Positions 1 through 64,000 of a DNA stretch of 64,000 bases are shown one piece after another; positions within the stretch are counted from its first letter, which is position 1, and every line of letters begins with the position of its first letter. The stretch lies in the NCBI GenBank assembly GCA_002168225.1, contig NHBH01000001.1, forward strand, positions 93,955-157,954, in the 5' to 3' direction. Both the position numbers and the translations under genes were made by a program. The notes under the pieces are model-generated. The model worked only from the letters and a program-made list of their open reading frames with translations. It did no database searches and was not told the DNA's origin. The stretch is from Micavibrio sp. TMED2. Lineage in GTDB: Bacteria; Pseudomonadota; Alphaproteobacteria; TMED2.

Positions 1-1
1 C

Positions 2-769
2 GAGGACGCGCTGCATGAATTTGTCCGCTCCTACACCCGGCTGGTGGTCGCAACCGCTTCCAAGTTCCGCAATTACGGTCTGCCCCTCGGCGATCTGATC
101 CAGGAAGGCAATGTCGGGCTGATGCAAGCGGCGGAACGGTTCGAGCCTGACCGCGAGGTCCGGTTCTCCACCTATGCAACATGGTGGATCCGCTCGGCCA
201 TGCAGGATTATGTCCTGCGCAACTGGTCGATTGTCCGCACCGGTACCACCGCCGCCCAGAAATCACTGTTCTTCAACCTGCGTCGCCTGCGCTCGAAGAT
301 CGAGAAGGCCATGGCGACCGACGGGCTGACCGATGCCGGGCGCGAGATGGTCGCCGATGAGCTCGGCGTCTCACTGAAAGATGTGCAGGATATGGAACAG
401 CGCCTGTCCGGCAATGACCAGTCACTGAACGCGCCGGTCGGTGAGAGCGGTGACGATCAGTGGCAGGATTTCCTGTCCGATGACCGGTCCAGCCCGGAAA
501 CCGTGGTGATCGGCCTGCGCGATGCCGAGACCCGCTCCCGCTGGCTGGCCAAGGCATTGAGCGACCTCTCGGAGCGCGAGCGGCGGATCATCCGCAAGCG
601 CCGCCTCGTCGATAATGGCGCGACGCTGGAACAGCTCGGCACCGAGCTGGGGGTCAGCAAGGAACGTGTGCGTCAGCTCGAACATCGTGCCATGCTGAAA
701 ATCCGCGCCTCCATCGAACAGCATGTGAACCGGCATACCGACCTGCTGCTGGAAAACGGTGCCAGCTAG
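2..769 (+). CDS. rpoH2: RNA polymerase sigma-32 family factor (RpoH2-like), 5' end outside window
   Basis: Frame is open from base 2 (EDALHEFVRSYTRLVV...). Region 2 motifs DLIQEGNVGLMQA and RFSTYATWWIR, RpoH box TTAAQKSLFFNLRR, region 4 HTH TLEQLGTELGVSKERVRQLE. Confidence 0.88.
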   Translation, partial: EDALHEFVRSYTRLVVATASKFRNYGLPLGDLIQEGNVGLMQAAERFEPDREVRFSTYATWWIRSAMQDYVLRNWSIVRTGTTAAQKSLFFNLRRLRSKIEKAMATDGLTDAGREMVADELGVSLKDVQDMEQRLSGNDQSLNAPVGESGDDQWQDFLSDDRSSPETVVIGLRDAETRSRWLAKALSDLSERERRIIRKRRLVDNGATLEQLGTELGVSKERVRQLEHRAMLKIRASIEQHVNRHTDLLLENGAS

Positions 770-1638
770 CCGATCACCTCGATCTGCTCCGGATGGGTCA
801 CATCGATGGCCGGACCGTTGTGGTAATAGACCCAGCCGCGCACCCGCACCTGACGGTTGACCAGCGTTTCCCAATCCGGCCATTCATCCCTGAAACGGCG
901 CTGGTCGTCGGCCTTGATGGCAACGGTGAAATCGGTTTTCCAATCCGGCCCGAAATTGAGGTAGCGCCAGCCCCGCGCATCACCCGTGGCCTGCACCTGC
1001 CCCTCGATCAGATGGAAAAACGAATAGGGTTTGATGGATTTGTCCGTTGCCTGACGGATGGCATAGAGGTTGAGCGCCCATAACCCGCGACGCGCTGCCC
1101 GCGCGGCAATCTCCAGCTCCTGCAAACGACGGACAAACAGCCGGTTGTCGGGAAAGCTGTACACCCGGGCATGGCCATTGGCGATCATCCAGCCCTGTAC
1201 CCAGTTGCCATCGTCGCGCACCAGATGCGCCAGCCCGCGCCCGTGCCGGTCCATCAGATTACCCGCATGGCCATAGCGCACATTGCGATTGATCAGGTCA
1301 AAGAGCAGCGCCTCGCGTGACTGATTGCCATAGGGCCAGTCCGCCACCTCCCTGCGCCCGAGGCTGAGCTTCGGCGCCTGAATGCCGACGAGGCGAACTT
1401 CCTGTCCGGTGCTCAACCGGACCGTATCGCCGTCGATGACCTTGATCACCTCGGCCTCACCGACGATCTGCAGGTCTTCCGGCGGCTCGACCATGCCGAC
1501 CGCAGCTTCCTGATTACCCGACATGTCCTGAGCCCTCGCGATACCTGAGCCTGTAATACCCGGCCCTGCCATAACCCCGGCTGCCAGTGCCGCGCTCATG
1601 AAACTGCGGCGGTTATGCCATGGATGGGATGATGTCAT
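766..1638 (-). CDS. Thermonuclease (SNase-like) family protein with twin-arginine signal
   Basis: VIDGDTVRL...VRLVGIQAP, DRHGRGLA and GHARVY SNase motifs; N-terminal RRSFMSAALAAG Tat-like signal. Confidence 0.85.
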   Translation of the reverse strand: MTSSHPWHNRRSFMSAALAAGVMAGPGITGSGIARAQDMSGNQEAAVGMVEPPEDLQIVGEAEVIKVIDGDTVRLSTGQEVRLVGIQAPKLSLGRREVADWPYGNQSREALLFDLINRNVRYGHAGNLMDRHGRGLAHLVRDDGNWVQGWMIANGHARVYSFPDNRLFVRRLQELEIAARAARRGLWALNLYAIRQATDKSIKPYSFFHLIEGQVQATGDARGWRYLNFGPDWKTDFTVAIKADDQRRFRDEWPDWETLVNRQVRVRGWVYYHNGPAIDVTHPEQIEVIG

Positions 1639-1744
1639 GCGCGTTAAATTCCCGGTCGGGTGAAAGCCTTTGGCCTTGTATGTGCAATCCGGCCTAGCCT
1701 AGAATCAACAGTCATTTACAGAATTCAAGAGTACAGCCACACCC

Positions 1745-2755
1745 GTGCCCCGCGACCGGATAAAACCCGATTTGTTTCCGCCGATTGAACCCTATGAAAC
1801 CGGGTTCCTTGATGTTGGCCGTGATCTCTATACCGAAACCGCCGGTGATGGCCAGAAAACACCCGATGTCACCCGGCACCGGATTTACTGGGAACAGTCC
1901 GGCAATCCCGACGGCGTGCCGGTGGTATTCCTGCATGGCGGGCCGGGGGCCGGTGCCTCACCCAATCACCGCCGGTTCTTTGATCCCGAACATTACCGCA
2001 TCATCATCTTTGACCAGCGCGGCTCCGGCCGATCGCGCCCGCTCGGCGAGCTGCTCGACAACACGCCCGCCGATCTGGTCGCCGATATCGAAGCTCTGCG
2101 CAAACGCCTGCATATCGACCGCTGGCATGTATTCGGTGGATCATGGGGATCGACGCTGGCCCTTGCCTATGCCCAGGCCCATGCGGATCAGGTGATCAGT
2201 CTGGTCCTGCGCGGTATCTTCCTGATGACCCGCGGGGAAATTGACTGGTTCCTCAACGGCATGCGCGCAATTTTCCCCGAGCACTGGCAGGAATTCACCG
2301 GATTTCTGCCGGTCGATGAGCGGGCGGATATTCTCGGGTCCTATTACCGCCGCCTGACCGATAGCGACCGGCGCATCTGGCTGCCCGCCGCCCGCGCATG
2401 GAGCAAATATGAGAGCGTGTGTTCGACCCTGCTGCCAGCCGATGATGCAGCCCTCAGCCTGATTGATGAGGCCCATGCCCTCGGCCTTGCCCGGATCGAG
2501 GCGCATTATTTCCTGCACAACCTGTTCGAGCCGGAAGATGCCCTGCTCAAAGGAGTCGACAGAATCCGGCATATCCCGAGCCATATCATTCAGGGCCGCT
2601 ATGATGTGATCTGCCCGCCTGTCACGGCCCATGCGTTGCATGAGGCATGGCCGGAAGCCCTGTTCACCATCGTGCCCGATGCCGGCCACTCGGCCATGGA
2701 GCCGGGGATACGCGCGTCACTTGTCGCCGCAACCGAAATGTTCAAATCATTATAA
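1745..2755 (+). CDS. pip: Proline iminopeptidase
   Basis: HGGPG, FDQRGSG, nucleophile GGSWG, GRYDVICP, catalytic His in DAGHS. Confidence 0.93.
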   Translation: MPRDRIKPDLFPPIEPYETGFLDVGRDLYTETAGDGQKTPDVTRHRIYWEQSGNPDGVPVVFLHGGPGAGASPNHRRFFDPEHYRIIIFDQRGSGRSRPLGELLDNTPADLVADIEALRKRLHIDRWHVFGGSWGSTLALAYAQAHADQVISLVLRGIFLMTRGEIDWFLNGMRAIFPEHWQEFTGFLPVDERADILGSYYRRLTDSDRRIWLPAARAWSKYESVCSTLLPADDAALSLIDEAHALGLARIEAHYFLHNLFEPEDALLKGVDRIRHIPSHIIQGRYDVICPPVTAHALHEAWPEALFTIVPDAGHSAMEPGIRASLVAATEMFKSL

Positions 2756-2908
2756 GAAAATCGCTCTCAGGGCGGTTGATGCTTCACATTAGCGGTTTGT
2801 CACTGTATGAGCTTGCACTGAAATAACGTTCTGCAACAGCAGGATACGACGGCAACAACATCTCAGGCGATGGCATCCATCACCTGACCAGACTACCGGC
2901 TCGGCATC

Positions 2909-3574
2909 ATGACACAGATTTTTCGCAACATTTTCAATGGTCTGGGTGCCCGCCCCCTGACGACCGCCCTCGGCATCATCATGATGATTGCTGCCGTTCA
3001 ACCCGTCGCCCACGCAGAAGATGACCTGATCGGCATCGAGCTGGAACCGGTACAGATTGCCGACAGCAGCGGTTTCGAAACCGTCCGCTCCACCAGCGGC
3101 GTTGATCAACTCGCCTTCGGTATCGCCTATGGCAATTCCCCGGTTCTGGCGGAAGCAGATGGTGAGGAAACCGTCCTGTTCAACATCGAATACCGTCCGG
3201 GCCACCGCTATCTGAGCTATACCGACAATGACGGCTTCGACTTCGGTGTCGCACCCTTTGTCGGCGGTTATGTCGGTGCCGACAGCAGCGCCTATGGCTA
3301 TGTCGGTTTCGGTCTTGAGTTTGTGATCGACGATCATTTCATCATCATGCCGAACACCGCGGTCGGTCTCTATACCGATGGCGGCGACGGGCGTGATCTC
3401 GGCCATGCAATCGAATTCCGCTCCGGTATCGAGCTGGCCTATCGCTTCGACAACAAGGTTCAGGCCGGTCTCGCCCTGCACCACATGTCGAATGCCAGCA
3501 TCGGTGATCGCAATCCCGGCACCGAACATGTTACGTTCTATCTGAACATCCCGCTCGACGGATCAATCTTCTAA
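2909..3574 (+). CDS. Lipid A deacylase / acyloxyacyl hydrolase (PagL-like outer membrane beta-barrel)
   Basis: Signal peptide; DLGHAIEFRSGIELAYRF and HHMSNASIGDRNPG (H-x-S-N catalytic motif). Confidence 0.82.
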   Translation: MTQIFRNIFNGLGARPLTTALGIIMMIAAVQPVAHAEDDLIGIELEPVQIADSSGFETVRSTSGVDQLAFGIAYGNSPVLAEADGEETVLFNIEYRPGHRYLSYTDNDGFDFGVAPFVGGYVGADSSAYGYVGFGLEFVIDDHFIIMPNTAVGLYTDGGDGRDLGHAIEFRSGIELAYRFDNKVQAGLALHHMSNASIGDRNPGTEHVTFYLNIPLDGSIF

Positions 3575-3609
3575 GCTGAAGCCACCACAAGAGTGGCAGC
3601 GGATCAATT

Positions 3610-4824
3610 ATGACAGCCTTCAAAACCCTTGATGACCTGCTGGCCTATACTCATGGCCTCGCCGGCAAGACCGTACTCGTGCGCGGTGACCTGAACGTCC
3701 CGATGAAGGATGGCGCGGTCACCGATGCCACCCGCCTGACCCGCCTAGCACCGACCCTGAGCGAACTGGCCAGTGCCGGTGCCAAGGTCGTGGTCATGTC
3801 GCATTTCGGTCGCCCCAAGGGCAAGGTTGATCCCGAGCAGAGCCTGCGCCCGGTTGCCGAAGCCCTCGGCAAGACCATGAACCGTCCGGTCGGCTTTGCC
3901 ACTGATTGCATTGGCAGCGCTGCCGAACAGGCAATTGCCGACATGGCGGCTGGCGACATCATCGTGCTGGAGAACCTGCGTTTCCATGCGGGCGAGACCG
4001 ACAATGATGATGGCTTTGCCAACCAACTGGCCGCCCTCGGCGACATCTATGTCAATGACGCCTTCTCCGCCGCCCACCGCGCCCATGCCTCAACCACCGC
4101 CCTTGCCCAGCGCCTGCCAGCCTATGCCGGTCGCCTGATGGCTGCCGAGCTGATCGCGCTCGCCAAAGCATTGGAAGAGCCGAAACGTCCGGTGCTGGCG
4201 CTGGTTGGCGGGGCCAAGGTTTCGACCAAGCTCGACCTGCTCGCCAATCTGGTGACCAAGGTGGATATTCTCGTACTCGGCGGCGGTATGGCCAATACCT
4301 TCGTGGCCGCCCGTGGCGGCAGCGTCGGCGCCTCGCTGTATGAGCCGGACAAGCTGGATGCCGCCCGTGAGGTGGAAAAGGCTGCAGAGGCCAGCGGCTG
4401 CCGCATCCTGCTGCCGAGCGATGGCATCATGTCAGCCGAGTTCGCCGCCAACCCGGAAACCACAACCGGTCCGAGCGACAATATCGGCGACGGTCTGATG
4501 ATGCTCGATATTGGCCCGGACAGCATTGCCGAGATCAGCGAGGCCATCAAAGGCTGCAAAACCGTGGTCTGGAACGGTCCGATGGGCGCGTTCGAGATGG
4601 AACCGTTCGATCAGGGCACCATCGGGGTCGGCAAGACCGTCGCCGCCCTGACCAAGGATGGCAGCATCCTCAGCGTTGCCGGTGGCGGCGATACGGTTGC
4701 CGCCCTCGCCCATGCCGGGATCGAGGACGACATTTCCTATGTCTCGGCTGCAGGTGGTGCGTTCCTCGAATGGCTCGAGGGCAAGGAACTGCCTGGCGTC
4801 AAGGCGCTGCAGGACGCGGCCTGA
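3610..4824 (+). CDS. pgk: Phosphoglycerate kinase
   Basis: VRGDLNVP, SHFGRPKG, LENLRFH, GGAKVSTK, WNGPMGAFE, GGGDT. Confidence 0.98.
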   Translation: MTAFKTLDDLLAYTHGLAGKTVLVRGDLNVPMKDGAVTDATRLTRLAPTLSELASAGAKVVVMSHFGRPKGKVDPEQSLRPVAEALGKTMNRPVGFATDCIGSAAEQAIADMAAGDIIVLENLRFHAGETDNDDGFANQLAALGDIYVNDAFSAAHRAHASTTALAQRLPAYAGRLMAAELIALAKALEEPKRPVLALVGGAKVSTKLDLLANLVTKVDILVLGGGMANTFVAARGGSVGASLYEPDKLDAAREVEKAAEASGCRILLPSDGIMSAEFAANPETTTGPSDNIGDGLMMLDIGPDSIAEISEAIKGCKTVVWNGPMGAFEMEPFDQGTIGVGKTVAALTKDGSILSVAGGGDTVAALAHAGIEDDISYVSAAGGAFLEWLEGKELPGVKALQDAA

Positions 4825-4851
4825 ACCGGCCTGCCACGGCAATTACAATAA

Positions 4852-5982
4852 TCAGTGATGCCCGCGGGCGGCTTCCGCCACCGGATTTGATCCACCCATG
4901 AGGAAGCTTGGGTCCTGCTGCCAGTTGGCCAGGATATGCTTTGCCGTTTCCGGTTTCAGCATCTCATAGAACTCAAGCGCATTGGCCAGTTCCTTGGGAT
5001 TGCTGAGATTCTCCCCGGACCGTGAAGAACGGGTCAGCATCAGGATGGTGGAGAAGGATTCCCGATCGAGCGAAGTTGCCTTGCTGGCAATCGCCATGTT
5101 GCGGGCACTCTCATGGTTGATCAGTGCCGTCACCGCATCATGATTGAGCCCGGTCAGCTGCATGAACAGCGCGGTAAAGGCGGTCAGATTGTAGTTGCGC
5201 AGGGTCATGATCAGCATGCCCGGCGACAGTTTGCCAGTTTCCGACAACCGCTTGGCGAGATCGTCGAGATCAACGGTATTGGCCCCGTTCCGACGCTTGG
5301 AAATCTCGGTAAAGGTCTGCTCAAGTGCCCGGTCGAGCACCTCATCCGGTATCTCGAACCGGCGATGGATATGGTTGCGCAGCTCGCTCGACACCCACCA
5401 GTAGAGATCAAGCGCGAGGTCCGGCGGCACTTCCTGCCGCTGCAGCAGCGGGCGCTGTACAATCGGTTGATCCTTGGCCAGATCAGCAGCCTTGGTCAGC
5501 AGCTTCTCCGGAATCTGTATCTGCGGGTTGTACAGCAGGCTCGCCACCGCATCGGCATCACCGGTATCGACAATGGCGGAGGCAATGGCAGTGGTCAGAT
5601 CGGGCCGCCGGGCAATGATCTTGCGGTGGTCGGTCGAGCGATGCTCGATCACATAGATCAGGTCCTGATCGGTCAGGCGTTTGCTTAGAGACAGGATCGG
5701 ACGCGCCACATCGATCTTGTCATGGGCCAGCGCCACAACCAGACGATGGGGGGCGACGGAATTGGCGGCAATGCGACCGGCCAGTGACTGACGTTCAGGC
5801 AAATCCACCTGATCCAGCAGCGAGACCAGAATATCGGCGATCAGCTCACGCTCAGCATCATTGAGCGTCTTATCCAGCAAGTCGGAACAGCTTTTCAGGA
5901 GTTTCAGACGGCCCTCGACCGTCCGGTCACGCGCCATCTCGTGCAGCAACTGAAACTCGCGAAGAACTTGCATGTAACTCAA
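4852..5982 (-). CDS. DUF2336 domain protein
   Basis: LAHDKIDVARPILSLSKRLTDQDL...HRKIIARR pattern typical of alphaproteobacterial DUF2336. Confidence 0.75.
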   Translation of the reverse strand: MSYMQVLREFQLLHEMARDRTVEGRLKLLKSCSDLLDKTLNDAERELIADILVSLLDQVDLPERQSLAGRIAANSVAPHRLVVALAHDKIDVARPILSLSKRLTDQDLIYVIEHRSTDHRKIIARRPDLTTAIASAIVDTGDADAVASLLYNPQIQIPEKLLTKAADLAKDQPIVQRPLLQRQEVPPDLALDLYWWVSSELRNHIHRRFEIPDEVLDRALEQTFTEISKRRNGANTVDLDDLAKRLSETGKLSPGMLIMTLRNYNLTAFTALFMQLTGLNHDAVTALINHESARNMAIASKATSLDRESFSTILMLTRSSRSGENLSNPKELANALEFYEMLKPETAKHILANWQQDPSFLMGGSNPVAEAARGHH

Positions 5983-6186
5983 CCCGTAGAGGCAGGCAGG
6001 GCCAGCCTAGCATAATGCAATATGATGATCGCCGAATAACGACCCGGCACATCCTAACCAAAAAAGGCAGGGATACCTACTCCGAGATTGGTTGCAGATA
6101 CAAGTATTCAGAATATATCAGTTAAAAATCTAGGATTCCCCACCTCAGGCACTATGTTGGTGCCAATGCCCAAAAAAATCAATGAG

Positions 6187-7452
6187 ATGGCACGACATAT
6201 GGCAAAAGACCGCATATTCCCGCACGCAATCATCATGGCTGCCATTATTTGCCTGATACTGCCATCTGCAGCACTGGCGCAATCCGCCCGTGAGGCGCAA
6301 AGACCGGGCAGCGTCCATCGGATAACGCCCAATGATCTGCCCGCCCCCTATGCCAGCCCGAGTGTCAGCAATTCACCGCTGAAAATCGACCGGCCCCTGC
6401 GCGCGACGCTGGCGGTGCCGGAGGGGTTTGAGGCGATCAGTTTCGCCACTGGCCTGAACAACCCGCGGTATCTGGCGGTCGGGGAGAGCGGCGATGTCTA
6501 TGTTGCCGAAAGCCGCGCCGGGCGGGTCATCGTCCTGCGGGATAGCGACGGTGATGGCCGGGCCGACCGGAAGGCCGAAATCGCCACCGGGCTGCACCGC
6601 CCCCATGGGCTGACCTTCCATGACGGCGACCTCTATATCGCCGATATGCGCAATGTCTGGCGTCTGCCGATGATTGACGGGTCACCCCGCATCAGTCGAC
6701 CAGTAGCGATAACCGAGCGCGGTGCCCTTGGCCCGGAAAATGGCCACTGGACCAGGAATGTGGTTTTTGCCCCGGATGGCGAGCATTTCTATGTCTCCAT
6801 CGGCTCGGCAGGCAATATCGGTGAGGAACCGGTGCCCCGCGCCACGATCCAGCAGTTCAATGCTGATGGCAGCGGCCAGCAGACCTTCGCCAGCGGCCTG
6901 CGCAATCCGGTCGGCATTGCCTTCTATCCGGGCAGTGACCGGTTGTTTACCGTGGTCAATGAACGCGATGGCCTCGGCGACGGGCTGGTGCCCGACTACC
7001 TGACCGGGGTGGCGCAGGATGACTTCTACGGCTGGCCCTATGCCTATAGCGGATCGAATCCGCAACCCGGCTTTGCTGAGAAACGGCCTGATCTGGTCGC
7101 CGCCAGCAAAATTCCCGACCTGATGTTCGAGGCCCATTCGGCACCGATCGGCCTTACCTTCTACACTGGCGACCAGTTTCCTGACCGCTATCAGGGCGGG
7201 GCCTTTGTGACCCTACGCGGGTCATGGAACAAGGCAACGCCGACCGGTTACAAGGTGGTGTTTGTGCCGTTCTCCGGCGGGCAGCCGACCGGCAGCTATG
7301 AAACCTTCGCCAGCGGCTGGTGGCAGTCGGGCGACCAGCGCGCACGGGTCTGGGGCCGCCCAACCGGCATTGCCGTAGCCACTGACGGCAGCCTGCTGGT
7401 TTCCGATGATACCGGCGGGGAAATCTGGCAGATCCGCTATACTGGAGAATAA
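6187..7452 (+). CDS. PQQ-dependent sugar/sorbosone dehydrogenase family beta-propeller
   Basis: Signal peptide; GLRNPVG, NERDGLGD, DFYGWPY, HSAPIG, GSWN. Start uncertain (6088-6199). Confidence 0.85.
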   Translation: MARHMAKDRIFPHAIIMAAIICLILPSAALAQSAREAQRPGSVHRITPNDLPAPYASPSVSNSPLKIDRPLRATLAVPEGFEAISFATGLNNPRYLAVGESGDVYVAESRAGRVIVLRDSDGDGRADRKAEIATGLHRPHGLTFHDGDLYIADMRNVWRLPMIDGSPRISRPVAITERGALGPENGHWTRNVVFAPDGEHFYVSIGSAGNIGEEPVPRATIQQFNADGSGQQTFASGLRNPVGIAFYPGSDRLFTVVNERDGLGDGLVPDYLTGVAQDDFYGWPYAYSGSNPQPGFAEKRPDLVAASKIPDLMFEAHSAPIGLTFYTGDQFPDRYQGGAFVTLRGSWNKATPTGYKVVFVPFSGGQPTGSYETFASGWWQSGDQRARVWGRPTGIAVATDGSLLVSDDTGGEIWQIRYTGE

Positions 7453-7492
7453 TACTGACAAATCATGGGAATCTGGCCCCGAACGCGTTATA

Positions 7493-7508
7493 TTAAGGGT
7501 TAGATAAC
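7493..7508 (+). promoter_or_regulatory. Candidate CtrA box (TTAA-N7-ATAAC)
   Basis: One mismatch to TTAA-N7-TTAAC, in an AT-rich intergenic region 41 bp upstream of ORF 7550. Confidence 0.3.
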
Positions 7509-7549
7509 GACAGAAAAGTCACTGAAAAACCATCGGGATCAAAACGGTC

Positions 7550-7876
7550 ATGGTTGTACAACCATCGCAAAATCAGGTCGCAGCTACCGGACAGGGCGTA
7601 ACACCCAGCGGTCCGAACAGCGGTCGTACCGGTGATGTGCGTGGTGAGGCCTCAAACTTTACCGGCCCTGCTGCACCCGTCAAACGGCTGCTCGATATTG
7701 CCGTCGGCGAGGTCAAGAATGACGATCGCCCTAATGCCCGCGCCAAACGGGACCAGAGCGAGACCCAGTTCCGCCCTGAGCGGCTATACAATGATTCAGA
7801 TGAATCAGTCATTCAGGCACTGCTCGCCGAAAACCGGGTTGTTCCGCGCGGCACCTTCGTCAATGTGGTGATCTGA
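7550..7876 (+). CDS. Hypothetical protein (disordered N-terminus, C-terminal RGTFVNVVI)
   Basis: Fills the gap between two genes with host-like codon usage. Confidence 0.65.
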   Translation: MVVQPSQNQVAATGQGVTPSGPNSGRTGDVRGEASNFTGPAAPVKRLLDIAVGEVKNDDRPNARAKRDQSETQFRPERLYNDSDESVIQALLAENRVVPRGTFVNVVI

Positions 7877-7961
7877 TACCCGAAATACCCGAGTGGATGA
7901 CTGTACGCCACGGCTCACGGCTATTGGTCATGGACCTGTTCTGGTCTATTGATGGATCATC

Positions 7962-8519
7962 ATGACCGACACACCCGATACCCGACCAGCAACAGGTAAA
8001 GCTGCGCAAGGCCCCGTCAACCGCCGGGTGCCCGATGGCGACGAGCTTGAGCGTCTGGTCTGTGACGATTGCGGCTTCATCTATTACGAAAACCCCAAGA
8101 TCGTGGTCGGATCCGTCACCACCTGGCAGGATAAAATCCTGTTGTGCAAACGCGCGATTGCACCGCGGATCGGTTACTGGACCCTGCCCGCTGGCTATAT
8201 GGAGCTGGGCGAAACACCGGATGCCGGTGCGGCGCGTGAGGCATGGGAGGAAGCCCGCGCCAGAATTGAAACGCAAGACCTGCTGGCGATCTACAGCATC
8301 GCCCATGTCAGTCAGGTACAGCTGATCTATCGCGCCACACTGACCGATCCGGACATTGCCCCCGGCCCGGAAAGTCAGGAGGTCAGGCTGTTCGACTGGG
8401 ATGACATACCGTGGGAAGACCTTGCCTTCCCAACGGTCTCATGGGCCCTGCAGCATTATCAGGATGCCATCGGCAAGGACATTATTGCCCCGGCCACCAA
8501 TATGCAGCACGGGCTGTAA
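7962..8519 (+). CDS. NUDIX hydrolase with N-terminal zinc-ribbon-like segment
   Basis: Nudix box [21 protein letters not shown]; CDDCG...YENPKIV. Confidence 0.92.
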
Positions 8520-8520
8520 C

Positions 8521-9120
8521 TCATCTCCGCGAGCGGGCAAGATCGCCCTGGCGTACCAGCTGTTTGGCATCAACCATGCCGAAACGCGGATTGATGATCC
8601 GCAACTCGGCCAGTATCTCCTCGGTCCGGCTGCTGCCGATACGTGAGGCAAGCTCCAACTCTTCCGGCTGCACCAGCCCCCAGAACACGCCCTCAAGCCA
8701 GCCGATCAGACTGACCAGATCGCCCTTGCAAACCCAATCATGGAGATACCAGAGGCGGCTCGCCGTCACCGATACCTGCAGCAACTGCAGATAGGGTACG
8801 GCATCCACATCCTCGAAACCGGTAACCAGTGACAGGTTGGTGACGAGGTCCGTCGCAATCCCCGCCGCCTGTTCATCACCGGCGACCAGCTTGTGCAAGG
8901 CACGGGTCAGTTCGTCATTATGGGTTATATCCTCACCCATCTGGGTGGCGGCCATGAAATCGAGCGGATTATGCAGGCTCTGCCGCATCACGCTCGACCA
9001 GACCCGTGCCGCGTCGAGCCGTTCCGTTCCGGATCGGAGAGCGGCACCCGATGGCCCAACCGCAGCGACACGTTGCAGGCGTCGATGGGCGGCCAGATCA
9101 ATGATCAATGCACTTCCCAT
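8521..9120 (-). CDS. Hypothetical protein, possibly of a phage-derived family
   Basis: Only long ORF in the gap, divergent from ftsK; no catalytic motif recognised. Confidence 0.6.
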   Translation of the reverse strand: MGSALIIDLAAHRRLQRVAAVGPSGAALRSGTERLDAARVWSSVMRQSLHNPLDFMAATQMGEDITHNDELTRALHKLVAGDEQAAGIATDLVTNLSLVTGFEDVDAVPYLQLLQVSVTASRLWYLHDWVCKGDLVSLIGWLEGVFWGLVQPEELELASRIGSSRTEEILAELRIINPRFGMVDAKQLVRQGDLARSRR

Positions 9121-9349
9121 GACTGAAATCGTACCACCAGTTGCGCCATGTTTCAGGCGAAAATATTAGTTTTTGCTATTGCATTTTCAGTAACCGCAAA
9201 AATTCAAATAATTGGCCAATAGGCATCATCGCGGGACCGGTTTTACCGCTGATACGAAATCTGCGCGCATGGGCTTGCCAAATCGGCCTATACTGTGGCC
9301 TCGCAAAAAGAGATTATCCGGTCGTTCTGTCGAGAGTGATATTGACGCC

Positions 9350-11839
9350 ATGGTGCAGTTTTCAGTCCGCAATCGGGCAACCATTGATGAACCCCGCCTT
9401 CCGCTGTTGCCACCGGCATTGGTGGCGCATCTGAAACGCCTCGGCGTCTGGGTTCAGGGGCTGGTGATCATGCTGTTCGGCCTGGCGCTGGTATTGGCAC
9501 TGTTCAGCTACAATCCCAATGACCCGTCGATCAACACTTCAGTCAGCGATAATGGCAATGCCGCGCTGGCAATCCAGAACTGGCTCGGCGGCTTCGGTGC
9601 CCTGATTGCCGATCTGGCGATGCAGTGGCTGGGTGCAGCGGCGAGCTGGATGGTCGGCCTCGGCATTATCGTTGCCGGTTTCCGCCATATCCGCCGCAAG
9701 CCGGAGACCCCGTCACGCATGGCGCTGGTGCTGCCGCTGTTTACCGTGCTGGCACTGCTGACCGCGATTGGCGTGGCGCTCATGGAACCGGCTGAGCTGA
9801 TCTCCTCGCGCAGCCTGTCACTGGGCGCACCATGGCAGGTTGTCGCCGCCAGTATCGCACCATTTGTCAATGGCCTGCTCGGTGGCTACGGTCTTACCGG
9901 CCTTGCCATCCTCATGACCCTGATCGGTGTTGTCGGCTTTGTCGGTCTGCTCGGCTTCCGCCATCATCATCTGGCCTATCTGCAGCCGGTTCTTGGCGGT
10001 ATCGGCAGTGCCGGTGCCGGTATCATCAGCCGCTTCCGCCGCCCGGACCGCGACGAGGCAGACGCGGAAGCGCAGGACGATGCCGATGCCGACACCTGCA
10101 TGGATATCGACCACGATGAGGACATGGTTGAGGAACCGGCAGCCACCAGCCCGCGCGGCCCACGGCTCGACCTGCCCGGCAAGAAGCCTGCCGCTATCGA
10201 AATCGACGCCAATGAAGCGCCCAAACGTCAGGCAAAAGCACGTCAGACCGCCCAGCCGAGCCTTGGCCTGAAAGGCAGTGGCAACAGCGGCAACAACAGT
10301 AACAGCGATTATGAGGAACCGTCGCTGTCCCTGCTCTATGCCCCGACCGCTGAGGAACTCGCCGACCAGCCGACCGAGGATGCGCTGCAGGCCAATGCCG
10401 GTCTGCTTGAAGGTGTGCTCGCCGATTTCAGTGTGAAGGGCGAGATCCAGAAGGTACGCCCCGGCCCGGTGGTCACGCTCTATGAGCTGGAACCGGCCCC
10501 CGGCACCAAATCCCAGCGGGTTATCGGCATCGCCGATGATATTGCCCGCTCCATGTCGGCCATTTCCGCCCGTGTCGCGGTGGTGCCCGGCAAGAACGCC
10601 ATTGGTATCGAGCTGCCGAACGAGACGCGCCAGACCGTCTGGCTGCACGAAGTCCTCGCCGACCGCAGCTATCAGGGCACCAAATGCAAGCTGCCACTGG
10701 CGCTTGGCAAGGATATCGGCGGCGCGCCGGTTATTGCCGACCTCGCGCGTATGCCGCACCTGCTGGTCGCCGGTACCACCGGTTCCGGTAAGTCGGTCGC
10801 GGTCAACACCATGATCCTGTCCCTGCTCTACAAGCTGTCGCCGGAGCAGTGCCGCTTCATCATGATCGACCCGAAGATGCTGGAACTCTCCATCTATGGC
10901 GATATTCCGCATCTGCTCTGCCCGGTCGTGACCGAGCCGAAGAAAGCCGTGGTCGCGCTCAAATGGGTGGTGCGCGAGATGGAGGACCGCTATCGCGCCA
11001 TGTCCAAGCTGTCGGTGCGCAATATCGACGGCTATAACCAGCGCGTGACCGAAGCCCGCAAGAAGGGCGAGGTGCTGACCCGCAAGGTACAGACCGGCTT
11101 TGACCCCGATACCGGCAAACCGGTGATCGAAGAGGAACCAATCGCCCTCGACGAGCTGCCCTATATCGTCGTGATCGTCGACGAATTTGCCGACCTGATG
11201 CTGGTCGCAGGCAAGGAGATCGAGGCGGCGATCCAGCGTCTGGCCCAGATGGCCCGTGCCGCCGGTATCCATCTGATCATGGCAACCCAGCGCCCATCGG
11301 TCGACGTGATCACCGGTACCATCAAGGCGAACTTCCCGACCCGGATTTCCTTCGCGGTCACGTCCAAGATCGACAGCCGCACCATCCTCGGCGAGCAGGG
11401 TGCGGAACAGCTGCTCGGTATGGGCGATATGCTCTACATGGCGGCCGGTGGCCGGATCAACCGGGTCCATGGCCCGTTCGTCAAGGATGAAGAGGTCGAG
11501 GCCATCGTGAAGCATCTGAAGATGCTCGGCCCGGCTGATTACATCGATGCGGTTACCGATGACAGCGGTTTCGAGGACAGTGAAATGCTCGCCGCCGCCA
11601 TCGGTGAGGGCAGCGGCGGTGATGATGGCAACAGCGGTGACGAGCTGTTCGACCGCGCGGTTGACCTCGTCGCCCGTGAGCGCAAGGCATCAACCAGCTT
11701 TATCCAGCGTCATTTGCAGATCGGCTACAACCGTGCCGCGCGGATCATCGAGGATATGGAAAAACAGGGCATGGTCTCTGCCGCCAACCATGTGGGCAAA
11801 CGCGACGTCCTCCTCCCCGATCGCCGGGGCGAGGAATAG
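9350..11839 (+). CDS. ftsK: DNA translocase FtsK
   Basis: N-terminal TM helices, linker, [14 protein letters not shown] Walker [10 protein letters not shown] Walker B, gamma domain [14 protein letters not shown] 9350 preferred over 9212. Confidence 0.97.
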
Positions 11840-11846
11840 GCGCGGG

Positions 11847-12272
11847 TCAGCGCGGCGGTTTGCGGGTTTCGGTGGGGCGTGGATCGCCGATGGCACGACG
11901 CGGTGCGGTGCGGCGATCGCCATCACGGTTACTGAGGTCAACCAGACTGCGCGGCCCTGATGGCAGGGACATTAGCGGCAGTTGCGGGATCTGCCCGGCA
12001 TTGCCGCCGCCCAATGGCCGACCAGCAGCCCAGTCGGCCACTGCATGATCGGCATCACCGCCCTTGCGCACCTGTTCGATCAGCGAGCGGCGCTGTTTGG
12101 CACGATCACCGGCAAGCGAGATACCGGCGGTCGAGCCACGAAGCTGGATCCGGCGGGCGAGATCGAGCATCTCCTCGGCGAAGAACTCCTCCGGCTTGCG
12201 ACCGGCAAGCTCAGCCGCTTCCTGAAGCGCCTGATGATCCTCATCCGATAATGTGATGGTCAGCTTTTTCAT
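11847..12272 (-). CDS. RHH / DUF1778 (TacA-like) antitoxin-like protein, copy B with C-terminal extension
   Basis: MKKLTITLSDEDHQALQEAAELAGRKPEEF is an RHH-type strand-helix-helix; paralog of 13191-13469. Confidence 0.65.
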   Translation of the reverse strand: MKKLTITLSDEDHQALQEAAELAGRKPEEFFAEEMLDLARRIQLRGSTAGISLAGDRAKQRRSLIEQVRKGGDADHAVADWAAGRPLGGGNAGQIPQLPLMSLPSGPRSLVDLSNRDGDRRTAPRRAIGDPRPTETRKPPR

Positions 12273-12385
12273 TCAGCTATTCATGCGTGGGGTGGGAGAG
12301 TATCGAAAGCCTTACCCGTGACCGGGGACAATCTGGTTGATACCCATACTATCCGAAAGACAACACAACAGAAATAGCATCCCGG

Positions 12386-13084
12386 TTAAAGTTTGCGGAC
12401 AATACTTGGCCCGGCCTGCTCTGTCTTTGCTTCCTGGGTCACCTCTGCCGTCGCGGCGGTTTTGGCCTGATGGGCGGCACGCCAGCCTCCCAGATCGACC
12501 ACATGCTGCTTGGCAGCCATCTTGTCCAGCGCCGGGCCGATATCGTCCCGCTTGATCGCCATGGTCCAGCTTTCCTTGTCGGCCTGATCCACGGTCGGGC
12601 TGCTCTCGAATTGCGCGTTGCCATAGAGCTTGCGCAGATGTCCCTGATTGTCCTGCGGATCAATGGTCATGCCGTCGATCTGCTGACCCATTCCCTTGGC
12701 GCGGTGCATGGCCGAGGCGAGCAGGGCACTGCCCAGCCCCTTGCCGGCATATTTCTCATCGACACCCATCTGGGCCACGAGGAAACCCTTGGCATCGCGG
12801 CCCTCAACACCGAGCAGCTCGGCAGGCGCGCTGCCTTCCCGGTATTCGGCACCCGGCACCATGGTCACATAGCCGAGAATTTCCGGTTTGGTTTTCGATT
12901 GGTCTGGATTGTCCCGGACCGCGACGAAGGTGATGCTGTCACCGCGTGTTGCGGATTGTCTGGCGGTCTTTTTCAGCCAGTTGTCGATCCGGTCATTGCC
13001 AGATGAGAAACCCTCGCGATCATGCTTTTTCGAGAGCTCTTCATACCTTATTTCACTAACGTCAAACCCTTTGGGATCGACCAT
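12386..13084 (-). CDS. GNAT acetyltransferase, TacT/AtaT toxin-like
   Basis: HDREGFSSGNDRIDNWLKKTARQ N-terminal signature of GNAT toxins; ILGYVT; acetyl-CoA motif GVDEKYAGKGLGSALL. Confidence 0.8.
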   Translation of the reverse strand: MVDPKGFDVSEIRYEELSKKHDREGFSSGNDRIDNWLKKTARQSATRGDSITFVAVRDNPDQSKTKPEILGYVTMVPGAEYREGSAPAELLGVEGRDAKGFLVAQMGVDEKYAGKGLGSALLASAMHRAKGMGQQIDGMTIDPQDNQGHLRKLYGNAQFESSPTVDQADKESWTMAIKRDDIGPALDKMAAKQHVVDLGGWRAAHQAKTAATAEVTQEAKTEQAGPSIVRKL

Positions 13085-13190
13085 AAATTACCCCATATCC
13101 CTTGTTCCCTTTAACAAGAGTACCCGACGGGGTTTGAATCACAAGATTTTTTAGTCAAAAAATTTTACCAAAAGCGGCTTATTCAGCCGT

Positions 13191-13469
13191 CTATTCCTTT
13201 GTATCCAGATCAGGATTGGCGCGCGCCCAGTCCTGAATGGCGGTATCGCCCTCACCGGCCCGGCGCACCGCATCGAGCAAAGCGCGGTTTTTTGACTGAC
13301 GGTGCCGGTCGAGCTTCACCGCCGACAGATTGCCGTGCAGGTTGATGATCCGGGCCAGCGAGAGGATTTCCTCAAGGATAAAATCATCAATGTCGCGCTC
13401 GGCAATCTTCGCCGCCGCCTCCAGATCTTCGTACTCGTCATCATCGAGCTCGAGGGCAATGTTCTTCAT
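13191..13469 (-). CDS. RHH / DUF1778 (TacA-like) antitoxin-like protein, copy A
   Basis: 92 aa, acidic; MKNIALELDDDEYEDLEAAAKIAERDIDDFILEE; directly upstream of the GNAT gene. Confidence 0.68.
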   Translation of the reverse strand: MKNIALELDDDEYEDLEAAAKIAERDIDDFILEEILSLARIINLHGNLSAVKLDRHRQSKNRALLDAVRRAGEGDTAIQDWARANPDLDTKE

Positions 13470-13515
13470 GCCGGTACCAGTCAGTAAAGGTTCTATCGAT
13501 CAGGATATGTTCTGA

Positions 13516-13809
13516 TCAGTCCTGCTTCTCTTCACCCTCTTCCATCGGCATGTCGCCGGGATAGGGGTATTTGCGCGCCCAGTCCAGATCGGCATCGGAA
13601 AGACGGACACAGTTGAAGACCACCGCCTTCTTGTCGATCGCCTCCTGTGCATCCGGCCAGCGCTCGACCTCGATTGCGATCCGGCGGTTCAGTTCAGTCT
13701 CACAGGCCTCAAGCGAGGTAAAGGCAGAGGGTTCGCCTGCCCAATGTTCCATCTGCGGGCCTGTAAGAAAATTCGACGCAACGACCAGAATAACAAAGAT
13801 ATCAAGCAT
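13516..13809 (-). CDS. Small hypothetical exported protein with two cysteines
   Basis: Hydrophobic N-terminus MLDIFVILVVA; LEACE...FNCV pair. Confidence 0.55.
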   Translation of the reverse strand: MLDIFVILVVASNFLTGPQMEHWAGEPSAFTSLEACETELNRRIAIEVERWPDAQEAIDKKAVVFNCVRLSDADLDWARKYPYPGDMPMEEGEEKQD

Positions 13810-13984
13810 TTCACTTTCCCCGCCTGTGATGCAGCATCCAAGATACCGTGTGAAAATCCGGGTAAAGTGTAGCTGCAATCAGTTTCAACACAAGCATAAC
13901 CGGCTGACCGGATATGTCCGGCACGCAGTTTTATAGGCGGCAGCCCTGTTTTTTTGCGGCGCAACAGGGTATGAAAGCGCGCGC

Positions 13985-14034
13985 CTGTCAGTGACGGGCA
14001 ATCCTCATGACAATCGGCTTACCGTAACTGGCAG
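13985..14034 (+). ncRNA. Structured 5' leader hairpin, candidate sul1 RNA motif
   Basis: CTGTCAGT-G-ACGG pairs with CCGT-A-ACTGGCAG (one G-U pair) and ends 7 nt before the SulP ATG. sul1 RNAs are described upstream of SulP genes in Alphaproteobacteria; no covariance search was run. Confidence 0.5.
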
Positions 14035-14041
14035 TACCGCC

Positions 14042-15526
14042 ATGGATTTTTACACGACCTATCGCGACCAGTGGTTCGGCAATGTCCGCCGCGATCTTCT
14101 TTCCGGCCTCGTTGTGGCACTGGCCCTGATCCCGGAAGCAATCGCCTTCTCGATCATCGCCGGGGTTGACCCCAAGGTCGGGCTCTATGCATCGTTCTCC
14201 ATCGCGGTGATCACGGCGATTACCGGCGGACGTCCGGGCATGATTTCTGCCGCCACCGCCGCGACGGCGGTTCTCATGGTCACGCTGGTCAAGGAATACG
14301 GCCTAGAGTACCTGCTGGCCGCCACCATTCTGGCCGGGGTGTTGCAGGTTGCCGCTGGGTTGTTGCGACTGGGCGCCGTCATGCGCTTTGTCTCGCGCTC
14401 GGTCATGACCGGCTTTGTAAACGCGCTCGCGATCCTGATTTTCATGGCCCAGCTGCCGGAACTGATCAATGTGACCTGGCTGACCTATGTGCTGGTCGCC
14501 GCCGGTCTCGCGATTATCTATCTGTTCCCCTATATCACCAAGGCGATCCCCTCGCCGTTGGTCTGCATCATCGTGCTGACCTCGCTCAGCGTGTATTTCG
14601 GCTTTGACGTGCGCACGGTGGGCGATATGGGCGAATTGCCATCGAGCTTCCCGGTGTTCCTGCTGCCGCAGGTGCCGTTCAACCTCGAAACCCTGATGAT
14701 CATCCTGCCCTATTCCGCCGCCGTTGCCGCAGTCGGTCTGCTCGAGAGCCTGATGACCCAGAACCTCGTCGATGACCTCACCGACACCACTAGCAGCAAG
14801 AATCAGGAGTGCATCGGTCAGGGTCTGGCCAATTTCGCCACCGGCTTTATCGGCGGCATGGCCGGTTGCGCCATGATCGGCCAGTCCATGATCAACGTGA
14901 AGTCAGGCGGTCGCGGTCGTCTGTCCTGCTTCATTGCCGGGGTGCTGCTGCTGTTCCTGATCGTGGTGATGGGCGATCTGGTTGCCCGCATCCCGATGCC
15001 GGCGCTGGTCGCGATCATGATCATGGTTTCGGTCGGTACCTTCAGCTGGTCCTCGATCAAGAACCTGCGCGAGCATCCCCGCTCTTCCTCCATCGTCATG
15101 GTCGCCACCGTTGTCGGTGTCGTCCTGACCCACAATCTGGCCATCGGCGTGCTGATCGGTGTCCTGCTCTCGGCGATCTTCTTCGCCTGGAAAATCGCCC
15201 AGATCATGCGCGTGTCTTCGACCCTGTCCGAGGATGGCAAGTCACGTACCTATGTGGTCGAGGGTCAGGTGTTCTTCGCCTCAGCCGAGGCCTTCACCGC
15301 CGCCTTTGATTTCAAGGAAGCGCTGGAGCAGGTCACCATCGATGTCAGCCGGGCGCATATCTGGGATATTTCCAGCGTTGCCGCCCTTGATATGATCGTC
15401 CTGAAATTCCGCCGGGATGGTGCACAGGTCGAATTGATCGGCCTGAACAAAGCCAGCGAAACTATCGTCGACAAACTTGCCATCCATGATAAACCCGGTG
15501 CAATGGACGCATTGCTGAACCACTAG
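14042..15526 (+). CDS. SulP family anion permease with STAS domain
   Basis: [33 protein letters not shown]-terminal STAS (GQVFFAS...[10 protein letters not shown]). Confidence 0.93.
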
Positions 15527-15565
15527 AACAACAAGGCATCAAGCCGCCGATCCCGCCCGAAGGAA

Positions 15566-16465
15566 ATGCCCGCCATGACCACAGCCACAACTACCGATAC
15601 CCCAGCCTATGCGCCGAAACTCGTGGTGTTTGTCGATGGCTCGGTCTATTCGCGCAGTGTCTGCGATCATGCCGCCTGGATTGCCAGACATACCGGTGCC
15701 TCGGTCGAGCTGTTGCATGTGATTGACCGGCGCAAGCTGGCAAGCCCACCGAGCGACCTCAGTGGCAGCATTTCCCTCGGTGCCCGTTCTGCGCTGCTGG
15801 AGGAACTCTCCAACCTTGACGAGCAACGCTCACGCCTCGCCCAGCTCCATGGCCGCGCGATCCTTGAGGATGCGAAGGCGGTGATGGATGAGGCCGGTAT
15901 CGAGAACGTCTCCACCAAGCTGCGGATCGAGGATGTGGTCGAGGCGGTTACCGAAACCGAAGCCGATGCCGACCTGCTGGTGATTGGCAAGCGCGGTGAG
16001 GCAGCCGATTTCGCCAAGCTGCATCTGGGTTCAAATCTCGAACGCATCGCCCGGCACAGCAAGAAGCCGGTCTTTGTCGCATCCCGCGCCTTCAAACCGG
16101 TCAAGCGCTGCCTGATTGCCTATGATGGTGGACCAAGTGCCATGAAGGCAGTGGACCATATCGGTCGCTCCAAGCTCTTCGCCAATCTCGAATGTCACAT
16201 CCTGATCGTTGGCGAGGACAGCAAACAGAACCAGCAGCGTCTCGCCGACGCCAAGGCACTGATCGAGGCCGGTGGCCACAAGGCGAGCGGCGAGATCATC
16301 CCCGGCATCCCGGACAAGACCATTGCCCGCGTTGTCGATGAGCAGGGTTTCGACCTGCTGGTCATGGGCGCCTATGGCCATTCCCGCATCCGTAACCTGC
16401 TGATCGGATCGACCACCACGGAAATGATCCGCGCCTGCCTCGTGCCGGTCCTGCTGTTCCGCTAA
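15566..16465 (+). CDS. Universal stress protein (two USP domains)
   Basis: VFVDGS...DLLVIGKRG...LGSNLE; IAYDGG...LLVMGAYGHSRIRNLLIGSTT. Confidence 0.92.
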   Translation: MPAMTTATTTDTPAYAPKLVVFVDGSVYSRSVCDHAAWIARHTGASVELLHVIDRRKLASPPSDLSGSISLGARSALLEELSNLDEQRSRLAQLHGRAILEDAKAVMDEAGIENVSTKLRIEDVVEAVTETEADADLLVIGKRGEAADFAKLHLGSNLERIARHSKKPVFVASRAFKPVKRCLIAYDGGPSAMKAVDHIGRSKLFANLECHILIVGEDSKQNQQRLADAKALIEAGGHKASGEIIPGIPDKTIARVVDEQGFDLLVMGAYGHSRIRNLLIGSTTTEMIRACLVPVLLFR

Positions 16466-16617
16466 ATCCGCCGATCAGAGCGCCATTCCCTGCTGCCCGC
16501 AGCCCCTAAAACAGCGGGTACAAACGGCTGCCGTGAGCAATAATTTCATACGCTTACGTTAATAAAATTTTGTCTTTTTTGCGGCATACCGGACATACGG
16601 GGTTGTATTAGCAACCA

Positions 16618-16636
16618 GCGAACATATATTGTTCGC
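16618..16636. promoter_or_regulatory. Palindrome GCGAACA-TATAT-TGTTCGC upstream of proV, candidate operator
   Basis: Perfect 7-bp inverted repeat in the AT-rich promoter region, 33 bp before the proV ATG. Confidence 0.4.
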
Positions 16637-16669
16637 AAACCTCAAAGATAATCACAAATATATGGAAAC

Positions 16670-17884
16670 ATGCCGCAAAAGCCTGAACCAAAAATCAAGG
16701 CCGAAGGAATCGTCAAGATATTCGGCAAAGAGCCACAAAAAGCTCTGGAATATTTAAATAGCGGCTATTCTCGCGAAGAAGTATTGCAGAAGACAGATTG
16801 CGTTATTGGCGTTAATCAAGTCAGCTTTGAAGTAGACGAGGCCGAGACCTTTGTCGTGATGGGCCTTTCCGGCTCCGGCAAATCCACCCTGATCCGCTGT
16901 ATCAACCGCCTGATCATGCCGACCCAGGGCTCGATCGCGCTTGATGGCGAAGATATCGTTACCGCCTCAACTCAGCGCCTGCGTGACCTGCGTCAGCAAA
17001 AGCTCGGCATGGTGTTCCAACATTTCGCCCTGTTGCCGCACAAGACCGTGCGTGACAACGTTGCCTATGGCCTGCACGTCATGGGCATCTCCAAGGAAGA
17101 GCGCTATGCACGGGCCGAGAAGGCAATCGACGAGGTTGGCCTGACCGGCTGGGCCGATGTGAAGCCGTCCAATCTCAGCGGCGGCATGAAACAACGGGTC
17201 GGCATTGCCCGTGCCCTTGCCATCGACAGTGAAATCCTGCTGATGGATGAACCGTTTGGTGCGCTTGACCCCCTGATCCGCCGCGATATGCAGGACATGA
17301 TGATCGACCTGCAGAAGAAACTGCGGAAGACCATCATCTTCATTACCCATGACCTGCTCGAGGCGCTGAAACTGGGTGACCGTATCGCGATCATGAAAGA
17401 AGGCCGCTTCGTTCAGATCGGCACACCGGAAGACATCGTCTCCAAACCCAAAGACCCTTATGTGGCCGACTTTGTGAAGGATGTGGACCGCGCCCGGGTG
17501 CTGAAGGCATGGACCCTGCACAAGGACCAGCCGACACTGACCCCGGACATGACCGCCGGTCAGGCTCGTGAGGTAATCGACGGACTGAGCGCGACCGGTG
17601 CCTATGTCACCGATGCGGATAACAAGCCGATCGGCGTGGTTGAGAAACGAACCGTCCATGACAGCGGTGCCAACATGGCTGCGCCTGTTGCCGAGGTCAT
17701 GAAGACAGATATTGACCCTGTGGACTGCAACGCCCTGCTCGTCGACCTGTTTGCCCATTGCCGGGATGACCGGCCGATTGTGCTGGCCGACCCGGACGGC
17801 ACCATGCGCGGCATCGTCAAGCCGTTCGAGCTGTTCCAGCGCTTGGCCGAGCTGGAAGAGAGCGACCCAGAACTGGCCGCCTGA
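16670..17884 (+). CDS. proV: Glycine betaine/proline ABC transporter ATP-binding subunit
   Basis: GLSGSGKST, LSGGMKQRV, LLMDEPFGALDPLIRRDMQ, C-terminal CBS pair. Confidence 0.93.
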   Translation: MPQKPEPKIKAEGIVKIFGKEPQKALEYLNSGYSREEVLQKTDCVIGVNQVSFEVDEAETFVVMGLSGSGKSTLIRCINRLIMPTQGSIALDGEDIVTASTQRLRDLRQQKLGMVFQHFALLPHKTVRDNVAYGLHVMGISKEERYARAEKAIDEVGLTGWADVKPSNLSGGMKQRVGIARALAIDSEILLMDEPFGALDPLIRRDMQDMMIDLQKKLRKTIIFITHDLLEALKLGDRIAIMKEGRFVQIGTPEDIVSKPKDPYVADFVKDVDRARVLKAWTLHKDQPTLTPDMTAGQAREVIDGLSATGAYVTDADNKPIGVVEKRTVHDSGANMAAPVAEVMKTDIDPVDCNALLVDLFAHCRDDRPIVLADPDGTMRGIVKPFELFQRLAELEESDPELAA

Positions 17885-17939
17885 TTGATGCAGGCCTCAG
17901 CACGCAGACACAGAACGAGCATAACCAACTGGAGCCAAA

Positions 17940-18917
17940 ATGGCTGATCAACTCCTATACCGGCCGTCCGAACTGTTCGGACGCCTCCCCGTCGATGATG
18001 TGGTGCAGGATGCCGTGCGCGGCCTTGTCCGTGACTACCGCTATGTCTTTCAGGAAATGAAAAAGCCGATTGATTGGGTGTTGACGACCCTCAATGACGG
18101 CTTACTGGCCACACCGTTTCTGGCCTTCACCATCATTCTGGTCCTGCTCGCCCTGCGCTATGCCAGCGTCGGCACGGCCATTTTCACCGCCATCGCACTT
18201 TGTGCCATCGAAATGATGGGCGTCTGGGACGAGACCATGACCACACTGGCCATGGTCCTGACCTCGGTGCTGTTCTGCGCCATCATCGGCATCCCGCTCG
18301 GGGTTGCAGCGGCCCGGTCCAAAACATTTGACCGCATCCTGCGCCCGATCCTCGACGTCATGCAGACTACCCCGGCCTTTGTCTATCTGGTGCCGGTCGT
18401 AATGCTGTTCAGCGTCGGCCTCGTGCCCGGTGTGATCGCCACCATCATCTTTGCCCTGCCACCGCTGGTGCGCCTCACGACGCTCGGCATTCGGCAGGTG
18501 CCCAACGAGATTGTCGAGGCCGGTCGCGCCTTCGGTGCCAAACCGCACCAGATGCTGGTCGATATCCAGCTGCCGCTTGCCTGGCCTTCCATTATGGCCG
18601 GATTGAACCAAACCCTGATGATGTCCCTGTCCATGGTCGTGATTGCGGCCCTGATTGGTGCCGGCGGCCTCGGCCTGCGGGTATTTCAGGGCATTGGCCG
18701 CCTCGATATCGGTGCCGCCACCGTCGGTGGTCTCGGCATCGTACTGCTCGCCATCATTCTCGATCGCATCACCCAGGGCATGGGCGAGTTGAACCGCACG
18801 CCATCGCGCTGGGATCCGGTCGAGTTTATCGGGCGTCTGCTGCTGATGCGTAACAAGGTGATCGATGAAGGCAAGGATGCGACTCCCGATACAGGTGCCG
18901 CCAAACCGGCGACCTGA
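17940..18917 (+). CDS. proW: Glycine betaine/proline ABC transporter permease
   Basis: LDVMQTTPAFVYLVP; EAA loop EIVEAGRAFG. Confidence 0.93.
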   Translation: MADQLLYRPSELFGRLPVDDVVQDAVRGLVRDYRYVFQEMKKPIDWVLTTLNDGLLATPFLAFTIILVLLALRYASVGTAIFTAIALCAIEMMGVWDETMTTLAMVLTSVLFCAIIGIPLGVAAARSKTFDRILRPILDVMQTTPAFVYLVPVVMLFSVGLVPGVIATIIFALPPLVRLTTLGIRQVPNEIVEAGRAFGAKPHQMLVDIQLPLAWPSIMAGLNQTLMMSLSMVVIAALIGAGGLGLRVFQGIGRLDIGAATVGGLGIVLLAIILDRITQGMGELNRTPSRWDPVEFIGRLLLMRNKVIDEGKDATPDTGAAKPAT

Positions 18918-19083
18918 GCCGATAACCAAGGAATAACCTGATCGCCGACTTTGGTCTGCGGCCAGATCAGGATGACCGATGATCCACGAAGACGTGCCAC
19001 AGCCAGAGGGATCAACTTCAGACCAGCAACAGAACGACCTGAACCCACCGGTTCAGCCCTATAAATTTTAAAAGGAAGCAATA

Positions 19084-20145
19084 ATGACCCATCTTACCAA
19101 GACTTTGAAAGCCAAGGGCATGGCTGCATTCGCTATTGGCGGATTCATGGCCGCCAGCCTTGCGCTGACCCCGGTTGCTAACGCAGCTGATGAACTGCCC
19201 GGCGAGGGCAAGAGCGTTAAAATGGCGCGCGCCACATGGGATACCGGTTATTTCCCGGCTGAAATCTATCGCAAGGCACTGCAGGAACTCGGCTATGACG
19301 TCGGTGTCCCGAACGACCTGCAAAACCCGATCTTCTATCAGGCGGTTGGCCTCGGTGATGTCGATCTCTGGGTCAATGGCTGGTTCCCCGGCCACGGCTC
19401 ATACCGTGATGCCTTCGAACCGGGCGCTGAGCTCGTCGGCTATGTCGCCAAGGGCGGTGCGCTGCAGGGTTATCTGGTGGACAAAAAAACCGCCGATGAA
19501 CTGAACATCAAGAGCTTCGAGGATTTCAAGCGTCCGGAAGTCAAGGAAGCCTATGACAGCAACGGCAATGGCCTCGCTGAAATGGTTGCCTGCCCACCGG
19601 GCTGGGGCTGTGAAATCGCGATTCAGCACCATTTCAAGGAGTATGGCCTCGAAGGTAATGTTGAGCTGATCAAGGCCAGCTATTCCGCCTCCATGGCCGA
19701 TGCGATTGCCAAATATGAGAATGGCGAGCCGATCTTCTTCTACACCTGGACCCCGAACTGGGTCGTTGACGAGCTGAAACCCGGCGAAGATGTCGTCTGG
19801 ATCGAAGTACCGTTCCTGACCCTGCCGGAAGAACAGGCCGATGATATCAGCAAGGCCGAAGTGGCCGATGTTGTGGGCTGTGTCTCCAACCCGTGTAAAA
19901 TGGGTCACCCGGCCAATGACATTCGTCCGGTTGCCAATACCGAGTTCCTCGAGGACAACCCGGCAGTCCGTCGCCTGCTTGAGGTCGCCAGCGTTCCGCT
20001 TGCCGACATCAATGCCCAGAACGCCAAAATGTTCGCCGGCGAAGACAGCCAGGAAGATGTCGAGCGCCACGTCAATGAGTGGATTTCAGCCAATCAGGAA
20101 ACCTTCGACAGCTGGATCGAACAGGCCAAAGCCGCAGCCATGTAA
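19084..20145 (+). CDS. proX: Glycine betaine/proline ABC transporter substrate-binding protein
   Basis: Signal peptide; ACPPGWGCE and FYTWTPNW typical of ProX. Confidence 0.92.
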   Translation: MTHLTKTLKAKGMAAFAIGGFMAASLALTPVANAADELPGEGKSVKMARATWDTGYFPAEIYRKALQELGYDVGVPNDLQNPIFYQAVGLGDVDLWVNGWFPGHGSYRDAFEPGAELVGYVAKGGALQGYLVDKKTADELNIKSFEDFKRPEVKEAYDSNGNGLAEMVACPPGWGCEIAIQHHFKEYGLEGNVELIKASYSASMADAIAKYENGEPIFFYTWTPNWVVDELKPGEDVVWIEVPFLTLPEEQADDISKAEVADVVGCVSNPCKMGHPANDIRPVANTEFLEDNPAVRRLLEVASVPLADINAQNAKMFAGEDSQEDVERHVNEWISANQETFDSWIEQAKAAAM

Positions 20146-20170
20146 TCCGGCATAAAATCAATCAGTCAAA

Positions 20171-20204
20171 ACGGGGCGTCGCATAACTGCGCGCCCCGTT
20201 TTTT
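20171..20204 (+). terminator. Rho-independent terminator of proVWX
   Basis: ACGGGGCG...CGCCCCGT stem followed by a T-run; the IS is inserted immediately downstream. Confidence 0.85.
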
Positions 20205-20240
20205 ATTGGGGGGAGCTATATATTTAACTAGCCTTCCCAA

Positions 20241-20564
20241 TCAGTCGGTGGGCTTTTTCTCAAGGCAGTGCTTGTAAGAAATATCTACTTTGCTCTCGTC
20301 GGTACGAACCACCCAAAAACATCTAGTGGAAAACGGAGGGGCATCATCCGGCGGTGTATTGACTTCAAAACCCGCAATGCCGCTACCCACCTTCTCTACC
20401 CTCTCATCATGTCGATCAAGAAGTGCGGTCAGGTCTGCCGCATCGGCTTGGTTTACTCGCTCCCCAATTTCGTATCGGTTTAGCATTGCTTTGAAGAAGG
20501 CTGTTGCATCACCAGCCTTGTCAAAAGTTCGAGTTCTTAAGGCTATCTTCCTCGCTTTTGCCAT
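20241..20564 (-). CDS. DCL (DUF3223) family protein, IS passenger
   Basis: LNRYEIGERV...LLDRH...EKVGSGIAGFEV...RCFWVVRTDESKVDISYKHCL matches the DCL pattern. Confidence 0.82.
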   Translation of the reverse strand: MAKARKIALRTRTFDKAGDATAFFKAMLNRYEIGERVNQADAADLTALLDRHDERVEKVGSGIAGFEVNTPPDDAPPFSTRCFWVVRTDESKVDISYKHCLEKKPTD

Positions 20565-20574
20565 AACGTGCCAC

Positions 20575-21612
20575 CTATTGCTCGATTAGTTTTGGAGAAA
20601 GTCTCTTGATAGCTAGCTGAGATACTGAGGGTGGGATTTCCTTTTTCCCCTTGAGATAGTTCTTAAACTTGCCGCCATCCAAGTAGACATCTTGAAGCCA
20701 ACGACGATACTCCCCCAGTGCATCAAGAGGATAGCAGTTGGCGATCTGGGGATTTGACTTGGCTTGCGGGTGATCTTTTGGGTAGCGATGCGGGAATTTT
20801 TCACGATCCCCAAAGCGGCTTTCGAGATCGTTTGCATCCCAATACTTTGCCCAATGCTGGCCAATGGAAATATCAGGAACCATCTTTTCCCCGATTTCAG
20901 CGCCAGCCATGATCAACTCATAAATCACAGTATGAGCCTCATTAAAGATGCTGAAATACCCACTCGGGGCGCTTTGATGGTTTAATTCGATGCGTTCATG
21001 CCATTTGCGAAGTGGCTCAGCTATGCCGCCAGTTGGGTCATATCCCACCTGACTGTAAATCATTTCTTTTAGCTTAGACCCGGCAAGTAGGCGAAAGTTC
21101 TTTCTGGCTTCCGGGCGGACATTGGAGCCTGCATCCAGTGCATAGTACTCCAGAACTGCCAAACAGATTTCTGCCGGGTAACAGAAGTGAACAACGCCCT
21201 TGTGTGGCACTTCGATATGGGGCTGCGCAAAATCCGCACCAGCTTCTAAAAGAATGCCCTTGATCGTAGAAATTCTGGGTTTTTGAACAGACTCTTTCCA
21301 CTGGCTGCTGATAGTGCCGATATGGGCGTTTTGAACACCGCACAAGGCCGCAAGTCCACGCTGGTTTAGGTATGGAGTGCCATCAGACAGGACACCCATG
21401 CCGATGCCCTCTATGTCGCGCTCTATGTCTATTCCAAGGTCAAAAGTGCCTTGATCAGAGGTGATTTTCTTCCTACGCCTAACAGGCGCTAATTTGTTGA
21501 TTTTTCTATCCATCGAGGTGATTTCCTTCCCGTAAACTCGTGGCGAAATTGCGCCCACTACCTCGTCAAAAGTCGCGTCGATAGGATCAATCTTGTCTTT
21601 TTTGTCAGCCAT
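20575..21612 (-). CDS. bstA: BstA-like phage-defence (abortive infection) protein, IS passenger
   Basis: Colinear blocks shared with BstA as I recall it: GMGVLSDGTPYLNQRGLAALCGV, YPAEICLAVLEYYALDA, ARKNFRLLA, PSGYFSIFNE, VPDISIGQHW, YP...PQ...YPLDALGEYRRWL. Alternative start at ATG 21513. Confidence 0.82.
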   Translation of the reverse strand: MADKKDKIDPIDATFDEVVGAISPRVYGKEITSMDRKINKLAPVRRRKKITSDQGTFDLGIDIERDIEGIGMGVLSDGTPYLNQRGLAALCGVQNAHIGTISSQWKESVQKPRISTIKGILLEAGADFAQPHIEVPHKGVVHFCYPAEICLAVLEYYALDAGSNVRPEARKNFRLLAGSKLKEMIYSQVGYDPTGGIAEPLRKWHERIELNHQSAPSGYFSIFNEAHTVIYELIMAGAEIGEKMVPDISIGQHWAKYWDANDLESRFGDREKFPHRYPKDHPQAKSNPQIANCYPLDALGEYRRWLQDVYLDGGKFKNYLKGKKEIPPSVSQLAIKRLSPKLIEQ

Positions 21613-22537
21613 TGATCAGCCCTTTGTAGGTCAGTCGCTTATCGGCCATGCGGTCGATTGTCATTTCAATGAAGTCCATGGTGCCAATCTGAGCCGTGTT
21701 GTGACGGAATCAGAACTCCCTCACATAGCGGTGCAGATGCTCGGCGCTCATGTAGTGATAGATACCGATGTAACCGCGCTTGAGCAGGGACCAGAAGCTT
21801 TCAATGCCGTTGGTATGCGCCATATCGCGAACGTATTCGCCAGAAGAGTGATTGATGGTGATGTGATTGTAGCCTGCGCTTGACAGGCCAATACAGCCGC
21901 CGTGCGTGTCTGTGACTATGGTTGCCCCTGTCTTGCAGTGATCTTTCACAAAGTCGGTAAGTGTCTTTGCCTTCGTGTTTTCAACCACAACGGCGCGCAC
22001 TTCACCATGCTGGTCACGAACGCCCACAACCGCAGTTTTACCAACGGTGCCGCGACCAGCGCGGAGTTTTTTGCTGGCGTGTTTATTGCGCTCTTTGCCG
22101 CCGATGTATGTTTCGTCAATCTGCACCTGACCATCCGTGTGGTCGTCGCGGTCTTTCAGCCATGTCTCGCGGATACGCTGAGCGAGAAACCATGCGGTTT
22201 TCTGAGTTACGCCAAGTTCGCGCGCCATCTGGGTGTTAGGGATGCCCTTACGGGCACTGGTGAGCATGAAAATGGCCAGAAGCCACTTTTGCAAGGGAAG
22301 TCGGCTCTCGGCCAGCACAGTACCTGTACGTACGCTTAAATGCTTGCGGCAATCTTTGCAGCGGTAAGGCATAGGTTTGTGGTCTTTGCACTCAACCACG
22401 TTGACAGACCCGCAATGCCCGCAAATAGCTTCGCCGTTCCAGCGTTTTGCCTCAAAGAACTTGCGCGCAGCTTCTTCGTCAGGGAATTTGGCGAAGAACT
22501 CAAATGTCGAAAGTGTCTCTGGCTTGTTTTTGCACAT
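21605..22537 (-). pseudogene. IS1595-family DDE transposase with premature stop
   Basis: Zn finger CGHC/CKDC, HTH, and catalytic QIDETYIGG, TD and NGIESFW motifs. TGA at 21710-21712 interrupts REF*FRHN, and the frame continues 34 codons (..KRLTYKGLING) to a second stop at 21605-21607. Confidence 0.9.
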
Positions 22538-22565
22538 GGGCTTTGCTCCTTACAAAACTCTTGTA

Positions 22566-22609
22566 ACTTAACTAGCCAAAGTTCGCAAGCTATTTTTGGC
22601 TAGTTAAGT
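22566..22609. repeat. Perfect 15-bp inverted repeat at the IS end upstream of the transposase
   Basis: ACTTAACTAGCCAAA (22566-22580) / TTTGGCTAGTTAAGT (22595-22609), 14-nt spacer; an internal inverted copy of the terminal IR. Confidence 0.9.
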
Positions 22610-22629
22610 ATATAGACCCTTTTTTTGGC

Positions 22630-23076
22630 TCATCCCCGTCGGTCGATGGGGGAGTCCATGACAATGTATGAGGTGATGCCGGAGACGCCGGGGACGGTGC
22701 CGAGGACCTCGGTATGGAAGCGTTTGTAATCGGCGAGGTCGGCTGCCTGTACCCGCAGCATGTATTCGATCGTACCGGTAGTGTTGTGACACTCAAGCAC
22801 TTGCGGCACATTGCGCATGTGATCCTCGAACCGCTTCTGGTCCTCCTTGGTATGGCGCGAGAGCTGCACCGCGACATAAGCGATAAAACCTGCCCCCAGC
22901 TTGCCGTGGTCGAGTACTGCACGATAGCCCTTGATAATGCCGCTCGCCTCCAGCGCCTGCACCCGGCGCAGACAGGCAGAAGCGGACAGCCCAACCAGAC
23001 CGGCCAGTTCGGTATTGGTCATGCGCCCGTCACGCTCAAGAGCTTGCAATATTTTCCTATCAATACCGTCTATCAT
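22630..23076 (-). CDS. Lrp/AsnC family transcriptional regulator
   Basis: IDRKILQALERDGRMTNTELAGLVGLSASACLRRVQALE; divergent from LysE. Confidence 0.95.
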   Translation of the reverse strand: MIDGIDRKILQALERDGRMTNTELAGLVGLSASACLRRVQALEASGIIKGYRAVLDHGKLGAGFIAYVAVQLSRHTKEDQKRFEDHMRNVPQVLECHNTTGTIEYMLRVQAADLADYKRFHTEVLGTVPGVSGITSYIVMDSPIDRRG

Positions 23077-23156
23077 CGCAAATTATTGTGCAAATAACCT
23101 GATAATCACATCAATACGCAGGCACATTGTGCCATATGCGCTGTATTATTGCACAC

Positions 23157-23771
23157 ATGATGAATCTGGAACTTCTCCCCGCCCTAATAACCTTTGCCTT
23201 TGTCAGCTCGATCACCCCGGGCCCGAACAACCTGATGCTGCTTGCCTCGGGTACCAATTTCGGCTGGACCCGCACGATCCCGCATATGCTTGGCATCTCC
23301 ATCGGTTTCTCGCTGATGATTTTCGGCGTCGGCGTCGGCCTGATGCAGATCTTCAATACCTATCCACTTGTCTACAAGAGCATGCAGGCGCTGAGCATTG
23401 CCTATCTGCTGTATCTGGCCTGGAAGATCGCCAATGCCAAACCGCTCGATCCCGAGAAATCGGCAGCGGCAGCAGCCGGTCGCCCGCTGACCTTCATTCA
23501 GGCTGCCCTGTTCCAGTGGGTGAACCCGAAAGCATGGGGCATGGGCGTGATCGCGATCAGCACCTATGCACCATCGGATAGCGGCCTGTCGGGTATCGTG
23601 CTGGTGGCCTTGGTCTTTGCGCTCGTCAACCTGCCCTGCATCAATACATGGATTCTGATCGGCACCCAGTTGAGCCGGTTCCTGCAGGACCCGAAATGGT
23701 TGCGGATATTCAACGTCACGGCAGCGGTTGCCATGGTTGCCTCGGTTATCCCGGTAATGTTGTTCTCGTAA
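23157..23771 (+). CDS. LysE family amino acid exporter
   Basis: ITPGPNNLMLLASG and FQWVNPKAW motifs. Confidence 0.93.
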   Translation: MMNLELLPALITFAFVSSITPGPNNLMLLASGTNFGWTRTIPHMLGISIGFSLMIFGVGVGLMQIFNTYPLVYKSMQALSIAYLLYLAWKIANAKPLDPEKSAAAAAGRPLTFIQAALFQWVNPKAWGMGVIAISTYAPSDSGLSGIVLVALVFALVNLPCINTWILIGTQLSRFLQDPKWLRIFNVTAAVAMVASVIPVMLFS

Positions 23772-23859
23772 AAGCCGTGACATGATGACGGTTGTTGTAG
23801 GCCGGGTCGTGCCCATATAGTTTGGCCAGACCAACCCCCGGAGCGATGACCCCCGCATC

Positions 23860-24537
23860 ATGCCAACAGCCTGCCGGCAATATCTCTGCGCTGCCCTGAC
23901 CGGGCTTTTGCTGATGTTCGCACCCCGCGCGGCACAGGCGCATCCCCATGCCTTTATCGATGTGGAGACCCGGGTGATGTTCAATGCCGAGGGTGCGGTT
24001 ATCGGCCTGCGCGAGGAATGGCTGTTTGATCCGCTCTATACCGCCTTTGCCCTCTATGATTTCGACAATGATGCGCCGGATTTTCAGGATCGCATCAATG
24101 ATCTGATGGCTGAAAATCTCAGCAATCTCGGCGACTACGATCTGTTCACCGAGATAGAGGCCGGGGGCAAGCCGGTGACCTTTGGCCCGCCGGAGAACAC
24201 CTCGACCAACATAATCGACGACCGCCTGATCATGCGCTTTACCCTGATGTTCGATCAGCCGGTAACCCTGAGCGGCAGTGGGGATGATGCCAAACTGGTC
24301 TACAAGATTTTCGACCCGACCTATTACATCCAGATGCGTCACAGCCTCGATGATGGCCGCATCTTCCTCGACAATGCGCCGGAGGGATGCACCAGCAAGC
24401 TGGTCGAGCCCAACCCGACCACCGAACAGATATTCATGGCCGCCGATCTCGACCGCAACGCCGAGGCACCGGAAGGGCTGGGCCGCCTGTTTTCGGAAGT
24501 CGTCACCATCACCTGCCCGACCGGCAGCAACGGGTAA
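23860..24537 (+). CDS. DUF1007 family periplasmic protein
   Basis: Signal peptide followed by HPHAFID; WLFD; IFDPTYY. Confidence 0.88.
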   Translation: MPTACRQYLCAALTGLLLMFAPRAAQAHPHAFIDVETRVMFNAEGAVIGLREEWLFDPLYTAFALYDFDNDAPDFQDRINDLMAENLSNLGDYDLFTEIEAGGKPVTFGPPENTSTNIIDDRLIMRFTLMFDQPVTLSGSGDDAKLVYKIFDPTYYIQMRHSLDDGRIFLDNAPEGCTSKLVEPNPTTEQIFMAADLDRNAEAPEGLGRLFSEVVTITCPTGSNG

Positions 24538-24543
24538 CGGCAG

Positions 24544-25452
24544 ATGTGGCAAGAGACCGTTCTCTGGATATTCACACAGCAGCGCCAGCTCCATGAGGCG
24601 CTGGTCAATGCCTTCAGCGCCAGCAACAGCGGCAGTGCCACCGCCTTTGGCCTGATCGGCCTCAGCTTCCTCTACGGCCTGTTTCATGCCGCCGGGCCGG
24701 GACATGGCAAGGCCGTGATTGCAACCTACCTGACCGCCCAGAAGGAACAGCTTGCCCGTGGCGTTGCAATGGCCGTGCTCGGTGCACTCTGTCAGGGCGT
24801 GACGGCCATCGTGCTGGTCTATGGTCTGGTCGGTATTGCCGGTTGGCTGCCGCGGGAGACCGATGCCGCCGTCGACTGGAGCGAGCGCGCCAGCTTCCTG
24901 CTGCTGGCGATCATGGGCCTATGGCTGCTCAAACGCGCCTGGGACAGCCTGCGGTCGATGCGCAAGACCCATAAGCATGATCATCACGGTCACAACCATG
25001 GACATGACCACCATGAGCACGGGCACCACCATGATCATGATGACCATTGCGGTTGCGGCCACACCCATGCGCCCGATCCGACGGAAATTGCCCGGCACCG
25101 CAACAGCCTGAAGGCAATGGCGCTGATCGTGCTGACCATCGGCCTGCGGCCCTGCACCGGGGCGGTACTGATCCTCGTCTTCGCCAAGGTCAGCAAACAG
25201 GATCTGACCGGCGTGCTCGCCGTCATGGCCATGTCCGCCGGTACCGCGATTGCGGTCGGCACGCTCGCCTGCCTCACCGTCTTCATGCGCGACTGGGCCA
25301 GTGCCCGCATGGCAGCGAGCAAGCGCCATGCCGGTATCCTGAAATTCGGCCAGAGTGCGGCGCTGACCATCGGCGGCGTCATCCTGCTGCTGCTCGGTGC
25401 ATCATTGCTGATGACCTCGTTCCACACAGCGGCCCACCCGCTCGGGCTTTAA
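24544..25452 (+). CDS. Nickel/cobalt transporter (RcnA/NicO family)
   Basis: HAAGPGHGK, His-rich loop with CGCGHTH, GLRPCTGA. Confidence 0.9.
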   Translation: MWQETVLWIFTQQRQLHEALVNAFSASNSGSATAFGLIGLSFLYGLFHAAGPGHGKAVIATYLTAQKEQLARGVAMAVLGALCQGVTAIVLVYGLVGIAGWLPRETDAAVDWSERASFLLLAIMGLWLLKRAWDSLRSMRKTHKHDHHGHNHGHDHHEHGHHHDHDDHCGCGHTHAPDPTEIARHRNSLKAMALIVLTIGLRPCTGAVLILVFAKVSKQDLTGVLAVMAMSAGTAIAVGTLACLTVFMRDWASARMAASKRHAGILKFGQSAALTIGGVILLLLGASLLMTSFHTAAHPLGL

Positions 25453-25546
25453 CAACGCCTGCTGCAAAAAAATTTACATTTGTGGGGATGATATCGGCGG
25501 GCGGCTCCGTATACGTCATAAATCCAACCGGAGCCATGAGCCCATT

Positions 25547-26797
25547 ATGACGTCCCTTTCCACTGTGACCTCTGCCGACCCCGCACCTGTTGCCTCACCC
25601 TCGACACCACCGGCCTATATCCGGCTGCTGCCCGGCGATCCCGCGCCCTATTTCACCCAAGTAAGCGCCGGTAACCCGCAATACACCTTCGATACCGCCG
25701 CGGGGCATTATCTCGTGCTCTGCTTCTACGGCACCGGCTCCGACCCGCATGCGCAGGCAGCTCTTGAGGCCGTACGTGCACGTGAAGACTTCTTCAATGA
25801 CAAGTCAGCCTGTTTCTTCGGTGTCAGCATTGATCCGTCGGACCGGTCTACCGGGCGGATTGCCAACCATATACCGGGCTATCGGCATTTTTGGGACTTC
25901 GACCTGAAGGCTTCCAAGCTTTATGGCATTGCCCCCAAAGCAGCAGAATCCGGACAAGGGAACGTTCCCCTAGCCCGGGCATGGGTCATCATTGATCCAA
26001 GCATGCGCGTCATCACCAAGGTCAATTTCCGCAACGACCGCAGTGATATTGCCGAGGTCATGCAGATCATCGACAAACTGCCGCCACTCGACCGTTTTAA
26101 CGGTCTCGAACTGCAGGCTCCGATCCTCTATCTGCCCCGCGTTTTCGAGCCGGAGCTGTGCCAGCATCTGATCGGCCTCTATGAAGAGCATGGCGGTTCC
26201 GAAAGCGGCTTCATGCGCGAGATCAATGGCCGCACGGTCGGGATCACCGATCACAAGCACAAGCGGCGCAAGGATTATCACATCAATGATGATCGCTTGA
26301 TCTCCACCCTGCAGGAACGCATCCTGCGCCGCATCGTGCCAGAGATCGAGAAGATCCATATGTTCAAGGCCACACGCATGGAGCGCTACATCGTCTCCTG
26401 CTATGCGGCCGAGGATGGCGGGCACTTCAACGCCCATCGTGACAACACCACCAAGGGCACGGCCCATCGCCGTTTTGCCGTGTCGATCAACCTGAATGAT
26501 GATTTCGATGGCGGCGAGGTTGGCTTCCCGGAATATGGTTCGCGCAGCTTCAAGGCTCCGGCAGGCGGTGCCGTGGTGTTCTCCTGTGCCCTGCTGCACA
26601 AGGTGAGCAAGGTCACGCGCGGTCGCCGCTTTGCCTTTCTGCCGTTCCTCTATGACGAGGCGGCAGCCCGCATCCGTGAGGAAAATGCCCGCTTCCTAGG
26701 CGAGAACGGAACAGACTATAAAGCAGGATCACATCCCGGTGTACCCAACCCTGAGCCGACAACATCGGCACCAGCACAAAACCCGGATGCGATCTGA
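25547..26797 (+). CDS. 2OG-Fe(II) oxygenase fused to an N-terminal AhpC/TSA-like domain
   Basis: LLPGDPAPYF...YLVLCFY...FFGVSID redoxin fold; HRD...LLHKV...GRR facial triad and 2OG-binding Arg. Confidence 0.87.
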   Translation: MTSLSTVTSADPAPVASPSTPPAYIRLLPGDPAPYFTQVSAGNPQYTFDTAAGHYLVLCFYGTGSDPHAQAALEAVRAREDFFNDKSACFFGVSIDPSDRSTGRIANHIPGYRHFWDFDLKASKLYGIAPKAAESGQGNVPLARAWVIIDPSMRVITKVNFRNDRSDIAEVMQIIDKLPPLDRFNGLELQAPILYLPRVFEPELCQHLIGLYEEHGGSESGFMREINGRTVGITDHKHKRRKDYHINDDRLISTLQERILRRIVPEIEKIHMFKATRMERYIVSCYAAEDGGHFNAHRDNTTKGTAHRRFAVSINLNDDFDGGEVGFPEYGSRSFKAPAGGAVVFSCALLHKVSKVTRGRRFAFLPFLYDEAAARIREENARFLGENGTDYKAGSHPGVPNPEPTTSAPAQNPDAI

Positions 26798-26819
26798 GCA
26801 ACAGAGTGATTGACCGGAC

Positions 26820-27353
26820 ATGACACGGGGAAGTTTTGACATCGTTGGCCAACTGGATGCGCTTCGCCGTTATGCGCGGGTGCTGGTGCGTCAGGATGAT
26901 GAGGCCGATGACCTCGTCCAGACGACCTTCCTGCGCGCCCATGAACGGATCGCCAGTTTCCGGCAAGGCAGCGATATCCGGGTCTGGCTGATGTCAATCA
27001 TGCACAACCAGTTCATCGACCAGCAGCGCAGCAGCCGTGCCTCGGCTGCCCGCGAACAGGATTGGCTCAACATGAACCCCGGCTTTGTCCAGCCATCCGG
27101 CGAGACCGCCGCACGGCTGGCGCAGCTGCGCACCGCCTTCCTGTCACTGCCGCAGGAACAGCGCGCCGCCCTGCATCTGGTCGCGGTCGAGGGCCTCAGC
27201 GTTGCCGAGGCCGCCGATGTGCTCGCCATTCCGCAAGGGACGGTCATGTCCCGCCTCGGACGGGCGCGGGCGGCGATCAGGGACTTTGAAGATAACCGGC
27301 CAGCCCGCAAACCGGGTCAGCCGCTCAGGATTGTTGGAGGACGGGATGACTGA
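26820..27353 (+). CDS. ECF sigma factor
   Basis: LRRYARVL...DDLVQTTF, WLMSIMHN, region 4 GTVMSRLGRAR. Confidence 0.93.
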   Translation: MTRGSFDIVGQLDALRRYARVLVRQDDEADDLVQTTFLRAHERIASFRQGSDIRVWLMSIMHNQFIDQQRSSRASAAREQDWLNMNPGFVQPSGETAARLAQLRTAFLSLPQEQRAALHLVAVEGLSVAEAADVLAIPQGTVMSRLGRARAAIRDFEDNRPARKPGQPLRIVGGRDD

Positions 27354-28128
27354 CGATCAGAACAAGGATCAGCACAGGGATCAGGACCTTGAAGCCGATC
27401 TGCTGGCCTATATGAACGGCCAGCTCGACCCCGACCGCGCGTTTGAAGTGGCCGAATATCTGGCACGCCAGCCGGAACACGCGGCCGCCATGTTTTCCGA
27501 TGCCAGTACGACCGAAGGCCTTCGCGTTGCCCTCGACCAGATTGCCTCACCTGCCCCTGAGGCACTGATTGCCAATGCGCGACAGCTGGAAAAGCGTCTC
27601 TGGCAGCGGCGCATCATTGCCCGGGCTGTACCAGTCGCGGCAGCGCTGGCAATGTTTGCAATCGGCTGGACCAGCCATGGGCTGGTCCAGTCGACGAAAC
27701 AGTCAGCAACGGTTGCACCGGTGGTCGAGGCAGCCCTCGATGCCCAGGCGGCTCTCGATCTGCGTCACTGGATGGTATCGCAGCCGGAAAGCGTCGTGCT
27801 CAACTCCGCCGAGATCGTTGCCGCCCTCGGCATCGATATTCCGACATTGCCGAAGGACTGGGTAGTCTGGGACGTGCAGGTTGTCTCAGCCCCCGAGCGC
27901 CCGGCGGTTGCCATCGCCCTTGACACCCCGGAATTCGGGCGGATCATGCTGTTCTCCATGACCCGCGCACCGTTCGACGAGCAGGACCCGCTCGACGCCT
28001 TTGAATATGAGGGCCGGGCCGTCGCGGTATTCGAGCGCGGCCGCGCCGCCTATGTGCTGGTCGATAACAGCGGCCATCCGGAGCAACTCTCCCACGGCGC
28101 GAGCCAGCTCATGAGCATGTTCAACTGA
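27346..28128 (+). CDS. Membrane-bound anti-sigma factor
   Basis: Overlaps the sigma gene stop; LLAYMNGQLD...VAEYL N-terminus, one TM helix, periplasmic domain. Confidence 0.82.
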   Translation: MTDDQNKDQHRDQDLEADLLAYMNGQLDPDRAFEVAEYLARQPEHAAAMFSDASTTEGLRVALDQIASPAPEALIANARQLEKRLWQRRIIARAVPVAAALAMFAIGWTSHGLVQSTKQSATVAPVVEAALDAQAALDLRHWMVSQPESVVLNSAEIVAALGIDIPTLPKDWVVWDVQVVSAPERPAVAIALDTPEFGRIMLFSMTRAPFDEQDPLDAFEYEGRAVAVFERGRAAYVLVDNSGHPEQLSHGASQLMSMFN

Positions 28129-28197
28129 GCCTGCCTTGAAAAAACCGGCGCGATCCAATATTCTGATAATATTATTGGAATATAGTCTGGATAGCGC

Positions 28198-28578
28198 ATG
28201 TTTATCAGGAAATTGATACTTGGCTTATCATTGTTGGCAATGCCACAGACCGCGCTTGCCCAATCAAATATGAAACCCGGCAGTGCGGAATTTAAGGCTG
28301 AGGTAGAGAGACTTATTTACGAATCTATACAACGCAACGCCAACAATTACCCGTCACCTTACAGCGAACAACCTCGATCAGCACTGCAAAACCAAATGCA
28401 GAGCCGACAGCGGGACTGGATCGACAGCAAACGTTTAGAGCGCCAGAGACAAATCGAATTACACGCCGCAGAGCGACACGCGACAACAACCCGTGAAAAG
28501 ATCTACATGCGCAACTTGCGCAAACAACAAGGTGCCTACTCGTATTCAGAGCACGACCGCATGTACAAAGGCTTCTGA
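28198..28578 (+). CDS. Hypothetical exported protein (orphan, lower GC)
   Basis: Signal peptide MFIRKLILGLSLLAMPQTALA; charged helical body. Confidence 0.6.
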   Translation: MFIRKLILGLSLLAMPQTALAQSNMKPGSAEFKAEVERLIYESIQRNANNYPSPYSEQPRSALQNQMQSRQRDWIDSKRLERQRQIELHAAERHATTTREKIYMRNLRKQQGAYSYSEHDRMYKGF

Positions 28579-28635
28579 ACGAAGACCGCGCGATACACGC
28601 ACCGCGTACCTATCCTCTCGTCGCCTCCACCACCA

Positions 28636-29574
28636 TCAGTCAAAGCCGATCACCCGGTCGCGTGAGAGGCCGGTATCGCCCGTCTCGAACCGATAGGCGA
28701 TCAGCGGCCCGTCACGCCCGGCGGAGTAGTCAAGGCAGAGCGCATTTTCGCTCTCGATCAGGAAATCACCACGCATCCAGTAATGGCCGAAGAAAACCGG
28801 CTTTTCCGCCTTGTCATAGGTCATGGCAATCGCCTCGGGCGGCATCTGGCCGGGCGGCAGGATCGCATCATCCGGCACCGACACCGTGCCCTCGGCCCAT
28901 GTCTCGGCATCATTGCGCCACCAGGCATGGCGCACATGTTTCCGTCGCTTGCCGCCACCATCAGCAAAGAAATAACCCGGCGGCAAGGGCACTTCCGGCC
29001 CTTTGGTCACCGTCTCGACCATATCATTGAGCGGATGGCTGTCCTTGCCAGCCGCAACAATCAGTGCCGGTGGCAAACGCCCCTGTTGCGCATGCTCCGC
29101 CTGCGGCACCATGGTGGCAATATCCTGCGGGCTCCAGCAGGCATGGACCATGCGGAACGCGCCGGTATCGAGCCAGAGCGGCAGGGTCTTCATCCAGTCG
29201 ATCCAGTCACCGGCCTCGACCGAACCGAGCGGGAACTCGTTCAGGAAGCTGCTGTGCTGTTTGGTGTTGTCATCGCTATGGGGGCGCAAGGGCTGGCCGG
29301 TGTCATCATCGAAGTGATGATAATGAATGGCATTCAGTTCGTGATTACCCATCACCGCCACCGCATGACCGCCATCGATCAGATCGCGCACGGTTGCCAG
29401 CACCGGCCCGTTCTCCGGCCCCCGATCAATGAAATCTCCGAGGAAGGCAAGCCGTGCCCCCTGCACCGGAGCGCGCCAGCCCGATGCCGTGCGTTGCCAG
29501 CCGATCCGGTCCAGCAGCCGCGTGAGCTTGTCCGCATGACCGTGAATATCCGGGATGATGTGATAGCTGGTCAT
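28636..29574 (-). CDS. Calcineurin-like metallophosphoesterase (ApaH/PrpE-like)
   Basis: DIHG, GDFIDRG, GNHE, VHA and GHY motifs all present. Confidence 0.9.
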   Translation of the reverse strand: MTSYHIIPDIHGHADKLTRLLDRIGWQRTASGWRAPVQGARLAFLGDFIDRGPENGPVLATVRDLIDGGHAVAVMGNHELNAIHYHHFDDDTGQPLRPHSDDNTKQHSSFLNEFPLGSVEAGDWIDWMKTLPLWLDTGAFRMVHACWSPQDIATMVPQAEHAQQGRLPPALIVAAGKDSHPLNDMVETVTKGPEVPLPPGYFFADGGGKRRKHVRHAWWRNDAETWAEGTVSVPDDAILPPGQMPPEAIAMTYDKAEKPVFFGHYWMRGDFLIESENALCLDYSAGRDGPLIAYRFETGDTGLSRDRVIGFD

Positions 29575-29665
29575 GATGCCTCCGACCGGGGTTTTACGCC
29601 TGTGATGCTGCTCAATCCTTACAGCATAAACACTGCTGCCGGTTGAATAATTCGGCCATGCTTTC

Positions 29666-30613
29666 ATGCGGAACGGTTACGGTCCCACCCTATCGATGCA
29701 CCCTATCGACACACAGCAGGCGAGCCTCCCCCTCATGTCCGATAATGCTGCCCTTGAGCGAAACGCACCGTCACCACCACCGCCGCCGAAATTCTTTCGC
29801 TCGCGCACCGGTGAACGCATCGCCTATCGCCATATTCCGGGCAAACAGCCGGGGATTTTCTATGTCCACGGCCTCGCCGGGTCGATGAATGGCAGCAAGA
29901 CCAGAGCTATCGAGGATTACGCCCGGGCACGCGGGCAGGCCTATACCGCCATTGACCTGTCCGGCCACGGTGCCTCATCCGGCAAATTCCACAAACAGCG
30001 GTTCAGCGACTGGCGCCGACAGGTGAATGAGGCGCTCGACAAGCTCGCACCCGGCCCGCAGATTTTCGTCGGCTCCTCGCTCGGCGGCTGGCTGATGGCA
30101 ACGGCGGCACAGGACCGGCCCGAAAAGGTCGCAGGCATGGTCGGCCTCGCCGCCTCCCCCAACGGCGTGATCGACAGTATGGAGCGCAAACTGACCAACC
30201 GGCTGCGACGGCAGCTCTCCACACGGGGATATATCGATATCGAGGTGACGCCGACCTTTGGCTATCGCCTCGAGCGCGGTTTCTATGAGGATGGCCGCCG
30301 ACACAATATCTACGAACAGCCGAACCGCTTCACCGGCCCCGCCGCCCTGATCAACGGCACCGATGATGATGTGGTGCTGCCCGAAACCGCCCACCGCTAC
30401 GCCGCCTATCTCGGCCCGCAGGCAGAGGCAATCATGCTCAAGGGCGAAGACCACCGCCTCAACAGCGAAGCCGCCCTCGCCCGCATCACCCAAGCCATCG
30501 GCGAGATCAGCACCAAGGTCGGCTTCGTACCGCAACCCCCAGTCGCCAACGACCCCGGCACCGGCCCAACGCGCAAACCGGTTGTGGACGCAACGCCCCG
30601 CCCCCGGCGCTGA
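29666..30613 (+). CDS. Alpha/beta hydrolase with Pro-rich terminal extensions
   Basis: HGLAG, GHGAS, GSSLGG nucleophile elbow, GTDDDVV, GEDHRL. Start may be 29696 or 29735. Confidence 0.88.
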   Translation: MRNGYGPTLSMHPIDTQQASLPLMSDNAALERNAPSPPPPPKFFRSRTGERIAYRHIPGKQPGIFYVHGLAGSMNGSKTRAIEDYARARGQAYTAIDLSGHGASSGKFHKQRFSDWRRQVNEALDKLAPGPQIFVGSSLGGWLMATAAQDRPEKVAGMVGLAASPNGVIDSMERKLTNRLRRQLSTRGYIDIEVTPTFGYRLERGFYEDGRRHNIYEQPNRFTGPAALINGTDDDVVLPETAHRYAAYLGPQAEAIMLKGEDHRLNSEAALARITQAIGEISTKVGFVPQPPVANDPGTGPTRKPVVDATPRPRR

Positions 30614-30685
30614 ACGCGGGAAATCACAATCTTTTCATGCTAGTATCGGGCTGCTTTCCCCAAGCGAATCGACACTCGACGATTC

Positions 30686-30701
30686 GTACCATATATGGTA
30701 C
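30686..30701. promoter_or_regulatory. Perfect 16-bp palindrome GTACCATATATGGTAC, likely TA operator
   Basis: Lies 8 bp before the toxin ATG; antitoxins typically autoregulate through such palindromes. Confidence 0.7.
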
Positions 30702-30709
30702 ATATACCC

Positions 30710-31063
30710 ATGAATGACCTGAAACGACTGCCCGCACGGTTCTGGCAATCGGTCAGTGGCAATGTGCCAGTACGGGACTGGCTGCTGGCCCTCGATGCCC
30801 CGGACCGGAAAGCGGTTGGTGACGACATCAGGACGGCGGAGTTCGGCTGGCCGGTCGGAATGCCGCTCTGTCGCAAGATGAAGGGCCATTCCGGCCTCTG
30901 GGAAATCAGAACCGATCTGGGCAACCGGCGTATTGCCCGCGTGTTCTTCACCGTAGAGGCAAACAGCATGGTGCTGCTGCACGGCTTCATCAAAAAGAGC
31001 CAGAAGACACCGCAGAACGAGATTGATACCGCATTGCGCCGCATGAAGGGATTGAGGACATGA
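30710..31063 (+). CDS. RelE/HigB-like toxin (phage Gp49/DUF891 type)
   Basis: PVRDWL...GWPVGMPLCRKM...GLWEIRT...LLHGFIKKSQKTP. Confidence 0.9.
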   Translation: MNDLKRLPARFWQSVSGNVPVRDWLLALDAPDRKAVGDDIRTAEFGWPVGMPLCRKMKGHSGLWEIRTDLGNRRIARVFFTVEANSMVLLHGFIKKSQKTPQNEIDTALRRMKGLRT

Positions 31064-31359
31064 GCAAGGAACAGGACACCGAACCCGGCCATATCGGCCC
31101 GAGCTTCGACGATTTCCTCGACCAGCAGGGCACTGCCGAGGAAACCACCGCCATTGCCATCAAGCGGGTGATCGCCTTTCAACTCGAACAGGCCATGGCA
31201 GAGCAGCACCTGACCAAAACCGAAATGGCCAATCGCCTCAACACCAGCCGGTCACAACTCAACCGCCTGCTCGACCCCGACCACGAAGGCGTCAGCCTCG
31301 AAGCCCTGACCCGCGCCGCTCATGCAGTGGGGCGGACATTGCGGTTGGAGATAGTGTAA
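31060..31359 (+). CDS. XRE-type HTH antitoxin
   Basis: ATGA overlap with the toxin; GPSFDDFL...KTEMANRLNTSRSQLNRLLDP. Confidence 0.9.
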   Translation: MSKEQDTEPGHIGPSFDDFLDQQGTAEETTAIAIKRVIAFQLEQAMAEQHLTKTEMANRLNTSRSQLNRLLDPDHEGVSLEALTRAAHAVGRTLRLEIV

Positions 31360-31372
31360 AGGCACCCCATGA

Positions 31373-31852
31373 ATGAGATCAGCAGACAAACATCTAATAT
31401 CATCCAGCTATAAAAATGCTCTAAAGTGCGCTTGCAATCTTTTTGCTTTATCAAGTACTATATACGACGCAAGCAATCCAAAATTTATTGACATTTTTAC
31501 TGAAAATATAATTGAGAATTGCTTAGATTTTTCGATTAACTGCAGAAAACTGATGGAGTTATGCGAAATCAGGGATCAGCCATTAGACGCAAGACGATGG
31601 AAATACGACATTGCCTCCAACATAAACACGGAGAATAGTCTAAAGAATGCTACAAACAAAATCATTCATAGCAAGAATCTACAAGTTGTATTTGGCGACC
31701 ATCCAGACAAAGTATTTCAAGATAGCAAAATAAAAGATATTGTCGCCTTATACATTTCCGTAACAACAGATAAATTTCCCGAAACGCATATAGATATATT
31801 TTCTTTGTCATGGTGCTTTATCAGCAAAATTGACATCAAAGATCATGCCTAA
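31373..31852 (+). CDS. Low-GC hypothetical protein
   Basis: Strongly AT-rich ORF 13 bp after the antitoxin; contains LKNATNKIIHS. Confidence 0.65.
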   Translation: MRSADKHLISSSYKNALKCACNLFALSSTIYDASNPKFIDIFTENIIENCLDFSINCRKLMELCEIRDQPLDARRWKYDIASNINTENSLKNATNKIIHSKNLQVVFGDHPDKVFQDSKIKDIVALYISVTTDKFPETHIDIFSLSWCFISKIDIKDHA

Positions 31853-31857
31853 ACACT

Positions 31858-33030
31858 TCACCGCGTCTCCGCAAAGAGTTCCCGCCCGATGAGCATCCGT
31901 CTGATCTCGGATGTGCCGGCGCCGATTTCGTAGAGTTTGGCGTCGCGGAGGAGGCGGCCGGTGGGATATTCGTTGATATAGCCGTTGCCGCCGAGGCACT
32001 GGATCGCCTCGAGCGCCATCCATGTGGCCTTTTCCGCGGCATAGAGGATGGCACCGGCAGCGTCCTTGCGAGTGATCTCGCCCCGGTCGATTGCCTTGCC
32101 CACCATATAGACATAGGCCTTGGCCGAATTCATCGTCACATACATATCGGCGAGCTTGCCCTGCATGAGCTGGAATTCGCCGATCGGCTGGCCGAACTGT
32201 TCACGCTCATGCACGTAAGGGATCACGATATCCATACAGGCCTGCATGATGCCGAGCGGTCCCGCCGCCAGCACCGCCCGTTCGTAATCGAGGCCGGACA
32301 TCAGCACCCGGACGCCACCACCGATCTGGCCGAGCACGTTTTCCGCCGGGACCTCGCAATCCTGAAACACCAGCTCGCCGGTGTGCGAGCCGCGCATGCC
32401 GAGCTTGTCCAGCTTCTGCGCGCAGGAGAAGCCCTTGAACCCCTTCTCGATGATGAAGGCGGTGATGCCCTTTGATCCCGCCGCCGGGTCGGTCTTGGCA
32501 TAGACGACGAGCGTATCGGCATCGGGACCGTTGGTGATCCACATCTTGTTGCCGTTGAGGATATAGCGGTCGCCCTGCTTCTCCGCCTTCAGCTTCATCG
32601 AGACCACATCCGATCCGGCCCCCGGCTCCGACATGGCGAGTGCGCCCACATGCTCACCGGACACCAGCTTGGGCAGGTAGCGGACGCGCTGTTCATCCGT
32701 GCCGTTGAGGCGGATCTGGTTGACGCAGAGATTGGAATGCGCGCCATAGCTGAGGCCCACCGAGGCCGAGGCGCGGGAGATTTCCTCCATCGCCACCATA
32801 TGCTCGACATAGCCCATGCCGGCACCCCCATATTCCTCACCCACGGTCACGCCGAGCAGGCCCATATCGCCCATCTTGCGCCAGAGGTCGGCGGGGAACT
32901 GGTCGGTACGGTCGATCTCCGCCGCCCGGGGTGCGATCTCGGCCGCCGAAAAATCGGCCACGCTGTCGCGCAGCATATCGGCGGTTTCACCAAGGTCGAG
33001 ATTGAGCGGGCGCGGGGCGTTGGCGAGCAT
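31858..33030 (-). CDS. ivd: Isovaleryl-CoA dehydrogenase
   Basis: [54 protein letters not shown]. Confidence 0.96.
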
Positions 33031-33149
33031 GGACGGGTTTCCTCAACAGAGCGTTTATCACGGGATATTCTTGTTCTTGGCCCATAGATATACCCCGCCC
33101 GTCGTAAGCAGGCCAGTGCCGGAAATCTTAAAAGATGATCGAGTACGGC

Positions 33150-33716
33150 TCAGAGCTTCAGGCCGCGTGGGGCGGGGGCTGCTTTCGGTTTGTCGCCGGG
33201 CGGTTTATCGCCGGGGTATTGGTCACCGCCTTCGAGGCCGGTGATGTTGCCGCGGGCAAGGGCGACACCCATGCCGAGCAGGCCAAGCACACCGATACCG
33301 AGCGCGATACCGTTGCCGAGGCGGATATCCTTCACCGCCGCCTCAATCTTCGGCTCGGCCTGACGCCACCAGTCGCCGGGTGACTGTCCCGGCTGTGCAC
33401 CCGGCAGCTCACCGTGATTGCGCAGATAGGCGAGGGCATCGGCGGCATCGCGCTTCAGCCCGATGCTATCGAGACCGGCCTCGGTAATCGCACCGGGTTT
33501 GGCCGCCGCCTTGATGATGCGTTTCTGTGCCGCCGGATCATTGGCAATACCGTCATCGAGCAGTGTCGGGTTGATAGAAGGATAACCGCCAGCCTCTATC
33601 TCGATACCCGGTTGCACGGCATCGCGATCCTGATGCGCGTCAGCCAGTGCCGGACCACCGAGGGTCAGGGCAGCGGTTGCCGCGATTACCAGATTGTTCT
33701 GCCAGCGCTTTGCCAT
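33150..33716 (-). CDS. Orphan exported protein with C-terminal TM anchor (paralog 1)
   Basis: Signal peptide, LPGAQPGQSPGDWWRQAEP motif, TM helix, Pro/Lys-rich tail. Confidence 0.72.
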   Translation of the reverse strand: MAKRWQNNLVIAATAALTLGGPALADAHQDRDAVQPGIEIEAGGYPSINPTLLDDGIANDPAAQKRIIKAAAKPGAITEAGLDSIGLKRDAADALAYLRNHGELPGAQPGQSPGDWWRQAEPKIEAAVKDIRLGNGIALGIGVLGLLGMGVALARGNITGLEGGDQYPGDKPPGDKPKAAPAPRGLKL

Positions 33717-33760
33717 GTTTTTATCTCCAGAAGGTACGGGGTTTAGGATCAGCCGGATGA

Positions 33761-34337
33761 TCAGCCGGGACCGGTTGGTGGACGGAAATGGGTCGCCGGG
33801 CGATCATCATGTGATTGCGCACCCTCCTTGCGGCGGCGATAGGCAGAGAGCGCCGCACTGCCGCCTATGCCGAGACCCATGGCCCCGACGAGACCGGCGG
33901 AAATCAGATAAGGCAGGCGACGCTCGGCCTTGTAATCTTCCATCTTCTCGAAAATCACCGGCTCGGCCTCACGCCACCAGTCAGCGGGGGACTGCCCCTC
34001 ACGGGCACCCGGCAGATCACCCTGATTGCGGGCGCGGGTCAGGGTATAGGCAGCATCCGTGCTCAGCCCGACCTCGAACTTGGCACTGGCGATGGAATGC
34101 CCGCGCGCGGCATCGTCGATGATCGCCTTTTGCAACTCACGGTTATCAACCGCGCCGGGATCGAGCAGTTCCGGCGAGATAGCCGGATAATCAGATACCG
34201 GAATGGCCTGCACGGTTTTGGTCGCGTAATACGGCCAGATGCTCTCCAGATCCTGTGGCCTGCGCCTGATCCGGCGAACCGAGGCTGAGGGCAGCGGTGG
34301 CGGCAAGGGCAAGCGTGTTTCTCCAACCCGATGACAT
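33761..34337 (-). pseudogene. Frameshifted paralog 2 of the 33150-33716 family
   Basis: ATG 34337 with RBS encodes MSSGWRNTLALAATAALSLG (matches paralog 1 N-terminus) but stops at 34191; the homologous body YPAISPELLD...GQSPADWWREAEP is in another frame. Confidence 0.7.
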
Positions 34338-34560
34338 GGCGTTTTCCTGTTCTCAATGTGTGTTTTCGATCTGGTTATTGAATACTATTTACACACGAAA
34401 GCGCCAAATATTTCTTTATTGAACACCATAAGGATACAATAATATATCGCCTGATCAGGCTGGATTGCAGAGATTCTGCCGGTCGCGCGCGCCGTTGCTT
34501 GCGGTCAACCGGGCCGATCTATATGAATGAAATATAACAAGAATACCCGAGGAACGCGCC

Positions 34561-36194
<1,634 letters not shown>

Positions 36195-36213
<19 letters not shown>

Positions 36214-36554
36214 TCCGCAGCCGGTACCGGGCGCTTTTCGGCCCAGGTCAGCAGCGCATCGAGCGCCGGGCACAAATCCTGCCCCCAGTCGGTCAGCCGA
36301 TACTCAACCTTGGGCGGCACCTGATGATGCACGATGCGGCAAACAATGCCGTCCGCTTCCAGCTGACGCAGCTGCTGTATCAGCATCTTCTGCGATACCT
36401 TCGGAATGGCCCGTTCCAGCTCCGAGAAACGCCGGGTCTTGCCACCGAACAGCTGGAACAGGATCAGCAACTTCCAGCGACCCTCGAGAAATCCCAGCGC
36501 CTCTGTAATGCCGCCCGCCGCAGATTCCGGCGTATGGTGGTCATGGTTACCCAT
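36195..36554 (-). CDS. HxlR family winged-helix regulator
   Basis: GRWKLLIL...RFSEL...SQKML...PPKVEYRLT. Confidence 0.93.
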
Positions 36555-36668
36555 AGGTAAGTACCTTACTTTTTTGTGCGTACTTGTCTAATTTGCTGCA
36601 AATTGACATATCTCTGCAAGCGCAATCCGAACGTGATTGCACATCCTTAAAGCAGGGAGTTTATCACC

Positions 36669-36989
36669 ATGTCCCAATCAGAAATTCTCAACCGTTATCT
36701 GTCAGCAAAAAACGCTGGCAATCCCGATGGCGTTGCCGCCTGTTTTACCGATGATGCCAGTGTGCATGATGAGCGGAACACCCATGAAGGCCGCGCGGCA
36801 ATCCGGGCATGGTCAGCCGATGCCATCAAGCGTTACCGGCTGCAAAGCACGCTGGTGGAGTTGGCGGCAAAGGACAACATTCTGACGGCACAAATACGGG
36901 TGCAAGGTGACTTTGCCGGCAGCCCGGCGACGCTTGAGCACCAGTTCACCCTGCAGGATGACCTGATCCGCAGGCTGGAGATTTCCTGA
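36669..36989 (+). CDS. SnoaL/NTF2-like protein
   Basis: ACFTDDASVHDE...GRAAIRAW...GDFAGSP; divergent from the HxlR gene. Confidence 0.87.
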   Translation: MSQSEILNRYLSAKNAGNPDGVAACFTDDASVHDERNTHEGRAAIRAWSADAIKRYRLQSTLVELAAKDNILTAQIRVQGDFAGSPATLEHQFTLQDDLIRRLEIS

Positions 36990-37000
36990 CGGCTTGCACC

Positions 37001-37699
37001 CTAACGCAGATAGCGCAGGAAGGGCAGAACCTGACGGAGCAGGATGAGCATGCTCCAGACCCAGTTGCCAACATAGGTCATGGCGGCGGCGGTGAGCAGC
37101 TCGCGGGCAGGCTTCATGTCCTCAGGACTGACGAACTGCCCGCGCTCAAGGATCGGCAGGGCACGGCCAAAGCTGGCATCGAACTCCACCGGCAGGGTCA
37201 CCAGACGCGTGACCGCCGACAGGATCAGGGTCGCAACCATGACCACCAGCATCAACAGGCTGATGCCCGGTGCCTTGAGCAGGGCCGCGAGGATCGGTGA
37301 CAGCGCCGCACCGAAGGTTGCAAACATGACGGCGTAATTGGTCATGGCGACCAGCGGTCCACGCATCCGGAATGCCCAGTAATCGTCGCGGTGCTGGAGC
37401 GCGTGCCCGACCTCATGGGCGGCGATGGTCACCGCCGCGAGCGACTTGCCATGCATATGGGGTTCCGAGAGGCGGACGGTGCGGGTTGTGGGATCATAAT
37501 GATCGCCCTGCTTCTCCGTCATCTCGACCGAAACGCCCTCAAGTCCGGCAAGATCGATCAGATGGCGGGCAAACTCACCGCCGGTACCGGGATAATCGGC
37601 ACGCTCGGCCTGATGCCGCTTGATCACCGACTTCGCCCACAGGCCCGGCCCGGCGATGATGATCAGCAAGACAGCAATGATGACGATTGCAACAACCAC
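37001..37699 (-). CDS. Zinc metallopeptidase (YugP-like neutral zinc peptidase)
   Basis: GDHYDP, AAHEVGHALQH (HExxH), TLPVEFDAS, AAAMTYV. Start uncertain (37699-37735). Confidence 0.9.
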   Translation of the reverse strand: MVVAIVIIAVLLIIIAGPGLWAKSVIKRHQAERADYPGTGGEFARHLIDLAGLEGVSVEMTEKQGDHYDPTTRTVRLSEPHMHGKSLAAVTIAAHEVGHALQHRDDYWAFRMRGPLVAMTNYAVMFATFGAALSPILAALLKAPGISLLMLVVMVATLILSAVTRLVTLPVEFDASFGRALPILERGQFVSPEDMKPARELLTAAAMTYVGNWVWSMLILLRQVLPFLRYLR

Positions 37700-37718
37700 C
37701 GCCTGTTCTCGCCCTTTC

Positions 37719-39677
37719 CTATGATGCAGCCTCAAAGGCCACCAGTGCTGCGCCCTCCATCACCTGATCGCCAACCGCAAAGGGCAGGTCGGTGACGGTA
37801 CCGGCGGCTGGTGCCTTGATGACATGCTCCATCTTCATGGCCTCGAGCACAAGCAGCGGCGTGCCCGCCTCGACCTTGGCACCGGCCTCGACCAGCACCG
37901 CCGTCACCTTGCCCGGCATTGGCGCGCCGAGACCACCGGCAGCACCCGCCACCGCATCCGGCGGGGCCAGCGGGTTCAACCAGTCGAGCGTGATCCAGCC
38001 ATCGGCATCACGGTCCCACAGAGTCAGCCGGTCGCCAGTGCGGTCCACCTCAGCCGGTATCTGGTCCGGGTTGATGGTCACCAGTTCATCACCGACCGTG
38101 ATCAGCCACTCGCCATTGATCCGGTCCGGGTACTGGACGCTGACGCTCCGGCTCTCGCCCTTGATCGGTTCAAAGACAAAGACCGCATGGCGCGGCAGAT
38201 TGCAGAGCCAGCCATCGGCGGCAAAGGGGTTGGTATCGGCGCGTTCCTCGCGTACATGCGCGACCAGCGATAATGCCGCATCGGCCAGCGCGCGGGCGGA
38301 TGGCTCCGGCCCGTGCAGCAACGCATCCTCATGGTTCTCGATAAAGCGGGTATCGAGATCGGCAGCGCGGAAGGCCGGATGGTCGATCACCCGGCGCAGG
38401 AAATCCAGATTGCCGTTCAGACCCTTGAGCCGGGTGCCAGCTAGCATCTCGCTCAACCGGCGGCAGGCATCGTCGCGATCCTCGCCCCAGGCGATCAGCT
38501 TGGCAATCATCGGATCATAGTTGGGCGTGACCATATCGCCGGTACGGATACCGGCATCAACCCGCGTAAAGGGCATGTCCGGCACATCGAACCGGGTTAC
38601 CGTACCGATCTGGGGCAGGAAGCCGCGCGCCGGGTCCTCGGCATAGAGCCGGACCTCGATCGCATGGCCATCGACCGCGAGGTCGTCTTGTGTAAACGGC
38701 AATTCTTCGCCTGCCGCCACCCGCAACTGCCACTCGACCAGATCAAGGCCGGTGATCGCCTCGGTCACCGGATGCTCGACCTGCAACCGCGTGTTCATTT
38801 CCATGAAATAGAAGGAACCGTCGGTATCGAGCAGAAACTCAACGGTACCGGCACCGGTGTAGCTGATTGCCTGCGCCGCCCGCACTGCCGCCGCCCCCAT
38901 CGCAGCACGGGTGGTGTCGGTCAGGCCCGGTGCCGGGGCTTCCTCGACCACCTTCTGGTGCCGTCGCTGGATCGAGCAGTCGCGCTCGAACAGATGCACA
39001 CAGTTGCCATGGCTGTCGGCAAAGACCTGAATCTCCACATGGCGCGGTGTCGCCAGATAGCGCTCAATCAGTACCTTCGGATCACCGAAGGATGCCTGCG
39101 CCTCACGCTGGGCACTGGCAATCGCATCCGTCAGCCCGGATGCCTCGCTCACCACCTTCATGCCCTTACCGCCGCCGCCAGCCGATGCCTTGATCAGCAG
39201 CGGGAAGCCGATATCGGTCGCCGCTTTGGCGAGCACGTCAGGCGTCTGATCGTCACCGTGATAGCCGGGCACGAGCGGCACATCGGCCTCGGCCATCAGG
39301 GCCTTGGCCTCGGACTTGCCGCCCATGGCCCGAATAGCGCTCGCCGGTGGGCCGATGAAGGTCAGACCGGCATCGGCAATCGCCTCGGCAAACCCGGCAT
39401 TCTCGGCCAGAAAGCCGTAACCCGGATGGATTGCCTCAGCGCCTGTGCGTTTGGCGGCATCAATGATCTTCGCAATTACCAGATAGCTTTCGGCTGCCGC
39501 GGCAGGACCGATATGCACCGCCTCATCACAGGCCGCCACATGGGCCGCATGCCGGTCGGCATCGGAATAGACGGCAACGGTGGCGATACCCATTTCCCGT
39601 GCGGTATCGGCGATACGGCAGGCGATTTCGCCCCGGTTGGCAATCAGGATTTTGCGAAACATGGATGATCCGTTCAT
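37719..39677 (-). CDS. liuD: 3-methylcrotonyl-CoA carboxylase alpha subunit
   Basis: KILIANRGEIA, HPGYGFLAEN, EMNTRLQVEHPVTE, biotinylation motif EAMKME. Confidence 0.93.
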   Translation of the reverse strand: MNGSSMFRKILIANRGEIACRIADTAREMGIATVAVYSDADRHAAHVAACDEAVHIGPAAAAESYLVIAKIIDAAKRTGAEAIHPGYGFLAENAGFAEAIADAGLTFIGPPASAIRAMGGKSEAKALMAEADVPLVPGYHGDDQTPDVLAKAATDIGFPLLIKASAGGGGKGMKVVSEASGLTDAIASAQREAQASFGDPKVLIERYLATPRHVEIQVFADSHGNCVHLFERDCSIQRRHQKVVEEAPAPGLTDTTRAAMGAAAVRAAQAISYTGAGTVEFLLDTDGSFYFMEMNTRLQVEHPVTEAITGLDLVEWQLRVAAGEELPFTQDDLAVDGHAIEVRLYAEDPARGFLPQIGTVTRFDVPDMPFTRVDAGIRTGDMVTPNYDPMIAKLIAWGEDRDDACRRLSEMLAGTRLKGLNGNLDFLRRVIDHPAFRAADLDTRFIENHEDALLHGPEPSARALADAALSLVAHVREERADTNPFAADGWLCNLPRHAVFVFEPIKGESRSVSVQYPDRINGEWLITVGDELVTINPDQIPAEVDRTGDRLTLWDRDADGWITLDWLNPLAPPDAVAGAAGGLGAPMPGKVTAVLVEAGAKVEAGTPLLVLEAMKMEHVIKAPAAGTVTDLPFAVGDQVMEGAALVAFEAAS

Positions 39678-40474
39678 GACCCCTCACCTGCTGCCCAAGC
39701 TGGTTTTCTCTTCTCCAGAAAGGCGGCGAGGCCTTCCTGCGCTTCCGCACCGACCCGCACGCTGGCGATCTGTTCCGCCGTCGCGGTACGCACAATCGAC
39801 GGATCGGTTTCCCGCACCAGCTCAACCAGATGCTTGGATGTTGCCTGCGCCTGCCTGCCCCCTTTGCGCAAATGCGCGATGATCCCGGCCACCGCGCTGT
39901 CGAGTGCATCAGCGGCCACCACCTCATGCACAAGGCCGAGGTGTTGCGCCGTCGGGGCATCAATCCGCTCGGCCGTCAGGAAATAGCGCCGTGCCGCACG
40001 GCCACCGATGGCGCGCACCACATAGGGCGAGATCGTCGCCGGGGTCAGACCGAGGCGTACCTCGGAGAGTTGGAAAAACGCGCTGTCAGCGGCAATCACG
40101 ATATCGCTGCAGGCAACCAGACCGACACCGCCACCGATTGCCGGTCCCTGTACCCGGGCGACCACCGGTTTCGACAGGCGATCAATGGTTTCCATCAGCC
40201 CGGCCAGCGCCTGTGCATCGGCGAGGTTTTCAGCCTCGCTGTAGCCCGCCATGCGGCGCATCCAGTTGGCATCGGCCCCGGCAGAAAAGCTCTTGCCCTC
40301 GGCACAGAGAATGATCGCGCGGATGCTCTCATCCCGATCAAGCTGGCTGAAGGCAGCAGTCAGATCGGCAATCAACTGATCATCGAAGGCGTTATGCTTT
40401 TCCGGGCGGGCCAGCGTCAGCCAGGCAATATCGTCACGGGCCTCGACGGTAAATCCGTTCAGTTGTTCCGTCAT
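39674..40474 (-). CDS. liuC: Methylglutaconyl-CoA hydratase (crotonase family)
   Basis: FSAGADANWM, GGGVGL, SEVRLG; lies between the MCC subunits. Confidence 0.88.
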   Translation of the reverse strand: MTEQLNGFTVEARDDIAWLTLARPEKHNAFDDQLIADLTAAFSQLDRDESIRAIILCAEGKSFSAGADANWMRRMAGYSEAENLADAQALAGLMETIDRLSKPVVARVQGPAIGGGVGLVACSDIVIAADSAFFQLSEVRLGLTPATISPYVVRAIGGRAARRYFLTAERIDAPTAQHLGLVHEVVAADALDSAVAGIIAHLRKGGRQAQATSKHLVELVRETDPSIVRTATAEQIASVRVGAEAQEGLAAFLEKRKPAWAAGEGS

Positions 40475-40478
40475 GTCA

Positions 40479-42086
40479 TCACATCCTGAAGATGCCGAAT
40501 TTGGTCGGCTGTATCGGGGCGTTGAGGGCGGCCATCAGGCTGAGGCCGAGTACGCGGCGGCTGTCGGCGGGGTCGATGATGCCGTCATCCCAGAGCCGGG
40601 CGCTGGCGTAATAGGGGTGGCCCTGATGCTCATACTGATCGCGGATCGGTTGCTTGAATGCCGCTTCTTCCGCCTCGGACCAGTCACCGCCCTTGGCCTC
40701 GATCGCATCCCGGCGCACCTGCGCCAGCACGGTTGCCGCCTGTTCACCACCCATGACCGAAATCCGGGCATTGGGCCACATGAACATCAGGCGCGGCTGG
40801 TACGCCCGACCGCACATGCCGTAATTGCCCGCGCCAAAACTGCCACCGATCACCATGGTCAGCTTCGGCACATTGGCGCAGGAAACAGCGGTCACCATCT
40901 TGGCACCGTCCTTGGCGATACCGCCGGACTCGTACTTCTGGCCAACCATGAAACCGGTGATGTTCTGGAGGAACACGAGCGGTATCTGGCGCTGGGCGCA
41001 AAGCTCGATGAAATGCGCGCCCTTGACCGCGCTTTCGGAGAACAGGATGCCGTTATTGGCAACGATGCCGATCGGCTGGCCATAGAGTTTGGCAAAGCCG
41101 GTGACCAGCGTTGTGCCGTAGAGTTTCTTGAACTCGTCAAACTCGCTGCCATCGACGATGCGGGCAATCACCTCACGCACATCGAACGGCTTGCGGGCAT
41201 CGGCGGGTACCACACCGTACAGCTCGCTGGCATCGAACAGCGGAGCCTTGACCGCTGCGAACCGTCCCGGATCGACCGTGCGGCGGTTGAGATTGCCAAC
41301 GATGCGGCGGGCAATGCGCAGCGCATCGCCGTCATTCTCGGCATAGTGATCGGCCACGCCCGATACCTTGGCATGAACATCGGCACCGCCAAGATCCTCA
41401 GCCGAAACAACCTCACCGGTTGCGGCCTTCACCAGCGGCGGCCCACCGAGGAAGATCGTGCCCTGCTGTTTGACGATAATGCTCTCATCCGCCATCGCGG
41501 GCACATAGGCACCACCGGCGGTACACGAGCCCATGACCACCGCAATCTGCGGAATGCCCATGGCCGACATCTGAGCCTGATTGTAGAAGATGCGTCCGAA
41601 GTGATCGCGGTCCGGGAACACCTCATCCTGCATCGGCAGGAACGCACCGCCGCTATCGACGAGATAGATACAGGGCAGGTGATTTTCCCGCGCCACTTCC
41701 TGTGCCCGCAGGTGCTTTTTCACGGTCAGCGGATAATAGGTGCCGCCCTTGACCGTCGCGTCATTGGCAACGATCACGCAGGTAACGCCGCTGACCTGAC
41801 CGATGCCGGTGATGACACCCGCCGCCGGTACCCAGTCCTCATAAACCTCATGGGCGGCAAAGGCCGAGAGCTCCAGAAACGGTGTGCCGGGATCAATCAG
41901 CGCCTGTACCCGCTCACGCGGCAGCATCTTGCCCCGCGCCACATGCTTGGCCCGCGCCTTCTCACCACCCCCGGCGGCAATCGCTGCCGACTTCTCACGC
42001 AGATCGGCCACCAGATCGGCCATGGCCGCCGCATTGGCCTGAAACTCGGGATCGTTGGGATTGAGAGCGGAGCTTAGTGGTGACAT
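40479..42086 (-). CDS. liuB: 3-methylcrotonyl-CoA carboxylase beta subunit
   Basis: [43 protein letters not shown]. Confidence 0.96.
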
Positions 42087-42211
42087 CAGGCTGGCACGGA
42101 TCAGAGGTGGGACTATGACAATCGCCCCACTTTGCTACCCTTTATTCGGGCGCGCCACAAGCAAAGCCGGATGCCGGAAATCGGGGTTTTGGTTGTGCAC
42201 CTACAGTGCAG

Positions 42212-43075
42212 CTATTGTGCGGGGGCGGGTTCCGCTGCTGCCGGTTCGAGAATGGCAAAGTTCTCGTTGAACGCCTGTGCCTCAATGCCCAGCAGGCCAC
42301 TATCGTCATAGGCACGCAGAATCACGGCGATCATATCCGCCTCGCCTGGCATCAGCCAGACCACCGAGCGGTGAAACCCGCCCTCGCCATTGGGCACCAT
42401 ACCGGTTAGCTCAACCGAGCGCCGGTCAAAGGCATCAAACTCGCGCACCGCCTCAATCGCCGATCCCTCGCCGAGCAGCATGGTGGTCAGCTGCTTGCCG
42501 GTTTCCCCAAACACGGTATCGGCAGGGTCAACCGCAATATCCGCGGCAAAGCCCTTGGCAGCAGGCAGAAATTCCGGTGCCCAGCTCAGCACCGTCACCT
42601 GCGCCACAATCTCGCGACCACTGGCAGCAAAGGTGCGACTGTTGCCGATCTTGTCCGGCGCGGTATTGACCAGATAATTCTCGAAGGCACCGACCTTACC
42701 CGGAAACAGGGCGGAAAAGCGCCCCTGCGGATCACTGAAACGGACCGGCTCCGGGGCGAAGGCGGGACGTGGTTCCTCAGGGGCAGGCTGCGCCTGTTCC
42801 GTCACCTCAACCCGCGGTGCATTCTCAACCGTATCGATTGCCGTGTGGGGCGCATTATCGCCCGGCGCTTCGACCGGCAAATTATCGATGCCCTGATCCA
42901 CCGCATCGACGGCCTCGTTAGCGAGTTCACCGGCCTGCAGGGCAGCGGCCTTCACCCGCGCCTCGGCCACCGTCACCATATCGATGAACCTGTCACCATA
43001 GAGGTAGTAGCCGACACCGGCGATGGCAGCACCGATCACGGCAAGCATACCAATCAGGACCAGAAAACCTTTCAC
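42212..43075 (-). CDS. Membrane-anchored hypothetical protein, tandem paralog 1 of 3
   Basis: N-terminal TM, acidic linker, FSDPQGRFSALFPG domain start. Confidence 0.72.
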   Translation of the reverse strand: MKGFLVLIGMLAVIGAAIAGVGYYLYGDRFIDMVTVAEARVKAAALQAGELANEAVDAVDQGIDNLPVEAPGDNAPHTAIDTVENAPRVEVTEQAQPAPEEPRPAFAPEPVRFSDPQGRFSALFPGKVGAFENYLVNTAPDKIGNSRTFAASGREIVAQVTVLSWAPEFLPAAKGFAADIAVDPADTVFGETGKQLTTMLLGEGSAIEAVREFDAFDRRSVELTGMVPNGEGGFHRSVVWLMPGEADMIAVILRAYDDSGLLGIEAQAFNENFAILEPAAAEPAPAQ

Positions 43076-43158
43076 CGGGGAAACTCCAAACAGATTGCAG
43101 ATACGTCAGAAACAGGCGCGCACAGGGTTGCACGGATTTGGCGGCAATGCCTGAAAGA

Positions 43159-43773
43159 TCAATCCTCAAGCCTCAAAAACTGGAAGCTGGTGGCAAATTG
43201 GCTCACCACGGGGCCGAGCATGGTCTCGACCTCATCCGCCATGATGATGATCGCCATTACCCGCGTTGCCGAGGGGATGGAGTACATCACCAGGGCCCTG
43301 CCGCTGTCGTCCCTGGCAAAGGCCGTCAGTTCGAGGGCGTATTTACCGAAGGCCTCGACACTGCGCAGTTTGGTGATCTCGTAATCAAGACCCGCCTCGC
43401 CCAGCACCAGTTCGAGACCGTCCCGGCTGGCGACCCAGGCACCGACACCGCTGCTGCGAGTATTGGCAAACTCATCATCGAAATCGAGCACCACCACCCT
43501 CAGATGCAAGCCCTCGATATCGGATTTATAGACCCAGTCCTTGATTACCGTTTCCTCATGCTGGCGCCAGATACTGCCCTGAGAAAACACGACCGAATTG
43601 GGAAACAGCGCCCGGAACCGACGGAAAGGATCATTGTACAGATTTTGCCGGGATTGCTGCGCTGCTGCCTGTGACTGGAGGGCTGGCAGTGATGCGCTGG
43701 CAAGCACCATCAACATGGCGCAGGCAATCAGTGCCGGGATCGATTTCAAGGCCGCGGAACGAAACAAACGCAT
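43159..43773 (-). CDS. Exported hypothetical protein, tandem paralog 2 of 3
   Basis: Signal peptide; YNDPFRRFRALFPN. Confidence 0.72.
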   Translation of the reverse strand: MRLFRSAALKSIPALIACAMLMVLASASLPALQSQAAAQQSRQNLYNDPFRRFRALFPNSVVFSQGSIWRQHEETVIKDWVYKSDIEGLHLRVVVLDFDDEFANTRSSGVGAWVASRDGLELVLGEAGLDYEITKLRSVEAFGKYALELTAFARDDSGRALVMYSIPSATRVMAIIIMADEVETMLGPVVSQFATSFQFLRLED

Positions 43774-44409
43774 TTACCGCAACACATCGAATGTACTGTT
43801 GAACTCGAGCGCTTCCGGGCTGGTGAACTGGGCGGGATCGGCGGCACGCACATGCACCACAATCACGTGATCCGGGTATGGAATGACCCAGCTTACCGTA
43901 TGCGGTCGTGGATTGTTTTCATCCTTGTAGCGCCCGGTGATTTCAAGGCAGGTCGTGTTGAAGGCCGAGAAACCGCGCAGATTTTCAATCTCGCGCTTTT
44001 CACCCAGCGCCTGACGCAATATCTTGAGATCATCGGCCACCAGCACGCCATAGGCATCGGTGTCCATAACCCGCATGGCAATCCGATAACGCGGGGTCCA
44101 GTGGAATACACCCACCTGCACCGTCACATTGGGACCGGGCGCAACATATACCGCGCTTCTGGCAACCCATTGCAACCTGTCTGGCCCAAGCTCGGGCGCA
44201 ACAGGCACCGGATTGACCGGCATGACCGCGCTGTAAAACCGCTCTGGATCGGTAAACGCCACAGGCCCACCCGCCGGTGAACCGGACTTTTGCTGTTTCT
44301 GATTCTGGGCATGGGCGGGGCCGACCAGCATTGTGACAAACAGCATGATCAGCAGGGCCGACCGTATCATCCGATTAGGTACCATCAATATCTTCCATAT
44401 GCCCGACAT
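43774..44409 (-). CDS. Exported hypothetical protein, tandem paralog 3 of 3
   Basis: Signal peptide ending AHA; FTDPERFYSAVMP; stop abuts the next start. Confidence 0.72.
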   Translation of the reverse strand: MSGIWKILMVPNRMIRSALLIMLFVTMLVGPAHAQNQKQQKSGSPAGGPVAFTDPERFYSAVMPVNPVPVAPELGPDRLQWVARSAVYVAPGPNVTVQVGVFHWTPRYRIAMRVMDTDAYGVLVADDLKILRQALGEKREIENLRGFSAFNTTCLEITGRYKDENNPRPHTVSWVIPYPDHVIVVHVRAADPAQFTSPEALEFNSTFDVLR

Positions 44410-44536
44410 GTTCCGTCAGTGTCGCCGGGGAGAATGATGGATTGTCGACAGTACTGCAAGTGCCTGATCCGCTGCGTCCTTTCGTTGATCAAAGGTATAA
44501 AATACCCATGACACAGAAACGAAAAGCATTGAAAAC

Positions 44537-46423
44537 ATGGGCCGGAAGCCGCTTCCGGAAAATCGTATGACCAATCAGAAACCGGACAAGGGTCCGGCCT
44601 CTCCCCCGCCCGAAGACCAGACGGCAAAACAGGGCGATGATGTTATCGACGACATCGAACAGGAAGCCGCCGACAAGAACCCCACCCCGCCACCCGCCAA
44701 TGATGACGGCGTATACCGTAAGGCACTGGATGGCTTTGATCCCCATCTGCGTGATGCCCGCGCCCTGACCCTTGAGGGCGGTGTGCGGATCATGCGCGAC
44801 CTGTTCCCGTTCCAGAAGCCGCTGTTCCGGGCCGATGGCAATATCCCGGCGAATATCGGTCGCTACCGGATTGCCAAGGATGACAACGGCCATTCGGCCC
44901 TGCTCTTCGCCTTTGACCCTGACGATCTGAAGGAAGATGACCTCTCGGTCGATCACCCGGCTGGCCGCCTCGGTCGCATCCATGTGGTGCAGGCCCGCAA
45001 GGATGAGAGCCCGGCCCATTGGGCCTATCCCGAGATCATCCGTCACCAGCATCTGCTGCAGGAACGCGCCCTGACCAACTACACGCTCTATCAGACTAGC
45101 GCCGATGTCTGGCGCTCGGATCAGGTGGGCTATGTGCTCTATCCGGTCGAAGAGCAGACCGTCGGGGACGAGGCGGGCAAGGGCGATAAGAGCAAAGACA
45201 AAAAGGCCGAGCAGCAATTCACCCTCTGGATGTTCTCCAACACCCATAACAGCGGTGAGTTCACCGAGATCAGCACCAAGCCTCCGAAAAACCTGCTGGA
45301 AGCGGGCATGACCCTCGGATCAAAGATCGGCACCTTCAACCGACAGGATGCCGTGCGCAAGATTCAGGAGGATTTCGCCACCCGCCTGCGCCGGGAAGCG
45401 ACCGGCGATGATCCGGTCAGCCTGATCGAGAAGGGCAAGAACCCGATCTGGCTGCCAACCCGGTTGCTGCAGAAGGCGCGCAAGTATTTCAAGGAAAACA
45501 AACCGGCAGCCATCGCCCTCGATGCCCTGATCGCCACGGTCAATGTGATCGACGGCCCGGTCGGCCTGATCAAGGGCCAGTTGCTGAGCGCTGTCGGCAG
45601 TATCCGCAACAGCTATTCCGAAAACACCAAGCCGCTCGACGTCACCGACCAGCTGGCCAAAAACAAACGCACTGCGCCCGGCTTCGATGCCCTGCTGCGC
45701 GATGTCGACCCGGAAGCACTCAAAAACTATCATCTGACCAATGCCCATGAGTCAGAGGCGGTGCCAATCGGCGAGGAAGTGATCGAGGAAATCCATGAAC
45801 GGTTTTCCCAGCGCCGCCTGCTCGGTGCCATGGTCGGATCGGATGGTGCTATCGCCCGTATCCGCCAGAACGGCATTGTCAGCCTGCGCCATGCCAATGG
45901 GGTCAAGGTCGACCACGCCCCGGATGGCGAGACCACCTATGTCCGCTATGACCCGTCAGCCGCCGTGCCGGAAGCCCGGATGCTGCGTTCACGCGAGGCA
46001 GCGCTGTTCAAGGGCGACCGGGTTTTAAAGATGACCGGCATCGGCAACAAGGCTGCGGTTGAGCCGATCTCGGGCGAACAATTCCTCTCCGAAATCAAAG
46101 TCATTCAGACCATCCATGATGAGAAAATGGCCGAGGAAGCCGCCGAGCAGGACCGGAAAATGCTCGGTCGCGACAGCGGTATCCGCGCCGAATGGCATGT
46201 CTCGGGCGGCAAGCCGAACCTGCGCTGGCGCAACCGCCTCAAGGCCGCAGCCGACAAGGCGATTACCGAGGGTGAGGCAGCCACTGCCGCAGCGGAGGAA
46301 GCACAAACACCGCATCCGTCCTCAAAAACCCCAACTGCCGATGCTGCCAATGACGGCAGCGACAAGAGTGTAGAGAAGCGCAAGGACGAGCCGCCCGTAA
46401 ACAGGGCACGTAAGCCTCGATAA
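44537..46423 (+). CDS. Large orphan hypothetical protein (628 aa)
   Basis: Long ORF with host-like codon bias, disordered termini and no recognised domain. Start may be 44567. Confidence 0.8.
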   Translation: MGRKPLPENRMTNQKPDKGPASPPPEDQTAKQGDDVIDDIEQEAADKNPTPPPANDDGVYRKALDGFDPHLRDARALTLEGGVRIMRDLFPFQKPLFRADGNIPANIGRYRIAKDDNGHSALLFAFDPDDLKEDDLSVDHPAGRLGRIHVVQARKDESPAHWAYPEIIRHQHLLQERALTNYTLYQTSADVWRSDQVGYVLYPVEEQTVGDEAGKGDKSKDKKAEQQFTLWMFSNTHNSGEFTEISTKPPKNLLEAGMTLGSKIGTFNRQDAVRKIQEDFATRLRREATGDDPVSLIEKGKNPIWLPTRLLQKARKYFKENKPAAIALDALIATVNVIDGPVGLIKGQLLSAVGSIRNSYSENTKPLDVTDQLAKNKRTAPGFDALLRDVDPEALKNYHLTNAHESEAVPIGEEVIEEIHERFSQRRLLGAMVGSDGAIARIRQNGIVSLRHANGVKVDHAPDGETTYVRYDPSAAVPEARMLRSREAALFKGDRVLKMTGIGNKAAVEPISGEQFLSEIKVIQTIHDEKMAEEAAEQDRKMLGRDSGIRAEWHVSGGKPNLRWRNRLKAAADKAITEGEAATAAAEEAQTPHPSSKTPTADAANDGSDKSVEKRKDEPPVNRARKPR

Positions 46424-46501
46424 CGCCTCGCCTTTGCCAAAGTAATCGGCTAAATGCTGTAGCCGGAATCCCCCACGTCTCCATTCGAGTGCATCACCCC
46501 C

Positions 46502-48076
46502 ATGTCACTGTCGCGTGCCATTGCCACTGTTGGCGGCCTGACCATGCTCAGCCGGGTTTTCGGCTTTGCCCGTGACCTGCTGACGGCAATGATCCTCGGG
46601 GCTGGACCCATGGCCGATGCCTTTTTCGTCGCGCTGAAACTGCCCAATTTCTTCCGCCGCCTGTTTGCCGAGGGTGCGTTCAGCGCCGCCTTCGTGCCCA
46701 TGGTCTCGGAAAAGATCGAGATCGAGGGCAAGCAAGCCGGGAAAGCCATGGCAGAACGCGCCATGGCAATCATGATTGCCTTCCTGATCCCCTTTGTCCT
46801 CCTCGGCCTGTTGTTCATGCCGGCACTGGTAACGGTATTGGCCCCCGGTTTTATCGACGAGCCGCAGAAGTTTCAGGCAGCCATTGATCTGGCCCGTATC
46901 ACCTTCCCCTACCTGCTGCTGATTTCGGTCACCGCACTGCTCGGCGGCCTGCTCAACAGCATGGGGCGGTTCGCGCCCTTTGCTGCGGCCCCGATCATCT
47001 TCAACCTGACCCTGATCGGCGGCCTCGGCTATGCGCAATATGCCGGCACCTCACCGGCGGATGCCATGGCCTGGGCGGTCAGCGTCGCCGGGATACTGCA
47101 ACTTGCCTTTCTGCTCTGGTTTACGCATCGGCTTGGTATTCTGCCGCATCTGATCCGCCCGAGCCTCAGCCCGGATATGAAAAAGCTGCTGCGCCTGATG
47201 GTGCCCGGCATCATTGGCGGCGGGGTCATGCAGATCAACCTGATGATCGACACCATTCTGGCCTCGCTGCTGGCCTCAGGCGCGATCAGCTGGCTGTTCT
47301 ATGCCGACCGGATGTATCAACTACCCCTCGGGGTGATCGGCATCGCCATTGGCACCGCCCTGCTGCCGGGCCTGTCGCGGGCGATGAGCGCAGGCCGCGA
47401 GAAAGAGGCCATGCACCTGCTCTCGCGCGCACTCGAATACGGCTTGCTGCTGGCACTGCCATCGGCACTCGGCCTCGGTATCATCGCCGAACAGATCATC
47501 GGCGGGCTGTTCCAGTATGGCCGTTTCGATGATTTCGATACCGCACAGACCGCCATGGCGCTCAGCGCCTATGCCCTCGGCATCCCGGCCTATGTCGGGG
47601 TCAAGGTGCTGAACGCCGCCTATTTCGCCCGGCAGGATACCGCCAGCCCGGTGCGGATCGCCATTCTCTGCACGGCCATCAACACCTGCGGCAGCCTGCT
47701 GTTGATCCAGCCACTCGGCCATGCCGGGATCGCACTGGCAACCGGCATTACCGCCTGGCTCAATCTGGCTCTGCTGGTCCGGGGTCTGCGCAAACGCGGC
47801 CAGTTCAACCTAGACCAGCGCTTTATCATCCGGTTGCCACGGATCATTGGCGCCGGTGCCGTCATGGCGCTGCTGCTCGCCGCCATCCTGCTGGTCACCG
47901 GCCCGATGGTTCTGGACCTGAATTTCGGTGCCGATCCGGTGATGCGGGTTATCTGGATGCTGGCCCTGATCGGGCTTGGCGCCATCGGCTTCACCATTGC
48001 CGCAATCCTGTTCGGTGCCGGAAAAATTCGCGAGATTACTGCCGGATTGGGCACACCGAAACCACCAGCCGCTTGA
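46502..48076 (+). CDS. murJ: Lipid II flippase MurJ (MviN)
   Basis: [38 protein letters not shown]. Confidence 0.97.
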
Positions 48077-48146
48077 CCCGTCGCCGGTGCTTGTCGATAA
48101 CACCGGTTCAGTTCTCTACCCTCTCTGTTTGAAAAGACCCCAGATC

Positions 48147-49151
48147 ATGACCAGCGCATCCCGTCGCATCTTCTCAGGCATGCAGCCGACCAACCGCTTG
48201 CACCTTGGCAATTACCTTGGCGCGCTGCGGAACTGGGTCGCCCTGCAACGGGACTATGACAGCATCTTCTGTATCGTCGATCTGCACGCCATCACTGTAC
48301 CGCAGGACCCGGCAGAGCTGCGCCGCAATGTCCGCGAACTGACCGCTGCCTATATCGCAGCCGGGATCGACCCCGCCCATTGCACGATCTTCCAGCAGAG
48401 CCGGGTTTCCGGTCATTCCGAACTTGCCTGGCTGTTCTCCACCCTGACCCCGATGGGCTGGCTCAACCGTATGACCCAGTTCAAGGAAAAAGCCGGCAAG
48501 AAGAAGGAAGTGGCCCCGCTCGGCCTCTATGCCTATCCGGTCCTGATGGCCGCCGACATTCTGCTGTACAAGGCAACCCATGTGCCGGTCGGCGAGGATC
48601 AGAAACAGCACCTTGAACTGGCGCGCGAGATTGCCACCAGCTTCAACCACCGCTATGGCGTTGAACAGTTCCCGCTGCCGGAGCCGCAGATTCTGGGCGA
48701 GGCCACCCGCGTCATGTCCTTACGTGATGGCACCTCGAAGATGAGCAAATCCGACCAGTCGGATTACAGCCGGATCAACCTGACTGACACCGCCGACGAC
48801 ATCGCGCTCAAGTTCCGCAAGGCCAAGACCGATCCCGACGCCCTGCCGAGCGAGGCCGAGGGACTGGAAGGTCGCCCGGAAGCTGCCAACCTTATCACCA
48901 TTTATGCAGCACTGGCCGATACCAGCCGGGAAGCCGTGCTGAAACAATATGGCGGCGGCCAGTTCTCGGCCCTCAAGCAGGGTCTTGCCGATCTGGCGGT
49001 GGACAAGCTGGCACCGATCACCACCCGGATGAATGAGCTGCTCGCCGATATGAGCGAGATCGACCGGATTCTTGATCTGGGGGCTGAGAAGGCGAATGAT
49101 ATTGCCGCACCTGTCCTCGCCGAAACCCAGAAGATCATGGGCATCCGATAA
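48147..49151 (+). CDS. trpS: Tryptophan--tRNA ligase
   Basis: [27 protein letters not shown]. Confidence 0.98.
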
Positions 49152-49744
49152 TGCGGTATCTGCCAGCTCTCACCACCGCCCTACCCGTTGCGGCACTGTT
49201 TCTGCTGACGGCCTGTGGCAACACCATCCATGATGTTGGTGCCGCGAAGCTGGTGCCGGCAATCCCGCAGACCGGCTCGGCGCTGATCGGCTTTGCCGAG
49301 GATCGACGGTTCACGGTTGAGATGCCCAATGATAGTAAGATCATGCCGGTGCCGATGATCGAACCGGGGGCCGCACCGGTTCGCCGAGCACCCGGCAGCC
49401 GGGTCTATCTCGCTGGTTCAGCGGATGGCACCGCCCCGATCGAGGTTGATGACTTCCTGCTGATCGAGGTTCAGGACCCGTCCAGACCATCCGGCATCCG
49501 CCAGCTGGTTGCCGGTGAGATCGGTCTGGTACGTCGTCAGGGCATTCCCATCGATAGCATCTATGACCACATGCCGATCCCGGCGGGTGCGCTCGACCTC
49601 ACCGACTTCATTCCGGCCTGCACCGTCACCATGGTCGGGGCCGTGCCGATGGATCTCGGCACCATCGCACAGTCGACGCCGATCTATCTGATCGTTGATT
49701 ACCCGGACAGCGACTGGGCCAAGGAAAGCTGCGCCGCGCCATGA
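49151..49744 (+). CDS. Uncharacterised lipoprotein, paralog 1
   Basis: Lipobox LTAC; ATG overlaps the trpS stop (TAATG). Confidence 0.78.
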   Translation: MRYLPALTTALPVAALFLLTACGNTIHDVGAAKLVPAIPQTGSALIGFAEDRRFTVEMPNDSKIMPVPMIEPGAAPVRRAPGSRVYLAGSADGTAPIEVDDFLLIEVQDPSRPSGIRQLVAGEIGLVRRQGIPIDSIYDHMPIPAGALDLTDFIPACTVTMVGAVPMDLGTIAQSTPIYLIVDYPDSDWAKESCAAP

Positions 49745-50424
49745 TCAAGAAGCTGTCAATCTGGCTGGCCTCTACCCTGACCGGCGTTGCCCTGCTGAGC
49801 GGCTGTGCCGAATTGCAGGAAATGGGGCTGGATGTCGATGCACCGGAGATACCGAGCTTCGCCGGGGCGTTTGACGTTATCAACCCGCCATCCTCTGACG
49901 ACATCAAACTGCTCGATGCGGTGCCGCGTCAGCCGGTGCTGAATTTCCGGTCGCATCCGCATCTGGGGGTTGAGGTCCAGACCGCCGGTTACAGCCGCCG
50001 CCCGTATTTCCTCAGCTCACCGGCACAGGTGCAGTTCAGCCTCGGCCAGTGTCAGGCCGCCTTCCTCGCCGGGGATGATGATGGCGTCCTGCCGATTGAG
50101 GTGGAGAACTTCCTGCTGATTGAGGTAACCCAGCCGGAACGTGATCAGGTGATCGCGGTCGGCAATGTCGAGCCTATGCTCTATCGCGGCAAGCCGGTGC
50201 CGTTGCTCGGCGGCAAACGCAGCACGATCCCGGCGCGGGAAGTACGCCTCGAACGCCTGATCCGGACCGGGGAACCAGCCACCCTGACCGTCACACCACT
50301 GACCAACGGCGACAATGGCGCGGTCAGCGATGTTTATCTGGTGATTGAGGATACCGGTCGCCTGGTGACCGATGAGGCAACCGGCGCAACCCGCTGCCGT
50401 CCCTACGGCCAGCGCCAGAACTAG
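49741..50424 (+). CDS. Uncharacterised lipoprotein, paralog 2
   Basis: Lipobox LSGC; ATGA overlap with paralog 1; shared LAG..DG..PIEV..FLLIEV motif. Confidence 0.78.
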   Translation: MIKKLSIWLASTLTGVALLSGCAELQEMGLDVDAPEIPSFAGAFDVINPPSSDDIKLLDAVPRQPVLNFRSHPHLGVEVQTAGYSRRPYFLSSPAQVQFSLGQCQAAFLAGDDDGVLPIEVENFLLIEVTQPERDQVIAVGNVEPMLYRGKPVPLLGGKRSTIPAREVRLERLIRTGEPATLTVTPLTNGDNGAVSDVYLVIEDTGRLVTDEATGATRCRPYGQRQN

Positions 50425-50441
50425 AGCCGATCAACACCGCT

Positions 50442-51719
50442 TCAGAGCGCCTCGCCCCGGACGATGCGCGGCAGGCTGCCGACACTACCCATGGCATGGC
50501 GCATGAAGAACCGCTTGGCCGGTGGCATCCGCTCGACCAGCGCGAGGCCAACCTGCCGCAGCCGCTTGATCGGGCGGACATCATTGGAGAACAGGCGGTT
50601 CAGCCCATCGGTCACGACCAGCAGGGTGACATTGTCCTGCCGCCGCCAGCGCTGATAGCGGGTCAGCAATGAGGCCGCACCAATATCGAGCCCCAACCGC
50701 TTGGCATCCACGATCAGCTCGGTCAGCGCTGCAATATCCCGCATGCCGAGATTGAGACCCTGCCCGGCAATCGGGTGAATGGCATGGGCTGCCTCGGCCA
50801 CCAGCGCCAGCCGCGGTGCGACATAGGCACGGGCATGAAGCACGCTGAGCGGATAGGTAAAGCGACCGCCATCGACCGCAACCGCACCGAGATAGTCACC
50901 GAACTGCGCCTGCAGCTCGGCATTGAACCCGTCCTCATCGAGGGCAACGATGCTGCTCGCCTCATGGGGCCGCTTGGTCCAGACCACGGAGGAACGCGGC
51001 TTGCCTGCCTCGGTATCCGGCAGGGGCAGCACGGCAAACGGGCCGGATGGCATGAAGTGCTCGAGCGCCAGATTGTCATGGGGCACCGTATGGGTGACGT
51101 TGCAGACAATCGCGGTCTGGTTGTACTGCCAGCGATCAGTGCCGATCCCGGCCCATTCGCGGGTCGGTGAGCCACGACCATCAGCGCCAACCAGCAGGGG
51201 CGCGGTAATCTGCTGACCGTTATCGAGGGTCACGGTCATGGTATTGTCATCGCGCTGATAATCGGTGACGCCACAGCCATTGATCAGCGTGACACCGGCC
51301 AGCTGCTCGATCCGCTGCATCATGCGGTAGCGCAGATCGAGATTGTCGACGATATGGCCGAACGGCTCGTCACCCACATCGCTGCTGTCGAAATTGAGGA
51401 ATATCGGCGCGAAATCATCAGTGATGCGAATGTCTTTGATCGGTTCCGCCTGCCCGGCTTCCATGACCAGTGACCAGATACCCGCCGCTTCCAGCACCCG
51501 GCGGCTGGCCAGCGAAATCGCCGTGGTCCGCCCGTCATAGCGACGATGGGTCATGGTCGGCGTATCCTGCTTGTCGATACAAACACAACCGACACCGGCA
51601 GTACCGAGCAGCGCGGCAAAGGTCATACCCGCAAGCCCGCCACCAACGATGATGACCTCGGTTTGCAGGACAGCAGGGCTGTCGGATGCTTTCTGGTTCG
51701 TGGATTTTCTTGTTGTCAT
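50442..51719 (-). CDS. UbiH/UbiL family FAD-dependent hydroxylase
   Basis: GGGLAG, DGRTTAIS, GADGRGS, AHAIHPIAGQGLNLG. Confidence 0.93.
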   Translation of the reverse strand: MTTRKSTNQKASDSPAVLQTEVIIVGGGLAGMTFAALLGTAGVGCVCIDKQDTPTMTHRRYDGRTTAISLASRRVLEAAGIWSLVMEAGQAEPIKDIRITDDFAPIFLNFDSSDVGDEPFGHIVDNLDLRYRMMQRIEQLAGVTLINGCGVTDYQRDDNTMTVTLDNGQQITAPLLVGADGRGSPTREWAGIGTDRWQYNQTAIVCNVTHTVPHDNLALEHFMPSGPFAVLPLPDTEAGKPRSSVVWTKRPHEASSIVALDEDGFNAELQAQFGDYLGAVAVDGGRFTYPLSVLHARAYVAPRLALVAEAAHAIHPIAGQGLNLGMRDIAALTELIVDAKRLGLDIGAASLLTRYQRWRRQDNVTLLVVTDGLNRLFSNDVRPIKRLRQVGLALVERMPPAKRFFMRHAMGSVGSLPRIVRGEAL

Positions 51720-51907
51720 GGCCGTCTTATCCAATCGGCTGGTGCTCCCCGGAACGACAGGAGTCATAGCGTGAATATGGGCATTTGGCACCAGAAACCG
51801 GGGTGAGGAAGTGTCGCAGACCCCTGAACCTCTTGGCCGCACCAATTGGCGTCAGAACAATCAACTGCACAAATTTTCATCATTTCAGCAGGTCCTAATG
51901 GCAATTT

Positions 51908-51924
51908 TGCACTTATTATGGGCA
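51908..51924. promoter_or_regulatory. Candidate NtrC site (TGCAC-N7-GGGCA)
   Basis: One mismatch to TGCAC-N7-GTGCA, about 85 bp upstream of the candidate sigma54 promoter of glnK. Confidence 0.5.
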
Positions 51925-52008
51925 GCAAGATTGTGACATCAAAATTTGCAACGCCAATTTATCCCGCAAAAACAATATACTAAAGCAAAGTTGCTGCTGT
52001 GCACAATT

Positions 52009-52025
52009 CCGGCACGCATCTTGTA
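52009..52025 (+). promoter_or_regulatory. Candidate sigma54 promoter of glnK-amtB (CGGCACG-N4-TTGTA)
   Basis: GG-N10-GT, close to the TGGCACG-N4-TTGCW consensus; the -12 C is replaced by T. Confidence 0.5.
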
Positions 52026-52137
52026 TTAGGTTGCCCGGCAAATCGTAAAACAACTTGCCGAGTTCATGTCCGGACCGTTTTTCCCTCGAGCATTGGTTCT
52101 CAAGGCGGCGGTACCGGTACCAACAACGGCGGCATGA

Positions 52138-52488
<351 letters not shown>

Positions 52489-52552
52489 CCCATCAGATCA
52501 TTCGATCGACTTCCCATTCAAACAGATAACCATCGACGGAGTATTTTCAGCA

Positions 52553-53911
52553 ATGAAATCCCCTATGACAAAAATGGCCATGATGGGTGCGGGTATCCTC
52601 GCCTTCATGCTGCCTTCCGATTATGCGGCGGCGGCCGTCTCTGACGAGACCGCGTTTATTTTCAACACCTTCTCTTTCCTCGTTTGCGGCGCCCTCGTCA
52701 TGTGGATGGCTGCCGGTTTCGCAATGCTCGAAAGCGGCCTGGTCCGGTCCAAAAACACCGCCACCATCTGCCTGAAAAATATCGCGCTCTATGCCATCGC
52801 CGGTATCATGTATTACCTGCTCGGCTATGACCTGATGTACACCGATGTCAGCGGTTACATCGGCTCATTCTCATTCCTCTATGACACTTCGGCTGCCGAA
52901 CTGGCGCTGCTCAATGCCGATGAAGCCACCCCGGCACTGATCGCTGCCGTGACCGAAAACGGTTACTCGGTCATGTCTGACTGGTTCTTCCAGATGGTGT
53001 TCGTTGCTACCGCAGCGTCGATCGTTTCCGGCACGCTGGCCGAGCGTATCAAGCTGTGGCCATTCCTGATCTTCGCGGCGATCCTGTCTGCGATCATCTA
53101 TCCGATCCAGGGTTCATGGACCTGGGGCGGCGGCTGGCTCTCTGAAATGGGCTTCAGCGACTTCGCCGGTTCAACCATTGTGCACTCTGTCGGCGGCTGG
53201 GCTGCCCTCGTCGGTGCCCTGATCCTCGGACCTCGTAAAGGCAAGTACAACGCCGATGGTTCCATCAACCCGATGCCCGGCGCAAACCTGCCGCTGGCCA
53301 CGCTCGGTACCTTCGTCCTGTGGCTCGGCTGGTTCGGCTTCAATGGCGGCTCACAGCTGGCTCTCGGCTCTGCGCTTGATGCCTCTGCCATGGCTATCGT
53401 GTTCGTGAACACCAACCTCGCTGCCTGTGGCGGTGTTGTTGCTGCCATGATCGTCAGCCAACTGATGTTCAAGAAGGTTGATCTGACCATGGCCCTCAAC
53501 GGTGCCATTGCCGGTCTGGTTTCCATCACTGCCGGTCCTGATCTGCAGGTTGGCCTGATGTCAATCATCGTCGGCGCAATCGGTGGTGTTCTGGTGGTTC
53601 TCGCCGTTCCTGCCATCGACAAGCTTAAAATCGACGATGTGGTCGGTGCGATCTCTGCTCACCTTGTTGCCGGTATCTGGGGCACCCTCGCGGTTGCCAT
53701 CTTCGGTTCCGGTGACTTAGTCGTCCAGATCACCGGTATCGTTGCCGTTGCCATCTTCGTGTCTATCACCAGCGCGATTGTCTGGTTTGCCCTGAAGTTC
53801 ACCATCGGCATCCGCGTCTCCGAAGAAGACGAGGAAAGCGGCCTCGACAAGGCAGAGCTCGGCATGGAAGCCTATCCGGAATTCGGCCACGGTTCACAAA
53901 CCATCGGCTAA
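52553..53911 (+). CDS. amtB: Ammonium transporter
   Basis: DFAGSTIVHSVGGW, WLGWFGFNGGS, DDVVGAISAH. Confidence 0.96.
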   Translation: MKSPMTKMAMMGAGILAFMLPSDYAAAAVSDETAFIFNTFSFLVCGALVMWMAAGFAMLESGLVRSKNTATICLKNIALYAIAGIMYYLLGYDLMYTDVSGYIGSFSFLYDTSAAELALLNADEATPALIAAVTENGYSVMSDWFFQMVFVATAASIVSGTLAERIKLWPFLIFAAILSAIIYPIQGSWTWGGGWLSEMGFSDFAGSTIVHSVGGWAALVGALILGPRKGKYNADGSINPMPGANLPLATLGTFVLWLGWFGFNGGSQLALGSALDASAMAIVFVNTNLAACGGVVAAMIVSQLMFKKVDLTMALNGAIAGLVSITAGPDLQVGLMSIIVGAIGGVLVVLAVPAIDKLKIDDVVGAISAHLVAGIWGTLAVAIFGSGDLVVQITGIVAVAIFVSITSAIVWFALKFTIGIRVSEEDEESGLDKAELGMEAYPEFGHGSQTIG

Positions 53912-53936
53912 ATCCCGCGCAATATATGCAAAAGAG

Positions 53937-53965
53937 AGCCCGGCTGGCAGCAGCCGGGCTTTTTT
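53937..53965 (+). terminator. Rho-independent terminator after amtB
   Basis: AGCCCGGCTG-GCAG-CAGCCGGGCT perfect stem plus T-run. Confidence 0.9.
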
Positions 53966-54046
53966 TGTGCCGTGGCTTAAATCCTTTGTTAAGCGCGGAT
54001 CGTTACGCTCGTTCCGATGTCGTCAAAAGATGTGCGAGAACGCCAA

Positions 54047-56209
54047 ATGCTGAAGAAACTCAAACTCACCGTCAAACTCCCGCTGGTTACAGTGTCTGTC
54101 GCCGCGCTGGTTGCAATCACCATGGGTGCCGCCTGCTTCCTCATCGCCAGCAAGGGCGTGGCACAACAGACCGACAACCGGCTCGAGGCTGTTGCCAGAA
54201 AGGCGGCAGAGAGCGTTCATGCGCGCATGGAATCAATCGAGCGCGAATTGCTGCTCACGGCCGGTAATCCGAATACGGTAACCGCCGTGGAATCCTTCCG
54301 TGATGCCTGGAAGGAACTGCGCGGCAACCAGACCGAAAAGCTGCAATCCGCCTATATCACCAATAACCCGAACCCGACCGGGCAAAAGGACATGCTCGAC
54401 GATGCCGGAACCGGCACGACCTATGATGTCATCCATGCCTGGTTCCATCCGTGGTTCCATAAGTTCCAGCAGGATGGCGGGTACTACGACGTCTTCCTGT
54501 TCGATGCAGAGGGCAATCTCGTCTACTCCGTGTTCAAGGAACTGGATTTCGCCACCAATTTCGGCGACAGCAATCCCGGTCAATGGGCAAAAACCGACCT
54601 TGGCACCGTGTTCCGTGAGGCCATGAAGGCTGGCGAGGCCGGCAAGGTGGCATTCACCGACTTCCAACCCTATGCCCCAAGCGCCAACGCCCCGGCAGGC
54701 TTTATCTCGACACCGGTCGTCAATCTCGGTGGCGAGGTTATTGGCGTACTCGCCCTGCAGATGCCGATCGACGAGTTAAGCAACATCATGGCCGCACCGG
54801 ACGGCCTTGGCGAAACCGGTGAGTTGCTGCTGGTCGGCGATGATGGCCTGTTGCGCAATGACTCCCGGTTCAGCCCAGATGTGAATGATGTGCTGGCAAC
54901 TGCTGCGGGTTTCGACCCGGTTGCCGATGCCAGCAGTGCCAATGACACAACCAGTTTCGGCGCATCCCACAAATACCGGAATGCCGAAATGCACTTCGCC
55001 GCGACACCATTCGAATTTCACGGCGTCACATGGCAACTGGTTGCGGTTCAGGAAAACCGCGAGGCCTATGCCATGATCGCCAATCTCGGATGGCTTATTG
55101 CCGCAATTACAGGTGGAGCCATCCTGTTTGCTGCCGCCGCCGGTTATGCCTCATCACGCACCGTGACCAAGCCGCTGACCGGGCTGGTCGACACCATGCG
55201 CCGCCTTGCCGATGGCAATACCGAGGTCGAGGTTGATGCCACCGACCGCGCCGATGAGATCGGCGATATGGCCCAGACCGTTCTGGTCTTCCGTGAAAAC
55301 GCCATCGAGCGGATCAAGCTCGAACAGATCACCGCGTCGGAAAACAGCCAGAAACAGGAACGCCAGGACGCCATCGATCGCCTGATTGGTGAATTCCGTG
55401 AAGAAATGGATCAGACACTGAAACAGGTGGATGCCCAGATCGACGAGGTACTGGATCTTGCCGAACAGATGTCTGCCCTCGCGCAAAGCTCTGCCGATCA
55501 GTCGAGAAGTTCCAGCCGTGCTGCGGAAACCGCTTCCAGCAACGTACAGAGCGTTGCTTCTGCCTCCGAAGAAATGACCGCAGCGATCCTCGAGATTTCC
55601 GAACAGGTCGAGCGCACCAAGGGCGTCGTGGAAACCACCACCGGATCGGCCATGACGGCACGGGATCGGATCAGCTCACTTGATGAATCCGCAAAACAGA
55701 TCGAGGCAGTGATTACCCTGATCCAGGATATCGCCGAGCAGACCAATCTGCTCGCCCTCAACGCCACGATTGAGGCTGCGCGCGCCGGTGATGCCGGTAA
55801 GGGCTTTGCCGTTGTCGCTGCCGAGGTCAAGAACCTCGCCAACCAGACGGCGCAGGCAACACAGGATATCGGCCAGCAGATCAGCGGCATTCAAGGCTCA
55901 ACCAATGACGCGGTCAGTGCCATCGCCGAGATCGCCCAGCATGTGGAATCGGTCAGCGAATACACAGGTTCCATCGCAGCCGCGATTGCCGAACAGAGCA
56001 GCACAACCGGTGAGATCAACCGCAGCGTACAGGAAGCGGCGAGCGGTACCAATCTGGCAGCCGAAAACATGATGCATGTTGATGAGGCCATCGCCCAGAC
56101 ATCGGAGGCTTCAACCAAAGTCAAATCAGCGAGTATGGCCATGGTCGAGCAGACCGGCGTCATGCGCGACCGGGTCACACAGTTCCTGCAGTCGGTTTCC
56201 GCCGCCTAG
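54047..56209 (+). CDS. Methyl-accepting chemotaxis protein (dCache-type sensor, HAMP, MA domain)
   Basis: TM1, [16 protein letters not shown] sensor, TM2, HAMP (DEIGDMA), [20 protein letters not shown]. Confidence 0.95.
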
Positions 56210-56241
56210 AACACAACCCTAGACATCCTCTCTTCCCCTTG

Positions 56242-56271
56242 CCCGGCCGCGCAATCGGCCGGGTTCTTTTT
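56242..56271 (+). terminator. Rho-independent terminator after first MCP
   Basis: CCCGGCCG/CGGCCGGG stem plus T-rich run. Confidence 0.85.
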
Positions 56272-56432
56272 GTGTGTGGTCGGCATTTCGGGGCTGGTCG
56301 AAATTTCCGGCGTTTATCTTGGTTTAAATAACCTTTCAGCAACCATATCCGGTGAAACTAATAGGTAATATTCAGTCGGATCACTTCCTGAACCGGCGCC
56401 AGACCTACGAAAACAAACAAAAGAGCAGCACC

Positions 56433-58322
56433 ATGATACTGAAGCGATTGTCCATCAAAGCCCGCATCGTACTTCTGTGCTCCATTCCGTTGGTAGCACT
56501 CGCCACCATGCAGGCAAAAACCATCCATGACAGCGCTTCGGTCATCAAGCAGACCGAAGCCAATGCCGAGCTGCTGCGACTGATGCCGATCGTGGCAGAG
56601 CTGATCCATACGCTGCAGGTCGAACGCGGCCAGTCGGCAGGGCATATCGCATCCGGTGGCAAGGCCTTCGCCGACACCCTGCCGCAAAAACGTGCAGACA
56701 GTGACGAGGCGCTGAAACAGTTCAACAATATCCTGATCGGTCTCTATGGCGAGAAACTGCCCGCTGGTATGGCGCAACACGCCAATGATGCCGCCGCCGA
56801 GCTGACCTCCATCGGCACCATGCGCGGTACCGTCACGGCACTTGCCACAGCCGTCCCGGATATGGCGCGGTATTATACCGGTATCATCAATGCCTTGCTG
56901 CACATCACCGAAAGCATGGTCAGTGTCACCAGCCATACCGATCTGGTCCGCAGCATCGAGGCATTCAATGCCCTCAGCCATGGCAAGGAGATTGCCGGTC
57001 TCGAACGTGCCGCCGGGGCCACCGGTTTTGGTGCCGGACAATTCACACCGGGTGTCTATCAGAAGTTCCTGACCCTGAATGCAAAGCAGATCAGCTACTT
57101 TGAAACATTCATGGTGAACACCAATACATCAAATGCCGAACTGTTCCGTCAGCATATCAGCAGCCATCCCGATTATGAGAAGATGGTCAATGCGGTGAAA
57201 AATTCACCCTTCAGCGCCAGCGTCGTGGCCGTCACGGCACCCCAGTGGTTTGCCGCCAGCACCGCCCGCATCGAGGATCTGAAGAGCATCGAGGAACTTG
57301 CCATCAAGGATACGGAAACCCTGATCAATGGTCATATCGAGACGGAAAGCGCCGTGCTGTGGCGGGAGATCCTGCTCACCATCCTGTCCATGCTCGGCAC
57401 CAGTGCTGCGGCCTATATCATCAGCCGCTCGATCGTGAAGCCACTGCGTGCGATGACCGACAAGATGCAGGCCCGGCAGGACATCGTCGACAACCTGATC
57501 GGCGAGTTCCGCACCCGGATCGAGGAAACCCTGCAGCAGGTGGATGTGGAGCTGAACGAGGTCGAGACACTGGCCGAACACATGGCGTCACTGGCGCTCA
57601 CCTCGGCTGACCAGTCCAAGAACTCCAGCCGGGCTGCCGGTGATGCGTCAGAGAATGTCCAGAGCGTCGCCTCGGCCTGTGAGCAGATGAGCGTCTCGAT
57701 CCGGGAGATTTCCGAACAGATCGAACGGACCACCAATGTGGTAGAAACCGCGACTGACTCTGCCGCTACCGCCCGTCAACGGATTGCCACCCTCGATGAG
57801 GCCTCCAAACAGATCGAGGCGGTGATTACCCTGATCCAGGATATCGCCGAGCAGACCAACCTGCTCGCCCTCAACGCCACGATCGAGGCTGCACGCGCCG
57901 GTGATGCCGGCAAGGGCTTCGCCGTCGTCGCCGCCGAGGTCAAGACACTGGCCAACCAGACGGCACAGGCAACGCAGGAGATCAGCCAGCAGATCATCGG
58001 TATCCAGACCACCACCACCGATGCGGTCAGTGCGATTGCCGAAATCGCCCAGCATGTGGAGGCGGTCAGCGACTATACCGGTTCCATCGCCGCCGCGATC
58101 ACCGAGCAGAGCAGCGCCACGGCTGAAATCAACCGCAGCGTGCAGGAAGCGGCCAATGGCACACAGGAGGTGGCCGACAACATGGCCTCGGTCGATGATG
58201 CCATCAACCAGACCAGCGAGGCGTCAACACAGGTCAAGACCGCCAGCAATGCCATGGCGACCCAGACCAGCGACATGCGCACCCGCATTACGGAGTTCCT
58301 GCAGGCAGTTGCCGCCGCCTGA
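56433..58322 (+). CDS. Methyl-accepting chemotaxis protein with NIT (nitrate/nitrite) sensor and truncated HAMP
   Basis: [14 protein letters not shown] and [12 protein letters not shown] motifs; MA domain closely related to the upstream MCP. Confidence 0.9.
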
Positions 58323-58352
58323 GGCAGCGATTACCCCTTACAACAAATCAGT

Positions 58353-58382
58353 AAAAGGCCCGGCCCATATGTCGGGCCTTTT
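58353..58382. terminator. Hairpin terminator after second MCP (A- and T-tracts on both sides)
   Basis: AAAAGGCCCGG...TCGGGCCTTTT. Confidence 0.85.
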
Positions 58383-58447
58383 GCTTGGCGCTTTACTGCA
58401 GAGGGTTTAAGAAACCGGATCAGTTTCACTGTTCCCGACCCCGCACC

Positions 58448-59170
58448 ATGTCACCCGAGCCAAAATCACCCCTGCAGGACGCTGTAGACATCGCCGTGAT
58501 CCGCGCCTGCAATGGCCGTCACGGGCGCAGCCTGATCGCACTCGCCGACAAGGCATCTGCGCGACGGGAGATGCTCAGAGAGATCACCGCCGCCGCCTCG
58601 GAAAGCGGTGCGATCCTGCTGCCGCTCGACGGCACTGACGGGAAGGCTCCACTCGTGAAGCGCATTGCCAGTGCAGCCGAACAGGTGCTTGAGCAGCTGC
58701 CGGAAAGCGGGATGACGCGGCGCGTGCTCAACGGCTTCAAGCGCGCCCATGGCCTGACCGCGCAACCGGTGCCGCTCGGTGAGACCGAACCGGGCATTGC
58801 CGACAGCGGCATGGTGAGCCTCGATGTGCCGGAGCTGCTCGCCGAACTCGGCAAGGCGGCGAAGGCCAATGGCAAGGCTATCGCAGTTACCATCGGCAAT
58901 ATGGACGGGCTGTCGCTCGATGATCTCGGCACTGTGATTACCGGGCTGCATCAGGCCGGACAAAAATCCTTGCCAATCCTGCTGTTTGGGACAGGATCAC
59001 ATAAAATGCCCTCCCGTGCCGCGACCGCACGATCCTATGCCGAACGGATGTTCGATTTCCCAACCATGAGTGGCCCGCCCCATGCCGACCAACCCGCTGA
59101 TCGACCAGCTTCCCGACTATCCGTTCCAGCGCCTGCGCGACCTGCTCGACCCGGTAACACCGGCCCATAA
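58448..59170 (+). pseudogene. Degenerate, truncated AAA-type P-loop ATPase-like ORF
   Basis: LHQAGQKSLPILLFGTG...SYAERMFDF resembles a known ATPase family, but the Walker A/B positions read ALADKASARR and TIGNMD; the last 89 bp overlap the next gene. Confidence 0.45.
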
Positions 59171-60272
59171 CGGTGCACCGCTCAACCTGACCATCGGTGA
59201 GCCGCAGGGCGTGCCACCGCTCTGGATGAACGAGATCATCACCGAGAACGCCCATCTCTGGGGCAAATACCCGCCGGTTGACGGCACACCGGAATACCGG
59301 CTGGCGGCGCGGAACTGGCTGGTTCGGCGCTATGGTGCTGCCGCGGACAGCCTCGATCCCGACCGCCATATCCTCGCCGTGCCGGGCACCAAGGAAACGC
59401 TGTATTTCCTCGCCCAGCTCCTGACCCCGGCCACTAATGCGGACGGCAACCAGCCGCTCGCCCTGCTGCCGAACCCGGCCTATATGGTCTATGAGGGTGC
59501 GGGCGTAATGGCGGGGGCAAAGCTGCATTACCTGCCCGCCACCGCCGAAACCGGTTTCCTGCCCGATCTCGAGGCAATCCCGGCAGAGGTAATGGACCGG
59601 GCTGCCTTCATGTATCTGTGCACGCCGTCAAACCCGGAAGGGGCGGCTGCCGATCTCGCCTATCTGAAACGGGCGCTGGAACTGGCACGGACCCATGATT
59701 TTGTGCTGATTGCCGATGAATGCTACGCCGATGTCTATCTCGGCGAGACCCCGCCTGATGGCGCGGTGCAGGCGGCAAATGGCGATTTCAGCAATCTGAT
59801 CATCTGTCACAGCCTGTCGAAACGCTCCAACGCCGCCGGGCTGCGTGCCGGTTTTATCGCCGGTGATCCGGCCCTGATCGCCAAGTTCAGACGCTTGCGC
59901 AGCTATGGTGCAGCGGTCATGCCGCTGCCACTGGTCGCCGCCGCCACCGCTCTCTGGAACGATGATGACCACGCCGCCGAAATCCGCGCCGGTTACCGCA
60001 CCCGGTTCGAGACCGCGCATCATATCCTGCAGGATGCCACCGACTGGCAGATACCGGCAGGCGGCTTTTTCGCTTGGCTCAATGTGGGTGACAGCATCGC
60101 CATGACCGAGAAACTCTGGCGCGAGCAGGGCCTGCGCGTCCTGCCCGGTGCCTTCCTCGGCAAAGACATGCCCGACGGCAGCAACCCCGGCAAAAACTAC
60201 ATCCGCGTCGCCCTCGTCCACGACCTGCCGGTGATCGAGGAAGCCATGTTACGCATCAGAGCGGCTATGTAG
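59082..60272 (+). CDS. PLP-dependent class I/II aminotransferase (N-succinyldiaminopimelate aminotransferase-like)
   Basis: DYPFQRL, LTIGEPQ, CTPSNPEG, DECY, SLSKRSNAAGLRAGF (PLP lysine). Confidence 0.9.
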   Translation: MPTNPLIDQLPDYPFQRLRDLLDPVTPAHNGAPLNLTIGEPQGVPPLWMNEIITENAHLWGKYPPVDGTPEYRLAARNWLVRRYGAAADSLDPDRHILAVPGTKETLYFLAQLLTPATNADGNQPLALLPNPAYMVYEGAGVMAGAKLHYLPATAETGFLPDLEAIPAEVMDRAAFMYLCTPSNPEGAAADLAYLKRALELARTHDFVLIADECYADVYLGETPPDGAVQAANGDFSNLIICHSLSKRSNAAGLRAGFIAGDPALIAKFRRLRSYGAAVMPLPLVAAATALWNDDDHAAEIRAGYRTRFETAHHILQDATDWQIPAGGFFAWLNVGDSIAMTEKLWREQGLRVLPGAFLGKDMPDGSNPGKNYIRVALVHDLPVIEEAMLRIRAAM

Positions 60273-61227
60273 CCTGATCTGCATCCGGTGGCAGGCCGAC
60301 GAGCAGGCGGGCGAAGCTGGCGGCGGTGAAGGGGCGGAGGTCGTCGATGCCTTCGCCGACACCGATGGCATGGACCGGCAGGCCGAACCGTTCGGCGAGG
60401 CCGATCACCACACCACCACGGGCCGAGCCATCGAGCTTGGTCACCACGAGGCCGGTGACATTGGCGATTTTCTGGAATGCCTCGACCTGACTGAAGGCGT
60501 TCTGGCCAACTGTGGCGTCGAGCACGAGCACGGTGCTGTGCGGCGCATCGGGGTCGAGCTTTTTCAGTACTCGTGAGATTTTCTCCAGCTCGGCCATCAG
60601 GTTGGACTGGTTCTGCAACCGTCCGGCGGTATCGATCAGCACAACATCGCGGCCATCGGCGCGGGCACTCTCCACCGCCTCGAAGGCAACCCCGGCGGCA
60701 TCGGCACCGTGATCGCGGGCGATAACCGGACAGTTGGCGCGCTCGCCCCAGATTTTCAGCTGCTCGATCGCGGCAGCCCGGAAGGTGTCACCGGCGGCGA
60801 GCGTCACGGTGAAGCGGTTGTCCTGCAGCAGGTTGGCGAGCTTGGCGATGGTGGTGGTTTTGCCGGAGCCATTGACGCCGACCACCAGCACCACATGGGG
60901 CCGGTGCGCGGTCTTGACCTCGAGCGGCTGGACCACCGGTTCGAGCATCGGCTCGATGATCTTCGCCAGCGCTGCCTTGACCTCATCCGGGTCGGCATTG
61001 CGACCGAATTTCTGACCAGCAAGCTGGGCGACGATCTTGGCCGCCGGGGCCGGGCCGAGATCGGCAGTGATCAGCAGTTCCTCGAGCTCTTCCAGTGCAT
61101 CATCATCCAGCGGGCGACCGCTGAAGATATCGGCAATTCCGCCGCCGATCTTGTCGGAGGATTTGGAGAGGCCACCGGCAAGCCGCGACAGCCAGCCACC
61201 GGTTTTCTGTTTGGTTTGTTCGCTCAT
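60265..61227 (-). CDS. ftsY: SRP receptor FtsY
   Basis: GVNGSGKTTT, DTFRAAA, DTAGRLQ, TKLDG. Confidence 0.97.
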   Translation of the reverse strand: MSEQTKQKTGGWLSRLAGGLSKSSDKIGGGIADIFSGRPLDDDALEELEELLITADLGPAPAAKIVAQLAGQKFGRNADPDEVKAALAKIIEPMLEPVVQPLEVKTAHRPHVVLVVGVNGSGKTTTIAKLANLLQDNRFTVTLAAGDTFRAAAIEQLKIWGERANCPVIARDHGADAAGVAFEAVESARADGRDVVLIDTAGRLQNQSNLMAELEKISRVLKKLDPDAPHSTVLVLDATVGQNAFSQVEAFQKIANVTGLVVTKLDGSARGGVVIGLAERFGLPVHAIGVGEGIDDLRPFTAASFARLLVGLPPDADQAT

Positions 61228-61370
61228 GATCGCCGATGTAGCGGGCCTGATGCCCGAGGGCAAGGGGCAGACACAAAACTCGGGCTGAAATTTGTATCAA
61301 TTGTAATGTTGGTCCCAAAACGATAACCATCAAACCTGATTACAAAGCAGTCAGGAGACAAAGAAGCACC

Positions 61371-62213
61371 ATGAAAACCTTGCGTATAATTCACTCACCA
61401 TCACGCAGCGGCGGCACCCTTATGTGTAAAAGCATCGCAACAATGCAGAATGTCGAGCTTTACAGTGAAATTCATCCGCAAGGCCCAACCCTTCTGAAAA
61501 AATACCAGCGCCACCCGGTCTTTCTTATCGTCAATATTCGGGCACAGGCATTTACCTGGTTCAACCATTATTCCGATGATCAAAAGAATGAAATCTGGAG
61601 CCCGACTGATATTAACAATGCCAAAGCGCATATTGATGAACTGGTCACCCTTTGCGAAGCACGGGGGCACACAATGGTTATTCGGGATTGGTCACATATC
61701 GACTTCTTCGGCGAACCGTACTGCCAACCACAATTCAAACCGCAACTGCTTGAAGAACTTCAGGACAGTTATGAAATCACATCGACTGTCACTGCCCGGC
61801 ATCCGATCGGCATGTGGCTGTCATTCCAGACCAGCGATGTTCTGAAAATCGCATATAGCAACAAGGATGGTTACCTCAAATTTCTGAAACATTATCTGGA
61901 GTACGCCAAATACTTTCTGGATCAGGGGTTTGTGAAATACGAAGACTTTGTCTCTGACCGTGACGGCACAGCAGAAAAAATGTGCAAGGCACTAAATATG
62001 AAATTCGACCCGACCTATAAGGACCGGTTTGACGGCTATAAAAATATCACCGGGGATTCCGCAGCCTCCGGCAAGACCAGCTATCGATCCGCCAGCCGGG
62101 TTATCAATAGCACGCTTTTCGGGCAGTTGAAGGCTGAGCCTGACTATACGGCGCTTTGCGACCTGCTTGGTTACGATCCGGAAAGCGTGCCCTACGGCTA
62201 TACGATCAGCTGA
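61371..62213 (+). CDS. Sulfotransferase-family protein (low GC)
   Basis: 5'-PSB loop HSPSRSGGTL, EIHP, 3'-PB ARHPIGMWLS, VKYEDFV. Confidence 0.75.
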   Translation: MKTLRIIHSPSRSGGTLMCKSIATMQNVELYSEIHPQGPTLLKKYQRHPVFLIVNIRAQAFTWFNHYSDDQKNEIWSPTDINNAKAHIDELVTLCEARGHTMVIRDWSHIDFFGEPYCQPQFKPQLLEELQDSYEITSTVTARHPIGMWLSFQTSDVLKIAYSNKDGYLKFLKHYLEYAKYFLDQGFVKYEDFVSDRDGTAEKMCKALNMKFDPTYKDRFDGYKNITGDSAASGKTSYRSASRVINSTLFGQLKAEPDYTALCDLLGYDPESVPYGYTIS

Positions 62214-63579
62214 TCACCCGCCCGGTCAGTTTGCCGTCAGCGATGCCGGTGAGCTGGACGGTATAGAGGCCACCCGCCTCAACCGGGCCGTCGATCACAA
62301 CCTCGGTGAAATGCTCGGTCCGACCGGTATTGTCCTTCTCCACCAGCACCTGCGCCGTCTGTCCCACCTGTGTGCGGAGCAGCTTGTCGAGCTGCTGGTT
62401 GCCGAGTTCACGCAACCGCGCCGCGCGCTGTTTGCGCAGCGGGCCGGGCACTTGCGGCATCTTCGCCGCCGGGGTGCCGGGGCGCGGCGAGTACGGGAAG
62501 ACATGCAGGAAGGTCAGGTCGCACTCGCTGACACAGGCCAGCGTGTTCTCGAACATCTCATCGGTTTCGGTCGGGAAGCCGGCAATAATGTCGGCACCGA
62601 AGACAATGTCCGGGCGCAGATCGCGGGCGCGACGGCACATCTCAATCGCATCGGCGCGCAGATGGCGGCGCTTCATGCGCTTCAGCACCATATCATCACC
62701 GGCCTGCAGGCTCATATGCAGATGCGGCATCAGCCGTGGCTCATCGGCGACCAGCCGCCAGAGGTCTTCATCCATCTCTACCGGATCAAGCGATGACAGA
62801 CGCAGGCGCGGCAATTCCGGCACCAGCGCCAGCAGGCGGCGGATCATCTGGCCCAATGTCGGCTGACCCGGCAGGTCGGGGCCATAGCTGGTGACATCGA
62901 CACCGGTGAGCACGACTTCAGAGAAACCCTGTTCGACCAGCATGCGCACCTGATCGACAATCACGCCGAGCGGCACCGACCGGGAATTGCCCCGGCCATA
63001 GGGGATGATGCAGAAGGTGCAGCGGTGGTCACAGCCCTGCTGTACCTGAATGAAGGCACGGGCCCGACCGTCAAAGCCCTCGATCAGATGCTCGGCGGTC
63101 TCCCGCACAGCCATGATGTCATTGACCAGCACCGTCGGCTCGTCACCGCCGCCGAACAGGGCATTGGTCCAGCTCTCGCGCTTCATCTTGGCATCATTGC
63201 CGATGACCGCACTGACGCCCTCGATACCGGCGAAGCTGTCGGGGTTGATCTGGGCGGCACAACCGGTCACGACGATTTTCGCGCCGGGCCGTTCCCGTGC
63301 CAGCTTGCGGATCGTCTGGCGCGCCTGTCGCTCCGCCTCCGAGGTCACGGCGCAGGTATTGATGATGATCGTATCCTCAAGCCCGGCAGCGGCGGCGTGA
63401 TCACGCATCACCTCACTCTCATAGGCATTGAGGCGACAGCCGAAGGTGACCAGCTCCACCGCATCACGCGCAGGCGAAATCGCGGCAGCGGTTTGCACCG
63501 CACCGGTATGGCTGTCGTCGCTGTCGATATCGAGGGTCGGAACCGATGAGCGCGACTGGTCTGTTTCTGTCTCGCTCAT
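62206..63579 (-). CDS. mtaB: tRNA t6A37 methylthiotransferase
   Basis: TFGCRLNAYESE, NTCAVT, radical SAM GCDHRCTFC, HVFPYSPRPGTPAA. Confidence 0.96.
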   Translation of the reverse strand: MSETETDQSRSSVPTLDIDSDDSHTGAVQTAAAISPARDAVELVTFGCRLNAYESEVMRDHAAAAGLEDTIIINTCAVTSEAERQARQTIRKLARERPGAKIVVTGCAAQINPDSFAGIEGVSAVIGNDAKMKRESWTNALFGGGDEPTVLVNDIMAVRETAEHLIEGFDGRARAFIQVQQGCDHRCTFCIIPYGRGNSRSVPLGVIVDQVRMLVEQGFSEVVLTGVDVTSYGPDLPGQPTLGQMIRRLLALVPELPRLRLSSLDPVEMDEDLWRLVADEPRLMPHLHMSLQAGDDMVLKRMKRRHLRADAIEMCRRARDLRPDIVFGADIIAGFPTETDEMFENTLACVSECDLTFLHVFPYSPRPGTPAAKMPQVPGPLRKQRAARLRELGNQQLDKLLRTQVGQTAQVLVEKDNTGRTEHFTEVVIDGPVEAGGLYTVQLTGIADGKLTGRVIS

Positions 63580-63611
63580 CGTCCTTGAGTTCACTGACTG
63601 TTTAATGAGCC

Positions 63612-64000
63612 TTATGCCGAGACCGCGAGCTGCGGCTTCGGTTTAACCTTGGCCCGGGGCTTTCCCAGCAGGGTCGGGTCAAGTACCCCCTCTGCCACAT
63701 AGGCCACCGGTCCGGTCATGATAACGTGCTCATCCTGTTCGCGCCATTCCAGCGTCAGGGAACCGCCGTCGAGGATCATCTCGACCTTGCGTTCGGTCAG
63801 TTCGCGGCGCACCGCGGCAACGATGGTGGCACAGGCGGCGGAACCGCACGCCTGGGTAATACCGACCGCGCGTTCCCAGACCCGCATACGGATCGTGTCG
63901 CGGTCGATGATCTGCGCTGCCTCGATATTGGCGCGGGCGGGGAACAGCGGATCATGCTCAAGCACCGGGCCGAGACGCTCCAGCGGCACCGCATCAACGT
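63612..64000 (-). CDS. dapF: Diaminopimelate epimerase, 5' end outside window
   Basis: [19 protein letters not shown] and MTGPV; typical dapF-mtaB-ftsY order. Confidence 0.93.

Follow-up and report, generated by a model that had tools for sequence, protein, structure and literature searches.

The three genes

The window, the whole stretch of 64,000 nucleotides analysed here (Micavibrio sp. TMED2, contig NHBH01000001.1), carries three consecutive genes, named A, T and B in the direction of reading (Table 1). An earlier note on this DNA had described a GNAT gene sandwiched between two paralogous RHH antitoxin-like genes, all on one strand and separated by gaps of about 110 bp instead of gene overlap. 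We found the three open reading frames and their common strand (minus) as given there, and the ORF coordinates yield gaps of 106 nt between A and T and 113 nt between T and B. The paralogy proposed for about 86 residues stands as well: BLASTP aligns A with B over 86 residues without gaps at 37% identity (32/86, E 2e-21), which is far beyond chance.

Table 1. Features of the A-T-B locus (window coordinates)
Feature	Coordinates	Strand	Description	Basis
orf97	13516..13809	minus	small protein with hydrophobic N-terminus, 46 nt upstream of A	
Gene A	13191..13469	minus	92-aa RHH-like small protein upstream of T	ORF
GC hairpin and T-run	13175..13189	minus	directly 3′ of the A stop codon; weak terminator/attenuator-like	terminator scan
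Gene T	12386..13084	minus	232-aa GNAT, TacT/AtaT/KacT toxin class	ORF, PDB sequence matches, fold
T C-terminal extension (approx. residues 195–232)	12386..12502	minus	GWR motif and predicted long helix 201–222	
T–B spacer	12273..12385	minus	113 nt; candidate site of a terminator and/or of a B promoter	
Gene B	11847..12272	minus	141 aa, paralog of A	ORF, BLASTP
Gene B core (residues 1–86)	12015..12272	minus	N-terminus MKKLTITLSDED	BLASTP against A
Gene B tail (residues 87–141)	11847..12014	minus	Pro/Gly/Arg-rich, basic (pI 11.7), predicted disordered	

The product of T matches Acetyltransf_1 in Pfam, and its best sequence matches in the PDB are TacT3, AtaT2, TacT, KacT and GmvT. In a Foldseek search with the AF2 model of T (pLDDT 86), ranks 1–38 were all TacT1-3, KacT, AtaT, AtaT2, GmvT or the 'bacterial toxin' entry 7byy; the TM-score, normalised to the target, was 0.74–0.86 for the toxin-antitoxin (TA) GNAT toxins and fell sharply to 0.57–0.69 for generic GNATs. 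The acetyl-CoA loop (YAGKGLG, residues 112–118) is of the Q/R-x-x-G-x-G/A type, the N-terminal HDR..F..G signature of the toxin class is intact, and T keeps the residues that are nearly invariant throughout the class (H21, F26, G29, A41, G116, G118, A125 and Y154), among which G116, G118 and Y154 reach at least 90% conservation across 81 aligned sequences of the toxin class. In the phmmer alignment Y154 pairs with the AtaT2 Tyr, and its position is the one mutated in the AtaT Y144F and KacT Y145F structures. The RHH-like gene A lies directly upstream on the same strand, but across the 106-nt gap. By sequence and predicted fold T belongs to the TacT/AtaT/KacT toxin class, and the TacT/AtaT-like assignment made earlier is upheld by the PDB sequence matches and by the top 38 Foldseek matches, all of them TA toxins. 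Class membership makes it most likely that T acetylates aminoacyl-tRNA on its amino group and in this way blocks translation; we infer that T is toxic and that its toxicity is neutralised.

Relatives of T are usually 160–180 aa long and end without a C-terminal extension, whereas T has 232 aa; the extension is conserved in P0003, P0152 and P0153. Judged from the model and the consensus, strand 175–178 and helix 179–192 are probably the canonical last strand and short helix, so that the subfamily-specific extension would comprise approximately residues 195–232. The C-terminal extensions claimed for both T and B are real, B reaching 55 residues past its A-like region, but part of the apparent extension of T probably belongs to the canonical fold.

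Both small proteins match the Pfam family TacA1/DUF1778 (PF08681) below its gathering cut-off of 21 bits (A, 17.9 bits, E 0.003; B, 17.3 bits); the match was seen in just four of eight members of the A/B family, at a best E of 0.0025. The Pfam, PDB and hhalign matches of A and B all end at approximately residues 40–48, and none extends into the half that corresponds to the C-terminal, toxin-binding part of DUF1778/TacA1. hhalign against the TacA1 antitoxins of canonical neighbours aligned 38 columns with a probability of 6%. The weak matches are all to RHH proteins (HP0222, ParD, AtaR, TacA1, NikA, RHH_1), in register from residue 1–3. A three-sequence model (pLDDT 54) predicts an extended segment (residues 1–9) and helices at 10–23 and 27–45, followed by two more helices; Foldseek with the B model of this pLDDT returned no significant match. 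Of the RHH claim made for A and B, the part that survives is that they are paralogs with an RHH-like N-terminus, as suggested by the weak in-register matches and the predicted strand-helix-helix; to call them TacA paralogs would go too far, since they fall below the TacA1 threshold. By Pfam's own threshold the two sequences are not DUF1778/TacA1 members. They are an unannotated small-protein family, whose members are labelled 'hypothetical protein' in public records.

The N-terminal 45 residues of A are strongly acidic, with a net charge of about −10, whereas B carries −3 to −5 and, in its tail, +2 to +7. Residues 86–140 of B have a pLDDT below 50. All four lineages described below have a tail of 51–68 residues that is alike in character and contains short motifs in common. 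GC by codon position, used as a coding test for the tail, was not discriminating. A search for a second-toxin remnant found no similarity to the tail in any frame, and the idea that the tail is the leftover of a lost second toxin was rejected for that reason. One further member of the family is a plasmid-borne Marinibacterium protein fused to an alarmone-hydrolase-like HD enzyme; this fusion, too, carries a B-like tail. The fusion keeps all 13 residues that are invariant in A and B, those of the C-terminal half among them, and no GNAT lies near it; the invariant residues can thus not be taken for a surface that binds a GNAT.

Conservation, selection and transcription

The A-GNAT-B order, on one strand, also occurs in three other marine alphaproteobacterial lineages (L004, L005 and L006), with identities of 46–53% for the GNATs, 51–54% for the A orthologues and 43–46% for the B orthologues. 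The spacers, the C-terminal toxin helix and the basic disordered tail of B are present in all three. Across the triplets the spacers measure 77–153 nt, the T–B spacer of L004–L006 being 77–84 nt long, and different genes lie beyond B. In L004–L006 the 100 nt upstream of A are 95% conserved. The A and B sequences fall into clades of their own, told apart by fixed diagnostic columns, at a bootstrap of only about 63% for the A/B split; the separate clades indicate that the duplication is old and took place before the four lineages split. Word-indexed searches with T and A returned near-identical copies only, an exhaustive HMMER scan of 1.84 billion representatives yielded one sister cluster, and no further members came up when genome, metagenome and viral contigs were pattern-scanned with the alignment of each of T, A and B, the joint A+B alignment being too divergent for such scans. 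A GNAT match in L007/L008 covers a C-terminal piece only.

The dN/dS ratio was 0–0.23 for A, 0.02–0.19 for T and, in most pairs, 0.06–0.15 for the core of B, with higher values in the B tail. Judged by these ratios, A, T and B are all under purifying selection. In the tail the window and L002 differ by 6.5 synonymous and 3.5 non-synonymous changes, and B is intact in every lineage and contig examined. Conservation of the triplet, purifying selection and transcription together indicate that B is not decaying. The earlier note had considered that the triplet might not be conserved or that one copy might be decaying; the three-gene order, found in four lineages with both small genes under purifying selection, rules this out.

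The module diverges faster than its neighbours (A, T and B are 43–79% identical, Usp 78–98% and SulP 86%), and fast evolution is typical of TA loci. The T–B spacer is 100% identical between the window and L002, inside a 415-nt difference-free tract that also spans coding sequence; constraint on the spacer was rejected as the explanation because the tract more likely reflects recombination.

In five ocean metatranscriptomes all three genes are represented among the RNA contigs, and single contigs bridge A–T and T–B. In run X27 the RNA depth was about 60 for A–T and 0 for B, values taken from unstranded assembled contigs, in which depth is a poor measure of expression. The stem of the hairpin behind A is preserved in L002 by two paired changes, and RNA contigs read through it. 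In L005 a strong hairpin, with a T-run behind it, comes after the T stop codon. The T–B spacer folded no better than shuffled RNA, the Rfam search returned no family, and a sigma-70 scan gave nothing useful. The motif CTTTCG(G)ATAC is found in the T–B spacer of the window and in the A–T spacers of L004–L006; as a shared operator or promoter it was dropped, since the comparison of all spacers gave chance-level matches only (E at least 0.25).

RNA contigs of X25 and X26 join orf97 to the first ~40 nt of A, and the two are possibly co-transcribed. orf97 is lineage-specific: it is without homology to the gene at that place in L004–L006, which is on the opposite strand. As a fourth module gene it was rejected for having no homologue in the relatives, and the 'DWAR' stretch that it shares with A is short and due to chance.

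Interpretation of the module

We give about an even chance to the reading that A-T-B is a chromosomal three-gene module of type II toxin-antitoxin character, in which A and B, derived from one duplicated RHH antitoxin gene, are non-redundant and divide the labour between them. One ancestral antitoxin gene would have been duplicated into A and B before the four known lineages split, and the retention of both suggests that they are not redundant. In the KacA4KacT2 and AtaR4AtaT2 hexamers one C-terminus of each RHH homodimer wraps the toxin and the other is a long helix with a free disordered end. The KacA dimer has two conformers in KacT-KacA2-KacA2-KacT (PMC6698736). Here the two antitoxin conformers of such a KacA4KacT2-type complex would be hard-wired into two genes, giving a complex built like T-(A·B)-(A·B)-T or, as a minimum, a split of tasks. 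A may be the main neutraliser: it has the canonical antitoxin length and a very acidic N-domain, and it shares an RNA contig with T. B, with its CopG-like K-L-T-I-T-L strand, more basic residues and basic disordered tail, may serve DNA binding and regulation or act as a conditional second layer, and the long T–B spacer would let its expression uncouple from that of A–T. We infer the neutralising protein, the A/B heterodimerisation and the DNA binding alike.

A more specific proposal, which we put forward tentatively and which has a modest chance of being right, is that A and B form an obligate RHH heterodimer (T2A2B2). The asymmetric KacA/AtaR conformers would then be split into two specialised subunits, and the B tail and the extra helix of T would be a co-evolved release control (e.g. 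a tether, a degron or a nucleic-acid clamp). If true, A·B would be the first RHH antitoxin of heteromeric make-up and a natural case of symmetry-breaking by duplication in a TA complex.

It is rather unlikely, though worth serious weight, that the locus is a canonical A–T pair with a second antitoxin B that is largely redundant or differently timed, each protein neutralising T as a homodimer and B being expressed from its own promoter. The length of the T–B spacer, the terminator-like hairpin there in L005 and the uncoupling of B from A–T in the RNA depth of X27 would all fit, and there are precedents in the duplicated antitoxins that both neutralise SpoIISA (PMC4926146) and in FaRel, encoded between two antitoxin genes (PMC11782079). 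Pure redundancy, however, rarely survives divergence of the kind seen between A and B, both genes are under purifying selection in four of four lineages, and the differences between them in charge, diagnostic residues and tail are fixed.

We see only a small chance that the locus is not a TA system at all. T would then be a housekeeping or stress acetyltransferase with another substrate (a protein or a small molecule), A and B would be RHH transcription factors controlling it, and the extra helix of T would serve a new substrate or partner. The module has housekeeping neighbours (FtsK, SulP, Usp and OpuA), and its stable chromosomal region by FtsK, Usp and SulP is common to related genomes. 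It seems to be vertically inherited, and such a site with such inheritance is also compatible with a non-toxic regulatory enzyme. There is no overlap between the genes, T has subfamily-specific extensions, the A/B-type domain is also fused to an unrelated enzyme, and the module is without defence or phage links. Against this, the nearest relatives of T by sequence and by fold are all TA toxins, from which other GNATs are clearly set apart; T retains both the HDR..F..G signature and the Tyr, its position directly behind an RHH gene is the hallmark arrangement, and the module diverges much faster than its neighbours.

The sensor-type defence TA raised by the earlier note, in which the disordered tail of B or the extra helix of T would sense a phage product and thereby free T, fared badly and appears very improbable. 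The points in its favour are general ones: fast evolution, unusual extensions and the fact that some TA systems act in defence. None of the four proteins (A, T, B and orf97) matched a PADLOC model at E ≤ 0.1, the sole PHROG match is a generic acetyltransferase, and viral contigs contain no relatives of the module. Near the module, among its housekeeping neighbours, there are no defence-island or mobile-element genes, and metagenomes of different studies and years carry the locus in identical form.

The idea that B is a duplicate in decay, or that its ORF is long only as an artefact of read-through into GC-rich intergenic DNA, is largely refuted and keeps hardly any weight: the tail is low-complexity and GC-rich, with an undiagnostic GC by codon position and a dN/dS above that of the core, but B is transcribed and everywhere intact, its core is constrained in most pairs, like tails with short shared motifs recur in four lineages and in the Marinibacterium fusion, and synonymous changes outnumber non-synonymous ones in the close pair.

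The GNAT-RHH class has so far been described only as two-gene (bicistronic) pairs, and the A-T-A′ arrangement with paralogous antitoxin-like genes is a three-gene version of it. Under the preferred reading of a TA-like module with divided labour, this conserved, selected and expressed arrangement lends itself, as a natural experiment, to the questions why two conformations occur in the canonical antitoxin dimer and how neutralisation can be separated from autoregulation. A and B also define a previously unannotated small-protein family that occurs fused to an alarmone-hydrolase-like enzyme. Because the locus is transcribed in situ and its host is a bacterium abundant in the ocean, the module may bear on growth control in marine populations; its practical impact is modest until toxicity of T is demonstrated.

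Comparison with known systems

The two-gene norm that the earlier note had stated for TacAT and AtaRT agrees with the canonical relatives, which are overlapping or abutting TacA1-GNAT pairs. The locus resembles TacAT, AtaRT, KacAT and GmvAT in the fold class of T, the acetyl-CoA loop, the Tyr at the catalytic position and the RHH-like gene directly upstream, and the predicted architecture of A and B (a strand, two helices and two more helices in about 90 aa) resembles that of KacA. It differs from these systems in having three genes, with a second, paralogous RHH gene downstream of the toxin, and spacers of 77–153 nt in place of overlap or abutment. A and B lie below the TacA1/DUF1778 threshold and are without the TacA1 C-terminal motif, and the additional C-terminal toxin helix and the basic disordered B tail are further differences.

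Three-component TA systems with a separate regulator are known in omega-epsilon-zeta and paaR-paaA-parE (PMC8138530). The number of genes is the same, and regulation and neutralisation may be separated here as well. In those systems, however, the regulator is encoded upstream and is unrelated to the antitoxin, which has no DNA-binding domain, whereas A and B are paralogous to each other, share one RHH-like N-terminus, and have the additional gene on the downstream side.

SpoIISABC of Bacillus has one toxin and two antitoxins that arose by gene duplication, both copies being kept (PMC4926146). A single toxin with two duplicated, retained antitoxins, putative in our case, is common to both. The SpoIISABC toxin is an unrelated membrane protein, its antitoxins are not RHH proteins, and its gene order is T-A-A′ instead of A-T-A′; the Bacillus duplications are recent and independent, whereas the one described here appears to be a single old event common to all lineages.

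In the tricistronic toxSAS locus of faRel (aT2faRel-faRel-aTfaRel) antitoxin genes lie on both sides of the toxin gene, an arrangement called highly uncommon (PMC11782079), and the position of T between A and B is alike. The antitoxins of faRel differ in being mutually unrelated, one acting by binding and the other as an alarmone hydrolase, and its toxin is an alarmone synthetase. The sole link found between that system and the A-T-B module is the A/B-type domain fused to an alarmone-hydrolase-like HD protein in Marinibacterium.

The A-T-B locus and its relatives

Spacers of 106 nt (A-T) and 113 nt (T-B) separate the small RHH-like gene A, the GNAT gene T and the second small gene, B. An ungapped alignment of A with B spans 86 residues (37% identity, E 2e-21) and, together with the ORF coordinates, confirms the arrangement seen in the earlier note, a GNAT flanked by two paralogous genes. 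FtsK is convergent to B and ends at 11839, leaving 8 nt between its stop and the end of B. For the product of orf97, the gene upstream of A, no family match was found, and the gene is absent from the related loci. A 5-bp GC hairpin, followed by a T-run, lies directly 3′ of the A stop codon; in a close relative (L002) it carries two compensatory changes, in opposite arms, which keep the pairing, and transcripts nevertheless read through.

Coordinates of the features of the A-T-B locus and its relatives
Feature	Location	Strand	Description
A	window 13469-13191	minus	ORF, 92 aa
T	window 13084-12386	minus	ORF, 232 aa
B	window 12272-11847	minus	ORF, 141 aa
orf97	window 13516-13809	minus	small protein, hydrophobic N-terminus; 46 nt upstream of A
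Hairpin after A	window 13175-13189	minus	
SulP/Usp pair	window 13991-16465	plus	
T codon 148	window 12641-12643		
Tract identical to L002	window ~12165-12580		alignment columns 1372-1787
Triplet L004	GCA_019192455.1		A-T-B; MAG 'Alphaproteobacteria bacterium SS10'
Triplet L005	GCA_039027275.1		A-T-B
Triplet L006	Logan contig		A-T-B
Conserved 100 nt upstream of A	L004:5480-5580, L005:5533-5633, L006:4114-4214		
Toxins with extra N-terminus	L004:6001-6792, L005:6001-6795, L006:4568-5359		
GNAT pieces	L007:1080-1355, L008:475-750		
'RelA'-annotated fusion	L012:3392-4282; CP031595.1 27833-28723		296 aa

A profile search found three further GNATs, 47-53% identical to T, on contigs of sister lineages (L004-L006). 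The three-gene order, which the earlier note had wanted searched for, was present on all three: a 90-97 aa gene, the GNAT and a 122-155 aa gene follow each other on one strand, 77-153 nt apart. The first flanking gene is orthologous to A (51-54% identity), the last to B (43-46% identity), and every B orthologue has a Pro/Gly/Arg-rich tail. Beyond the triplet the neighbours are FtsK in the window, Usp in L005 and L006 and an ArsR-type gene in L004, and the gene upstream of A differs too between the window and its relatives. Since the genes outside the triplet differ on both sides, the conserved unit is exactly A-T-B. Its proteins diverge much faster than their neighbours, a frequent trait of toxin-antitoxin loci: among the four related genomes identity is 86% for SulP and 78-98% for Usp, but 43-79% for the module proteins.

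Every lineage has a gene pair for a SulP/STAS transporter and a universal stress protein beside the module, but where the window has the pair at the A end, L004-L006 have it at the B end; the switch points to a local rearrangement around the module. In three lineages with saturated coding synonymous sites the 100 nt preceding A show 95% identity and contain the palindromes CCCAGtgccCTGGG and TTGCCgtgacggaGGCAA. Because TTGCCgtgacggaGGCAA overlaps the ribosome-binding site of A, this region of L004-L006 is a likely operator or leader.

In a neighbour-joining tree the A clade was apart from the B clade (~63% bootstrap), and the two are distinguished by fixed diagnostic positions (A18/E18, S37/D37, L48/T48, N61/R61), which indicates that the duplication is older than the split of the window, L004, L005 and L006 lineages. 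Nei-Gojobori dN/dS was 0-0.23 for A, 0.02-0.19 for T, 0.06-0.15 for the B core in most pairs and 0.2-0.8 for the more relaxed B tail. In all lineages the tail keeps its reading frame, its basic character (pI 10.5-12) and short common motifs, its closest pair differs by 6.5 synonymous versus 3.5 non-synonymous changes, and a search for a second toxin gene beneath it found no trace. With the low dN/dS of the core, these observations led us to reject decay of B; the earlier note had raised the possibility that the triplet is not conserved and one copy decaying, and the data show neither. A 415-nt tract covering the T 3′ end, the T-B spacer and the B 5′ end has zero differences between the window and L002, with flanks differing at ~2-3% of all positions; possibly it is a recent recombination tract.

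Class membership and unusual features of T

T matches Pfam Acetyltransf_1, and its best solved-structure matches by sequence are TacT3 (6g96), AtaT2 (7f37), TacT (5fvj), TacT1/2 (7ak8, 7ak7), GmvT (9ilr) and KacT (5zgn, 5xun). A confident AlphaFold2 model (81 sequences; pLDDT 86, pTM 0.78) was compared with the PDB by Foldseek: hits 1-38 were all GNAT toxins of toxin-antitoxin systems (target-normalised TM 0.74-0.86), after which there was a sharp fall to generic acetyltransferases (TM 0.57-0.69). T keeps all residues at least 90% conserved in the 81-sequence class alignment (H21, F26, G29, A41, G116, G118, A125, Y154), and Y154 corresponds to the Tyr changed to Phe in the AtaT Y144F and KacT Y145F structures. 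By every sequence and fold criterion tried, T thus belongs to the TacT/AtaT/KacT class, as the earlier note had proposed, with putative toxin activity.

The C-terminal extension noted earlier is a genuine addition of the T subfamily; it holds a conserved GWR motif and a helix predicted at 201-222. An exhaustive HMMER scan covering 1.84 billion representative proteins gave just one other cluster with >50% identity to T (P0003, a sister cluster); the remaining matches were 160-180 aa proteins with 27-42% identity. The A-T-B family is rare and limited to a narrow clade of marine bacteria.

Codon 148 of T is Gly (GGA) in the window, Glu (GAA) in both Tara contigs and Asp in the sister lineages; Gly148 is the sole amino-acid difference in T among close relatives. 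The sister-lineage toxins share a conserved extra N-terminal segment of ~34 residues (MADKKKPD...), not present in window T. Two short metagenome contigs (L007, L008) hold no more of a related GNAT than its C-terminal 91 residues (~40% identity), and no N-terminal half can be recognised upstream; this piece may be a truncated remnant.

Fold and asymmetry of A and B

The weak matches of A and B are all RHH proteins, beginning at residue 1-3 and ending by about residue 48: Pfam TacA1 (17.9 and 17.3 bits, cut-off 21) and ParD, and HP0222, ParD and AtaR in the PDB. Among eight family members, four matched TacA1 weakly and three ParD. Profile-profile comparison with the TacA1 antitoxins of canonical relatives aligned only 38 N-terminal columns (probability 6%). 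For B, predicted secondary structure comprises an extended segment (1-9), helices 10-23, 27-45, 53-69 and 74-82, and a disordered tail from residue 86. This order of elements resembles that of KacA (beta-A, alpha-A, alpha-B, then alpha-C and alpha-D; PMC6698736). The predicted model of B was poor (pLDDT 54), and a fold search with it gave nothing significant, AtaR, TacA2 and classic RHH proteins topping the list. We conclude that A and B probably have an RHH-like N-terminus and an antitoxin-like overall architecture and are not DUF1778/TacA1 members; of the view of them as RHH antitoxin-like paralogues, the paralogy stands and the RHH-like start is probable. In public records their orthologues are named 'hypothetical protein'.

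Across all four lineages residues 1-45 of A have a net charge of about -10 with no more than 3-4 Lys/Arg; in B the corresponding stretch has 7 Lys/Arg and a net charge of -3 to -5, and the B tail contributes a further +2 to +7. The N-terminus of B (MKKLTITLSDED) resembles the CopG strand that reads DNA; the non-significant fold matches of the B model include CopG (1ea4). At its third outward-facing strand position A has Glu. Taken together, the charge asymmetry, the CopG-like start of B and the Glu of A suggest that, of the two, B may bind DNA better.

A tblastn search of plasmids gave one match, the product of a gene annotated 'RelA' on Marinibacterium anthonyi pLA6_010. It consists of an HD_4 (alarmone-hydrolase-like) domain, a complete A/B-type domain and a basic Pro/Gly/Thr-rich tail ending in RPKR. 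The A/B-type domain is thus an autonomous module, not restricted to GNAT partners. Because the fusion keeps 13/13 residues invariant in A and B, those of the C-terminal half (L53, R57, D75, W81) cannot be read as a GNAT-binding surface, which weakens the case that A and B both must bind T. A Swt1-like HEPN gene lies divergently beside the fusion gene, and near-identical proteins form a cluster on 41 Paracoccaceae contigs.

Transcription and a possible division of roles

The exact locus is found in many marine metagenomes, with no differences across four runs (three studies, dated 2014 and 2025), and RNA contigs cover it in five metatranscriptome runs. Single RNA contigs bridge A-T in run X27 (12431-13427) and T-B in run X26 (11868-12905), and others join orf97 to the start of A (X25, X26). 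RNA coverage ends near 13860, ~50 nt upstream of the orf97 ATG, with none over the adjacent SulP 5′ region, which argues against DNA contamination and for a transcription start upstream of orf97. Depth in X27 was ~60 for the A-T contig and zero for B; in X26 B was at least as deep as A. As the RNA contigs are unstranded and assembled, they are evidence, not proof, that the locus is transcribed and that B is possibly uncoupled from A-T.

In this toxin class the active toxin is a dimer, and four antitoxins, as two RHH dimers, keep two toxin monomers apart (PMC6698736). The two protomers of each RHH dimer differ completely in the conformation of their C-termini: one is wrapped around the toxin, and its partner extends as a long helix with the final 17 residues free, the basis of conditional cooperativity (PMC6698736). 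Our best explanation is that in the A-T-B lineage each of these two conformer roles has passed to a gene of its own, whether the products form an A·B heterodimer or two homodimers with separate tasks; A, co-expressed with T, would be the main neutraliser, and B a DNA-binding, conditionally expressed component. This reading of toxicity, neutralisation and role split is plausible; the underlying observation is solid, and the evidence for its conservation good. Alternatively, B could be a second, independently timed antitoxin, for which SpoIISB/C (PMC4926146) and the two antitoxin genes flanking faRel (PMC11782079) are precedents, or T could be a non-toxic enzyme controlled by RHH proteins. For the sensor-type defence module also considered earlier, searches of PADLOC models, PHROG families and viral contigs gave nothing in favour.

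The literature searched gave no description of a GNAT toxin with paralogous antitoxins on both sides; 'AT-T-AT' arrangements have only a generic mention, in an E. coli survey. The same retrieval applied to canonical relatives gave two-gene TacA1-GNAT pairs, in which the genes overlap by 14 nt or lie 3 nt apart, and thus the spacers and the third gene are real differences of A-T-B.

Follow-up and report, generated by a model that had tools for sequence, protein, structure and literature searches.

Prophages, satellites, integrative elements and large Tn7-like transposons are known vehicles of phage-defence genes. What, then, carried a homologue of BstA, known as an abortive-infection protein from the Salmonella prophage BTP1 (Owen et al. 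2021, PMC8585504), into an ordinary intergenic region of Micavibrio sp. TMED2, and does the small DUF3223 gene behind it belong to the same function? We analysed the locus within a 64-kb window (the whole stretch of DNA under study, to which all positions refer). A preliminary description, made from the sequence without database searches, had proposed an IS1595 transposon carrying a phage-defence cassette outside any prophage, possibly a two-component system of BstA and its 'DCL' partner. As a whole, the locus is best explained, in our view with good probability, as a defective three-gene IS1595 'transporter' insertion sequence with a predicted abortive-infection BstA and a putative DUF3223 accessory.

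An IS1595-family element with three co-oriented genes

The element spans positions 20210–22620 on the minus strand (2.4 kb) and contains three genes only, all in one orientation: a transposase gene, the bstA homologue and the DUF3223 gene. It is bounded by terminal inverted repeats, IRR at the cargo end (20210–20233, GGGGAGCTATATATTTAACTAGCC) and IRL at the transposase end (22598–22620, reverse complement AGGGTCTATATACTTAACTAGCC). The core pair (20216–20233 and 22598–22615) is identical at 17 of 18 positions and gives the only two matches to the core in the window, versus 0 expected in shuffles; comparison with relatives lengthened the repeats to 23/24 nt. The same repeat type, GGGGnCTATATACTTAACTAGCC, also bounds the closest (class A) elements, for example L010, L104 and L014 (L numbers denote loci), and the ends of the window element read GGGGAGCTAT and AGGGTCTAT. 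Directly outside the repeats lie the two copies of an 8-bp target-site duplication with one mismatch (7/8), at 20202–20209 on the DUF3223 side (TTTATTGG) and at 22621–22628 on the transposase side (TTTTTTGG); relatives have perfect 8-bp duplications at an equal distance from their repeats. The DUF3223-side copy falls within the T-run of the proX terminator, which would have been the target of the insertion.

GC content is 0.47–0.55 within the element versus 0.57–0.63 in the flanks. The neighbours are proVWX, lrp/asnC and lysE, which places the element outside any prophage, as had been proposed. The element DNA had zero matches among PLSDB plasmids (megablast) and GenBank phages (blastn), and Rfam and tRNA scans of the window found nothing. 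A promoter and terminator scan of the element gave nothing exceeding shuffle expectation, and a simple scan of its coding (minus) strand did not detect a sigma-70-type promoter. The structural statements of the preliminary description, namely the repeats, the three co-oriented genes, the overlap of the bstA ATG with a stop codon, the 10- and 7-nt spacings and the lower GC, were all confirmed.

The transposase matched the profiles Zn_ribbon_IS1595 (PF12760, E=2e-08), DDE_Tnp_IS1595 (PF12762, E=1.6e-38) and NCBIfam IS1595 (NF033547, E=1.5e-54, 185 bits with a cut-off of 75), and it has the zinc ribbon residues C39/C42/C60/C63. The ISNwi1 subgroup is characterized by a D-D-E-K pattern and by ends of the form GGnnnnTAT; the catalytic residues found here (D141, D209, E246 and K253) may fit this subgroup. 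The assignment to IS1595 with passengers thus holds, on the family HMMs, the inverted repeats, the 7/8 duplication, the perfect duplications in relatives and the intact element L104.

The transposase frame (21605–22537, minus strand, 310 codons), with a Shine-Dalgarno sequence AAGGAG recognized from the sequence at 22546–22551 (minus strand), is 86–88% identical to the intact transposases of L010 and L104 (308–310 aa); those of intact relatives have 304–313 aa. In the window, codon 276 of the 310 is a premature in-frame TGA (21710–21712, minus strand), where the relative L001 has Ser (TCC). The resulting truncated ORF (22537–21710, minus strand) encodes 275 aa, the conserved C-terminal 34 aa, with the RLTYK motif, being cut off. 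Beyond TGA276 the frame continues for 34 further codons to a natural TGA (21605–21607) that overlaps the bstA start (ATGGCTGA). The earlier identification of this natural stop was right, the copy itself ending at TGA276. An autonomous element has an intact transposase, which the window copy lacks.

Within the window's species the element occupies a single fixed site and shows no differences among the copies read; the insertion was found in each contig read for this widespread marine organism, from 148 collection blocks, and all the other contigs have the same nonsense base at codon 276. The nonsense codon and the single fixed site together make the window copy most likely immobile. An empty site was not found, as all contigs with exact ProX, Lrp or BstA proteins carry the insertion. 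An empty site would be expected to read CCCCGTTT-TTT[A/T]TTGG-CTCATCCCC, the 8-mer occurring once. Metagenome scans for the predicted empty junction returned nothing, but neither did those for the occupied junction, run as a control, which leaves the scans uninformative. Independent transposase decay in L083, L085 and L009 was considered and rejected: L083–L085 are identical to the window, and alignment of L009, a Tara contig, revealed its break to be an N-run scaffold gap.

The passenger genes encode a predicted BstA protein and a DUF3223 protein

The bstA-like gene (20575–21612, minus strand, 345 aa) has a plausible ribosome-binding site, AAGGG. Its product matched the PADLOC BstA profile with E=5.4e-111 over profile positions 3–286 of 292, and BTP1 BstA aligned to it with 41.6% identity over 89% of the length (tblastn, E=1e-62), which bears out the earlier suggestion that the passenger is BstA. 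PF26567 (BstA_C) is precomputed for all close homologues; Pfam and NCBIfam searches with the window protein gave no match, the Pfam copy searched either lacking or missing PF26567. The AlphaFold2 model has a mean pLDDT of 69.6, with ~88 in the N-terminal domain. It had no significant fold match in the PDB (the best was DdrC, E=0.05), where a sequence-profile search with BstA also returned nothing; Foldseek against BFVD gave KilA-N, Bro-N and antirepressor matches, all weak (best E=1e-3). The reading frame is full length and keeps the residues invariant across 27 BstA homologues. We predict the window BstA to be an abortive-infection protein consisting of an N-terminal DNA-binding domain and BstA_C. 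The IS-borne class A BstA proteins have a common N-terminal leader of ~25 aa that is absent from prophage-borne BstA; in the window BstA it has ~28 aa.

The characterized BstA is prophage-encoded, typically downstream of a repressor, and blocks phage DNA replication (PMC8585504). The window bstA is not prophage-encoded, its carrier being an insertion sequence. Points against the defence reading are that alphaproteobacterial BstA is known from sequence, at ~40% identity to the tested proteins, and that the prophage context of the characterized system is missing.

The DUF3223 gene (20241–20564, minus strand) encodes a 107-aa protein ('DCL family', HamC-like; Pfam DUF3223 E=1.9e-21) that matched PADLOC HamC over its full length (E=4.8e-37) and the NMR structure 2K0M in the PDB (E=1e-19). 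It is 90% identical to the DUF3223 protein of the intact element L104, is full length and keeps the residues invariant across 8 DUF3223 homologues. A Shine-Dalgarno-like AGGTGG (20571–20576, minus strand, from the sequence) overlaps the bstA stop and ends 6 nt ahead of the DUF3223 ATG (20564–20562), within the 10-nt gap between the two genes; 7 nt separate the DUF3223 stop from the repeat. The genes hamA (DUF1837) and hamB (helicase) are not adjacent, the neighbours being bstA and proX, and the locus is not a Hachiman system despite the HamC match.

This anatomy suggests how an intact element of this kind may work. By comparison with relatives, the DDE transposase would recognize the 22–24-bp terminal inverted repeats, and the whole unit would enter AT-rich DNA, giving rise to the 8-bp duplication. 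Since bstA starts 8 nt ahead of the natural transposase stop, and the DUF3223 gene, 10 nt further on, has a Shine-Dalgarno sequence of its own, all three may form one operon that is read from the transposase end with translational coupling. The BstA protein would, from its homology, act in abortive-infection defence. The DUF3223 protein, of the same kind as HamC of Hachiman type II, would, from its recurrence beside defence genes, be an accessory of such genes in general; presumably it binds nucleic acid, and tunes or licenses the effector encoded upstream of it. In the wider set, a first-slot defence gene (BstA or PDC-S13) would be fused to the transposase stop and followed by a variable accessory slot.

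Related IS1595 elements carry varied cargo

About a third of 73 species-level BstA loci lie inside IS1595 elements of two lineages: in 18 of the 73 the transposase is directly upstream and co-oriented, and a second lineage, in which the transposase is convergent, accounts for a further 7–9. The close BstA homologues without a nearby IS1595 transposase make up ~60%, and 13 homologues lie in predicted viral contigs. Perfect 8-bp AT-rich duplications were found at 20 of the 23 related elements delimited by inverted repeats; the relatives L011 and L018 have none. These 20 enclose complete elements with their cargo, which shows that IS1595 units of this kind transpose as one piece. L104, for instance, has an intact transposase (308 aa) followed by bstA and DUF3223 at another site, with the perfect duplication AATCTTTT; in L010, a derivative, half of the DUF3223 gene has been lost to a 186-nt deletion. 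The proposal of an IS-mobilized cassette is therefore supported by the relatives, whereas the window copy, with its nonsense codon and fixed site, has probably lost its mobility.

Downstream of bstA the cargo differs between elements and includes DUF3223, Panacea toxin-antitoxin pairs, IrrE/CapP-like peptidases, DUF3800 and AlkB/CARF_2OG-like genes. In a third IS1595 lineage (L111, L114), PDC-S13 and DUF3223 occupy the corresponding slots; hhalign of the BstA profile with two PDC-S13 proteins detected no homology. We infer that the window element is one of a widespread group of alphaproteobacterial IS1595 elements that move phage-defence cassettes, so that what had looked like a singular event is instead a family-wide pattern. 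BstA together with IS1595 appeared in no paper of the literature searched, where 'ISNwi1' had incidental mentions only. We take the set of defence-carrying IS1595 elements to be previously undescribed; an unnamed ISfinder entry with a 'hypothetical' passenger may exist.

DUF3223 recurs next to bstA and next to other defence genes

DUF3223 directly follows bstA on the same strand, at 10–35 nt, in both IS lineages: besides the window, the proposed search for further pairs in IS1595 elements found them in L019, L104 and L109. The pair also occurs without a transposase, in at least five loci (L025, L060, L065, L072 and L081). The genomic context was looked up for six DUF3223 homologues; each has a defence gene or a candidate for one directly or closely upstream, and five are inside IS1595 elements. 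DUF3223 is also found downstream of PDC-S13 and of a PD-Lambda-2_B-like gene. Many IS-borne bstA genes have no DUF3223 (for example L016 and L018), and in L105 a Panacea toxin-antitoxin pair lies between bstA and DUF3223, which stays beside the repeat; DUF3223 thus appears dispensable for at least some BstA proteins. Because its pairing with bstA is not exclusive, DUF3223 seems to accompany defence genes in general, as an accessory, and not to be a subunit dedicated to BstA. Co-divergence of BstA and DUF3223 in 8 pairs gave no correlation, over a range of identities too narrow to inform. The suggested two-component system thus has partial support, from the recurrence of the pair.

A broader reading would join these observations. 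Alphaproteobacterial IS1595 elements could be modular 'defence cassette' vehicles, in which slot 1, with its conserved leader and transposase-stop fusion, takes interchangeable KilA-N/Bro-N-type abortive-infection effectors (BstA variants, PDC-S13), and the terminal DUF3223 could be a universal, needed partner for sensing or restraint, also of Hachiman and of the PD-Lambda-2_B-like gene. We offer this reading tentatively, considering it possible but doubtful.

Alternative readings of the locus

It is rather unlikely, though not far-fetched, that DUF3223 is an independent passenger without a functional link to BstA that merely fills the slot by the right-hand repeat; it could then be a stand-alone defence protein, or a factor that counters defence or binds RNA. 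What occupies the slot after bstA does vary, minimal elements do without DUF3223, the gene keeps its place by the repeat in L105 despite the inserted Panacea pair, it follows non-homologous genes in other elements, and co-divergence with BstA was not seen. A link is favoured by the tight same-strand spacing of 10–35 nt, by the Shine-Dalgarno sequence that overlaps the bstA stop, by the recurrence of the pair in two IS lineages and five transposase-free loci, and by the defence gene, or candidate for one, that precedes DUF3223 wherever its context was looked up. There is also a precedent: 3.8% of Hachiman systems contain HamC, the DUF3223 protein of type II (Payne et al. 2021, PMC8565338).

Alternatively, the BstA-like protein, and perhaps DUF3223, may serve the transposon itself, as a DNA-binding regulator of transposition or target choice, or as a factor for addiction or for competition with other mobile elements. 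Such a role would suit the constant position of bstA as first passenger in two IS1595 lineages, its translational fusion to the transposase stop, the class A leader missing from prophage-borne BstA, and an N-terminal domain that the model suggests is of the KilA-N/Bro-N DNA-binding type. We nevertheless consider it improbable, given the ~60% of close homologues without a nearby IS1595 transposase and the 13 in predicted viral contigs, the unrelated defence candidate PDC-S13 in that slot of the third lineage, and remaining cargo of the defence or toxin-antitoxin type; moreover, similarly diverged BstA homologues give phage defence when expressed alone (PMC8585504). There is likewise little probability that the window element is a dead relic, with an inactive transposase, unexpressed or non-functional cargo and decay yet to come. 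The nonsense codon in the transposase points that way, as do the lost coupling to bstA (the transposase frame is interrupted ~100 nt upstream), the undetected sigma-70-type promoter on the coding strand and the identity of all copies in the species, which gives no sign of selection. Against a relic, both cargo frames are full length with their invariant residues (27 BstA and 8 DUF3223 homologues) and have plausible ribosome-binding sites (AAGGG and AGGTGG), the insertion is present in every contig read of a widespread marine organism, and the sole lesion is in the mobility gene, the pattern expected if cargo is kept.

Comparison with known systems

Siguier et al. are said to have described, in 2009, IS1595-family 'transporter IS' with passengers, which form the ISNwi1 and ISPna2 '+' subgroups of ISfinder. 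The window element resembles these in its zinc-ribbon and DDE transposase, short repeats starting with GG, 8-bp duplications and internal genes that are not for transposition. It differs from them in that its transposase is truncated, its passengers are a recognized phage-defence gene, which comes first and is fused to the stop of the transposase, and a defence accessory, and the scaffold carries exchangeable cargo in many species.

The window BstA is homologous to BTP1 BstA over its full length, its 41.6% identity is no lower than that of homologues assayed in PMC8585504, falling inside their range, and it too is a single protein, with a predicted N-terminal DNA-binding domain (here with weak fold matches) and a predicted C-terminal BstA_C domain. 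Unlike BTP1 BstA, it is borne by an IS in a housekeeping intergenic region, neither in a prophage nor downstream of a repressor, has an extra N-terminal leader of ~28 aa and is followed by a DUF3223 gene. The aba self-immunity elements overlap the bstA start; each BstA has its own, and their definition is purely functional (PMC8585504); a non-replicating carrier would need no aba, and the equivalent region here is the overlap of transposase and bstA. With about a third of alphaproteobacterial BstA genes not prophage-borne, the picture of BstA as prophage self-immunity would have to be revised.

Like HamC, the DUF3223 protein stands alone, has ~100 aa and lies beside a defence effector; unlike in Hachiman type II, its partner gene is bstA, without hamA or hamB next to it. 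bstA with or without DUF3223 would be a simple genetic system for asking what DUF3223 does. PDC-S13, a phage-defence candidate (Payne et al. 2024 preprint, 10.1101/2024.01.29.577857), is like bstA in occupying the corresponding slot in a sister IS1595 lineage, in its Bro-N-type N-terminal domain and in the DUF3223 that follows (L111, L114); unlike bstA, it is absent from the window, and the two have no detectable sequence homology.

Tn7-like transposons likewise have variable cargo that includes anti-phage systems (Benler et al. 2021, PMC8649781), and, like them, the elements described here are DNA transposons with variable defence cargo between fixed ends. In contrast to Tn7-like transposons, the carriers are minimal single-transposase IS of 2–5 kb without targeting machinery, and hold one to four small cargo genes, the first translationally coupled to the transposase. 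A one-transposase IS of 2–3 kb with a defence gene fused to its own transposase would be a much smaller and more promiscuous vehicle, and it brings such genes into ordinary intergenic regions, away from the 'defence islands' used by most discovery pipelines. The element family may therefore serve as a natural catalogue of small cargo modules, among them unannotated pairs, the candidate PDC-S13 and the DUF3223/HamC accessory. If the modular-vehicle reading is true, it would add a new class of two-gene 'effector + DUF3223' systems, and simple insertion sequences would for the first time be seen as dedicated carriers of immunity. A dead transposase with intact cargo, fixed in an abundant marine bacterium, is how domestication would be expected to look.

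A hairpin at the transposase end

We noted that the inner half of the transposase-end repeat pairs with a downstream inverted copy to form a perfect 15-bp hairpin (22566–22609, minus strand; dG -27.6 kcal/mol, z = -3.3), immediately upstream of the transposase ribosome-binding site. L001 and L004 also have a second inverted copy of the repeat core.

Results

bstA on a compact insertion sequence

The element (20210-22620, minus strand) is compact. The cores of its inverted repeats (20216-20233 and 22598-22615) are identical at 17 of 18 positions, and they were the only such matches within the 64-kb window, where none is expected by chance. When compared with relatives (loci and contigs designated L), the terminal repeats reach 24 and 23 nt (GGGGAGCTATATATTTAACTAGCC and AGGGTCTATATACTTAACTAGCC). 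The flanking 8-mers, TTTATTGG (20202-20209) and TTTTTTGG (22621-22628), are equal at 7 of 8 positions, as a target-site duplication. The GC content of the element is 0.47-0.55, versus 0.57-0.63 in the flanks. Insertion was into the T-run of a terminator, that of a proX-like gene (19084-20145). On its other side the element is followed at once by the stop codon of an lrp/asnC gene (22630-23076, minus strand), and the neighbouring genes are of housekeeping type (proVWX, lrp, lysE). The preliminary description of the structure (repeats, three genes, spacings, overlap and GC) was exact in every particular.

The transposase (22537..21710, minus strand) has an IS1595 zinc ribbon and DDE domain (PF12760; PF12762, E=1.6e-38; NF033547, E=1.5e-54), with catalytic residues D141, D209, E246 and K253. 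Codon 276 is a premature in-frame TGA (21710-21712, minus strand), which is serine (TCC) in the relative L001; the frame past it runs for 34 further codons to the TGA at 21605-21607. As judged from sequence, this copy is probably inactive, because TGA276 removes a tail (FRHNT...KRLTYKGLING) conserved across all three transposase lineages described here. Shortly before the ribosome-binding site of the transposase we noted a hairpin (22566-22609; perfect 15 bp, dG -27.6 kcal/mol, z = -3.3), in which the inner half of the left terminal repeat pairs with an inverted copy 14 nt off. L001 and L004 likewise contain a second, similar inverted copy of the repeat core. The hairpin may limit read-through or transposase expression.

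The bstA-like gene (21612..20575, minus strand; 345 aa) starts 8 nt ahead of the natural transposase stop (ATGGCTGA). Its identity, proposed in the preliminary description from sequence inspection, was upheld by a full-length match to the PADLOC BstA profile (E=5.4e-111) and by 41.6% identity to BstA of phage BTP1 over 89% of the length (E=1e-62), a divergence within the range of homologues experimentally shown to defend (PMC8585504). The third gene (20564..20241, minus strand; 107 aa), which NCBI names as a 'DCL family protein', encodes a DUF3223 protein (Pfam, 1.9e-21; PADLOC HamC, 4.8e-37; NMR structure 2K0M, 1e-19). It follows bstA after 10 nt, with an AGGTGG motif overlapping the bstA stop, and ends 7 nt from the inverted repeat.

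A family of cargo-bearing IS1595 elements

Scanning one genome per GTDB species with a BstA profile yielded 73 loci, almost all of them in Alphaproteobacteria. In 18 of the 73 (class A), bstA is directly preceded by a co-oriented IS1595 transposase gene that abuts or overlaps its start, as seen in the window. At 7-9 further loci (class B), bstA is inside a second IS1595 lineage, with a convergent transposase ~40% identical to that of the window and repeats of the form GGCGATTATATAyTTGACAAACC. Perfect 8-bp duplications were found for all six class B elements L050:5367-8887, L062:5917-9153, L109:3908-7341, L057:4922-9003, L017 and L031, the cargo of which includes DUF3800, a Panacea pair or DUF3223. 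The remaining ~60% of BstA loci have no IS1595 transposase nearby, and 13 close homologues in IMG/VR viral contigs, without transposase or DUF3223, represent the classical prophage context. IS-borne, prophage-type and DUF3223-linked bstA genes are mixed among one another on a neighbour-joining tree.

We delimited 23 elements by their repeats, some of them found via DUF3223 homologues. Perfect 8-bp AT-rich duplications (for example TAATATTT, AATCTTTT, ATAATAAA, TTGATAAT, TTTGTTTA, AGACCAAA and CTTTTTTT) flank 20 of the 23; that of the window element stands at 7/8, and none was present in L011 and L018. Since the duplications bracket the whole cargo-bearing unit, the passengers travel with the transposase, which bears out the proposal of an IS1595 transposon with passenger genes. 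The three-gene architecture recurs at an unrelated site in L104, with an intact transposase of 308 aa. The minimal element, of 2.1 kb, contains only transposase and bstA (L016, L018). The closest BstA (93%) is that of L010, where a 186-nt deletion took the 5' half of the DUF3223 gene.

DUF3223 as a recurrent partner

Further pairs of bstA and DUF3223 within IS1595 repeats, a search for which had been suggested, were indeed found: DUF3223 follows bstA on the same strand after 10-35 nt in class A (window, L019, L104) and class B (L109). The same arrangement was seen at five transposase-free loci (L025, L060, L065, L072, L081), some of which sit between housekeeping genes. When we looked up the context of six DUF3223 homologues, three belonged to IS1595 elements that carry bstA, two to a third IS1595 lineage with PDC-S13, and one, with no transposase, came after a PD-Lambda-2_B-like protein. 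The last, L117:3831-5315, beside a VapBC pair, comprises an HTH_3 and peptidase-like protein (PD-Lambda-2_B, E=2e-30) and then the DUF3223 gene; it is another example of a defence gene with a DUF3223 partner.

In the third lineage (L111:2685-5351; L114:3036-5350; also L115 and L116), the transposase is ~40% identical to that of the window. The slot fused to its stop (ATGA overlap) is occupied by a Bro-N protein matching the PADLOC candidate PDC-S13 (E=8e-108 and 1e-97), which has no detectable homology to BstA. DUF3223 adjoins the right-hand repeat, and the 8-bp duplications are perfect (ATAATTTT, TACTTTTT). DUF3223 thus appears to be a general partner.

Class A BstA and third-lineage PDC-S13 proteins have in common a Lys-rich N-terminal leader of ~25 aa (..PIDAxFDEVV.. 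/ ..LDIPFEEAIQ..; window 21529-21612, BstA residues 1-28; L104:3956-4040; L114:4021-4100; L111:3665-3740), which prophage-borne and class B BstA proteins lack. The leader is of low confidence in the BstA structure model. It may be a conserved junction that permits cargo swap while coupling to the transposase stays.

Variable and mosaic cargo

The modules 3' of bstA differ among elements, and include DUF3223, a SocA/Panacea antitoxin with a membrane protein, an IrrE/CapP-like metallopeptidase with a membrane protein, DUF3800, an AlkB/CARF_2OG-like oxygenase, and a recurrent unannotated pair (~240 aa and ~90 aa). Four class A elements of different genera (L011:5967-6936, L014:7026-8003, L019:7381-8356, L020:7047-8001) have the pair 3' of bstA, as a ~240-255-aa protein with a divergently oriented ~80-100-aa protein. 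Pfam and PADLOC gave no match to it, and it is a candidate for a new toxin-antitoxin or defence module. The AlkB-like 2OG-Fe(II) oxygenase (PADLOC CARF_2OG, E=6e-46) is in class A element L039:7032-10121, the cargo of which has been invaded by an apparent IS3-family element, judged from its two-ORF arrangement.

Between the window and L104, identity is 88% for transposase, 90% for DUF3223 and 72% for BstA; for L105 the values are 71%, 75% and 41%. The 5' half of bstA, encoding the DNA-binding domain (element 1075-1558; window 21063-21546), gave no blastn nucleotide match to L104. The elements are mosaic, with shuffled modules. Transposase and DUF3223 stay close and the bstA 5' half diverges, a pattern that points to exchange of cassettes, or to diversifying selection acting on the sensing domain.

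Fixation in the host species

We surveyed the species by exact-protein look-ups for ProX, Lrp and BstA; the listing of these proteins spans 148 collection blocks, among them Tara Oceans assemblies and the MAGs GCA_002697805.1 and GCA_002724695.1. The empty site proposed as a check was not found: all 22 contigs read carry the insertion, always at the one proX/lrp site. Of the other copies read, the full-length ones (L083-L085) match the window element at every base, nonsense codon included, and Tara scaffold L009 differs by four bases. The element is, therefore, fixed and single-copy in a widespread marine bacterium, and probably immobile. The scan of GTDB representatives returned no 100%-identical BstA locus, though the window protein has both search peptides; the element may be missing from the representative of this species, which could then provide an empty site.

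Discussion

IS1595 elements with passenger genes are already known. Defence cargo has been described on Tn7-like transposons (PMC8649781). BstA and HamC/DUF3223 are each known as well, so that every single ingredient has precedent. What appears to be new is that BstA is carried by a minimal insertion sequence, that a defence gene is fused to the transposase stop in at least three IS1595 lineages, and that DUF3223 serves as a common terminal partner. We did not find this combination in the searchable literature; an ISfinder entry with an unannotated passenger may exist. Owen et al. report 21% of BstA homologues to be independent of prophages, and the words 'transposase' and 'insertion sequence' are absent from their main text (PMC8585504). 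The finding is of good interest to specialists in defence systems and mobile elements, with its functional claims being predictions.

Comparison of the elements shows DDE-type transposition of the whole unit into AT-rich targets with 8-bp duplications. From the anatomy, the three genes would be read as a single operon in which translation of bstA is coupled to that of the transposase, and DUF3223 is coupled to bstA. By homology, BstA would act by abortive infection, with a block to phage DNA replication (PMC8585504). An insertion sequence has no lytic replication, and would therefore not need the aba self-immunity element found with prophage BstA. The recurrence of DUF3223 suggests that it modulates the upstream effector. 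DUF3223 is an accessory, HamC, in 3.8% of Hachiman systems (PMC8565338). A role in nucleic-acid binding is plausible by analogy, since the domain is the C-terminal DeCL domain of the largest subunits of plant Pol IV and Pol V, and adds to the RNA-chaperone activity of a Tetrahymena La protein. A host would retain an insertion sequence bearing a useful defence gene, and the window most likely represents the end state, with cargo intact and transposase dead.

In two IMG/VR contigs (L102:4839-6471 and L103:4839-6471), the gene after an IS1595 transposase codes for a distant protein that is similar to BstA in the C-terminal half only (24% identity to residues 162-336).

Follow-up and report, generated by a model that had tools for sequence, protein, structure and literature searches.

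The bstA homologue described here raises the question of why two near-identical 16-nt sequences should recur, a short distance apart, close to its 5′ end, and whether they constitute a nucleic acid site in their own right. The gene lies in a 64,000-nt stretch of DNA from the alphaproteobacterium Micavibrio sp. TMED2, which is the whole of the DNA analysed and is referred to below as the window. To our knowledge, the sole element of the aba type to have been mapped is that of the Salmonella prophage BTP1. This 63-bp element consists of the 29 bp upstream of bstA and the first 34 bp of the gene, and is bounded by terminal CCCGCC direct repeats, a single-base change in either of which abolishes function (Owen et al. 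2021, Cell Host Microbe, PMC8585504). It acts as DNA, depends on being present in high copy number, and has its own BstA as cognate partner, with a single chromosomal copy giving no suppression of BstA (Owen et al., PMC8585504). In the searchable literature, no later study of the mechanism of aba was found.

The two repeats, GAGGTGATTTTCTTCC at 21458–21473 and GAGGTGATTTCCTTCC at 21515–21530 (plus-strand letters), are identical at 15 of 16 positions, confirming the one-mismatch direct repeat of the preliminary description. Their start-to-start spacing is 57 bp, equivalent to 19 codons, and the two are in frame. With up to one mismatch allowed, a search of the 3.35-Mb genome found the 16-mer at this locus only, and a regulon of copies of the word was rejected, as elsewhere in the genome there are only chance matches with two mismatches. 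The window holds four direct repeats of 16 nt with at most one mismatch and a spacing of 16–100, against 0.07 per dinucleotide shuffle, and the repeat alone is therefore unusual and not decisive; it is the comparative data that are decisive. The three other such repeats are found at window positions 866, 50087 and 53690, with spacings of 69, 24 and 54, respectively.

The gene is read from the minus strand. Copy 1, the 5′ copy within the gene (21515..21530), reads GGAAGGAAATCACCTC on the coding strand and spans codons G28-K29-E30-I31-T32-S33; it is composed of the family core AAGGAAATC at 21520–21528 and a co-varying triplet, ACC, at 21517–21519. Copy 2 (21458..21473, minus strand) reads GGAAGAAAATCACCTC, and spans codons R47-K48-K49-I50-T51-S52. 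Nucleotides conserved between the copies fall within 21488..21501 on the same strand, as ATCA at 21498–21501 and TTAGC at 21488–21492. From repeat to repeat, the entire candidate aba-type element occupies 73 bp (21458..21530, minus strand).

The gene itself (20575..21612, minus strand) encodes a 345-residue, long-form BstA homologue with an N-terminal extension, recognised by PADLOC as BstA (E=5.4e-111). The match, to PDLC02356, aligns residues 51–337 with profile positions 3–286 of 292, and is thus a full-length BstA match, as is found for BstA-BTP1 as well as for BstA-Kp and BstA-Ec, with which the protein shares the same two-domain layout. Its identity to BstA-BTP1 is 43% across 280 residues, PF26567 is listed for its homologues, and 100% identical proteins are present in other assemblies. 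It is distinct from BstA-BTP1, -Kp and -Ec in having ~50 extra N-terminal residues and in being alphaproteobacterial, and its gene is distinct from theirs in being followed by a DUF3223 gene and preceded by a transposase gene with which it overlaps translationally. No Pfam match to a KilA-N-like N-terminal domain was found in the window protein, and a Foldseek search of the PDB with the N-terminal domain gave nothing significant, the best hit being DdrC (E=0.05). In the AlphaFold2 model, residues 61–190 form a confident N-terminal domain, and residues 23–57 have pLDDT <50 and are without secondary structure. The peptides encoded by the repeats, G-K-E-I-T-S (28–33) by copy 1 and R-K-K-I-T-S (47–52) by copy 2, are both in this predicted linker.

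Where the gene starts determines how the element is placed, and here the preliminary description, in which the repeats flanked a BstA start codon at 21513, was right in part. A CAT triplet does lie between the copies on the plus strand (21511–21513), and the corresponding minus-strand ATG sits 10 nt past the AAGGA of copy 1, but it is codon 34 (Met34), and is retained in the closest relatives only, not being conserved across long-form loci. Among long-form relatives, codons 2–27 have pairwise identities of 0.61, 0.73 and 0.34 at codon positions 1, 2 and 3, the last being on par with the gene-wide value of 0.36, which is a coding signature. Since codons 2–27 evolve as coding sequence, the start is at 21612 and both repeats are intragenic. 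The element lies 82–154 nt inside the window ORF, and does not straddle the long-form start codon. Gene callers have picked a short form (311–312 aa) for several homologues.

When the 5′ regions of BstA homologues were aligned, the repeat was found to be conserved at the DNA level in ~50 related genes. The loci sampled were 80 genomic and 80 from viral contigs (IMG/VR), designated below by L numbers. In the ~50 loci, almost all of them alphaproteobacterial and 52–93% identical to the window protein, the two copies of the twin motif are invariably 19 codons apart. When 46 homologous loci were aligned by codon, a single codon accounted for at least 95% of sequences in only six columns gene-wide, and these are the K, E and I codons of each copy: AAG in 32/33, GAA in 43/43 and ATC in 35/35 for copy 1, and AAG in 38/39, GAA in 43/43 and ATC in 37/37 for copy 2. 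The codon usage of the same genes predicts 19–24 per column, and 24 for the GAA seen in every case at both sites. Third-position pairwise identity is 0.94–1.0 in the K-E-I codons of both copies, compared with 0.36 gene-wide. Constraint extends between the copies, where Ile38 is ATC in 42/45, TTA encodes Leu41 in 32/41 against an expected 5.4, and AAA is used for one Lys in 29/29; immediately past copy 2 synonymous sites are free to vary. In 878 kb, the two sites account for ~75 occurrences of the word AAGGAAMTC, and a further 17 lie elsewhere.

The element is also found where one or both copies are not read in the frame of the protein. BTP1-like loci, and some of the short-form ones, have copy 1 outside the ORF; in short-form relatives, including those on IMG/VR viral contigs, which carry the twin motif too, the element spans the start codon and covers the RBS. 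In L043 both repeat words are retained, one base out of frame with the conserved core, implying a frameshift between copy 2 and that core, and so either a pseudogene or an assembly error. The L043 words lie ~64–121 nt upstream of the GIGMGVL codons. Because third positions in the K-E-I codons are so much more constrained than those of the gene as a whole, the alignment indicates that the element is under nucleotide-level selection and excludes purely peptide-level selection, DNA and RNA being inseparable by sequence. Further candidates were rejected. RNAalifold on 15 diverse copies gave 0 pairs and Rfam gave no match, speaking against an RNA structure; a consensus scan for an internal or antisense promoter gave no promoter-like site; and a small antisense hairpin at 21476–21488 is not conserved in relatives.

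The window sequence is itself a departure from this pattern at one position. Its copy 2 core reads AAGAAAATC, with an A at 21468 in place of G (GAA to AAA, Glu to Lys), where G is present in 43/43 aligned loci encoding Glu at that column. The nearest relative, L001 (93% identical), has the consensus copy 2, AAG GAA ATC ACC TCT. By analogy with the BTP1 point mutants, this G-to-A change may weaken the window's site.

The two copies do not vary independently. Parallel changes in both are seen in L026 (GAA to GGA twice) and L028 (AAG to GAG twice), the close relatives of which keep the consensus, and in a CTC subclade both copies have changed together. Agreement between copies within a locus exceeds that of permuted pairings at positions 6 (A or C) and 9–11 only, from which the unit is taken to be 12 nt, a 9-nt core plus the co-varying triplet. 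The type of word follows clades on the maximum-likelihood tree, and comparison by domain shows which part of the protein it accompanies. N-terminal domains are 47–56% identical to that of the window in CTC-type loci, and 68–93% in ATC-type loci. In six of nine CTC-type loci (L005, L042, L047, L049, L067 and L074), the C-terminal domain is 74–88% identical to the window's and the N-terminal domain 48–55%, the reverse of most other relatives, with most ATC-type loci reaching only 57–70% in the C-terminal domain. This mosaic of BstA domains implies recombination at the domain boundary. As judged from these alignments, word type is a feature that follows the N-terminal, putatively DNA-binding domain and not the C-terminal domain, with the caveat that word and N-terminal domain are adjacent, so that their co-inheritance could be physical linkage. 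The 9-nt core is constant in a clade whose N-terminal domains are only 68–93% identical, a wider range than ‘one allele, one aba’ would lead one to expect.

The same geometry, with other words, is found in other BstA clades. When exact direct repeats were searched for in the 5′ region of each non-redundant locus, the best fell at a spacing of 56–57 and in the same zone, where copy 1 has a position of −122 to −100 nt relative to the GIGMGVL motif, which is conserved. Outside the AAGGAA clade, seven exact repeats of at least 8 nt have a spacing of 57, against a mean of 0.10 for each other spacing between 30 and 90. The word is AAGGAAATC in the main alpha clade and AAGGAACTCG in a subclade; in single loci it is AAGGGAATCGG (L026), CGCGATCACCCC (L064), TCCGATCG (L076), AAGCCCGCCGCCCC (L103) or AGGGTGCCATG (L104), in L073 and L111 it is CCGCGCAC or CGCGCACC, and in L107–L109 it is CCCGCCA or CCCACCAC. 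All BTP1-like loci carry CCCGCCA at a spacing of 56. The L064 locus (L064:2125-4755) belongs to the same IS lineage as the window locus, with a transposase 73% identical and a homologous N-terminal extension, and its BstA is merely 43% identical; its twin word differs from that of the window, yet is in the same place and at the same spacing.

That an aba-like cis element might lie at the 5′ end of this bstA had been proposed in the preliminary description, and this stands as regards position, spacing and the invariance of synonymous sites. Like the BTP1 aba, the window element is at the 5′ end of bstA and has two direct repeats, 57 bp apart in the window and 56 bp apart in BTP1, with total lengths of 73 and 63 bp. 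In a protein alignment, BTP1 Met1 falls opposite window Pro43, and R6-S-I-S-P-R-Q12 opposite K48-K-I-T-S-D-Q54, so that the BTP1 aba (−29 to +34) projects onto window residues ~33–54; the twin-repeat element spans residues 28–52, and thus overlaps it. The two elements therefore occupy the same segment of the aligned gene and protein, and in both the interior is constrained as well as the ends and the repeat words vary with the BstA variant. What does not carry over is the relation to the start codon: the window element is inside the ORF, with both copies translated by virtue of the N-terminal extension, whereas the BTP1 aba straddles the start. The words also differ, AAGGAAATC(ACC) in the window as against CCCGCC in BTP1, those of the alpha clade lying ~13 nt further 5′, and the window element has the copy 2 core substitution and an IS1595 transposon as host where BTP1 aba is on a prophage. 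Deep nucleotide homology between the two was considered, since AAGGAAA(A)TCA and ATCACCCC are shared; this is suggestive and is not relied on, because frame and spacing shift, and the similarity is likely a Shine-Dalgarno coincidence.

The transposon, an IS1595-family element carrying tnp, bstA and a DUF3223 gene, extends over 20210..22620 (minus strand). Its inverted repeat (IR) core, CTATATACTTAACTAGCC at 22598–22615, matches a partner at 20216–20233 at 17/18 positions, and the flanking 8-mers, CCAAAAAA and CCAATAAA, match at 7/8. Target duplications (TSD) are perfect in relatives, with GAGTTTAT beside a 27-bp IR in L049 and TTAATTTT (8 bp) beside a 25-bp IR in L064. The transposase ORF (21710..22537, minus strand) matches PF12762 DDE_Tnp_IS1595 (E=1.6e-38) and the Zn ribbon PF12760 (E=2e-8), and is truncated by an in-frame TGA at 21710–21712 (REF*FRHN...), beyond which the frame runs 34 more codons to a TGA at 21605–21607, overlapping the bstA start region (ATGGCTGA). 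The DUF3223 gene (20241..20564, minus strand; PADLOC HamC-like, E=5e-37) lies 10 bp downstream of bstA; a DUF3223 gene follows bstA in L010, L016, L050 and L055 too, though not in most loci. Some 22 loci share the tnp-bstA arrangement, and transposase identity among them goes down to 39%. An origin of the repeat as an IS end or transposase site was rejected, the word being unrelated to the IR CTATATACTTAACTAGCC and present in loci without the IS. Upstream of where the transposase starts, part of the left IR pairs with an internal copy of itself, inverted and 14 nt distant, to give a perfect 15-bp hairpin (22566–22609).

In its DDE_Tnp_IS1595 and Zn ribbon domains, terminal IRs and 8-bp target duplications, the unit resembles the IS1595-family elements with passenger genes known as transporter IS, from which it differs in that its cargo is an anti-phage gene accompanied by a candidate immunity site of that gene's own; no description of an anti-phage bstA as IS1595 cargo was found in the searchable literature. 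The IS1595-bstA unit is single copy in this genome, and is located between an lrp-type gene and the terminator of a transporter operon, not on an inducible prophage. The suggestion, made earlier, that an aba had been retained from a prophage donor is thus not borne out, since the locus is IS1595-family transposon cargo and the element is under purifying selection there. It follows, too, that the published rationale for aba, the sparing of a phage's own lytic replication, is not directly applicable to a transposon-borne locus, and the element is still conserved in such loci.

Taken together with the BTP1 precedent, the repeats are probably a clade-specific, aba-type bipartite DNA site that is read by the gene's own BstA, and the counterpart of the BTP1 aba. 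On this reading the two repeats would be the ends of a bipartite cis element acting at the nucleotide level in the 5′ coding region of bstA, with the unit AAGGAA(A/C)TC plus three co-varying bases occurring twice, 57 bp apart, and ATCA and TTAGC between. BstA is proposed as the reader by elimination and analogy, and is the most economical candidate, as no other component is shared by the loci on IS elements, prophages and plasmids. Amplified on replicating DNA, the element would neutralise the cognate BstA, as for the BTP1 aba; in the window there is one chromosomal copy, located within a transposon, and so the defence should not be switched off. It would also travel with bstA, giving any recipient replicon immunity to this BstA variant. 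Counting against an aba-type site are the departure of the window's copy 2 core from the otherwise invariant sequence, and the ~13-nt offset of the alpha words from the position of CCCGCC in BTP1, as well as the breadth of the clade sharing one core, the possible linkage of word and N-terminal domain, the transposon setting, and the Shine-Dalgarno character of AAGGA.

Other explanations of the same sequences have to be weighed against this. Selection could act on the peptide, with K-E-I-T as a short linear motif present twice in a disordered N-terminal linker (for example, as two docking sites), and the DNA repeat would then be a by-product. A KEIT...KEIT consensus with a fixed 19-residue spacing is indeed conserved, in a region for which disorder is predicted, a frequent setting for linear motifs, and the two peptide copies co-vary (KELD/KELD, KGIG/KGIG). 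Selection on the peptide does not, however, explain the absence of synonymous variation (GAA in 86/86, ATC in 72/72, and CTC never CTG), and copy 1 is untranslated in BTP1-type and some short-form loci, with L043 keeping the DNA words out of frame, making this very improbable. Translation signals are a somewhat less remote option, the AAGGA of copy 1 acting as the ribosome-binding sequence of an internal start that yields a short isoform, and that of copy 2 as a pause or enhancer, so that the feature would operate at the RNA level. AAGGA is the Shine-Dalgarno core, an ATG is found 7–10 nt past copy 1 in the window and in many other loci (L001, L002, L005, L023 and others), and the short-form gene calls noted above would fit such an isoform. 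Against this, the long-form loci L004, L006, L007, L009, L010, L013 and L078 have no internal Met and keep both cores, copy 2 is not followed by a start codon, and the words of other clades (CCGCGCAC, CGCGATCACCCC, TCCGATCG) are not Shine-Dalgarno-like and are nevertheless in the same places at the same spacing. As the constraint also reaches the ATC/CTC part and the co-varying triplet, a role confined to translation is improbable. A chance repeat, or the decaying and functionless remnant of an old 19-codon duplication, is scarcely credible: in 64 kb, one 16-bp pair differing at a single base is no more than modestly improbable, and the window has four, but ~50 loci, with protein identities as low as 52%, share this pair at the same site, its third positions do not vary, its spacing is fixed and its copies have changed in parallel.

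The remaining alternative accepts that BstA binds the site, and differs as to the output, which would be autoregulation, through an operator or roadblock within the gene, in place of self-immunity. It would account for conservation of the element in single-copy, transposon-borne chromosomal loci that have no lytic replication to protect; as a lone chromosomal aba does not suppress BstA (PMC8585504), a function in cis would explain its retention there, and the RBS and start codon fall within the element in short-form loci. In long-form loci, by contrast, the site is 80–150 nt inside the ORF; the likely promoter should precede tnp, which puts the site ~1 kb downstream of it; there is no promoter-like site nearby, and in BTP1 BstA is constitutively expressed from the repressor operon (PMC8585504). 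Autoregulation is regarded as a live, if unlikely, alternative output of the site.

If the repeats are an aba-type site for their own BstA, a further step can be envisaged, one that is possible and on balance doubtful: that the IS1595-bstA unit is a self-contained, portable ‘defence plus immunity’ cassette, its immunity site being written into the ORF, with a 12-nt specificity code read by a swappable N-terminal domain. The code would consist of the clade core and the co-varying triplet. The chromosomal copy would abort phages, and a phage or plasmid gaining the transposon would acquire the matching site, and so replicate in cells with that BstA variant; were this true, a defence gene would exert selection in favour of its own transposon spreading onto replicons.

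In the large alphaproteobacterial clade to which this locus belongs, conservation at synonymous sites directly reveals the candidate element, and the 56–57 bp twin-repeat geometry holds across BstA clades, also outside prophages, on a transposon with passenger genes. Aba-type sites thereby become predictable for hundreds of unannotated BstA genes, and the question is raised of what role a self-immunity site has on a non-replicating element. For binding and swap experiments, the material would be a defined 12-nt half-site, a fixed 57-bp spacing, and the natural ATC, CTC, GGA and GAG forms.

Directly past copy 2 (21430–21453, residues 54–61), a short peptide, Q-G-x-[LF]-[DQ]-L, is conserved, reading QGNLQLF in BTP1 and QGTFDLGI in the window clade. 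This motif presumably resembles beta-clamp-binding peptides, and a beta-clamp-like peptide would be of interest in a protein that blocks phage DNA replication.
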